DNA of 36,578 nucleotides, taken from positions 1-36,578 of IMG/VR virus record IMGVR_UViG_3300021427_000055; one strand, given 5' to 3'. Below, in pieces: positions 1 to 36,578 of this stretch. Every line of letters starts with the position of its first letter. Position 1 is the first letter of the stretch. A program made the translations under genes and the position numbers. A model generated the notes under the pieces. That model ran no database searches, was not told where the DNA came from, and worked only from the letters and a program-made list of their open reading frames with translations. This DNA comes from a virus (taxonomy: Duplodnaviria > Caudoviricetes).

Positions 1-1083
1 GCTCTTCGATCTGAGGATATAATAGTATAGATCAATAAATGGGGTGTCCAGGCGATCGATACGACCATGTGCTTGTTCCCAGTATTTGTATGAATATGTA
101 AGGGAATAGAAGACGATTGTATCGGTCTCTGTACAATTCCATCCCTCAGCACCAGCCACATATTGCACCAGATAGAGCCATCGGTTCCCAGTAGGAATCT
201 CTTCGTGTTTATGACCATTCCACTCAGCCACCTTAATTTCATTACCCAGACCACGAAGAATCTCGAGCTCATAATCGAAGTTGTAGAAGACTACCATCTT
301 GTCGTGCTCTTCCATCAACTCTCGAATCGCCCGAACACGCGCAGGATCACTGTTGACCACTCGCCGCATGACAGCGAAGAGCTCAGCAATATCACGGATA
401 GGCTTGTTCTTGTAGATATGCCAGCGATTCTTGATGACGTTATTTAACAACGCTTCATTATAACCAACGACCTTAGTGATTGAGTGTCGTACTGTCGGCT
501 TCTCGTACGGCATGTGTACGAGTAATTTGTTTCTCAGTTTTCCTAGCTTACCCTCGCCTAAGTATCTCTGAACTTTAGGGAATTTAGAATACGGCGAATA
601 AACGATGTGTTCATGTTTGAAATGTGTTCTGTTCTTATAGAATCCATTGGCAACGAATACGGGTATATAGTCAAGCCATGTATCTCCGGGGGTTGCAGAT
701 AAGAGGATCCAGCGGTTGGATCTAGCGATTTTGAGGAAGGATCGTACCCAATGTCCACTACCCACCAATCTTTGTTCATCGAATATAAAGAAAGCGTCTT
801 TAACATCCCCATATTTGGCGATATTGTTCCAGCTATCAACTGTAAGAATTCCGTGAAGGGTAGCTTCGGGTTCTCCACCAACCACGATACCCGCAAACTC
901 CCCTTCCCAATCTTTGCTGTCTCGCTTTTTGGCTGTGGTGATAACATAGACATCTTTATGTCGGTGCTCCGTTTCATAATAGGCTACGGCTACTCGAGAC
1001 TTACCCGAGCCAACGCCACCCCATAATATCTTTCCATCCGCCAGCTTTTCTAGTGCTTTTTGCTGATGTGGTTTTAACTCCAT
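1..1083 (-). CDS. SF2 (DEAD/SNF2-like) DNA helicase, runs off the left edge
   Basis: Missing from the ORF track because it is truncated. Manual translation from ATG at 1083: [30 protein letters not shown] (Q motif, Walker A), IFDEQR (motif II), LSATPG (motif III), AHGRIDR (motif VI). The frame is open to position 1. Confidence 0.9.
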
Positions 1084-1121
1084 ATCTACTTTCGAAAAAA
1101 TAAACTGGGTGTATAAGAAGC

Positions 1122-1245
1122 GAGTGGGGGCTCTCTAGACTGGCCGTCGCAGAGGAACCCCCACCCTATCCCTCGGTCGCGGCGCAGTTGAAGGTGCTGC
1201 ATCCTCATAGTAGAGATAGACATCTAAAATGAGGGACCAGAGGGA
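1122..1245 (-). other. Structured intergenic element A (two-domain hairpin)
   Basis: Minus strand: TCCCTC/GAGGGA closing stem with internal CCTCAT/ATGAGG, then GGGTGGGGGTT/AGCCCCCACTC stem with G-U pairs. Confidence 0.5.
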
Positions 1246-1248
1246 ATC

Positions 1249-1443
1249 TTATTTCGTCAGTTCGTACTTACGAGAATGATAGGATCCTTCGTGAATCATT
1301 CCCTGAGGCGTGATCTCCCAACCATCGAGAATAAGTTGCTGAATCTCTCGATGCATGGCTTCCTCGTTGACAATCTTCGACAATTCTCCATCCGAGCGTT
1401 GCCAGCTACCGAGACTGATCTTTCTAAATATGATGTGGGACAT
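1249..1443 (-). CDS. Hypothetical protein (64 aa)
   Basis: ORF with a strong RBS (AAGGAGGTG) upstream, on the genome coding strand. Confidence 0.7.
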   Translation of the reverse strand: MSHIIFRKISLGSWQRSDGELSKIVNEEAMHREIQQLILDGWEITPQGMIHEGSYHSRKYELTK

Positions 1444-1462
1444 TTCACCTCCTTAAAGGGGC

Positions 1463-1560
1463 GGACGGGGGTGCTAGGAGAGTGGGGACACCCCCGCCCT
1501 ATCTCTGAGAAGTTCCCCGGCTTCAGCATCTGCGGCAACACCGAAGCGGTCTCTCAGAGA
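1463..1560 (-). other. Structured intergenic element B (two-domain hairpin)
   Basis: TCTCTGAGA/TCTCAGAGA 9-bp stem with inner GCTTC/GAAGC, then GGGCGGGGGTG/CACCCCCGTCC 11-bp stem. Confidence 0.5.
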
Positions 1561-1661
1561 ATCTTCCATTTAATCCAGTAATACATCATAGATAGTCGCA
1601 AATATGAGAACCATAAACGAGGACTTGGAGTGTATGGTTTAAGTGGTTTTTCAAGCCTCAT
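1554..1661 (-). CDS. Possible small protein (35 aa)
   Basis: Manual translation MRLEKPLKPYTPSPRLWFSYLRLSMMYYWIKWKIL. It starts 3 nt after the upstream stop. Confidence 0.4.
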   Translation of the reverse strand: MRLEKPLKPYTPSPRLWFSYLRLSMMYYWIKWKIL

Positions 1662-1664
1662 CGT

Positions 1665-1793
1665 TTATTTCTTCTTTTTCGCTTGGCTAGCTTTAATCGC
1701 TCGCCCCTGTTTGGCTGCTTTTGCTTTTGAGGAGTACGTCTTGCCCTTTTTGCCATACCTGTATCCGCCTCTAACCCTCCGAACCGGGGACAT
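1665..1793 (-). CDS. Small highly basic protein (42 aa)
   Basis: Manual translation MSPVRRVRGGYRYGKKGKTYSSKAKAAKQGRAIKASQAKKKK, with GGAGAG upstream. From memory it resembles a widespread short basic phage peptide (MPVRKV.GGY.WG...K.A..QGRAI.AS). Confidence 0.7.
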   Translation of the reverse strand: MSPVRRVRGGYRYGKKGKTYSSKAKAAKQGRAIKASQAKKKK

Positions 1794-1992
1794 TCCTTCT
1801 CTCCAATTCTTCTTCTCGTTCTTGTCTGCGGAGCTTATCCTCTTTTCTCCATCTACGCCAGCTCTTGAAATAATGAGCGGCTAGAAGGATCCAAAGAAAG
1901 AAAAGTCCGACCCAAAGAATTTCAGACATGTCTCTGGTAGTGAAGATTACATAGATCCAGAACAAGATCAAAGCCAACCATACTGCGATCAT
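1771..1992 (-). CDS. Small membrane protein (2 predicted TM helices, charged tail)
   Basis: Two hydrophobic segments then an R/E-rich C-terminus. ATGA overlap with the upstream gene. Confidence 0.7.
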   Translation of the reverse strand: MIAVWLALILFWIYVIFTTRDMSEILWVGLFFLWILLAAHYFKSWRRWRKEDKLRRQEREEELERRNVPGSEG

Positions 1993-2231
1993 TTCTCACT
2001 GTCCATCTCCGTCCGCAACTCAGCGGCCTGTGTGTTGAAATCATCCCTACGAGTTTTCAGACTTCCGGCCATGCTACGCAACTCAGCGATAAGCTTACTA
2101 TCACTTCTCAACATATCTACGAGATCTTCAGTATGGTCAAGCCAGTCATCGATTCCCTTTGCTCGTGCCTCGAGCGCAATAGCGTCAGCTTCTCGCCAAT
2201 TGGCATTAATAGTATGAGACGCGTCTGTCAA
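1989..2231 (-). CDS. Hypothetical coiled-coil protein (80 aa)
   Basis: ORF with AGGAGGG RBS and TTG start. Confidence 0.65.
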   Translation of the reverse strand: MTDASHTINANWREADAIALEARAKGIDDWLDHTEDLVDMLRSDSKLIAELRSMAGSLKTRRDDFNTQAAELRTEMDSEK

Positions 2232-2255
2232 ATTTCCCTCCTAGGTTAATAAGGT

Positions 2256-2327
2256 GGGTGAGCCTACTCGGGCCCATCGATATCTCACCCCGCATGCTTT
2301 GTATAGCCCGATACGACGCCCGCATGC
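2256..2327 (-). other. Structured intergenic element C (two hairpins, possible kissing loop)
   Basis: GCATGC/GCATGC and GGGTGAG/CTCACCC stems. The loop segments TCGGGC and GCCCGA are complementary. Confidence 0.5.
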
Positions 2328-2339
2328 CTTCTCCGGAGA

Positions 2340-2534
2340 TCAACCGCCAGGTGCAGACGGCTCAGGAAGTGGCGCTACGTCGATGCCTTCCCGGATGAGG
2401 AGGCTACGCAGTTCCACCTTGTCGTCTCGGGTCAACGCTCGAAACTCAGCGATCTCGACCTTCCTACCGTAGGGCTCACTTGCAAAGAACTCACGGCAGG
2501 CACGAACGAAGCTAGGCTGCTCCTCCGTGGACAT
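2340..2534 (-). CDS. Hypothetical protein (64 aa)
   Basis: ORF with a strong RBS (GAGGAGGTG). Confidence 0.75.
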   Translation of the reverse strand: MSTEEQPSFVRACREFFASEPYGRKVEIAEFRALTRDDKVELRSLLIREGIDVAPLPEPSAPGG

Positions 2535-2552
2535 TACATCACCTCCTCTTCG

Positions 2553-2653
2553 AAAAATAAAAAAGAAGAGTCTGCTGGTATGGTTTTCTGTCCCAGGTCA
2601 GTTAGTCACACTTTACCCTGCACTCGCAAGTACAGGAGCATGATTACTCTTCT
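2553..2653 (-). ncRNA. Candidate small structured RNA 1 (protein-free cassette)
   Basis: Follows motif copy 1. Ends pair (AGAAGAGT/ACTCTTCT), inner hairpin CCTGTACT-TGCG-AGTGCAGG, then a T-tract. No RBS or credible ORF. Confidence 0.5.
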
Positions 2654-2678
2654 ATTATACTACGTGTTATTTCTGCGA
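2654..2678 (-). promoter_or_regulatory. 25-nt repeated promoter-like motif, copy 1
   Basis: TCGCAGAAATAACACGTAGTATAAT. Confidence 0.75.
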
Positions 2679-2683
2679 TCTGA

Positions 2684-3001
2684 TCAGTCCTCTTCGACTA
2701 GATCGAAATTAGCCTGAAATGCCTTAGTCGTATAGACCTTGTAACCACGCTCCGTGTAGAGAATCCAATCTCCCACGAAAGCCTTCGTCTGCCGAGGGTT
2801 CTTAGGATTGTGAACCCGTACGTGGATATACTGCTTAGTAGGCTGCACGGGCGCCGACCTATCAACGGGAGAGTCGTCGATGTTACCGATCTCACCGAAA
2901 CACCACCGTGCGATATCTTCAAAATTCTGTTCGGTTACCTGAACAGCATCCACGAATAGAGGCTTACGAACATACTTTGCGGTAATACTAGTATTTTCCA
3001 T
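2684..3001 (-). CDS. Conserved phage hypothetical protein (105 aa)
   Basis: Probable start MENTSITAKYVRKPLFVDAVQVT at 3001. The RKP..V.AVQ ... GDWI pattern is common in phage proteins. Confidence 0.75.
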   Translation of the reverse strand: MENTSITAKYVRKPLFVDAVQVTEQNFEDIARWCFGEIGNIDDSPVDRSAPVQPTKQYIHVRVHNPKNPRQTKAFVGDWILYTERGYKVYTTKAFQANFDLVEED

Positions 3002-3006
3002 GAGTC

Positions 3007-3102
3007 CTATTCGTTTCGGTTTCGAGTTATACCAAGGAAATATCCAAACGCGATACTGATCAGAACGATAATTGCGGTAACAACGATTGTTGCTACCATC
3101 AT
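3007..3102 (-). CDS. Small single-TM peptide (31 aa)
   Basis: Manual translation MMVATIVVTAIIVLISIAFGYFLGITRNRNE. TAATG coupling to the SSB stop, and it fills the gap exactly. Confidence 0.65.
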   Translation of the reverse strand: MMVATIVVTAIIVLISIAFGYFLGITRNRNE

Positions 3103-3572
3103 TAGCTGGTGTGCATTTCTGAGTACTTCTGCTCAAGAGCATCTTCTTCAATCGTTACGTAAATGCTCTGCAGGTAAGCTTTGATTCCAGTCTTATCGTT
3201 GACGTTCCATGCATAGGGGCGAACAATCAAATCAACATTGATGATATCTGCCCAGTCGAGCATTTCGACCGAATCTTCGTCGAGATTCGTACGACCACGT
3301 GATGTGATCAAGACAATTCTAGGAGGACGGCCTTTGAAATTCACGGAAACCGGAAGATAAGCCTGAGGAGTTTCACCTTCCTCTTCACCTTCGCGGGGAT
3401 TCAACCATTTAACGTTCCAATCGTCTTCTGCCATTGCCTTAGCAACAGTATCATCGAGTAGAACGGCGAAATTACGATCCCCTTCGCGATTAAACTGACC
3501 TTCCTTTCCGGAGAAATTCCGAAAAATAATCCGAACGCCTTCCATCATAACGGTGTTATCTGGTTGTGGCAT
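3102..3572 (-). CDS. Single-stranded DNA-binding protein (putative)
   Basis: IIFRNFSG..FNREGDRNF ... GIKAYLQSIYVTI pattern, acidic C-terminal region, directly downstream of the polymerase. Confidence 0.7.
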   Translation of the reverse strand: MPQPDNTVMMEGVRIIFRNFSGKEGQFNREGDRNFAVLLDDTVAKAMAEDDWNVKWLNPREGEEEGETPQAYLPVSVNFKGRPPRIVLITSRGRTNLDEDSVEMLDWADIINVDLIVRPYAWNVNDKTGIKAYLQSIYVTIEEDALEQKYSEMHTS

Positions 3573-3582
3573 ATCCTCTCCT

Positions 3583-6500
3583 CTAGCTTACGAAATCTTG
3601 GAAGGAGCCAAACTCTTCAATAGTACTAATGGCGGCTAATTTCAACTTATCAAAATATGCCATATCAATTTGAAGGTCCGGCATAGATTGAGCGATTTCA
3701 GCTTCAATCCATCTATGGCCTTTCGTACCTGCTACCGCGTAGTATCGGTCATCCTTGACGCGATAGAGCGTCCCCCCACCTTCCAGAACAGGGACAAACC
3801 TACCAGTCCGACCAAGGTGGCGCATACTGCGATACGAGAGTTCGTCATCTTTCGTGTGTTCCTCTCTATCAAGGTACATTGTTCCCTGCGTTACGTTCTT
3901 ACTTTCGCAGTAGTCATTAAATTCGATCTTTTCACCAGAGAACAACGTTTTGAATATATACGGATGTTGAAACTGAGATCCTACTGCTATCCACTTACCA
4001 TCTTTTCGAGCAATATACACCGCATCATTAACAAGACAGAATTTCTCAAATGTGGTTTCATGCTCGAACTCGTAACCATATTTCTTCCCATGCTTGATTA
4101 CAAAAGCAATCTGTGCTTTCGTCGCCCCGGGGATTTTTACAGAATCTGTCTTAATGTGTACGACAGAATATCCCTTTTTTTGTAGATCGTTCTTCAGATC
4201 GATCATATAGAGGGCGCCACGCTTGGCAACGATATTGTCTTTATTACGATTATCTCGAAATGGATTGGGGAAACTAGCCGAAGTCAATCCATAGACCGTA
4301 TTGATTACGATCTTGAGAGCGTACGCCAGCGCTTCAGAAGAGCGGGGGTTATCCTCAGCATTAACAAGAAACTTTTTGAGTTTGCCTCCAAGTACGGAAC
4401 GCGCTGTTTTGTAGTCCTTATTCTTAATTGCCATTCGTGCATTTTTAAGATCTGAGAAATTCCGAGTATATTTTCCGAACAGGTTGAGCAATTCAATACT
4501 GGTCGGATGCATACTCGCCACGTCCAGAAGGGCGACTTGTTCGTAGATCCCGGGTTCAGCGTAGACGTAGCCTCCCTCTCCAGGATCTTCACCTCGATAG
4601 GAACTCTTTCCGGCGTCGAATTTGTATCCATCAAATTCCTCACTCAGGTCTGTATATTGGAAAAATTGTTGTGGGTTTTTATCATCACCAAATATGATCT
4701 TCGCAGTATGTCGCTGCGTTGTATCATTAACAGTTAACCCACTAAGTTCAGCTAAGATTTGCCTAGCGACGAAATCCTCCCAACGATCTTCTAGCACAGC
4801 TTCCGTTGCTCGAACATCGTTGACACAATATTCGACGACCCGTGCCCAGTCTTTTGGATCTACGGGCTCATCTAATGGAAAATCCAATTCCATATGATGG
4901 ATGCCGAGATCAATCTCAAATTTCTTCAAGCCCTGTTTGATAGAGCTGAAGTCCCAAACATCGGCATAAGAAAGATTATAGGCTTGAGCGAACATAGCAT
5001 TACGATTATTGTCAATGACTATCTTTCGTGTGAGATCGTATAGCTGTTGAACGCTGTAACCCAAGGAGGCAGCATAGAGAATATGATTATCATAACGACG
5101 ATTGTAGAATCCTACTATTTTCAGCTTTAATAGGTCGTCAACTTCCTCCTTTGTTGGGTTGATCATACGTACAACGGTATCGTCTCCACGGAATTTCCAG
5201 CAAATAACAAACAGATTCTGATATACTTCGATGTCAAATATAACCATCCGGTCGTCATCCACTTCAACGACAGGATCTGATTCAAGCTCGCCTTCAGAGG
5301 CGAACTTCATTGTCTTGACAACCTTCAGGCAAGTGGAAGCTTGATTTGTGCTGTTATTAGCAAATGCTAGAATCCGTGGTCTTAAATCATTGACGTCGAA
5401 CTTTAGTCCATCCTCATACGCTTCTTCAAGGATATGATGTATGAAGTCAATAGATGGTTTTGTTCCTGGATGAATCTCTTTCTTGAGATTTCGCTCGATT
5501 AGTTCTCGTAGGCCCTTTTCGCTTGTAATAGTCTTAGCCTTAAGCATCTTCTCCTTCTTCGGCTTAAGTGGGAGCCCACTACTAATCGATGCGATTGGCA
5601 CCGAATTACACCGAGATAGTTTACGACGAAGTGAGGCATCATCTCTAAACGTCTTAATTTCAATGCCGTCAGAATATATGTTTGCTAGTTCGGTGCGATC
5701 TCCCTCATAGGTATAATGAAGATGAACACCTTTACCAGATTTGCTCAATTCTGCATACGTTGGAGGCCATCTAGATGCAGCCTCGAGGTTCCGCTCGAGA
5801 CTGGTGGCCTTGCCGTTTATCTCTTTGAGATCGAAGTCTATAACGATGTGTTTATCAGGAACACGAATCCAATGCAACTTGGACGTATCAATATCTAAAA
5901 GTGTAGATTTGACATTTGCCCACTTACGGGTGGGTAATCCGTCCTTACCCGCGAGCTGTGCAGGTTGGCTTCCAAACTCGACATCGAGCAAGGATTCAAC
6001 ATCATCCATAACCAAGGAATAGGCTCGCAGTTCGTCGTCTGTTTCCTTGGGGATCTTGAATTTCTCTGCATTAAAGCCATAATATACACTTCGAACGCGC
6101 CTGTCATCAATTCGATCACGATCCTTAAACTCGTCGAAATAATTACGGAGCTCTTCTCTAATTTTGTATCTTGGACGAGGCTTATCGATTCCACTCTCGG
6201 CACAGAACTGCAAATATAACGCATACGCTTGTTCGAGCGTGGTGTAGTTCTGCTCTTTGAATATGTCGTAGTACGCTTCGATATAGTTGAAGAATACATC
6301 TGTCTGGAGCATCATCTCGAGCGGGCGATACCCATTGTAGTAGTTCTTACCCATTTCTAAATATACTCTCTGACAGTGCGCCGCAATTGCTCCCAGCTCG
6401 AACTCGATCTGACTGATCAAGGTGTTATAGTGCCGGACCGGAATCCTTACACCCGTCGGATGAATATCAATCAATCTACGAATGATCCCCGACTTGGCGT

Positions 6501-7347
6501 CCGAGATCTTCACCGGCTGATTCGAGCCGACAAATAAGAGAGCTTCTGATCGAGCTGTGTAACTCGGCTTGAATTTCTCGTTCATCGTCATTAATTCGTG
6601 CGAGACGATAGAGTTCAAGCGAGTGTTGTCTTCCAATCTGGAGAGATCACCGTCGTGCTGAATAGCCACGAGGGGGTTGTTTCGGAAAACCTCGGTGGCA
6701 AAGTTACTGTCCGAACGTCCTAACGCTTTCCCATCAAAGGACGTGGTGTAACCTTCGAACAATTTCTCCAGGATATTCAGTATAGTGGACTTACCGGATC
6801 CAGCGGGACCGTAGAATACGAAGAACTTTTGAATTTTCTTCGAGTCTCCAGCTACGATGGATCCGATAGCCCATTCAATTTTAGCTCGCTCTTCTACCGA
6901 ATATAACGTTCCCACGAGCTCGTCCCAAGCAGAGATGTCCCCATTCTCCAACGGATATGGTAGTGTCTTACTCGCGTAATCCGTCTTCTTTACTTCAGAG
7001 TTTGAGAACAGAATCTTGGAATCGAGAGAATGAACATTATCACTGACATTGGCCAGGAATTGCCTAAAGCGTGTCCAAGAACGACTGTTAAAGGACCGCA
7101 TAGACTTTACTACAGGAGTTAATCCTTTTTCCATTCCTAGTCTTTTGGCTTCAATATCTAAATGTTCGTCCACCAATCGTTGAACATCATACTCGTCACG
7201 AGACCAAAACCCTTTAGCTTCATCCCAGATAGCATAAAAGGTTCGTCCTTGAACCATCAGATCCTTGGAACGGCCGACGATGAATTCTGGATATACCTCC
7301 AGCTTCTTATCCTTCGTCTCTTTAGAGAGGATCTGATAAAAATCCAT
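3583..7347 (-). CDS. Fused SF3 helicase / primase (PrimPol-like) / family-B-type DNA polymerase
   Basis: Walker A GPAGSGKST in a D5-like domain. AEP-like motifs IDFD and SKSGKGVHLHY. Exonuclease FDIEV, FYNRRYD, YCVNDV. Polymerase motifs DVASMHP, KIVINTVYG, HIKTDS. Confidence 0.9.
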   Translation of the reverse strand: MDFYQILSKETKDKKLEVYPEFIVGRSKDLMVQGRTFYAIWDEAKGFWSRDEYDVQRLVDEHLDIEAKRLGMEKGLTPVVKSMRSFNSRSWTRFRQFLANVSDNVHSLDSKILFSNSEVKKTDYASKTLPYPLENGDISAWDELVGTLYSVEERAKIEWAIGSIVAGDSKKIQKFFVFYGPAGSGKSTILNILEKLFEGYTTSFDGKALGRSDSNFATEVFRNNPLVAIQHDGDLSRLEDNTRLNSIVSHELMTMNEKFKPSYTARSEALLFVGSNQPVKISDAKSGIIRRLIDIHPTGVRIPVRHYNTLISQIEFELGAIAAHCQRVYLEMGKNYYNGYRPLEMMLQTDVFFNYIEAYYDIFKEQNYTTLEQAYALYLQFCAESGIDKPRPRYKIREELRNYFDEFKDRDRIDDRRVRSVYYGFNAEKFKIPKETDDELRAYSLVMDDVESLLDVEFGSQPAQLAGKDGLPTRKWANVKSTLLDIDTSKLHWIRVPDKHIVIDFDLKEINGKATSLERNLEAASRWPPTYAELSKSGKGVHLHYTYEGDRTELANIYSDGIEIKTFRDDASLRRKLSRCNSVPIASISSGLPLKPKKEKMLKAKTITSEKGLRELIERNLKKEIHPGTKPSIDFIHHILEEAYEDGLKFDVNDLRPRILAFANNSTNQASTCLKVVKTMKFASEGELESDPVVEVDDDRMVIFDIEVYQNLFVICWKFRGDDTVVRMINPTKEEVDDLLKLKIVGFYNRRYDNHILYAASLGYSVQQLYDLTRKIVIDNNRNAMFAQAYNLSYADVWDFSSIKQGLKKFEIDLGIHHMELDFPLDEPVDPKDWARVVEYCVNDVRATEAVLEDRWEDFVARQILAELSGLTVNDTTQRHTAKIIFGDDKNPQQFFQYTDLSEEFDGYKFDAGKSSYRGEDPGEGGYVYAEPGIYEQVALLDVASMHPTSIELLNLFGKYTRNFSDLKNARMAIKNKDYKTARSVLGGKLKKFLVNAEDNPRSSEALAYALKIVINTVYGLTSASFPNPFRDNRNKDNIVAKRGALYMIDLKNDLQKKGYSVVHIKTDSVKIPGATKAQIAFVIKHGKKYGYEFEHETTFEKFCLVNDAVYIARKDGKWIAVGSQFQHPYIFKTLFSGEKIEFNDYCESKNVTQGTMYLDREEHTKDDELSYRSMRHLGRTGRFVPVLEGGGTLYRVKDDRYYAVAGTKGHRWIEAEIAQSMPDLQIDMAYFDKLKLAAISTIEEFGSFQDFVS

Positions 7348-7355
7348 CAGACCTC

Positions 7356-7892
7356 CTAACCCATTCCGTCCAACTCCAGCACGTACTCTTGCATTTGATA
7401 CCAGATTTCTACTTTGGTTTGATCTTTGAGGGTTTGTTTCAACGGGAAGAATCCACCCTGGCCGTTTGGTTCGTAATTTCTCCAGATAAGGTCATCGAGA
7501 ACTTCTCTGATGTATTCTACCTTTTTGTCTGACAAAGGATCGGAGGCTTTATTCAAGCCAATGTTCTTGATGAGTTTCCATGCCCAAAGTTCTGCTGCTT
7601 CGCCGGTTTGGAATGCGACTCGTCGGCTGAGAGCAACAGTCACCTCGAGAACAGAGACCAAGTCAAGACTCAGCTCGCCTCTTCTACCCTTATAAACAAA
7701 TCTGAAGAAATCTTGGCGTAGGTGTCTACCCTCTTCTACACGATTGTAGTCGTTGGGAACGAACCAGGTGAATTCTGTATTGTGCATGATCTCAAAGAGA
7801 CCCAGAAATTCCTTCTGTGGTCCTACTTTGATTTGCGAGATCAACCACTCGTAATATTCAACATCAATCGGATTCGGGTTCGGGGGCATCAT
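7356..7892 (-). CDS. Conserved phage hypothetical protein (178 aa)
   Basis: Tightly packed ORF immediately upstream of the polymerase, with a GGFFPL...EIWYQM motif. Confidence 0.8.
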   Translation of the reverse strand: MMPPNPNPIDVEYYEWLISQIKVGPQKEFLGLFEIMHNTEFTWFVPNDYNRVEEGRHLRQDFFRFVYKGRRGELSLDLVSVLEVTVALSRRVAFQTGEAAELWAWKLIKNIGLNKASDPLSDKKVEYIREVLDDLIWRNYEPNGQGGFFPLKQTLKDQTKVEIWYQMQEYVLELDGMG

Positions 7893-8613
7893 CTAGTCCT
7901 TGCACTTCTACCTCAAAACTTTTCTGAATGCGGCAGATTTCATACTCCATTTCGAGATGGGGATTACGCACGTACACTACATTGTAATCATCACTACCAT
8001 GGCCGAATCGACTTAGCGTACTCGCACCGACAAGACTCTCCACATTAGGAATCTTGGTATCATCTACATCGGCAAGCACTTCATCGAGTTCGTAATATGT
8101 CAGAGTTACCTGTGGGAATTCACTTTCGTTAACCATAAACTCATCCTGGTGGATGATATATGGATAGTTTGGTGTTCTTTGACCGAGCTCCATAGGATAA
8201 CTCCAACCAGCGTCCTTATCCTTTTCCTCGACTTCCCTCTCAGGAGCAACTACTTCGAGAGGAGGCGGAACAGGTTCAGGCTCTTTCACTGGCACAGGAG
8301 CAGGTAGAGGCCTAGACTTTGGCTCGTCTGTCTCATAGCCTCTTTCTACGACAATGTTTTCGAGCTCAGGCTTTTGCGTTCGGCCGTAGTACTCTCGAAT
8401 TCTCTGAAGCTCTTCTTCACTAGCTTCAAAAGCTTCCGCTCGGATTTTCTCTCGGTTATACCGATATCCGATATAGAATCCAATCCCTACCCCGACAGCA
8501 AGACCACCGAGCAGAAACCCGATGGCCTTTGTGTCGAGCGTCCTTACGGCCGCAGCCGCCTCTTCGAGATTATCAGCTACCTCTTCCACTACTAGCTCTC
8601 CTGCTGTCGCCAT
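7864..8613 (-). CDS. Membrane-anchored hypothetical protein (249 aa)
   Basis: TM segment IGFLLGGLAVGVGIGFYIGY, Pro-rich linker, acidic C-terminal domain (PYII...EF...TLTYY...VYVRN). Confidence 0.8.
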   Translation of the reverse strand: MATAGELVVEEVADNLEEAAAAVRTLDTKAIGFLLGGLAVGVGIGFYIGYRYNREKIRAEAFEASEEELQRIREYYGRTQKPELENIVVERGYETDEPKSRPLPAPVPVKEPEPVPPPLEVVAPEREVEEKDKDAGWSYPMELGQRTPNYPYIIHQDEFMVNESEFPQVTLTYYELDEVLADVDDTKIPNVESLVGASTLSRFGHGSDDYNVVYVRNPHLEMEYEICRIQKSFEVEVQGLDDAPEPESD

Positions 8614-9512
8614 GGCAATCTCCCTTTACTATCTTCGAACTCAATTCTGTCGTAAACAATGCCATCGACATTAAAATCGAGTAGAATAGCCCCTTCGAAA
8701 CCATTGACGAAATCTCGAACACGAGTATTCTTGGTATCGTCAAAGATCCCGAAGTTAACGAAATCATCACCAGCTCCGAGTAGCCAACCTACCACAGTAC
8801 CAGCCTTCGATCTAGGAATTCCGAGCATGTCGTAGACCTCGTTTAAGAACACATGACCACGCGCATGCAAGAGATCGTTGGCATAATTCTGCTGGCACTT
8901 GAGAAAGACTAGATTGTATTCTGGATCTTTATTCCAGGAGGGGGAGGATCCATCGAAGAAGCGAGCATAGACCGATGGATCACCTGGACCCACTCGCACT
9001 AACTTCTTCTTCTTACCCTTTTCCTCGATCTCAATCTCTCTCGTACCATAACGGAGATTACGATCTTCCTCTTCCCCGTACTTAGAAACTACACGGGATC
9101 GATATTCCGCAAATCCCTTCTCGAGCGCAGCATACGCTGCAGTCAAGCCAGCATTCCGGCTACTGAGAATCTGGTGCGACTTGGTCAGACATGCAATTGA
9201 CGCTCCACCAATAATAATCGCGGGAGCATACAGTCGGACAATCTTTACTGCAGTCTGGACGCGAATAACCTGAACATCCTTTTGGCGATCTCTTTCGCTG
9301 TAGTCAGGATGCTCTAGATTCTTCGCAATGTGTAGCTTTTCCCCAGCTTCGTCCAGGACGTCGTCCATCTTCAACGTAGCCCGACACGCCAGAACAGTGC
9401 TTCCAACGACGCCGACAATACCAACGCCGAACAGAATCTGTGGAGAATTCTTCTGTAGAAGCAGCTGGTTACGGGCAAGTGCTCTAGTAACCGCTACCGG
9501 AACTAAACTCAT
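8592..9512 (-). CDS. DUF6353-like protein
   Basis: KNSPQILFGVGIVGVVGSTVLAC N-terminus and GHVFLNEVYDMLG...VVGW C-terminus. Family name assigned from memory. Confidence 0.7.
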   Translation of the reverse strand: MSLVPVAVTRALARNQLLLQKNSPQILFGVGIVGVVGSTVLACRATLKMDDVLDEAGEKLHIAKNLEHPDYSERDRQKDVQVIRVQTAVKIVRLYAPAIIIGGASIACLTKSHQILSSRNAGLTAAYAALEKGFAEYRSRVVSKYGEEEDRNLRYGTREIEIEEKGKKKKLVRVGPGDPSVYARFFDGSSPSWNKDPEYNLVFLKCQQNYANDLLHARGHVFLNEVYDMLGIPRSKAGTVVGWLLGAGDDFVNFGIFDDTKNTRVRDFVNGFEGAILLDFNVDGIVYDRIEFEDSKGRLPWRQQES

Positions 9513-9550
9513 TATTACTCCCTTACAGTAACTTTAATTGCGGATCGGAA

Positions 9551-10165
9551 TTAATCAAGGGGCTCGGGGTCCGGAAGGTCCAAAAGATAACCGTCGCGTA
9601 TTCGAGTAACTCCGGATCCTCTAAAATCCGTCCAGCCCCACTTATGATCCGTGTGAGTGGAAGCAAGACCAACAAGTTCGTACAGATCTGCAACTGTTGC
9701 TGATTCATAACGACTCACCAGGTCGAATAGTCGGTCGATTACTTCTTCGGCTTCTACTCTCGAATCAAGCACGATCTCATCGAAATCATGCCTAGCTCGA
9801 GATTGACGACTGATTGCTCTTGGTGGAGTACTTACACCACTACCCATGGGGCCTGAATATCTATTATAGCTAACATATCCAGTTGCGCCTGCTTGGGGAG
9901 AAGATGCTCCTCGTCGTCGACGTGACTCTCCAAAGATTAGCTTCTCGATACCAGCTGATCCGGCCTCTACGACCATATCTTTTGCTGCGGGAAGCAGCAC
10001 ATCGAACATTACGTATCGGACAGCAGTTTTCATATCACCAGCTACAAACGTTTCTGAGAGTTGTTTACGGAGAGACTTTCTCTTTCGGGTCACTTCTCCC
10101 GAAGTAACGCGCTCTATTTTCTTCTTAGATGCTTCGCTATTAGGAGGAAATTCAGACGGTTCCAT
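9551..10165 (-). CDS. Conserved phage hypothetical protein (204 aa)
   Basis: ORF with AAGGA RBS. C-terminal ATVADLYELVG...KWGW motif resembles those of the flanking DUF6353-like proteins. Confidence 0.8.
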   Translation of the reverse strand: MEPSEFPPNSEASKKKIERVTSGEVTRKRKSLRKQLSETFVAGDMKTAVRYVMFDVLLPAAKDMVVEAGSAGIEKLIFGESRRRRGASSPQAGATGYVSYNRYSGPMGSGVSTPPRAISRQSRARHDFDEIVLDSRVEAEEVIDRLFDLVSRYESATVADLYELVGLASTHTDHKWGWTDFRGSGVTRIRDGYLLDLPDPEPLD

Positions 10166-10183
10166 TTACATCCTTAGTTAGAC

Positions 10184-10216
10184 AAAAGCTAAAGACCATG
10201 TTTCAGGCCTTTAGCT
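10184..10216 (-). terminator. Repeated hairpin terminator, copy 1
   Basis: AGCTAAAGGC-CTGAAACATG-GTCTTTAGCT-TTT right after the stop of 10222..10485. 31/33 identical to 14631..14663. Confidence 0.75.
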
Positions 10217-10221
10217 CCAAC

Positions 10222-10485
10222 TTACTTCTTCTTAGTTGCAGGGGTTTCCTCTGTCTTGCGACTCTCAAGCCAGTTGGCGACTGTATCGATATTCTGTTCG
10301 ATGTGCTTGGAAGACTGATCGACGAGCATCGATGCAAGAACGAATGCGCCAGTATTGACTGTAACCTTTTGAAAGGTGGTCGTAATGACGACGTTATTCT
10401 TGATGACATCTCCGAGAATCTTCCCGACACCGAGACCAGCAACGATTTGTGCGGCCAACTTGGCCTGAGGCAAATATGGAAACAT
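10222..10485 (-). CDS. Cassette-encoded small hydrophobic protein (87 aa)
   Basis: Between motif copy 2 and the repeated terminator. AGGAG RBS and two moderately hydrophobic helices. Confidence 0.8.
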   Translation of the reverse strand: MFPYLPQAKLAAQIVAGLGVGKILGDVIKNNVVITTTFQKVTVNTGAFVLASMLVDQSSKHIEQNIDTVANWLESRKTEETPATKKK

Positions 10486-10511
10486 TTACATCTCCTAAGT
10501 AGTAGGGTTTC

Positions 10512-10536
10512 ATTATACGGGATGTTTATTATACGA
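10512..10536 (-). promoter_or_regulatory. 25-nt repeated promoter-like motif, copy 2
   Basis: TCGTATAATAAACATCCCGTATAAT, overlapping the stop codon of the upstream gene. Confidence 0.7.
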
Positions 10537-11041
10537 CTGTTAGATCCCCTGAAACGATACGAGCCGTTGCAGCTCTAAGCTCCTCGATGCTCAGTTTGTC
10601 GAGCTCAGCCTGAGTAATGGTTGTCGGGAGCTCGGGAACCACAGCAAGGTCTCCTCTAACTACCTTTGCTGCCTCATCTGCCATTCCCTTCGGAATAATT
10701 CCGTTGACGAATTCGGTAGCCGAAGCAGCATTCGTGCACAATTCCATGAAAAGCACAGAATATGCTTCGCTTGACTCAAACTCTTCCCGAATCTTCGTAT
10801 TCTTAACAAAGCGCTTACCATCAGCTGACCTCTGTCCATAGGAATCGAGAATAATCTTCTTGAAATGAGCGATAATAGCCTTACCATCTTCTGAAGCGAC
10901 AATTTCCTTCAAAGCTTCAGACAAGCCACCTGCCTCGCTCATCTCGAGTTCTACGATCTCGGCTTTCGAAAGATGGAAGAAGAAATCTTCAGTAACTTCC
11001 TCTTCGTTGAAGTTGGTGTAGGTGATTGACTTTCTAAGCAC
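10529..11041 (-). CDS. Conserved phage protein (170 aa)
   Basis: MLRKSITYTNFNEEEVTEDFFFHLSKAEIVELEMS...SYGQRSADGKRFVK pattern, GTG start with GGAGG RBS. Function unclear. Confidence 0.8.
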   Translation of the reverse strand: MLRKSITYTNFNEEEVTEDFFFHLSKAEIVELEMSEAGGLSEALKEIVASEDGKAIIAHFKKIILDSYGQRSADGKRFVKNTKIREEFESSEAYSVLFMELCTNAASATEFVNGIIPKGMADEAAKVVRGDLAVVPELPTTITQAELDKLSIEELRAATARIVSGDLTVV

Positions 11042-11232
11042 GTAGCCTCCAAATCAAATATAGCCTTTAGTACGTCCCCTTCACGAACCACAACATGGCG
11101 AGATCCGTGGTCATCTGTTGATATTACACTAATCTCGTACCATTCGCTCGTTTGTCTTGTAATTCGACGTACTTTTACAATTTCAAAAGTAACTTCGTTT
11201 CGTATGATTGTATCACTCATTCTCGTAACCAA
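10951..11232 (-). CDS. Hypothetical protein
   Basis: Fills the gap between neighbours. The start is uncertain (MSDTIIRNEV is likely) and it overlaps the next gene by about 90 nt. Confidence 0.5.
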   Translation of the reverse strand: MVTRMSDTIIRNEVTFEIVKVRRITRQTSEWYEISVISTDDHGSRHVVVREGDVLKAIFDLEATCLESQSPTPTSTKRKLLKISSSIFRKPRS

Positions 11233-11258
11233 TGGGTAGCATCACATACATACTCTCT

Positions 11259-12071
11259 TCAGGCGTCGTGCAGAGCTCTGTGATAGTCTGCAATGGGTGG
11301 ATTCTTGAAGTCGATTGCAATGCATGGTCTTGAATCTGGAGTCATGGTGGTAGAGAACACAACCTCCATTTGATGATTCATGTTCCAGCCGACATTATCG
11401 GAATATGTCGTCGCGGGAAGACCAATCTGATCAAAGAACTCACTCAAACTCGCAGAGCCAAAGTGAATCAATTCCCAGTTGATCTTGTTTTCCGCACGCT
11501 TGATATCTTCAACTGTGCTTGTGAAATATCGCCCAGTGTTCATGTCGTAGCAGAGAACCTCGCCCGTACCTACGGCGATAACCTCTCGATTTGCTACATT
11601 GTTGGTGACACGATCCTGAGCAATCTCATCCTGCATGTTTCGAGCCTTGTTCTCACCCAAGCGCTCTACGACCTTAGCCTTGTATTCCTGAAGAGCTCGA
11701 TCTGAGAGACCTCCAGCAATAGCCAAAGCCGCGATCTTCTTGGATGCAATTCTGTTTGCTGCAACGATAGCCGTTACAGTAGCCGCACCCATCAGAACGG
11801 GTGGGATATAAAGGCGCCAAGTCATCCTGACCTTGGATGCTAGTGTTAGATCATAGATTCCTGCTACATGACCATTCTCGATCTCTTTGTCGTTCTCTTC
11901 GATCTGTAGTCTTTCCTCGTCGATGATCCGAGCAGCCTTGAATGAGGCAGTTCCGCTCAAATATGCAGTTGTGACTGTACCAACAACACCTACACCCGTG
12001 AGGATGGTTCTCGAGTTCTCATTTGCAAGAATTTTTACGTACCGAACTTTGTCGGCTAGCATATTAATCAT
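11259..12071 (-). CDS. DUF6353-like protein, paralog of 8592..9512
   Basis: ENSRTILTGVGVVGTVTTAYL N-terminus and ASLSEFFDQIGLP...NVGW C-terminus. Confidence 0.7.
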   Translation of the reverse strand: MINMLADKVRYVKILANENSRTILTGVGVVGTVTTAYLSGTASFKAARIIDEERLQIEENDKEIENGHVAGIYDLTLASKVRMTWRLYIPPVLMGAATVTAIVAANRIASKKIAALAIAGGLSDRALQEYKAKVVERLGENKARNMQDEIAQDRVTNNVANREVIAVGTGEVLCYDMNTGRYFTSTVEDIKRAENKINWELIHFGSASLSEFFDQIGLPATTYSDNVGWNMNHQMEVVFSTTMTPDSRPCIAIDFKNPPIADYHRALHDA

Positions 12072-12084
12072 AAAATGAGCCTTT

Positions 12085-12225
12085 CTAAAATGGTTGGTTA
12101 CGCTTGCGCATCTCTCGGATGAAGATCCAGATTAACCAGAACCCGTAGGTGAGGACAGTCATGAAAACGTCGCCGACGAATTTCCAAAATCCGTAGCTTT
12201 TCTTCTCTACTACATAAATGAACAC
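12085..12225 (-). CDS. Small membrane protein (46 aa)
   Basis: Manual translation from GTG with GGAGGAGG RBS: MFIYVVEKKSYGFWKFVGDVFMTVLTYGFWLIWIFIREMRKRNQPF. Confidence 0.75.
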   Translation of the reverse strand: MFIYVVEKKSYGFWKFVGDVFMTVLTYGFWLIWIFIREMRKRNQPF

Positions 12226-12246
12226 GAACACCTCCTCCCAGAGACG

Positions 12247-12314
12247 AAAAAAAATAGAGGGGCTGTAGCATCGGCTACAGCTCTATCTCCATCGTAAGAT
12301 GGAAATATTCCTCT
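12247..12314 (-). ncRNA. Candidate small structured RNA 2 (three-way junction, protein-free cassette)
   Basis: Follows motif copy 3. Closing stem AATAGAGG/CCTCTATT, hairpins TCCATC/GATGGA and GCTGTAGC/GCTACAGC, then T8. Confidence 0.55.
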
Positions 12315-12339
12315 ATTAAATAGTATGTTTTTTCTGCGA
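12315..12339 (-). promoter_or_regulatory. 25-nt repeated promoter-like motif, copy 3
   Basis: TCGCAGAAAAAACATACTATTTAAT. Confidence 0.75.
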
Positions 12340-12342
12340 GGT

Positions 12343-12418
12343 GTTGAGGGGTAGTTCCTACTAGGCGGGCTAATCCACCCGAGGTGATACTTAATCCATT
12401 CGGCCACTACCCCTCAAC
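12343..12418. repeat. 13-bp perfect inverted repeat enclosing 50 nt
   Basis: GTTGAGGGGTAGT (12343-12355) / ACTACCCCTCAAC (12406-12418). Confidence 0.7.
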
Positions 12419-12428
12419 TTTTATAGAT

Positions 12429-12518
12429 CTATCTCTTCCACCATCTCGGATCAGGCATTCCGGCGTAAAACCATCCGCCAATACCGCCGATCATTAGTCC
12501 GAGCAGTATACCAGGCAT
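12429..12518 (-). CDS. Small TM peptide (29 aa)
   Basis: Manual translation MPGILLGLMIGGIGGWFYAGMPDPRWWKR, with GAGGTG RBS. Confidence 0.6.
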   Translation of the reverse strand: MPGILLGLMIGGIGGWFYAGMPDPRWWKR

Positions 12519-12525
12519 TTCACCT

Positions 12526-12621
12526 CTAATACAGTAGAAGGATTGGCAGGACGATGAGCACGAAGAAGAATCCAAGAATCAGGAATACAGCTTCACGCGG
12601 AGTAGGCCAACGCCAGGTCAT
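12526..12621 (-). CDS. Small TM peptide (31 aa)
   Basis: Manual translation MTWRWPTPREAVFLILGFFFVLIVLPILLLY. ATGA overlap with the upstream stop. Confidence 0.65.
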   Translation of the reverse strand: MTWRWPTPREAVFLILGFFFVLIVLPILLLY

Positions 12622-13109
12622 AGTGCTGTCCCCCAAGCATGATAGCCATCACCCCGGAGACGAATCCAAACCTCCGGAGTCAAGGCAAATGGTAGTGGCT
12701 CACCGATCCAGGTGAACTTCCCCTCAGTGAATCGCTTCCATGACCACTTCCCATTCCACTGAACTTCGTTGTCGATGTGACCAGAGAAGACCCACAGACC
12801 GAACTGGTAAGTCGATCGATGAGAGTTCACCAGTACAATCTGCGTCCCATTCCAACAGAAGTCATCGATGGTCAGTCGATAGCGCCATACGACGATACCA
12901 ACCGAAGAGCGTCGAATTCGTTGTACTGTGAAAGGAGTTGCCCAACACTTGACCACTGCGACATTGGCAAGTGAGAGAGCCTGATTGACTTGAACTGCAG
13001 GCTTCTTTGAAGCCGTGGCTCCTGCTGATGCATCAGTTGCCCAGACGGTCAGGGCTGAGAAAACGCATAGCAAGGTAATAATCCATTTCTGACGGCTGGT
13101 AATAGTCAC
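12618..13109 (-). CDS. Secreted protein (signal peptide, Trp-rich beta domain, about 163 aa)
   Basis: Likely GTG start at 13109 after GGGAGG. MTITSRQKWIITLLCVFSALTVWATDASA resembles a Sec signal, and the mature part has two Cys. Confidence 0.75.
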   Translation of the reverse strand: MTITSRQKWIITLLCVFSALTVWATDASAGATASKKPAVQVNQALSLANVAVVKCWATPFTVQRIRRSSVGIVVWRYRLTIDDFCWNGTQIVLVNSHRSTYQFGLWVFSGHIDNEVQWNGKWSWKRFTEGKFTWIGEPLPFALTPEVWIRLRGDGYHAWGTAL

Positions 13110-13614
13110 GATCCTCCCTTTGAGCTTCGACAACATAGCGAAACTTAGCTGACCCATCAGGCCAGCACATCACTAGAAATACTCGCTCATCTTCGAGCGT
13201 TGGTTCAAAAGCTTTCCAGGCATTCGCCCTTACTTTGCTATGACCAACTACACGATAAATATAGCGGCCGTAGGGCATGCGTATAGTAATACGTGCCCCT
13301 CGTTTTAGCTCATCGATCTCGTTGAAGACGCCGTGTGGTCTCCCATACATCGACGTCACATTGTGTCCGAATAAGACAATATTACCGCCCATACCCGGAC
13401 TGTACGTACTTGGTAGGTGGCCCACCGCTTGGTCAAGCACACGCTTGCCTGACCCACGTGGTGGTAATTGCCGAATTGGAGCACGGATGTCAATTGCTGG
13501 AATAGCAACCGTGCCATACTTTGCGGCTGTGGGAGGCGGTGTCCACTCAACCACCGCGGGAGCCACGGCGGGGGCAACCGAGAAGGTCACCGCCGCCATG
13601 AACTCCGCGAACAT
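13033..13614 (-). CDS. Sortase (class D/E-like cysteine transpeptidase)
   Basis: Likely start MFAEFMAA at 13614. Motifs GTVAIPAIDI, AVGHLPSTYSPGMGGNIVLFGH (His), FNEIDELKRG, RMPYGRYIYRV, FLVMCWP (Cys), AKFRYVVEA (Arg). Confidence 0.88.
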   Translation of the reverse strand: MFAEFMAAVTFSVAPAVAPAVVEWTPPPTAAKYGTVAIPAIDIRAPIRQLPPRGSGKRVLDQAVGHLPSTYSPGMGGNIVLFGHNVTSMYGRPHGVFNEIDELKRGARITIRMPYGRYIYRVVGHSKVRANAWKAFEPTLEDERVFLVMCWPDGSAKFRYVVEAQREDRDYYQPSEMDYYLAMRFLSPDRLGN

Positions 13615-13627
13615 CGAGATCCTCTCT

Positions 13628-14308
13628 TTAGAGCGACTCGGGCAGATCACCCGACGGCGTCGTGTTTGACGTCGAAGGGACAACTACCGGAGGATTGGAA
13701 GTCTCGTCTCCACCATCATCCGGATCGTCGGGATCATCATCGGGCGGAGGCGGCTCTTCGTCACAACTCTCCGCATCGAACGAATCGAAAGTGACCTCGA
13801 ACTCAGACTGACCAATCAGCAAGAATCCGAGCAGAGTCTTGGCCGTAGCGGTAATCTGCACCGTCTGGCCTGGGGCGACTGTGCCCTCGACATCGTAATC
13901 GATAGCGTCGAGTCGCTCGAACAGAAGCGCAGCAACGCCCTGATTCTCACAGTCGGGCTGGTCTGCCGTGACTCCAGCGAAGACCTCGACCGCAGGCGGA
14001 TCAGGCGGCTCACAGACACCGAAACTATCGTTCTCATGTCCAGCGTTTGGCGTACCGTTCTCGTTGAAGTGACCCGCGGGACCGACGATGGCCACGATCG
14101 GGATGTTCAGATCGACGTAGTTGGCGGGATCACTTGCAAGACCCGCAACGTGACAGATGTCGAAGTGCGTGCTGTTCGGGATGCACTCCTCCTGGAACAA
14201 CGTCTCTCCACCCTCACACCCGTCGTCGGGCGGCGGCTGAGCCGACGCAGTAGCGACGCCGATGACCACAAGGATCATCATCGCAGCCATGGCCAAGTAC
14301 TTAATCAT
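13628..14308 (-). CDS. Secreted acidic/Pro-rich surface protein, putative sortase substrate (226 aa)
   Basis: ATG at 14308 with GAAGGAG RBS. Signal peptide ending ATASA, Cys/His domain, small beta domain, Asp/Pro/Thr linker, C-terminus GDLPESL-stop, 13 nt upstream of the sortase start. Confidence 0.8.
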   Translation of the reverse strand: MIKYLAMAAMMILVVIGVATASAQPPPDDGCEGGETLFQEECIPNSTHFDICHVAGLASDPANYVDLNIPIVAIVGPAGHFNENGTPNAGHENDSFGVCEPPDPPAVEVFAGVTADQPDCENQGVAALLFERLDAIDYDVEGTVAPGQTVQITATAKTLLGFLLIGQSEFEVTFDSFDAESCDEEPPPPDDDPDDPDDGGDETSNPPVVVPSTSNTTPSGDLPESL

Positions 14309-14343
14309 TTCTTCTCCTTCTCGAATTATGGATATGGTGGATA

Positions 14344-14389
14344 AAGATTTGCAAGTTTGACCTGTGCACAGACCCTTATTGCAAATCTT
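14344..14389. repeat. 11-bp inverted repeat with central palindrome
   Basis: AAGATTTGCAA/TTGCAAATCTT enclosing CTGTGCACAG, in the leader of the substrate gene. Confidence 0.6.
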
Positions 14390-14399
14390 AATATATACC

Positions 14400-14540
14400 A
14401 ACCCACCGCTGGACTATCCTGGCGCGAGCCAATATGCCCGCCACTTTCCTCTGCCAAGGCGGACGATTTGTTATGATGTCGGTGGCAGCCTGACATCTTT
14501 TTGTCGTCCCTCAATAAGCAGGATAGTCCAACGCTAGGTT
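14400..14540 (-). ncRNA. Candidate 141-nt structured RNA / leader element
   Basis: About 22-bp closing stem (core TGGACTATCCTG/CAGGATAGTCCA, G-U pairs on the minus strand). Inner GGACGA/TCGTCC and GATGTC/GACATC. Complementary loops CTGCCA/TGGCAG. Confidence 0.55.
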
Positions 14541-14543
14541 GAT

Positions 14544-14599
14544 AAAAAAAAGAATACAGCGAGATTTAGTTGTATAATCTCACATTCGGTATGTATTCT
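14544..14599 (-). ncRNA. Candidate small structured RNA 3 (protein-free cassette)
   Basis: Follows motif copy 4. AGAATACA/TGTATTCT closing stem, inner GTGAGATT/AATCTCGC, then T8. Confidence 0.5.
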
Positions 14600-14624
14600 A
14601 TTAAAGGATATGTTTTTCTTGCGA
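14600..14624 (-). promoter_or_regulatory. 25-nt repeated promoter-like motif, copy 4
   Basis: TCGCAAGAAAAACATATCCTTTAAT. Confidence 0.75.
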
Positions 14625-14630
14625 ACAGCA

Positions 14631-14663
14631 AAAAGCTAAAGACCATGTTTCAGATCTTTAGCT
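14631..14663 (-). terminator. Repeated hairpin terminator, copy 2
   Basis: AGCTAAAGAT-CTGAAACATG-GTCTTTAGCT-TTTT. Confidence 0.75.
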
Positions 14664-14670
14664 TCGTTAA

Positions 14671-14811
14671 CTACTGGACGGCAGCGGTCTTTCGACCCTT
14701 GAGGACGCTCCACACGGTGGTGGTCACCTTGGTCAGGACGCGGTCGACGATGACAGCGAGGACCCAGGCGAACACGACGGTAAGGATGCCCTTCAAAATC
14801 GAGTTCAACAT
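14671..14811 (-). CDS. Cassette-encoded small membrane protein (46 aa)
   Basis: Not in the ORF track. MLNSILKGILTVVFAWVLAVIVDRVLTKVTTTVWSVLKGRKTAAVQ, AAGGAGG RBS, between motif copy 5 and terminator copy 2. Confidence 0.8.
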   Translation of the reverse strand: MLNSILKGILTVVFAWVLAVIVDRVLTKVTTTVWSVLKGRKTAAVQ

Positions 14812-14838
14812 TGCTTTCCTCCTTGTAGTAAGGGGTTC

Positions 14839-14863
14839 ATTATACACCGTGTTATTTCTGCGA
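14839..14863 (-). promoter_or_regulatory. 25-nt repeated promoter-like motif, copy 5
   Basis: TCGCAGAAATAACACGGTGTATAAT. Confidence 0.75.
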
Positions 14864-14893
14864 GTATAAGGCTAATATCTAATCTTTATTCCA

Positions 14894-14919
14894 AAATCTC
14901 CCCCCGGGGATTTTTTAGG
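14894..14919. repeat. CCCCCGGGGA-T-tract motif, copy 1
   Basis: AAATCTCCCCCCGGGGATTTTTTAGG, 22/26 identical to 36487..36512. Confidence 0.6.
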
Positions 14920-14932
14920 ATTGAAAATTGAC

Positions 14933-14970
14933 AAAAAAATATGAAGAGCCGCGTTTGCGGCCCCTCATAT
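14933..14970 (-). terminator. Intrinsic terminator
   Basis: ATATGAGGGGCCGC-AAAC-GCGGCTCTTCATAT followed by a T-tract. Confidence 0.85.
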
Positions 14971-14994
14971 CTTAGAAATCTTCTTAGAGCGAAG

Positions 14995-15273
14995 TTATCT
15001 GGGCTTGAGTAGCAAGCTCATCGCTCTCGATGTGACGACATTCACACTCTCATGCTTGATGATCATGAAGATTCCGAGCAGGTTCCCTCCAACCACTGCT
15101 ATGGTGTCTTTGCTGATGGCCAAAGATCGTTGTTCTTTCTTCAGCTTGGTCAGCTCAGTCGCCATATTCAGTGAGATGAGGTAGGGCTCAGAACCAAGAT
15201 TATGGTTCTTCAAGTCACGGATGGCGCGGTCAATCGCGAGATCGAGCTCGCTTACGTTTCTCCTAGAAAACAT
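14995..15273 (-). CDS. Cassette-encoded protein (92 aa) with C-terminal hydrophobic segment
   Basis: AAGGAG RBS, between motif copy 6 and a terminator. Confidence 0.8.
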   Translation of the reverse strand: MFSRRNVSELDLAIDRAIRDLKNHNLGSEPYLISLNMATELTKLKKEQRSLAISKDTIAVVGGNLLGIFMIIKHESVNVVTSRAMSLLLKPR

Positions 15274-15297
15274 TGCGGCTCCTTTAGTAGACTTTCT

Positions 15298-15322
15298 ATT
15301 AAAGGCAATGTTTTACTCGCGA
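15298..15322 (-). promoter_or_regulatory. 25-nt repeated promoter-like motif, copy 6
   Basis: TCGCGAGTAAAACATTGCCTTTAAT, overlapping the upstream stop codon. Confidence 0.7.
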
Positions 15323-15543
15323 TCAGCCTCTTCTTCAGTAGTTACAACCTTAAATATAACTTCGTTTCTATATGCAATCATTTCGGGATCTTCGCCTAGT
15401 TCCAGAGAAAATAATGTCTTATCTTCAGTATGAGTCACTTGGATAATTCCACTATAGCTCTTTCTACTCACTAACCACCTTTGAATGATGATACCAGTAA
15501 ATAACCCTACATAAAATGCAGCTGCCAAATATACCCAAATCAT
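15313..15543 (-). CDS. Small membrane-anchored protein (76 aa)
   Basis: N-terminal TM helix. ATGA overlap with the Gp37-like gene. Confidence 0.75.
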   Translation of the reverse strand: MIWVYLAAAFYVGLFTGIIIQRWLVSRKSYSGIIQVTHTEDKTLFSLELGEDPEMIAYRNEVIFKVVTTEEEADRE

Positions 15544-16766
15544 TCCAAATCAACCGCCACGACAGTAGGATACTCCTTCTCACCAGAAGCATCATGTGCA
15601 CGAATATACTCAGTAACTCGAGAGATCTCAATTGCTCCGGTAAGACCTTCTACCTCGATAATGTCTCCCAAGTTATAATCCACTCCACATTTGAACATGT
15701 TTGTGGCCGCTACTCGACCATCCACACTTGAAATAAATGGATTAGCTTTCAGTTCTTTCTCTGCTCGATTATCCAGAATATTCTCGAGCTCTGTTCGTTT
15801 TCCGGATAAAGTACTTTCTGGATCTTCCTCATCGAGATCTTCTTTGATCTTGATATCGTCGACGAGTAAGAGTTTTGCTCGTAGATCAAATCCAGTAAAG
15901 GATCCCTCTACCTTTGTTCTCCTAGCCACTCCACAATTCCTCTGCAACCACGTATCCGGATCTGTGTTAGGATCGCTTGTATCAATCTTCTCAAGACCCG
16001 AAGCAAAAGAATATACCAGCGTCTTGTACATGGCTATCGATCGAATTTCTTTCAAATCTGAGAAAGAATCAACCTGAGAAGAGAACCTAACTACTGGATT
16101 CACTGTTTGCTTAGTTGTACGGTCAACTCCTGTATAAGTTCGGAACCCGAGAGAATATGAATCCATGTCGGCATGCGTTAACAGAATTTGCATCCCAACT
16201 TTATAGGTTACCCCAATCTCCCGTAAAGCATCATAAACCGGTCCGAATGGAACCGCGAGTTTAGCGATGGTTTTCCCTGTACTATCGTAATTGTGTAACT
16301 GCAATCCAGGAATAATCAACTCTTGTTCTCTAGATACACTTCCAATACCTAGAGTTTTAGGACCATTCAAATATGAGCTCTGTGACGTGCACATCTCTTT
16401 GACAATGGTCCACATTACTGCCCCAGCCTTCACGTTCTTAAACTTCCAAACTTTCTTTCTATGATTGGGGCCTGGATCGGTAACTCCAGTACGAATAAAC
16501 CGATTATTCAACCAGAGCGTTAGAGAAATCCCTATGACTTTGAGTTTTCCTTCCTCTACACTAACTGTTTCGATAATCATAGGCTCATCAGATTCGTCGA
16601 TACAAACAAACGTACCTTCTCGGAGCTTACTAATCATCTCTCGGTTTAGAGGGACGATCATTTCAAAGTCGCTATCCCCATAAAATCGTTCAGTCCAAAT
16701 CAGTGAACTGAAATTGTCGATTACTTCCTGCTTCATAAACTGGCGATCCATAATACAGGGTTCCAT
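15540..16766 (-). CDS. Minor tail / baseplate hub protein (ReqiPepy6 Gp37-like)
   Basis: IDNFSSLIWTERFYGDSDFE N-terminus, GVDYNLGDII...RVTEYIR C-terminus, positioned after Dit. Confidence 0.8.
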   Translation of the reverse strand: MEPCIMDRQFMKQEVIDNFSSLIWTERFYGDSDFEMIVPLNREMISKLREGTFVCIDESDEPMIIETVSVEEGKLKVIGISLTLWLNNRFIRTGVTDPGPNHRKKVWKFKNVKAGAVMWTIVKEMCTSQSSYLNGPKTLGIGSVSREQELIIPGLQLHNYDSTGKTIAKLAVPFGPVYDALREIGVTYKVGMQILLTHADMDSYSLGFRTYTGVDRTTKQTVNPVVRFSSQVDSFSDLKEIRSIAMYKTLVYSFASGLEKIDTSDPNTDPDTWLQRNCGVARRTKVEGSFTGFDLRAKLLLVDDIKIKEDLDEEDPESTLSGKRTELENILDNRAEKELKANPFISSVDGRVAATNMFKCGVDYNLGDIIEVEGLTGAIEISRVTEYIRAHDASGEKEYPTVVAVDLE

Positions 16767-17614
16767 TAAAGACCCCCAAATCTCTCATAATAAGTAAGGA
16801 CGAAATCTTGCTCCCCCTCATCGGTGATGACATGGAAATGATTCTCACCAGGCTGAATAAACGGCCAGTTAGAACCTTCCTCGATATGTACGTTAGATAA
16901 CAAGCTTGTAATAACGCCAGTATCTAAATCGACATTACGTACGTACTTATCCATAGGAACTGAGCTTAACTCGAGGTAGTTTGTTGCATCTACAGAGGTT
17001 TCTACCATGAAATGGGTAATTGCTGGATCTCCGATTTGAACCGCAATTTCCATAGGGGAAGCACCAGAAGTATAAGTTACCTTGAGATGTATTCCAGATT
17101 CAACGCTACCGTTGTAATCGATAGTCTCAAACATGCCCATTTCATGAATAGCCTGACCAGTAACAATCTCGGGTTCAAGTGCTGTGAAATATGGATCAGG
17201 ACAAATGATAGAAACCAAGTACTCCGGATCATCGCTGAATAAGTTAGCTGAAATATCTTCAACATAACCCTCAATACCTACATCCGGCATGTCGTCACTG
17301 TAAAACTGCAAAAGAACCAAGCTCTTAGGCATGAAATATGAATAGAGAAGCCTACGAAGAGATTCATGTGTCCAAGTACCCCAATTGGGATTTGGATGTA
17401 CGGTAAGAACTATGTTTCTGCTCAATACACTAGTACTACTAAAAGATGCTCCGTCAACAGATGCTAATGGAGTCGTATTAACAGATGCCTTGACTGGAGT
17501 TAATCCATCAATGTTACGAATTTGAATCAAGTCTGTTTCAGCTCGTCCATTCTCATCTAGGAGTAGTACCGGAGCTGATTGCCATGAACTATACGCTTTA
17601 ACTTCAGTTAGCAC
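16766..17614 (-). CDS. Distal tail (Dit-like) protein
   Basis: Directly after the tape measure. IDGLTPVKA, RNIVL, SIICPDPYF, IQPGEN motifs. Confidence 0.8.
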   Translation of the reverse strand: MLTEVKAYSSWQSAPVLLLDENGRAETDLIQIRNIDGLTPVKASVNTTPLASVDGASFSSTSVLSRNIVLTVHPNPNWGTWTHESLRRLLYSYFMPKSLVLLQFYSDDMPDVGIEGYVEDISANLFSDDPEYLVSIICPDPYFTALEPEIVTGQAIHEMGMFETIDYNGSVESGIHLKVTYTSGASPMEIAVQIGDPAITHFMVETSVDATNYLELSSVPMDKYVRNVDLDTGVITSLLSNVHIEEGSNWPFIQPGENHFHVITDEGEQDFVLTYYERFGGL

Positions 17615-17630
17615 AGCTCAGACCTCCTTA

Positions 17631-17648
17631 GGCCCCCCGAAGGGGGCC
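17631..17648 (-). other. GC hairpin with UUCG tetraloop
   Basis: GGCCCCC-TTCG-GGGGGCC between the TMP stop and the Dit RBS. No U-tract. Confidence 0.6.
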
Positions 17649-17658
17649 CGTAGAATGT

Positions 17659-20600
17659 TTAAGTAATAGCTAGTGCAGACTTGATCTGTGATAGTTGGTT
17701 TCTGGTCTGCCGGTAAATCTCAATTGCAGGTAGAGCTTCTGGTGAATAGTTATTCTGTTCAAACGTAACTACCGATCCACCAGCAGCTGCTGCCAACTGT
17801 TCATCGGGTTGTAGTGGAGATATACTCGAAGCTGCTTTGAGAGAAACGGCCGCTGTAATTGGAGCAACCGCTGTTAATCCCTGTAATTCTTGAACTTGTC
17901 CGCGAATTGTGGTTAGGTCTAGAACTGGAGTAATCTTTGGATCTGAATCCATTTCAGCATTTACTGCATCAGAAATAGCACGTAGAGATCCGCGCATTGA
18001 GGATAAAGCGGCATCTGCATTATCGTCAATTGCTGCCCCAATTTCTCCAGATTTACTCCTAATCCCCATAGCCCAACCCTCTGAAATTGCTTCACCAATC
18101 TCGATGAAGACCTTCGAAGGCGACTCAATTCCCAGGGCTTTCTTGGCCCAACCGGGAACTTTATCCTTAGCAATATCTAAAATAGCACTGGCAATATCTC
18201 CCGCGGAGTTCCAAAGACCTCGAACAATTCCCGCAATAATAGCTTCACCAATATCGATCGTAGCTTCTGTAATTTGAGGAGAATATGTATCGATTGCTGT
18301 CTTCAAACCCTTGAGGAAATCAAGAATTACTCTACCCGCAGCATTAGCAAGTCTAACTGCGTTCTTACCCAGTCCTTCAACGAATTTAATTACGGCATCT
18401 ACTCCCGCAGTAATTACCTTACTTACATTGTTACTTATACCAGTAATAAACTTAGATATAGCAGTTGCACCTGCGGAAATAATCTTACCATAATTATTAC
18501 TCATACCTGTAATTAGATTAGCGAGTATGTCTGCTCCTGCGGAAATAATCTTAGTAATATTATTAGCTATTCCTTCTATGAACTTGAGTAGTAATTCTAA
18601 ACCAGCAGCAGTAATTCTTGAAATATTCTCAGATAGTGCATTTATAAATTCAACGATAATATCTACTACTATTGTAGCAATTTCACCAATATTGTTTCTA
18701 ATACCCTGAAGAAGAGCTAGAAGTAAATCGAAACCAGCCTGAATAAGCTGATCTTGGTTTTCGGTAAGGAATTGAATCGCGCCTTCTACAAGAACACCAA
18801 ATGCTTCAACGATCTTTGGAGTCGATTTGATGATGACATCCAGTAGAGCATCGAGGATCTCAATTAGAGCATCCACGAAATCGGGAGCAATCTCAGCAAT
18901 TCCCTTTACAATCTCGAGTAGTCCGAGAAGTAGGAGTTTAATGTTCTCAATCAATCCTCTTTGGAACTCAGTAATTGCTTTGAGCATCACCCCAACACCA
19001 GTTGGGAGAGCTACGACAAGAGCACTAATACCTGCTCCAATTAGAGAAATACCGAGTCCAGCCAAAGCGAGACCGGCGCCGAGTAAGAGCATTGCTGCGC
19101 CAAGTCCTAACAAAGCCGGAATAGCTGGTGTAATCAGAGCTCCAGCAACACCGATAACGGTAAATGCTCCCGCTAGAGCTATCAAACCGGTAAGGATTTG
19201 TTGCCATGACATGTTTCCTAACGTCTCGAGAGCTCCGGCAAGGACAGATATACCTACTGCAGCAATACCAAGAGCAATAGCACCCGAGATAGTTCCGGAC
19301 ATGAAATATAACGCAGTGCCCAAGATAATTAGGGCTGCTGCTAGAGCGCCCAAACCCTGGGCTAGCGTGCTAATAGGCATTCCGCCCATACTCTGGATAA
19401 CGTCCGAAATCCGTCCTAACGCTACTGAAACAAGAATAAGCCCAGCACCAACAAGGATCAAATTACCAGGCATGAGGCGCATAGCTCCGGCGATAACTAC
19501 CAGAGCTCCGCCGATACCAAGCATGCCCTTACCCATGGTGGTAAAGTCCATGTCTCCAAATTCTTGAACTGAATCAGCCAAGAGTTTGAGGGCAATAGCT
19601 ATAGCAACAAGCCCAGCGCCTGTGAGAAACATGTTGGGCGGCATTAACAATGTTGCAGCAACCAGAATACCGAGTCCAATCGCTACACCAAGGAGACCCT
19701 TACCCATCTCTTGCCAGCTCATATCGGCAAAAGCACCCACAGCACTGGCTAAGATTCTCAATGCTACAGCAATTGCGGTAATGCCAATACCTGCTCGAAC
19801 CATTCCTCCTGAATTTGCCGAGAGTGGAATAGCCGCTACAGCGACAATACCTAAAAGAACTCCGACACCAACAAGACCCTTGAGAAGCTCTTCCCAGCTA
19901 AGTCTACTGAGAACAAGTACTGAGCCCGTAAGAAGAAGGATGGCTCCAGCCAACAAGATCAAAGACGCGGCGATAAACGGAATCTTGAGGAATCCACCCG
20001 TCTTGGTGATCAAAGTTAAGATCGCCATAGCGCCAAGAAGTTGTCCGAACGCAACGGTCATAGCAGTCAGAGAAGACTTAAGTCTCTCGGGATCAACAAA
20101 TGAAAGTGCAACGACAGAAGCAGCCAGAATACCAATAGCGATAGCAATCTTCTTAAGTGTATCCGCTTGAATATTCTGCTGCATAGCTACCATTGAACCA
20201 CGAAGAGCATCGAAAGAAGCACTGATGTTCTTAACGATTCCGCCGCCAATACCACCTAATTGATTCGCAAATGTACCCTTACCCAGGAACTTCTTAAATG
20301 TCAAGAAGATCCCAGCTACAAGACCCGTTCGAACAACAGCAAGAATCGCTTCGAAATTCATGTCCGAGAAAGCTTCTGCCAAAGCTGGACCAAACTCTCC
20401 CGCTATAGTAACAAACGAATCGAGAATCGCTTCGAAGAGTTTGTCTGCGTTAGCGAAACTATCAAGGAATTTTGTAAAGGCATCACCAATAGTAGATAGG
20501 ATCCCAGAGATCCCACCCACTTCACCCGAAATTCCCCCGGCGGAAAATCCATCAAACACGCTAGATAGAGCGTCTCTTAATCTACCTAACATTTTGACAG

Positions 20601-22191
20601 GCGCTTCCAGAATGTCTCCGAGCCCATCAAAGAAGTTTTCGAGACCATCACCCTTCTTCAGGGTTTCATCTACTTTGACCAAGAAGTCACCGATACCAGC
20701 GGTGAATTCTAGGAAACTACCTGTACCGGAAAAGATAACACCGAATAGTCGACCAAAGACATCAAAGATTCCACCAAGGATTTGCTTCCCAATACTTAGG
20801 ATAGCGAAGAATCCCTTGAATGTTCTCTTCAAAAGGTCGACGGTTTCGGGAGTTGGCTTCAAAGTTTCGGTAAATGCTAGGAACCGAGATGATAAAGCAA
20901 AGAGATCTCGTCCGGTCTTAGCTGGAAACAACTCTCGAAAGGCTTCTTTGATAGGGGCGATTACATCACCTAGAGCTTCGAACACATTCTTGAATGCTTC
21001 GATTAATTGAGTTCGGCCACCCAGCTGTTTCCAATCGGCCAATACACTGTTTCTGGCTTCGGACGACTTGGAGATGAACCCGCTAATGGCTCCGCTGATT
21101 CCGGTGAATAGCTTTTTGGCTTCTTCGAAATCGCCGAATACGATCTGCCAGGTTTCAGCCCAGCCGGAGACAATACTTTCTTTCGTTGTATCGAGAAGGC
21201 CACCCAGCGTCTTAACCTCAGTTGCCGCCTTCATGGCAACGTTGGCCGTCGCTTGAATTGCCTTGATTTGTTCCTTGTTAAATCCCTGAGCGGCGAGCTC
21301 AGCGTCTGTTAGATCGCCCGTAAACTGGGAAAGTGTTGCTGTAAGTACCTTAGCATTCAGCCACGATTCTTCACCAGGAGCAGCCGAGAGTGAATTACGG
21401 AAGCTCTCGCCAGCGATCGTGACGTTCTTCATCGGGCCTGTGAGTTTAACAGCTTCCTTATTCAGCGTTCCCATCTCTACGGCAGTATTTGCCAGAGCTC
21501 GCTGGAAAACTGTACCACCCATGCCCGCATTGACGACTGAGTTCCAGTCCATCAATGTAACTCGACCAGCAGCAAGCGCCTGAGACAGCTGGTACATCGC
21601 TGTCGATGCCTGCTCAGAGTTCGAGCCTGAGAGAGCTGCTAGGTTAGCAATACCCTTGATTGCTTCCGTTGCGGTATCAAGTTCAACACCGGCAGCCGTG
21701 AATGTACCAATGTTCTTGGCCATCTGGCTGAAGTTGTAAATGGTCTTATCGGAATACAGATTCAGTGTATTCAGCGCGTCATTAACATCCTCAAGACCTA
21801 CTCCAGCAGCCTGCGTATTGGCTAAGATCGTCTGAACAGCATTTAGGTTGGTCGTATACTCGTGAAAGCCCGCAATGATTGGATCGAGAGTAAGCGATTT
21901 GGTAAATGCTGCCCCCGCAGTTACAGCTTTAGTAGCTAACTGGGATAGAACTCCAATTCCTACTAGTCGTAGCGTTTCAAGCTTTGGAAGGATAGCATCG
22001 ATAGATTTGCCGATGAGACCAAGTTGATTATTTTGTGCAGCTTTATTGACGTCGTCCAAACCTTTACCGGCTCCGCCAAACGAAAGCGCAGCTTTAAGTT
22101 TGTCAATTGCAGAAATACTCTTACTTACTCCAGATTCAAATTTTGATGACTCGAAACTCATCGCTACGACTTTGTCATCAATAGTCGGCAT
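17659..22191 (-). CDS. Tape measure protein (about 1510 aa)
   Basis: Likely start MPTIDDKVVAM (GGAGGTG RBS). TMP domain LNLYSDKTIYNFSQM and long Ala/Gly/Leu helical repeats. Confidence 0.93.
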   Translation of the reverse strand: MPTIDDKVVAMSFESSKFESGVSKSISAIDKLKAALSFGGAGKGLDDVNKAAQNNQLGLIGKSIDAILPKLETLRLVGIGVLSQLATKAVTAGAAFTKSLTLDPIIAGFHEYTTNLNAVQTILANTQAAGVGLEDVNDALNTLNLYSDKTIYNFSQMAKNIGTFTAAGVELDTATEAIKGIANLAALSGSNSEQASTAMYQLSQALAAGRVTLMDWNSVVNAGMGGTVFQRALANTAVEMGTLNKEAVKLTGPMKNVTIAGESFRNSLSAAPGEESWLNAKVLTATLSQFTGDLTDAELAAQGFNKEQIKAIQATANVAMKAATEVKTLGGLLDTTKESIVSGWAETWQIVFGDFEEAKKLFTGISGAISGFISKSSEARNSVLADWKQLGGRTQLIEAFKNVFEALGDVIAPIKEAFRELFPAKTGRDLFALSSRFLAFTETLKPTPETVDLLKRTFKGFFAILSIGKQILGGIFDVFGRLFGVIFSGTGSFLEFTAGIGDFLVKVDETLKKGDGLENFFDGLGDILEAPVKMLGRLRDALSSVFDGFSAGGISGEVGGISGILSTIGDAFTKFLDSFANADKLFEAILDSFVTIAGEFGPALAEAFSDMNFEAILAVVRTGLVAGIFLTFKKFLGKGTFANQLGGIGGGIVKNISASFDALRGSMVAMQQNIQADTLKKIAIAIGILAASVVALSFVDPERLKSSLTAMTVAFGQLLGAMAILTLITKTGGFLKIPFIAASLILLAGAILLLTGSVLVLSRLSWEELLKGLVGVGVLLGIVAVAAIPLSANSGGMVRAGIGITAIAVALRILASAVGAFADMSWQEMGKGLLGVAIGLGILVAATLLMPPNMFLTGAGLVAIAIALKLLADSVQEFGDMDFTTMGKGMLGIGGALVVIAGAMRLMPGNLILVGAGLILVSVALGRISDVIQSMGGMPISTLAQGLGALAAALIILGTALYFMSGTISGAIALGIAAVGISVLAGALETLGNMSWQQILTGLIALAGAFTVIGVAGALITPAIPALLGLGAAMLLLGAGLALAGLGISLIGAGISALVVALPTGVGVMLKAITEFQRGLIENIKLLLLGLLEIVKGIAEIAPDFVDALIEILDALLDVIIKSTPKIVEAFGVLVEGAIQFLTENQDQLIQAGFDLLLALLQGIRNNIGEIATIVVDIIVEFINALSENISRITAAGLELLLKFIEGIANNITKIISAGADILANLITGMSNNYGKIISAGATAISKFITGISNNVSKVITAGVDAVIKFVEGLGKNAVRLANAAGRVILDFLKGLKTAIDTYSPQITEATIDIGEAIIAGIVRGLWNSAGDIASAILDIAKDKVPGWAKKALGIESPSKVFIEIGEAISEGWAMGIRSKSGEIGAAIDDNADAALSSMRGSLRAISDAVNAEMDSDPKITPVLDLTTIRGQVQELQGLTAVAPITAAVSLKAASSISPLQPDEQLAAAAGGSVVTFEQNNYSPEALPAIEIYRQTRNQLSQIKSALAIT

Positions 22192-22574
22192 TAAACCTTG
22201 GTCACCTCCCTCCATGCATCAGCAACTATTTGATCAAATATAGGTCGAATTGCAGGGTTTATATAATCTCGTCCTTGTACATATCCGCCCGTACCCGTAC
22301 CGTGTCCGTACTGAAGTATTACAGCAATTGGCACACCATTCTCGACGTGATGATTGTGCCAACGAATAGAGTAATATCCAGGCCTAGATTCGATCGTATA
22401 ATACCATGAATTTGCAGTTAACCCTGATTCTACTGGTGTGGCATTCGATAGTGCGTTCATTCCTAGTGTTGCGTATTTATTTAGAATATGAGATAGGTCA
22501 CCCTTTGATAATCGACTTAAATATCTTTCCGTATTCCTAAAATCACCTTTCTCTGTAATGGTAATCATAGCCAT
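22191..22574 (-). CDS. Neck / tail-completion protein (HK97 gp10-like)
   Basis: ATPVESGLTANSW...ILQYGHGT...GRDYINPA pattern. Confidence 0.7.
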   Translation of the reverse strand: MAMITITEKGDFRNTERYLSRLSKGDLSHILNKYATLGMNALSNATPVESGLTANSWYYTIESRPGYYSIRWHNHHVENGVPIAVILQYGHGTGTGGYVQGRDYINPAIRPIFDQIVADAWREVTKV

Positions 22575-22575
22575 A

Positions 22576-23436
22576 TTATTGCCTTGATAAACGAATAATT
22601 ACGGTCCCAGGATTACCGGACTGACCATAGACTGTAGGTAACCCATTGATTGGGATTGCTTTAGCTCCACTTGCTACACCAGGAACAACAACTAAGGATC
22701 CACTACCACCATCGTCGCTAGGATCACTTCCCGGCCCATATACAGAAACATCGTTCGGATTATACGCACCTCGACCGCCTGCAGTACCAGCAACACAGGT
22801 AGTTCCTCCGGAGCCGTACTTACCAACTCCTCCTGCTCCACCGCCACCGCCAGCGCCAATATCATCCTCTAGAGCACCATCACCACCATCTATACCCGGA
22901 GTACCGGGACCTGTATCTTCTGGGATACCAGCCTCTCCACCAGAAGCTCCGCCTCCAGCCAAAAGACGATTACCTAAGCCCCCTTCGCCTCCATTTGCGT
23001 CGGTTCCAACGGTAGTAGAATTCGAGGCAACGCCCGTACCTCCTTTACCACCTGAGGCTCTACATGTGGGATCATTGAAAGATGATAATCCTCCATCTTC
23101 ACCATCGGTGACAAGACCAACACTACTATCGTGCGAATCTCCAGGAGCTCCGGCAGTACCAACAACTACAGGACACGTATCGGGTAGAGCCACGAGCAAT
23201 CCCTTAACTCGATGAAATCCTCCACCCCCACCTTCGCCTCCGTAGTTTACAACAGAAGTACCTGTATTTGCTGTATCGATGCCCCCACCCTTTCCTCCTC
23301 CGGCACCAATACAAATCACATCGAAATGTGTGTAACCTAAGTCTTTATAAGCTAGAGCATCAAAATCTCCATCTTCGTTAAATTTGATAACGATGGGATC
23401 GACATTAAGTAGACTTCCAGCGAGTTCTAATCTCAT
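22576..23436 (-). CDS. Glycine-rich minor tail protein
   Basis: IGAGGGKGGG, GGEGGGGG, GAGGGGGAGG repeats and a C-terminal GNPGTVIIR. Confidence 0.8.
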   Translation of the reverse strand: MRLELAGSLLNVDPIVIKFNEDGDFDALAYKDLGYTHFDVICIGAGGGKGGGIDTANTGTSVVNYGGEGGGGGFHRVKGLLVALPDTCPVVVGTAGAPGDSHDSSVGLVTDGEDGGLSSFNDPTCRASGGKGGTGVASNSTTVGTDANGGEGGLGNRLLAGGGASGGEAGIPEDTGPGTPGIDGGDGALEDDIGAGGGGGAGGVGKYGSGGTTCVAGTAGGRGAYNPNDVSVYGPGSDPSDDGGSGSLVVVPGVASGAKAIPINGLPTVYGQSGNPGTVIIRLSRQ

Positions 23437-23448
23437 TGGAATAATCCT

Positions 23449-23778
23449 TTATAAACGAGTATCCAGCACAATAACTGCTAGATCAAATGCGGCATTTGTT
23501 AAAGAAGCGTCGTATAATCTTGTAGCCACAAGTACTACACCAGGACCAACGCTTGTAATTGTATAGAAAACACGACTATCTGTAGGACCATTCCCAATAG
23601 CATTAATTACAGTAAGTCGAGGATCGAAATATACTTCATATCTACCTGGATCAGAAGTTCTAACTGATCGCCATGGCGTACCGTCTGAAAAAACACCGCT
23701 TGAATCACCTGCCGCTGGGATTTGATCAACGGTGTGAATGGTATACACACGTTTAGAATCTCTCTGTTCGCTCCTCAT
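23449..23778 (-). CDS. Hypothetical tail-associated protein (109 aa)
   Basis: Coupled (ATGA) to the LamG gene, beta-rich. Confidence 0.65.
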   Translation of the reverse strand: MRSEQRDSKRVYTIHTVDQIPAAGDSSGVFSDGTPWRSVRTSDPGRYEVYFDPRLTVINAIGNGPTDSRVFYTITSVGPGVVLVATRLYDASLTNAAFDLAVIVLDTRL

Positions 23779-25532
23779 GCTGCCACCGTCAATTCCACCT
23801 GATGTACACTATCCAAAGTATCAAATATAGCTAGAAGATCTGTAGAAGACATTGCTTCAATATGATCTCCTGGATTCTTTGGTGAAAGTCCAAGCAATTG
23901 TCCACTCTTAGTATAAAGCTTAAGAATATCTTCGGGCGTCAATGCTGCACCAATAACGAAAACCGCATCGACAAGCCCAGTGAATTTACTAGCTGCGGCA
24001 AGATTTTGTCCAATACAGAACTTACTTGCTCCACCGAGTGTAATTGAATTCAAAACTGTAGATAACCCAACACAACGACCATCTAGATAAAGCTTACGCT
24101 TATCGCCTTCAATTGCAGCATTATCATGTACTGCTACAACAAAATGCCACAATCCATCAGTGATATTGGGTCCAATAAATGCATCGGCACCAGAACCACT
24201 GCCAATTTCGCCACCCAAAGATACGTAAATTCGTGTATCGTTTGAACTACTCGTGGTTCCCCAAGTAACTACCCACATATTAACACCAGTAAGATTTACT
24301 ACTTTCAACCAACAACCAAATGAATGTGTAGCGGTTCCAGATGGTAAACCTGAATCTGTAGATGTTAAAGCTGAGGCACCACCAAGATAAAAGGAATTAC
24401 CAGGAGTACCATCAGCTCCTCCTGCAGCAACCGCAGTGCCTACATTAGTTAGATCGCCAGTTGCTCCTTGAGAACCTGCATTTCCAAGCGATCCGGCTGA
24501 GAAATTGTACAAACGTAGAGGCGTAGAAGGAAAATCTCCAGTAACTAGAGCAGCGCCCTTACGCCCTCGTTTAACATTAAGATTAACTCTTCCAGGAATT
24601 GCAGCTAATGTATGAGGAATTTTAGCACAATAAAGATTACGAACCTGATCTTCGGTAAGAATATCATTCGTTATAAAAGCATTTGATACACGACCGAAAT
24701 TAGGCTCGCTTGCATTTGTGGAACCATCTGCCCCGAAACCACCAATATTTAACGGCGCATTAGCTCCAAAGATCAAACTACTAGTTAGCATAGTTGTTTC
24801 GACTACCCCATCAACATAAACGCGACGCAAAAGACCATCATATGTCATAACCGCGAAATGCCAACGATTATCACAGACATCCGACTGACCTTGTACATCA
24901 CTAAAAGTTGTACCCTGAGGGCTAACTCGAGAGTAAATTTTGTTAGTTGATGAAATTGAAAATGCCCAACCTAGATTTGGAGTATTAACTCGTTTTGTAA
25001 TTAGAGATTGAATTGATCCTTTATGGGGTGTTCTAAACCAACAACCAATCGATCCAACTTTAATACGAAACGGATCGCTAGCACCCGTATCCGCAATATA
25101 AAGTGCTTGGCCCACTGCTCCAGTAAACTGTGCAGCGGTACCTGCAGCCCCATTGATTCCTGACGCAAATGTTACAGTACCTTTGTTGGTTAGAGTTCGT
25201 CCATTACCACTTGAATCTGATGTACTTGCAAGATTCCACAAAGCAACCGGAGCACTAAGTCCAAGATCTGTGAAATCAGCTAGAGTCAGCTGTCGACCGG
25301 CACGAATCTGATTGATTATTCCAACATCAGACACAGGAACGGCCGAAATAACATCAAGATCTGAGCCTACAGGACCCTGAGGACCTGTGGGCCCAACCAC
25401 ACTACCAGCATTAATCTGGCCGCCATCATGTTTAGTAAGAATTAAATTCCCACCAACAACGTCGCCATCGACAACCGACGCTGCTTCAATTTCCAACATT
25501 CGTTCAGCCGTAAGGCCAGTAACTGTAGTCAT
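23775..25532 (-). CDS. Minor tail / receptor-binding protein with tandem LamG (ConA-like) domains
   Basis: Short GPTGPQGP collagen-like stretch, then two repeats: DNRWHFAVMTYDG..VYVDG and DGLWHFVVAVHD..LYLDG. Confidence 0.85.
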   Translation of the reverse strand: MTTVTGLTAERMLEIEAASVVDGDVVGGNLILTKHDGGQINAGSVVGPTGPQGPVGSDLDVISAVPVSDVGIINQIRAGRQLTLADFTDLGLSAPVALWNLASTSDSSGNGRTLTNKGTVTFASGINGAAGTAAQFTGAVGQALYIADTGASDPFRIKVGSIGCWFRTPHKGSIQSLITKRVNTPNLGWAFSISSTNKIYSRVSPQGTTFSDVQGQSDVCDNRWHFAVMTYDGLLRRVYVDGVVETTMLTSSLIFGANAPLNIGGFGADGSTNASEPNFGRVSNAFITNDILTEDQVRNLYCAKIPHTLAAIPGRVNLNVKRGRKGAALVTGDFPSTPLRLYNFSAGSLGNAGSQGATGDLTNVGTAVAAGGADGTPGNSFYLGGASALTSTDSGLPSGTATHSFGCWLKVVNLTGVNMWVVTWGTTSSSNDTRIYVSLGGEIGSGSGADAFIGPNITDGLWHFVVAVHDNAAIEGDKRKLYLDGRCVGLSTVLNSITLGGASKFCIGQNLAAASKFTGLVDAVFVIGAALTPEDILKLYTKSGQLLGLSPKNPGDHIEAMSSTDLLAIFDTLDSVHQVELTVAA

Positions 25533-25545
25533 TTCACCTCCCTAA

Positions 25546-26358
25546 TTAAGGATCGACGTTTGTAGATGAGATTTCATAGGTATCTGCATCCAAATATGTA
25601 GCATCTGCATCATCAATCTGGAAAGTAGTAGAATCGGGCATAGTAATATATGCTTCAGATTGATCAACCGCCGACCAAGTACCATCTCCATGATCAATAA
25701 TGATAAGTGCACCAGCATACCCGAACATTTCGGAAAGTTCCTGAACCGTCGGGAAGCTAGGATCACTTACCTCTGTTCCATACAGTGTATTTTCCAATAA
25801 TTCCAAAACTTCAGGAGGTGTCTTTGTTGAATCAATAGAAATATGAACGGTAGGTTTGAATCCAATGAGTTTTGTTGGTGTTCCACTTAAACGCCAAGAA
25901 AATTCAATTGGGGGAAACCCTGAATCATCAGCAGTACCATATACCTGTGAATCCGGATTAGCGAATAAATTATACAATAGATGAATCTTATACCCATAAT
26001 CCGAACCCTCGAGATCATTACTTATCCCGGTTCTATACGAAAGATTAAAACTTTTTGCAGGTTGATCGTGATAAAACAATCCAGGCGCAACACTGGTAAT
26101 TCCATTAACTAAATCAAATTCATCAGGATAGGTAAATGCTGTAAGTTTTCCGGAATACCCTCCCGAAATCAAGTTTTGCAAATACTTGACTCCATCTAGA
26201 TAAAACTCTTTTAATTCTGAGGAAGAATCGTCCTCTACTCCGGTAAGACCATTCCAAGGTACTGCAATTCCTTCATGGAGGTAGAGAACTCCATGATCGA
26301 CGCCGGATTGATAGATTCTTTCGCCCCGTTGATCCCAAACGAGAGGTGTCATTCTCAC
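25546..26358 (-). CDS. Major-tail-protein paralog
   Basis: LVWDQRGERIYQSGVDHGVLY...AFTYPDEF...GYKIHLLY aligns by eye with 26936..27817. Confidence 0.85.
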   Translation of the reverse strand: MRMTPLVWDQRGERIYQSGVDHGVLYLHEGIAVPWNGLTGVEDDSSSELKEFYLDGVKYLQNLISGGYSGKLTAFTYPDEFDLVNGITSVAPGLFYHDQPAKSFNLSYRTGISNDLEGSDYGYKIHLLYNLFANPDSQVYGTADDSGFPPIEFSWRLSGTPTKLIGFKPTVHISIDSTKTPPEVLELLENTLYGTEVSDPSFPTVQELSEMFGYAGALIIIDHGDGTWSAVDQSEAYITMPDSTTFQIDDADATYLDADTYEISSTNVDP

Positions 26359-26361
26359 CTC

Positions 26362-26907
26362 CTATCCGCTAGTACCCAGCTGCGCTTTACGCTGAGCATT
26401 GAGTTCTCGATTACGAGCTGCGAGTTCAGATCGACTCATCTTCTTTGGCTTCGCTTGCTTGATGTTACACACTCGAATCAAAGTAAATAATCTATTAAGA
26501 TGCCAATGTTCACACTCAAATGGAATTTGAAACACCACCATCCAGTAATAGATGAGCTCGGCTGTGATTACATCTCGACTTTGTGGAGCACCAGGAGAAT
26601 CGCTAAACCAAGTAGCTGTCATCTTGGCTTCGATATACGTATTAATCTCCAGGATGTTCTCTTCTGAAAGTTGCGAAAACACATTTTCAGGAACATTGGG
26701 TGTTACTGCCATGCATCGAATGTAATCAATAGTCTCTTCGGTTGTCTTCTCTTCCTTTCCTAAGAAAGGCTTTTCGTGTTTTGACTCCCATTTTGACAGT
26801 GAGACTAGAGAATGCTCTAAATCTAAAGTTGCAGTCTCTCTAGGAATAAATTCCTGAGACTCTTCATCGAACATTTCACCTTCGAGAGCAACAGTAATAG
26901 TAAGCAC
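26362..26907 (-). CDS. Tail assembly chaperone (putative)
   Basis: Directly after the major tail gene. LEHSLVSLSKWES...ITAELIYYWM...WHLNRL. Confidence 0.7.
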   Translation of the reverse strand: MLTITVALEGEMFDEESQEFIPRETATLDLEHSLVSLSKWESKHEKPFLGKEEKTTEETIDYIRCMAVTPNVPENVFSQLSEENILEINTYIEAKMTATWFSDSPGAPQSRDVITAELIYYWMVVFQIPFECEHWHLNRLFTLIRVCNIKQAKPKKMSRSELAARNRELNAQRKAQLGTSG

Positions 26908-26935
26908 CCTCTAGCCTCCTGTCTAATTCCTAACT

Positions 26936-27817
26936 TTAATAGTCGAACGTCCAGTCATCATCACCATCGATGACATAACCGGCAAGAGCATGTGCCGTAA
27001 CATGAGACGTCTGACCAGTAGTCATAGCGGGCTGAGCACCCGGAGTCTTATTGACACCATTAATCTTCCACTGAATACCAGTGACCGACGGGAGAGTAAC
27101 GACATGAGTACCAGCAACATACGTCGGCTGATTAGTCGAGATACCCGTATCGACCACAGTAAGCGTACCAGCGAAGAAGCCAATGACCTCGTCGGGAAGA
27201 GGCAACCGTGCATCATTACCGACGTCTCCGAACAACTCTGCCTCAAGAAGGGCTAGAGCAGCTGGATCGACCAAAGTAGAATCGACCACCAGGAGTGCTG
27301 TCGGCTTTAGATCAGTAACTGGCACGGGAGTAGTTGTGACCTCCCAGCTAAACGTAATAGCCTCCGGTGAATCATTAATAGTGGCATAAGCCTTCTCCGA
27401 AGGAGCTGCCTGAGCACCATAAATCAAATGAAGCTTATAGCCATGATCCGTACCATCGATGTCATTACCGAGACGCGTGCGATAAACAAGACCAAACACC
27501 TTACGACCCTGCTGACCAATCATAACTCCAGGCTCGGGAACTGCAGTACCGTCGCACTGGGCAAATTCGTCAGGGTAGGTGAAGGCCTCAACCGTTGCCC
27601 CGAACTCTTCCGCCGAAATAAGGTTCAGATACTTAATGTTGTCGGCATACTGCGCAGTAGCTTCAGCACCCGAAGGCGACTCAGTAACAGTCGTAAGACC
27701 ATTCCACGCGAAGCCGTCAACATAATCACCATTGGCATCAGGAATATACAGGACTCCATGGTCGACGCCGGTCTCGTACAACCGTTCTCCGACCTGATCC
27801 CATGTAAGAGCTGTCAT
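26936..27817 (-). CDS. Major tail protein
   Basis: LTWDQVGERLYETGVDHGVLY, YADNIKY, AFTYPDEF, SPEAITFSWE, plus a C-terminal beta extension. Confidence 0.9.
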   Translation of the reverse strand: MTALTWDQVGERLYETGVDHGVLYIPDANGDYVDGFAWNGLTTVTESPSGAEATAQYADNIKYLNLISAEEFGATVEAFTYPDEFAQCDGTAVPEPGVMIGQQGRKVFGLVYRTRLGNDIDGTDHGYKLHLIYGAQAAPSEKAYATINDSPEAITFSWEVTTTPVPVTDLKPTALLVVDSTLVDPAALALLEAELFGDVGNDARLPLPDEVIGFFAGTLTVVDTGISTNQPTYVAGTHVVTLPSVTGIQWKINGVNKTPGAQPAMTTGQTSHVTAHALAGYVIDGDDDWTFDY

Positions 27818-27831
27818 TTCCTACCTTTCCT

Positions 27832-28131
27832 TCAGAAGTAGACGTTATATACGTCATGATTCAAATCATCTGCTGTATAAAAGCGATTAAATAGACTCAT
27901 TGGTATTTCGGCCACCTTATCCGGGATTTCGCTATCAGGATCGCGATCAATGACCGTAACCATATACCTTTTTACAAACTTATATGGATGATCATCCGCA
28001 AATAAAGTAGTTGCATAATCCCTTTTATAAATAATACACGGATATTGTAGTTGCACATTAACTGGTGGCTGAAAATATACATGCTCTGTAAAAGTTTCAA
28101 GGAGTTGGTGCAGGTCCAACCGTGGGGCCAT
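27832..28131 (-). CDS. Tail terminator
   Basis: HVYFQPP...YPCIIY motif, positioned before the major tail gene. Confidence 0.75.
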   Translation of the reverse strand: MAPRLDLHQLLETFTEHVYFQPPVNVQLQYPCIIYKRDYATTLFADDHPYKFVKRYMVTVIDRDPDSEIPDKVAEIPMSLFNRFYTADDLNHDVYNVYF

Positions 28132-28441
28132 TATACACCTCCCCCAATCTCAGCAGAAGACGGGGGCTTTGCACTTCGACGCTGGAAACCGTCCACAAAA
28201 CCCCCGCCCATTCCACATAACGAATGGCATGGAAATGATCATTAGCATATGCATCAGCCACAATACTAATTGCGTTTTGCACACTGAGATCGGGATTAAG
28301 ATTCTCTCCTTCACGGAGATTTCTAGTATTTCGAATAACTTCTCCGTAATATGATTTCTCGACTATGATTTCTACAAATACTCCAGGTGCAGCTTCACTA
28401 GATTGTTCGGCATATCCAACACGACCATAGAACCTTGCCAT
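28097..28441 (-). CDS. Head-to-tail stopper
   Basis: Position after the capsid gene and size. Motif ISIVADAYA...IRYVEWAG..W.V..VEV..PRL. Confidence 0.7.
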   Translation of the reverse strand: MARFYGRVGYAEQSSEAAPGVFVEIIVEKSYYGEVIRNTRNLREGENLNPDLSVQNAISIVADAYANDHFHAIRYVEWAGVLWTVSSVEVQSPRLLLRLGEVYNGPTVGPAPTP

Positions 28442-28453
28442 AAGAGACCTACC

Positions 28454-30430
28454 TTACGCCGTATACTCGAACGTCCACTCGTCTTCCTGGTCGGTGGTGA
28501 AGTAGTAACCAGCCGTCGGTACAGCTTCGACCGTGAACTCAGGCACAGTAACTGCATCCAGAGTAACAGTTGCAGCCATCTGCGTACCGGTTGCCTTATT
28601 GTTGTACTGAACACCAGTAGTGGTCGGTCGCGTGATCACGTTAGCCGCGACTGAAGGCTGTACCGGAGTCGCAAGCGTACCACCAGTAGAAGCTCTGCGA
28701 ATAACCAGAGCCGAACGGATCTTCGTCAGAGCGCCCGAAACACGGGTCTCCAAGAGATACTTGTACTGGTTATAATCGATATCGAAGTCATCGAAGAAAT
28801 TGACGTCTCCACCCTTATCGGCACCAATCGTATAGTCCTTCAAATTCACGACGATACCAAGCAGATTCGGCTCACCCTCCATAACTTCGACTGTCACGAT
28901 ATTGGAAACACCCATCTCCGAGGCAAGCTCAGAAGTAGTTCTCCAAAGACGATGCCCATCGTTATCCCGGAAAACCAACAACGACGAAAGGAAAGGAAGC
29001 GTGGTATAGAATGTTGGAGAACCAGAACCCTTGTAGTATCCCATATTTGCAACAAAGGCATCAACAACTTCATCTGGAGTAGCTGAATCATCAACCGTGA
29101 TAGTTGCTACATATAGATCATGGTCGTTCATAATAGAACGAATGCCCGCACCTTCGGGAGCTCCGGCCGGGTCCTTGATCTTGTCGTCATCAGAGACATC
29201 ACGACCATCGCCAATGAGTACCGCGCGCGCGAGCTCCTCGTCCAGCATCAGACGCATCTCAGCCTTAAGCCAAGCCACGACATCGAAGTCCGTAATATCG
29301 ATGATATCATCACGATCAAGCTTCTGCTTCTTATAGACCGTGCTGGGCGAGGTTGAACGCGTCGACACACCGAAGAACTCTTCTTTCTTCAGATTTCCCT
29401 TGATGTAACCCAAAGCACGGGCCTCATCGAAGGTAATATCAGCAACGATAGACTTGATGCGAGAGAACGGCGAATGCCTAGTACCATTAATGACACCCGA
29501 AACCCACTCAACTCGCCTCTGATCAAACTCAGGAGTACTAGTAAGAGTGCGAGCATCCGGGAAGAGAACCTCGATGTTATCGATGCCATGCTGAAGCGCA
29601 TAAGCCTCAACCGCGTCCTTCAGTGAGCCCATCTTCTGAGCATCGGCAACGATTCCCTTAATAGCATCATGCGTAAGGGTGTGCTTCTCTTCCTTCTTGC
29701 CTTCGCGCTCCTTCTCCTCGAAGACATTACGGGTCATGCGCCGTCCTTCCTCTTTATCTTCATGGGTAAGATCCGATTCAGATTTCCCGTCAGCCTGCTC
29801 GAGCTCCTTCTTCCTTTCAGCGAGCGCAGTACCAACCATGTAATGAACAACTTCCTTCTGTTCATCACTCATCGAATCGTAAACTTCTTGAATAGTTGGA
29901 TCATCTTCGGCGTGCTCAACTTCCTTCTTCTCTTCTTCCTTTGAAGAGTCTTCATCGCCGTGATGAAGTTCCAAACCGGTGTAAATGATGGCTTCATCTT
30001 CCAACGTAACCATATCGCCATCACCATGCGCCAAAGTAATGTTGTCAATCAGCGCGCCAGGGTTAGCGCCCGACAAGACCAAGCTGACTTCACGAATAAA
30101 TCCGTGAAGAACCTTCTTACCCTTCTCGGTGAGCTGATTGGCATAGATCGACAACGACTTGATGTCACCATGATTCACCAACGTCCGAGCGTGCTTAGCT
30201 GCATCGGTATCGTTGAAGAAACCATATGTGTAAACGCCATCTTCACGATTCTCAAGAATAGCATGACCAAGCACATTGCTGGGCTCACTATGAGTGTGCT
30301 GCCAGACAAGCGGAACGGTTAGAGTATCCTGATGCTTGAAGGCATCTGGCATGATCGTCCGGCCATCGGAACACTCAAGCCCAGCTTTGGTGGCATAGCC
30401 GCTGAAATCAGGCTTAGCCTTTTCTCCCAT
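28454..30430 (-). CDS. Fused capsid maturation protease and major capsid protein (HK97 type)
   Basis: N-terminal protease (FSGYAT, PLVWQH, VLGH, SLSI, REVSLVLSGANPGA), charged scaffold-like linker, capsid domain (EELARAVLIGDG, FDIDYNQYKYLLETR). Confidence 0.92.
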   Translation of the reverse strand: MGEKAKPDFSGYATKAGLECSDGRTIMPDAFKHQDTLTVPLVWQHTHSEPSNVLGHAILENREDGVYTYGFFNDTDAAKHARTLVNHGDIKSLSIYANQLTEKGKKVLHGFIREVSLVLSGANPGALIDNITLAHGDGDMVTLEDEAIIYTGLELHHGDEDSSKEEEKKEVEHAEDDPTIQEVYDSMSDEQKEVVHYMVGTALAERKKELEQADGKSESDLTHEDKEEGRRMTRNVFEEKEREGKKEEKHTLTHDAIKGIVADAQKMGSLKDAVEAYALQHGIDNIEVLFPDARTLTSTPEFDQRRVEWVSGVINGTRHSPFSRIKSIVADITFDEARALGYIKGNLKKEEFFGVSTRSTSPSTVYKKQKLDRDDIIDITDFDVVAWLKAEMRLMLDEELARAVLIGDGRDVSDDDKIKDPAGAPEGAGIRSIMNDHDLYVATITVDDSATPDEVVDAFVANMGYYKGSGSPTFYTTLPFLSSLLVFRDNDGHRLWRTTSELASEMGVSNIVTVEVMEGEPNLLGIVVNLKDYTIGADKGGDVNFFDDFDIDYNQYKYLLETRVSGALTKIRSALVIRRASTGGTLATPVQPSVAANVITRPTTTGVQYNNKATGTQMAATVTLDAVTVPEFTVEAVPTAGYYFTTDQEDEWTFEYTA

Positions 30431-30456
30431 TTTGACTTCCTTCCTTAAATCTTAGA

Positions 30457-31725
30457 TCATCGGCCATTTGATACCCTCGGCACCAATGGAGGAACCGCCG
30501 GAACTTCTTCACTAGAACCGTTTGTAAGTCTAACTGCCATCTTACCTTCGGCAGGCATATTGCTGTTAACTAACTTGTCGGCCTTTGGATCCTTGTGAGG
30601 AGCCATACCAACAACCTGCCGAATTTCATTAGATGTCAGAATTTCGTTACGGGTAAACTTGTCCGCAATCTCTGCAATGTTCTCAATTGGTACCAAACGG
30701 AATGGATCTCTAAAGAATAGAACCGTTTGCTTTTGAGTCCGAGCAGTTTTAGTCAAGAAGGTGCGTCGCATAGCTTCAACAACCGCGGTAAGAATCGGTT
30801 CAACTGTACGATTCCAATAATTCAACATAGCCTTTTCATCAGCCGTTCCATTCATAACCTCTTCGGTTAGGCCCAGCTGACCATAAAGCATCTCGGTTAG
30901 GAACTCAATTTGGCCCATAAGATTATTCTCGGCCGGTCGATTTAGCTGAGTAATCTTTTCGGTCCCATCAGTATACGCGATGCCGTATTGACTACCCTTA
31001 AGTTGAAACTCAATATCTGCACGACGTTGTTCTGCCTGTTGTCTACGAGCTTCTGACTTAATTACGTATGGAAGCTGAATGATAATATCTAATTTACCAG
31101 AAGCAGATGCTTCATCAATAGCATCCAACAAATTAAGCTTATGAAGTAGACGCTGCAATGTTGAATTCGGTTCATTCATAACTGCATACAACGGATTCTC
31201 AACAATAGCTACAGCCGACTTCTTCAAAGTAATTTCTTCACGTCGGCCAACCGCTTCGTTATATAAACTTACTCGTACATACTGTGGATACCACGCTACA
31301 ATCTCACCAACACGAAGCGTTAAGATATCGAATCCACCGAGCTCTGGATTAAGTGTTGTATCGACGGGAACAAGTGCCGCAACGCCTCTATCAAAAAGAG
31401 TCATAGCTACATCCTGCCGAAAAGCGCGCGCAGCTTGATCGAGATTAGCTTCGACCGTCAAACAATTATTCAGGCCGCTTTCGATATCTTCAAGGTATCG
31501 TTTCTGATCATCCGTTCGTACATGACGCATATCAACCGAAGCAACATCAATACTAAGACGTGTATAAATTGAAGAAATAAGGGATCGTTCATTAGGAATT
31601 CGGAGCCTTACGCGATCTGGTCTTCCTCCGTAATTTGGATCACCGTACTGAGAGAAAGCACGTCTATTTTCCAAATTTGCGAATAAATTCCAGGCATGTT
31701 TTAACGTCGTACCAAATCGCGACAC
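30457..31725 (-). CDS. Portal protein
   Basis: 422 aa between TerL and capsid, with LTSNEIRQVVG near the C-terminus (HK97-type). Confidence 0.9.
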   Translation of the reverse strand: MSRFGTTLKHAWNLFANLENRRAFSQYGDPNYGGRPDRVRLRIPNERSLISSIYTRLSIDVASVDMRHVRTDDQKRYLEDIESGLNNCLTVEANLDQAARAFRQDVAMTLFDRGVAALVPVDTTLNPELGGFDILTLRVGEIVAWYPQYVRVSLYNEAVGRREEITLKKSAVAIVENPLYAVMNEPNSTLQRLLHKLNLLDAIDEASASGKLDIIIQLPYVIKSEARRQQAEQRRADIEFQLKGSQYGIAYTDGTEKITQLNRPAENNLMGQIEFLTEMLYGQLGLTEEVMNGTADEKAMLNYWNRTVEPILTAVVEAMRRTFLTKTARTQKQTVLFFRDPFRLVPIENIAEIADKFTRNEILTSNEIRQVVGMAPHKDPKADKLVNSNMPAEGKMAVRLTNGSSEEVPAVPPLVPRVSNGR

Positions 31726-31744
31726 ATTACACCTCCCTTCCTAG

Positions 31745-31861
31745 TTAATTCAATAGATTTTGATCCCAGCCGGTAAAATAGGCAAGGATAATAAAAACCG
31801 CAATAACAAGTAGCGTCGCTTCAGTTAAAGTAATCGAAGCTCTTTTAGGTGGAACACTCAT
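31745..31861 (-). CDS. Small TM peptide (38 aa)
   Basis: Manual translation MSVPPKRASITLTEATLLVIAVFIILAYFTGWDQNLLN. TAATG coupling to the TerL stop. Confidence 0.6.
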   Translation of the reverse strand: MSVPPKRASITLTEATLLVIAVFIILAYFTGWDQNLLN

Positions 31862-33606
31862 TATTCAAAAGCCTCCTTGTTCAGCTTGTATGCAACCCAA
31901 GCATCCAAAAGCGCAGAAACATTATCAATCTTTTCATCTTGGCGCCTCTTTAGAAGCTTTCGATTTCCATTAGTATCTTCTAGCGTAATTGCATTTCCCA
32001 TGGCAAAAGACATGAGTGATTGATCAAATATAAGAAGTCTTTCTTCACTCATAATCTTGATTTCGCCTAACGGCACCGATTCTGTTTTTGCACCTTGAAT
32101 AACCTTCTCAATACCGAAAGGTCCGTTTTCACCTTCCCAACGAGCAACGAATTCTTTAGCATTGTACGGATCATACCCGAGCGCGCGAACATCGAACTCA
32201 GAAGTCTGGATGAATCTGTCTAGATCCTCATATACCTCCATAATATCTAGAATATTCCCATCCATGACATGAAGACTTCCTTCATTGATAAACTCATCAT
32301 ACTTTTGACGCATGGCTGCAGGAAGCTTCATTAATGTTAATTCTGTAATATAGCTCCGAGTCTTTACTCCGTACTTTTCTCTACCTAGAGGGAATAGAAA
32401 CGTGAATGCACAAAAATCGTCGCCCTGCGAAAGGTCCGCGCCGAGAGAGCAAGCCATCTGCCAGAATTCACGAGCCCGATGAACCAGAGTTTCTTCGTAA
32501 GTAAAGAAATAAGTGTAACCCTCCATCGGAATCCCAAAACGCTTCGCAAGGATGTCGTTGCGTGAGGCTGGAGCTTTCTCAGCACGCTCCACATCAAGCT
32601 GATAAGTTTCATAAGAGACCGTTGCTCCTAAATTTGGATTAGCTTTGACCCACATTGCGGGATCTGCAACTTCCTCGATTTCATCTAGCTTGTAATGCCA
32701 GATTGAAATATGAGGCGCATAGTATTCACCTTTAAGAATATCTGCAAGCTCCATCTTAATTGTATCACCAGAACCAGCTCGAACTGTTCCTTCAGAACTG
32801 ATAGCTACAATTAAGAAATCTTCAAGCTTTGAAGCGCCTTGCTCAACTGCTCCGACAACATCTTCTCGTAGATCTCCCGATAGCCATTCATCGATTGTAG
32901 AGATTTTAGGACGGAGTCCCTGTAGTTTGTTAATGGCCATTGGACGGATCTCAAGGATTGAGCCAGTAAGAAAGTTCTCGATACCTTTCTTTGTAGAAGC
33001 CAATTTGACACGATTAGCTCTCGATCCTGTTGTATTTTGCAGGGATCCTTCGGTAAGGAACTTAAATAATGGCCCGCGCGAGCGCGTGATGGAAGTTCGA
33101 AATGGAGATAAAACCTCTTCGGCTTGCTTCATTGTTGGAGCAGTATTGATCTGATGCGTAGTTGATACATCCACATTTAGAAAATAACTGTGAATCAAAA
33201 ACGCATACATCGATTTAGCTGCTCCACGAGCAACTATTAGATATTGTTTAAGAATGAGCCGCTTTTTAATCAGTCGTTTCTCATAGTGTCCTCCACGATT
33301 ATCTTTGCTCGGGACATAGACTGACCGCTCGACGAAGTAATACCAACCAAAGATCTGTTCCGCCCAAAGTTTGAATGAATCAAGAAGATGAAGATCTGAT
33401 CCATCAGTTAATGTTAATTCTCCTTCACAATAACGAATAAATCCTTCAACTGCTTGATCATCATAATACATGTTAGGGTTAGCGATGAGCGAATCGATCC
33501 GATTCATCTCCTGGGAGATTTCACGGTTTACAGGAATCTCACCTCGAAGAACTGCCTCACGAAACCGACCGTAATAAATCGGTGTCGTTGTATTAGACAG
33601 GCCCAC
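31861..33606 (-). CDS. terL: Terminase large subunit
   Basis: Walker A variant VARGAAKS, Walker B STIDEW, ANPNLG, nuclease GADLS, GYDPYNA, KIDNVSA. Confidence 0.95.
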   Translation of the reverse strand: MGLSNTTTPIYYGRFREAVLRGEIPVNREISQEMNRIDSLIANPNMYYDDQAVEGFIRYCEGELTLTDGSDLHLLDSFKLWAEQIFGWYYFVERSVYVPSKDNRGGHYEKRLIKKRLILKQYLIVARGAAKSMYAFLIHSYFLNVDVSTTHQINTAPTMKQAEEVLSPFRTSITRSRGPLFKFLTEGSLQNTTGSRANRVKLASTKKGIENFLTGSILEIRPMAINKLQGLRPKISTIDEWLSGDLREDVVGAVEQGASKLEDFLIVAISSEGTVRAGSGDTIKMELADILKGEYYAPHISIWHYKLDEIEEVADPAMWVKANPNLGATVSYETYQLDVERAEKAPASRNDILAKRFGIPMEGYTYFFTYEETLVHRAREFWQMACSLGADLSQGDDFCAFTFLFPLGREKYGVKTRSYITELTLMKLPAAMRQKYDEFINEGSLHVMDGNILDIMEVYEDLDRFIQTSEFDVRALGYDPYNAKEFVARWEGENGPFGIEKVIQGAKTESVPLGEIKIMSEERLLIFDQSLMSFAMGNAITLEDTNGNRKLLKRRQDEKIDNVSALLDAWVAYKLNKEAFE

Positions 33607-33620
33607 GCTAACCCTCCTCT

Positions 33621-34061
33621 CTAAGCGGCAGCAGCAGCTGCGGCGCTAGCTTTAATAGCTTTGCCTATCCTCTTTCTAGTTTCATTACCAGCTTCATCTG
33701 GAGCTCTACCTCCACGCTGACCAAGAAGACCGGCAACAAATTTCTGAGCAGCATTCTTTTCGTTATACTCAAGGCGCTTTACATTCTGTTCAAGCTGCAA
33801 TCGCCTCGAATAATCATTGAGCTCATTATCAGAAAGAGCTTTGAGTCCACTTTTCTTTCCAACTCGTCCGAGTGAACGAGCACGAACTGCATCGGGGCTC
33901 GCCGGACGCCCTTGACCACCAGAGATCTTGAGCTTCTTTCTTTTATCACTAACAACAATTTCTCGTGGCCCAACCGTAGCTTTGCGACGAACGCCCCAAC
34001 GCATTCCTTTCACACCGAAGTGTTCAAGAATGTTTTTTACAACTGCCTCGGAGGCGTCCAT
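33621..34061 (-). CDS. Conserved basic protein with HFGVKGMRWGVRR motif
   Basis: LEHFGVKGMRWGVRR and LSDNEL...RLQLE motifs, common in head modules of this phage group. Confidence 0.8.
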   Translation of the reverse strand: MDASEAVVKNILEHFGVKGMRWGVRRKATVGPREIVVSDKRKKLKISGGQGRPASPDAVRARSLGRVGKKSGLKALSDNELNDYSRRLQLEQNVKRLEYNEKNAAQKFVAGLLGQRGGRAPDEAGNETRKRIGKAIKASAAAAAAA

Positions 34062-34069
34062 TCTACCTC

Positions 34070-34282
34070 CTATTCCTTCTCTGGCTTCTCTGGCTTCTCT
34101 GCTTCAGACTGAGGCTCCTCTTCTGGTGCAGAAATATGACCTAGTCGGATCTGTCGCTCTCTAATCTGAGCAACCTTCTCGGCCTGCTTTCGATCATACT
34201 CATCCTGAGCACTTTCTCTCTCTACACCATCACTTCCACTATTCTGCCAAGCAGACAGAAGTTCTACATTTGCAACTCCCAC
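34070..34282 (-). CDS. Hypothetical protein (70 aa)
   Basis: GTG start with AGGAGG RBS, charged, ending EKPEKPEKE. Confidence 0.7.
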   Translation of the reverse strand: MGVANVELLSAWQNSGSDGVERESAQDEYDRKQAEKVAQIRERQIRLGHISAPEEEPQSEAEKPEKPEKE

Positions 34283-34291
34283 AGCAACCTC

Positions 34292-34681
34292 CTAAGCAGC
34301 TTCATCCGGGAGGAGAACGGGTGGATCTGGATCGACCCAACCCGTCTCTTCCCGATGGACATTCAGACGCCACTCGAGCTCTTCGATCTGCTTCTGCTGT
34401 GCCGCAATAAGATACGACGTCGAGGGCGGATCGAAAAGCATCCGAACCTTAAGATATACATAGGACTTGACTGCGTTGAACTGATGATCGTCGGGATCGA
34501 CGAAGTCTTCCCACTCATCACCAGCATCTTCGACAGTAAAACCTTCGGTGGGTCCAACCCCCAGCTGGGTGAGTGTAGAAAGTGCGGTATTAATATGCAT
34601 AGTAACGTCTACATCAAATACTGTATAATCTTCGGCAATACCCAAAACCTTCTTAGTACTATTAAGAATACTAGGTTCCAT
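34292..34681 (-). CDS. Putative head-to-tail adaptor
   Basis: SILNSTKKVLG...FD.D..MHIN...LTQLGVGP...LFDPP...ELEWRL, a helical connector-like pattern. Confidence 0.6.
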   Translation of the reverse strand: MEPSILNSTKKVLGIAEDYTVFDVDVTMHINTALSTLTQLGVGPTEGFTVEDAGDEWEDFVDPDDHQFNAVKSYVYLKVRMLFDPPSTSYLIAAQQKQIEELEWRLNVHREETGWVDPDPPVLLPDEAA

Positions 34682-34707
34682 TTATCTCACCCATCTTTCT
34701 TTCTAAA

Positions 34708-34938
34708 TTATGCTGCTGAATCTTCAGACGGTCCGGGTGGAGTAGTATCCGGAGCTGGCACAGGAGGAGAATCTGGAGCTACCTCAGCGTCATCACTCTC
34801 AGCATTATCCACCGTCTCGTCCGCATCGGCTTCTTCCTGAGGCATAGTATCTTCATCAGCAACAGGTTCCTCATCGGGAACCTCTACTTCTGACTCATCA
34901 GGAAGACCAACCGGTGTTTCTGCTTCATGTTCAGTCAT
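34708..34938 (-). CDS. Acidic/Pro-rich low-complexity protein (76 aa)
   Basis: GGAGGGG RBS. Rich in E/D/P with no K or R. Confidence 0.7.
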   Translation of the reverse strand: MTEHEAETPVGLPDESEVEVPDEEPVADEDTMPQEEADADETVDNAESDDAEVAPDSPPVPAPDTTPPGPSEDSAA

Positions 34939-34939
34939 G

Positions 34940-35347
34940 TTATCCCCTCCAATTAGCTTGATAATCCCGAGTATCGATGTGCACGAACGTACGATACAAT
35001 CCTAGTCCACCTCTGCCACCACGCTTAGTCTTGCGTAGCCAATTAAGCGTAGCATGCCACTGCGCAGGAGTTCCTCGCGCGCACGTAATATCTGCCGCAT
35101 GATCGTTACCATCGTGAATTGTATAAACGTGATAACTCTTACTAGCGCCACCAATTCTTCTATTATGCTCTACACTTCGAAAACCAGAATTGATTGTAAC
35201 ACGTCCATACTTAGCTCGCAATGGTTCTAAATACGTTCGACACAAATAACCCAAACCATTGTAATGACGAGCTCCCACCTTGGAACCATCTCTACAATCA
35301 AATTCCTCTACAACAAAGTTCTTACTCAATCGTTGACGAGTCGCCAT
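34940..35347 (-). CDS. Endolysin, peptidase M15 family
   Basis: EFDCRDG, INSGFRS..HN..IGGA..SYH, AADI, FVHID (Zn ligands H-D-H). Confidence 0.88.
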   Translation of the reverse strand: MATRQRLSKNFVVEEFDCRDGSKVGARHYNGLGYLCRTYLEPLRAKYGRVTINSGFRSVEHNRRIGGASKSYHVYTIHDGNDHAADITCARGTPAQWHATLNWLRKTKRGGRGGLGLYRTFVHIDTRDYQANWRG

Positions 35348-35480
35348 TATTCTCCTTACCGTTTTTATGTTTTCGAACTGCTATAAACGCGGCAACTCCA
35401 CTAAGCGCCGTACCAATACCTATAAGAAAAGTACCTAATCCAGCCCATGTAATTTCTAAATCAATCCACGGGACTTCCAT
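35322..35480 (-). CDS. Small TM protein (52 aa), possible holin component
   Basis: Manual translation MEVPWIDLEITWAGLGTFLIGIGTALSGVAAFIAVRKHKNGKENNGDSSTIE, directly upstream of the endolysin. Confidence 0.65.
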   Translation of the reverse strand: MEVPWIDLEITWAGLGTFLIGIGTALSGVAAFIAVRKHKNGKENNGDSSTIE

Positions 35481-35664
35481 CGGGCTTTCTCACTAAATTC
35501 ACAACCCAAGTTACGGCAGCCGGAATAAAGGAGAGAGCTAGAGCCAAATAAAGAATCGTATCCGTATCTTCTACACCAACCAGCTTTGCAATCAATGCCG
35601 CCAATACAGTTGCGATTGGCATTGCCGTCTCAGCTGGATGATTCGTAATAGTTTTAGTCACCAA
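35461..35664 (-). CDS. Putative holin (2 TM, 67 aa)
   Basis: Two hydrophobic helices, adjacent to the endolysin. Confidence 0.65.
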   Translation of the reverse strand: MVTKTITNHPAETAMPIATVLAALIAKLVGVEDTDTILYLALALSFIPAAVTWVVNLVRKPDGSPVD

Positions 35665-36071
35665 AGCTTTGTGTCACCTGCCTCTCTTACAATTGGACCT
35701 CTAGGAAGTAGGCTTTCATCTCCGTAATGAATAGCGTTATGCGTCTTAAGAGACGTCGTTATAAGAAAGTTCGGATCAAGAAGCCAATCATCACTATTTG
35801 TAACAGCATCTATCGTTACTGGATTCATATGATGAACTAATAGGTCTGTATGAATTTCAAATCCCAGAATGCCTAAATCACAGCCGTTATCACGAACTAT
35901 GACATAATCTCTAGCACGTATCCACTCTCGAGACTTGTAAAAACGCTGGTTAATCCATCTATCAAATCCAAAAGTTGCTGTACCAACACCTCCCCGGAGT
36001 TTAAGATAGCGATATCGTTCTAAGAACGATTCTAGTTGCCGAAGCTCCGAATATGTCCTAATCTTCGACAT
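35658..36071 (-). CDS. HNH endonuclease (packaging-associated)
   Basis: Likely start MSKIRTYSEL. RDYVIVRDNGCDLG...VHHMNP...THNAIHYG. Confidence 0.85.
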   Translation of the reverse strand: MSKIRTYSELRQLESFLERYRYLKLRGGVGTATFGFDRWINQRFYKSREWIRARDYVIVRDNGCDLGILGFEIHTDLLVHHMNPVTIDAVTNSDDWLLDPNFLITTSLKTHNAIHYGDESLLPRGPIVREAGDTKLW

Positions 36072-36405
36072 CAGAATCAGGAGGTGGTAACTCACCCGAA
36101 TATGAGCGCATTGCTTGAAGTGCTTCCAGATACAACTCTTCTACACGCTTCTGAGATTCAAGAGCCTCGATCTTTACACGAGTCAATTCGTTTTCATGCT
36201 CCAGTCGTTGCTGTTCGAGACGTTCACGAGTCGAACCCAGCTTTAGAAAATGCGTAATGACTTGAGATGAAGCTGTTCCATCACGAATCTGCTCCTCGGC
36301 AAGATCAATAGCATAAGAAACCATCTCATTCTCACGAGCTTCAGGAGTTGCTGCCGGTTTACGAGGAGTTCGTTCATCTTTGGAACGTCTTCTTCTCGCT
36401 GGCAA
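36058..36405 (-). CDS. Putative terminase small subunit
   Basis: First gene of the late module, basic N-terminus, helical/coiled-coil body. Function inferred from position. Confidence 0.5.
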   Translation of the reverse strand: MPARRRRSKDERTPRKPAATPEARENEMVSYAIDLAEEQIRDGTASSQVITHFLKLGSTRERLEQQRLEHENELTRVKIEALESQKRVEELYLEALQAMRSYSGELPPPDSDVED

Positions 36406-36486
36406 GCGACCTCCTCTCCTTACTTATAGAGTTCGAGCTCCTTTCCCCATACTTTTAACCCCGGAAAAAAGTGGATTGTTTGTCAG

Positions 36487-36512
36487 AAATATACCCCCGG
36501 GGAATTTTTGGG
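36487..36512. repeat. CCCCCGGGGA-T-tract motif, copy 2
   Basis: AAATATACCCCCGGGGAATTTTTGGG. Confidence 0.6.
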
Positions 36513-36513
36513 A

Positions 36514-36578
36514 AGATCGGAAGAGCACACGTCTGAACTCCAGTCACCGGCTATGATCTCGTATGCCGTCTTCTGCTT
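36514..36578 (+). other. Illumina TruSeq indexed adapter (sequencing artefact)
   Basis: AGATCGGAAGAGCACACGTCTGAACTCCAGTCAC-CGGCTATG-ATCTCGTATGCCGTCTTCTGCTT. Confidence 0.99.

Follow-up and report, generated by a model that had tools for sequence, protein, structure and literature searches.

A phage-borne compact sortase paired with a secreted partner that lacks a membrane anchor, probably captured from Gaiellales

What can a phage sortase do with a secreted neighbour that stops directly after its sorting motif? In textbook sorting, a membrane helix and a charged tail hold the substrate for the sortase. The locus that raises this question lies in a partial siphovirus genome of 36.6 kb, rated 62% complete (the window, meaning the whole stretch of DNA analysed), where ORF and sequence inspection places five minus-strand genes at 12429-14308 (Table 1). 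These packed genes, including a second signal-peptide protein and two membrane peptides of about 30 residues, are all present as the first-pass annotation described. The five-gene operon that it proposed is unsupported: only the partner and sortase genes travel together, since the family of the third gene occurs in 0/251 Gaiellales genomes searched and beside none of the bacterial cassettes. The third protein belongs to a small unnamed family with four relatives at 62-93%, its gene overlaps the sortase 3' end by 77 nt, and neither membrane peptide has a match in the related phage loci. A link of these three products to the sortase is putative at most. The promoter match upstream of the partner gene is weak, with four such sites in the region against 2.8 expected by chance.

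Table 1. Sequence features of the sortase locus, in window coordinates
Feature	Position	Strand	Remarks
Secreted partner gene, 226 aa	14308-13628	-	signal peptide MIKY..ASA/Q, end GDLPESL-stop
Partner parts, N to C: signal peptide, small His/Cys domain, beta-sandwich spacer, acidic Pro/Ser/Thr stalk, LPESL	13628..14308	-	
Terminal sorting-like motif LPESL and stop codon	13628..13645	-	without Gly, membrane helix or charged tail
Ribosome-binding site AGAGAGGA	13620..13627	-	in the 13-nt gap from partner stop to sortase ATG
Compact sortase gene, 193 aa	13033..13614	-	ATG at 13614
Sortase triad codons	His84 13363-13365, Cys150 13165-13167, Arg159 13138-13140	-	
Third gene, second secreted protein, 163 aa	12618..13109	-	signal peptide, beta-rich by sequence, two conserved Cys
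Membrane peptide, 31 aa, hydrophobic	12526..12621	-	from sequence
Membrane peptide, 29 aa, hydrophobic	12429..12518	-	from sequence
Sigma-70-like promoter match TTGCAA-18-CATAAT	14325..14354	-	immediately 5' of partner gene
Phage intergenic repeat copy (families D1, D2)	14596..14629	.	upstream of cassette
Next phage intergenic repeat copy (families D1, D2)	12311..12344	.	downstream of the five genes

The carrier is recognisable from its other genes. The 42 proteins scanned include a terminase, a portal, a capsid-protease, two major tail proteins, a tape measure protein and a primase-polymerase; the terminase shares 82-83% identity with those of Bingvirus-type Streptomyces phages and of Gordonia phages, and Streptomyces phage ClubPenguin has a matching gene order. 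Likeness to the lytic actinobacteriophages of clusters BI and DJ (Bingvirus; ClubPenguin; Gordonia phage Duffington) thus covers terminase and gene order, and it extends to the two major tail genes, the intergenic repeats and the small membrane genes after the tail module. According to the accessible text of two studies, cluster DJ phages are lytic, have a GC content much below that of their host, and carry many small membrane genes as well as intergenic repeats after the tape measure gene (PMC9753669, PMC12859696). Here, intergenic repeat copies flank the five-gene stretch. The likely host of this phage, unlike those of the cultured cluster BI/DJ phages, is a Gaiellales bacterium; among cultured phage records as a whole, the partner has no match and the sortase one weak, unannotated GenBank match. 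As noted at first pass, no integrase or repressor is visible among the 42 window proteins of this incomplete genome; the tyrosine integrase profile PF00589 also matches in 0/2 partial sister records (the 45-kb and the 16-kb contig), the records of this phage being rated 62% and 77% complete, and the window contains no tRNA. A lytic life style is likely for this phage. A phage of that type would have little obvious time to profit from a wall coat, a point counted against such a role.

The enzyme is a sortase by profile score and catalytic triad. It scores 73.8 bits against Pfam PF04203 (cut-off 26.6) and 52.7 bits against TIGR01076 (cut-off 39.35), and its LFGH, VMCWP and KFRYVV stretches line up with those around the catalytic His, Cys and Arg in solved sortases (matches to 13 PDB sequences). 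The ordered triad proposed from the letters alone is thereby upheld as His84, Cys150 and Arg159, and it is invariant in 85/85 aligned rows of relatives. Profile searches, suggested at first pass as a check, give a divided answer: the superfamily models are passed, but every class cut-off is missed. The class E model NF033747 gives 47.8 vs 160 bits (relatives reach at most 104), the class D models give 57 vs 165 (NF033746) and 59.5 vs 140 bits (NF058671), and no class B model appears among the seven NCBIfam matches at E up to 0.1. By sequence, the phage sortase is D/E-like and outside every class cut-off. A structure model built from a shallow 12-row alignment, to check for the eight-stranded barrel and the triad geometry, has a mean pLDDT of 43 and was set aside. 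Residues 168-193 form a tail without counterpart in relatives that overlaps the next gene, and they look like a by-product of this overlap because four of five codon differences there are non-silent in a sibling strain. The hydrophobic segment lies about 100-150 residues before the His in housekeeping relatives, where it is strong, and 52-82 residues before it in compact sortases. At the N-terminus of the phage enzyme, this stretch is short (13-residue mean hydropathy 1.86). Export and release of the phage sortase are predicted with some uncertainty, since sortases of its branch start M-x-A-E-hydrophobic, with no basic residue and a conserved Glu. Relatives L075, L076 and L150-L159 carry textbook cleavable signal peptides on the sortase.

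The partner, encoded upstream of the sortase, has both features first attributed to it, a signal peptide and the ending LPESL. By inspection and hydropathy, the signal peptide shows a basic residue, a 19-residue hydrophobic core with mean 2.31 and an A-S-A site. Although the ending had been read correctly, the missing Gly, helix and charged tail had been overlooked. Against the canonical sorting signal, as set out with the sortase classes in the accessible part of a published account (PMC11231552), LPESL is non-canonical, with no Gly and a stop codon directly after the motif. The best 19-residue hydropathy at the C-terminus is -0.04, with no hydrophobic or charged segment after the motif. Lacking both a membrane anchor and a charged tail, the partner cannot follow the usual anchoring route, invoked at first, in unchanged form. 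The LAXTG motif of class E substrates is likewise absent, and LAxT-Pro endings are confined to other branches. The head is a small His/Cys domain (CHVAG..GHF..AGHE.D..G.C) in which the Cys, three His and the Asp are invariant. A model of residues 24-186 (pLDDT 90, pTM 0.57) shows this small head followed by a beta-sandwich that weakly resembles FN3/Ig-type domains (best Z 4.3). Fold searches with the model against PDB and viral libraries returned no match with an E-value of 0.001 or less; they barely probed the head domain (model residues 1-81), whose fold is not called new. A divergent InlB B-repeat was matched by 7/33 aligned partner-family members, below cut-off, and atlas searches gave no family name for the partner or the third protein. 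As modelled, the partner is built like a surface protein on display; that its head binds metal is a guess. Complex prediction for the sortase with the last 30 residues of the partner scored 0.16 against a mark of 0.32, which speaks neither for nor against an interaction.

Comparison with relatives shows that the missing anchor is a conserved family trait and not decay. Where the sortase start is intact, 12/12 close loci have, 3-14 nt upstream, a gene that ends LPFTL, LPFTH, LPFTR or LPFSL and then stops. Both domains of the phage partner also occur in the partners of bacterial cassettes, and a protein 57% identical to it (P0017, on a 69.6-kb contig; not found in IMG/VR) ends LPRTL. A second profile retrieved 18/401 genomes, 16 with a tail-less ending on the initial scoring; inspection added L160, with a gap of about 400 nt to the sortase, and the exception was L165, a housekeeping enzyme with a canonical LPFTG substrate. 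Pooling left 126 loci after removal of duplicate cores and of loci with less than 650 nt upstream. Thirty-two were classed compact, comprising 26 with a real N-terminal hydrophobic stretch and six parsing failures or truncated copies. An anchorless upstream neighbour (motif, one residue, stop) accompanies 26/26 of these compact sortases, which are 25 bacterial or metagenomic ones, the genome-derived mostly from Gaiellales, plus this phage; in one of them, L126, the partner is frameshifted and the motif lies in the shifted frame. Among the 94 long sortases, three have true anchorless neighbours, one flag (L060) proved false on inspection, six adjoin canonical substrates and 84 neither. Such endings arise by chance in 5/2761 frames (0.18%). 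In clusters at 70% identity, anchorless neighbours number 11/14 for compact vs 2/31 for long sortases (Fisher p 2.4e-6, a descriptive value, as the 88-residue border was set post hoc, the loci were found by profile similarity and kin share traits). One control row, L130, is from the unpublished genome G263, and no conclusion rests on it.

Read by eye, the last residue of the 29 true anchorless endings is Leu in 13, Pro in 12, His in two, Arg in one, Lys in one and Gly in none, and the Ser of the phage motif recurs in bacterial partners L004, L034 and L035. Pro is an awkward leaving group, and the 12/29 partners that end in it are counted against the cleavage proposed below. The gap from stop codon to sortase start is 3, 4, 5, 13 or 14 nt across members. 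Fusion by read-through or frameshift that would restore an anchor is ruled out by the differing frame relation, and head-to-tail ligation via an N-terminal Gly is ruled out by the varying predicted mature N-termini. The pairing of a sortase with its own upstream secreted partner, first noticed on the phage, is thus conserved in bacteria, and anchor and Gly have apparently been lost more than once in actinobacterial modules.

The position of the cassette and its relatives together point to its origin. The cassette is inserted into a variable phage slot: the flanking genes are retained in 7/7 related phage loci (two of them near-identical), all of which lack the cassette and have other genes there. 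A viral-database search was advised at first pass; in four such scans, queried with the sortase or with alignments of it, only this phage appears; a candidate from the last scan, L169, was spurious. This rarity of phage carriage is counted against the main reading given below. The head domain of the partner is common in viruses, with 16 other loci. No sortase lies near any of these 16 within the fetched flanks, and whole records contain one in 0/10 cases (seven of those head-domain records and three relatives). Some viral head-domain proteins have a full anchor (LPFTG or LPATD), and others have a clipped motif.

The nearest sortases, 11 clusters at 58-66% identity, trace to genomes in the order of a Gaiellaceae MAG, and copies in Gaiellales genomes are 60-65% identical. 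Close copies (E below 1e-45) are accessory genes, as they are carried by only 4/401 genomes sampled from that order; other sortases are also present in 5/5 carrier genomes checked. In a 38-row tree whose bootstrap had not fully settled, the phage sortase groups with P0005 (100/99), a probable second member of the phage lineage, and this pair is sister to bacterial L032 plus P0006 (97/95), inside one clade of Gaiellales copies. A quick tree of 115 rows agrees with this nesting. At the DNA level, the phage sortase is 70.6% identical to L032 over 354 nt. Third-codon GC is 0.51 for the phage sortase and 0.66 for the partner, compared with 0.81-0.87 for bacterial sortase copies and 0.34-0.52 for phage core genes. 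Tree nesting, DNA identity and third-codon GC make it likely that the cassette was captured from a Gaiellales host and then drifted.

The cassette is not a chimera, given a sibling strain from another study with mostly silent changes; the chimeric host insert that the first-pass annotation had named as a possible refutation is not borne out. Two more IMG/VR contigs carry the same region in the same place at 99.9% identity, though they are probably not independent. Run X2, from another study, contains a 92-96% identical sibling strain with the cassette and flanking phage genes at similar depth. One of its contigs runs from the sortase 3' end across the third gene to the first peptide, and others cover the partner and the flanks; none spans the whole, and LPESL and His84 fall outside their coverage. 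Among the differences listed, the third gene has 38 silent and five changed codons, the partner nine silent and four changed, and the sortase core two changes, both silent, one of them in the Cys150 codon; in the sortase tail overlapping the third gene, 4/5 are changed. Runs X1 and X3 have contigs without the cassette, but these match over only 22-36 letters on each side and were set aside.

Parts of this picture are already known, namely phage sortase-substrate modules (2026 preprint) and an anchorless substrate tested in streptococci (PMC4974636). As far as the accessible text of the latter study goes, AbpA of oral streptococci ends LPKTSAVK without an anchor, and its own SrtB both fixes it to the wall and ladders it, with some leakage into the medium; exchanging Thr for Ser, or removing the last three residues AVK, abolishes anchoring (Liang et al. 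2016, PMC4974636). The phage pair shares with AbpA-SrtB a two-gene locus with the substrate first, a dedicated accessory sortase, and a secreted substrate that ends in the motif plus a very short tail with no hydrophobic or charged segment. Unlike the phage partner, with its Ser and one-residue tail, AbpA keeps four residues after Thr (LPKT-SAVK), which are needed, and allows no Ser. Its SrtB is chromosomal and is described as a B-class membrane protein with long termini, whereas the phage enzyme is compact, D/E-like and phage-borne. The available part of the preprint describes SrtB together with fully anchored substrates in 24 huge gut phages (bioRxiv 10.64898/2026.10.24.761521). Those modules resemble this one in a triad-intact sortase, a candidate substrate directly upstream and a proposed wall display, but they are class B, Bacillota-related and set in genomes above 200 kb, compared with about 60 kb and an actinobacterial type here. 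Their substrates, as described there, also have the full signal (PXTG, hydrophobic segment, charged tail), whereas both phage proteins here lack a membrane anchor. Class E and D sortases (NF033747, NF033746, NF058671; S. coelicolor SrtE1) supply the best-scoring class models and the same His-Cys-Arg order, and cassettes related to that of the phage end in LAxT-type motifs (LAYT, LAHT, LAFT); the phage sortase scores about 80-110 bits below their cut-offs and lacks the long membrane-anchored N-terminal part, and its partner lacks Gly, helix and tail. In the literature searched on Gaiellales, Thermoleophilia, actinobacteriophage sortases and truncated or anchorless signals, most subscription papers being outside its scope, the group is undescribed.

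The main reading, with a probability of roughly 0.55, is that both proteins are exported and that the sortase cuts LPES-L, frees one residue and joins the partner to wall amines. The two-gene module would have passed from a Gaiellales host into the phage. Both products would leave the cell by the Sec route, with a clear signal peptide on the partner and a weak one on the enzyme. The sortase would then cleave between the Ser and the final Leu, forming a thioacyl intermediate at LPES and releasing a single residue. Free amines of the infected cell's peptidoglycan would act as acceptor, without a membrane-anchored sorting step, and some polymer might perhaps form, as for AbpA. Wall anchoring of the partner would be the outcome, with the His/Cys head displayed on top of the beta-sandwich spacer and the flexible stalk. 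A free tail of one residue would ask for an adapted enzyme: according to the accessible text of one study, SrtA may be inhibited by a free carboxyl directly after the motif, and peptides without an anchor had to be supplied at 0.5-1 mM (PMC4723074). By analogy, the chemistry is plausible, since AbpA is anchored by SrtB and anchorless amidated LPXTG peptides are put into the mature wall by SrtA without lipid II (PMC9026250, accessible portion). The weakest step is the gain to the phage, for which the best guess, a doubtful one, is that a coat masks receptors on the infected cell or alters sticking. Superinfection exclusion, adhesion and competition with host sortase substrates, suggested at first pass beside receptor masking, are candidate roles at most.

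Several alternatives were weighed against this reading. One that would dispense with tethering on both sides, in which a released sortase clips a non-Gly residue and staples a soluble protein to mature wall or proteins in trans, is on the unlikely side. If the pair is active and the acceptor is protein instead of peptidoglycan, the enzyme would polymerise the partner or staple it either to the secreted product of the third gene or onto released virions. AbpA forms ladders through its own SrtB, possible acceptors are numerous in many bacterial partners, whose last 60 residues include 16-22 Lys/Arg, and a soluble enzyme is not kept beside lipid II; yet the mature part of the phage partner is acidic and has just one Lys, neither a pilin motif nor a conserved N-terminal Gly is seen, and the third gene lies outside the bacterial module, which makes protein acceptors rather unlikely. 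Restriction to one phage lineage, absence from all seven related loci and the unrelated genes that fill the slot in each relative would suit a host passenger of little or no benefit to the phage. This is a distinctly unlikely account, as third-codon GC moved from 0.81-0.87 to 0.51 with the triad and 65% of residues retained, silent changes dominate in the sibling strain, and P0005 keeps the triad at 66% identity.

Lack of export is suggested by the sortase N-terminus, which has no basic n-region and only moderate hydrophobicity, and trimming by hydrolysis without ligation is suggested by the free C-terminal carboxyl and non-Gly leaving residue of a partner that would then merely be secreted. 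Both are improbable when clear cleavable signal peptides are present in other branches with this arrangement, the partner combines paired cysteines with a signal peptide and so matures outside, and L-P-x-T/S is strictly kept at a fixed distance from the stop, which would fit ligation better. The partner might instead be a decoy or client of the host housekeeping sortase, with the phage enzyme mattering little, given that the other viral head-domain loci include full LPFTG or LPATD anchors without a nearby sortase and that host housekeeping sortases adjoin LPFTG/LPFSG substrates. In the scored bacterial loci, however, the tail-less ending always accompanies a compact sortase, and the streptococcal housekeeping enzyme did not handle AbpA in the accessible account (PMC4974636), so this view is very improbable. 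An artefact, whether a mis-assembled host fragment or a decayed or frameshifted canonical signal, could draw on the local GC of 55% against about 45% around and on the lack of a single spanning contig in the independent run. It is barely credible beside the 99.9% contigs, the sibling strain with cassette and flanks at similar depth, a cassette GC far below the donors' 68-71%, and stop-to-start gaps that allow no shared read-through or frameshift to restore an anchor.

What emerges is a group of actinobacterial modules without helix, tail and Gly, one of which was probably taken up by a lytic-type phage, with the donor lineage traceable in DNA. If the wall-joining reading is true, only two genes would be needed to test how an untethered substrate is caught by a sortase, and the pair would offer a clue to the host for phages of uncultured Gaiellales and possibly a protein-ligation tool that accepts a free C-terminus. 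If the enzyme and its partner are both untethered, a widespread kind of Gaiellales sortase would have been borrowed by phages, offering a ligase for native C-termini, and infected cells might coat themselves, neighbouring cells or released virions. Joining of the partner to the wall would give phages a route to rewrite the host surface.

Copies of an intergenic repeat precede small genes in the window, and published descriptions of cluster DJ phages, the lytic actinobacteriophage type that the window phage resembles, place an intergenic repeat of this kind before small genes. Two inverted repeats near the start of the secreted partner gene could act as an operator or form an RNA structure. The hydrophobic gene next to the cassette, which consists of the partner and compact sortase genes, has a third-codon GC of 0.87, as in a high-GC host, and may be a separate recent pick-up. 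Third-codon GC is very low (0.23) in the gene for the tail-associated protein, which is likely a receptor-binding protein of separate origin. Pfam also assigns a tail assembly chaperone in the window; according to PMC12859696, cluster DJ phages have no candidate for this function.

Features of the window around and beyond the sortase cassette
Feature	Positions	Remark
Phage intergenic repeat	12311-12344, 14596-14629, 14839-14864, 15294-15327, also near 2678	TCGCA..AATA, minus strand
Two inverted repeats	14341-14392, 14396-14544	between phage repeat and partner's promoter-like site
Hydrophobic gene, 46 aa	14671-14811	immediately upstream of cassette
Tail-associated protein, 585 aa	23775-25532	two laminin-G/concanavalin-type domains
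Tail assembly chaperone by Pfam call (PF23803)	10529-11041	distant from tail genes

Several compact sortases on short contigs (P0088, P0092, P0106, P0138, P0213 and P0005, the last pairing with the phage enzyme in the tree) show residue use as in lower-GC DNA and are candidates for further phage-borne copies. At the bacterial locus L126 (contig G213:C1), a frameshift in the stalk places partner and compact sortase in one 530-residue frame; the assembly may be at fault, or the fusion may be genuine. In P0041, a single chain combines the head domain with the motif LPKAG and a divergent domain of the sortase type, possibly as a self-processing form.

The partner's 50-residue His/Cys head, which no Pfam family covers, also sits on a Pro/Thr stalk in secreted proteins at 16 viral loci (L080-L095) from unrelated phages. 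These proteins end in one of three ways: with a complete anchor (LPFTG or LPATD), with a clipped motif (LPETK, LLPPTR), or with G-x-G as the last residues. At L089 (3017-3895), the partner terminates at a PPTD-type motif, and 3 nt past its stop begins a short, in-frame hydrophobic gene ending in Arg-Arg; together they may represent a split sorting signal. A second recurring ending in the head-domain family, G-S/N/Q/L-G-stop after a Lys-rich stalk (P0020, P0024, P0025, P0027, P0028, P0030, P0031, P0034 and P0035; viral loci L082, L085 and L091), might be a different, anchor-free attachment tag. The head proteins of the 16 viral loci are probably surface proteins of the phages and make use of the host's sortases.
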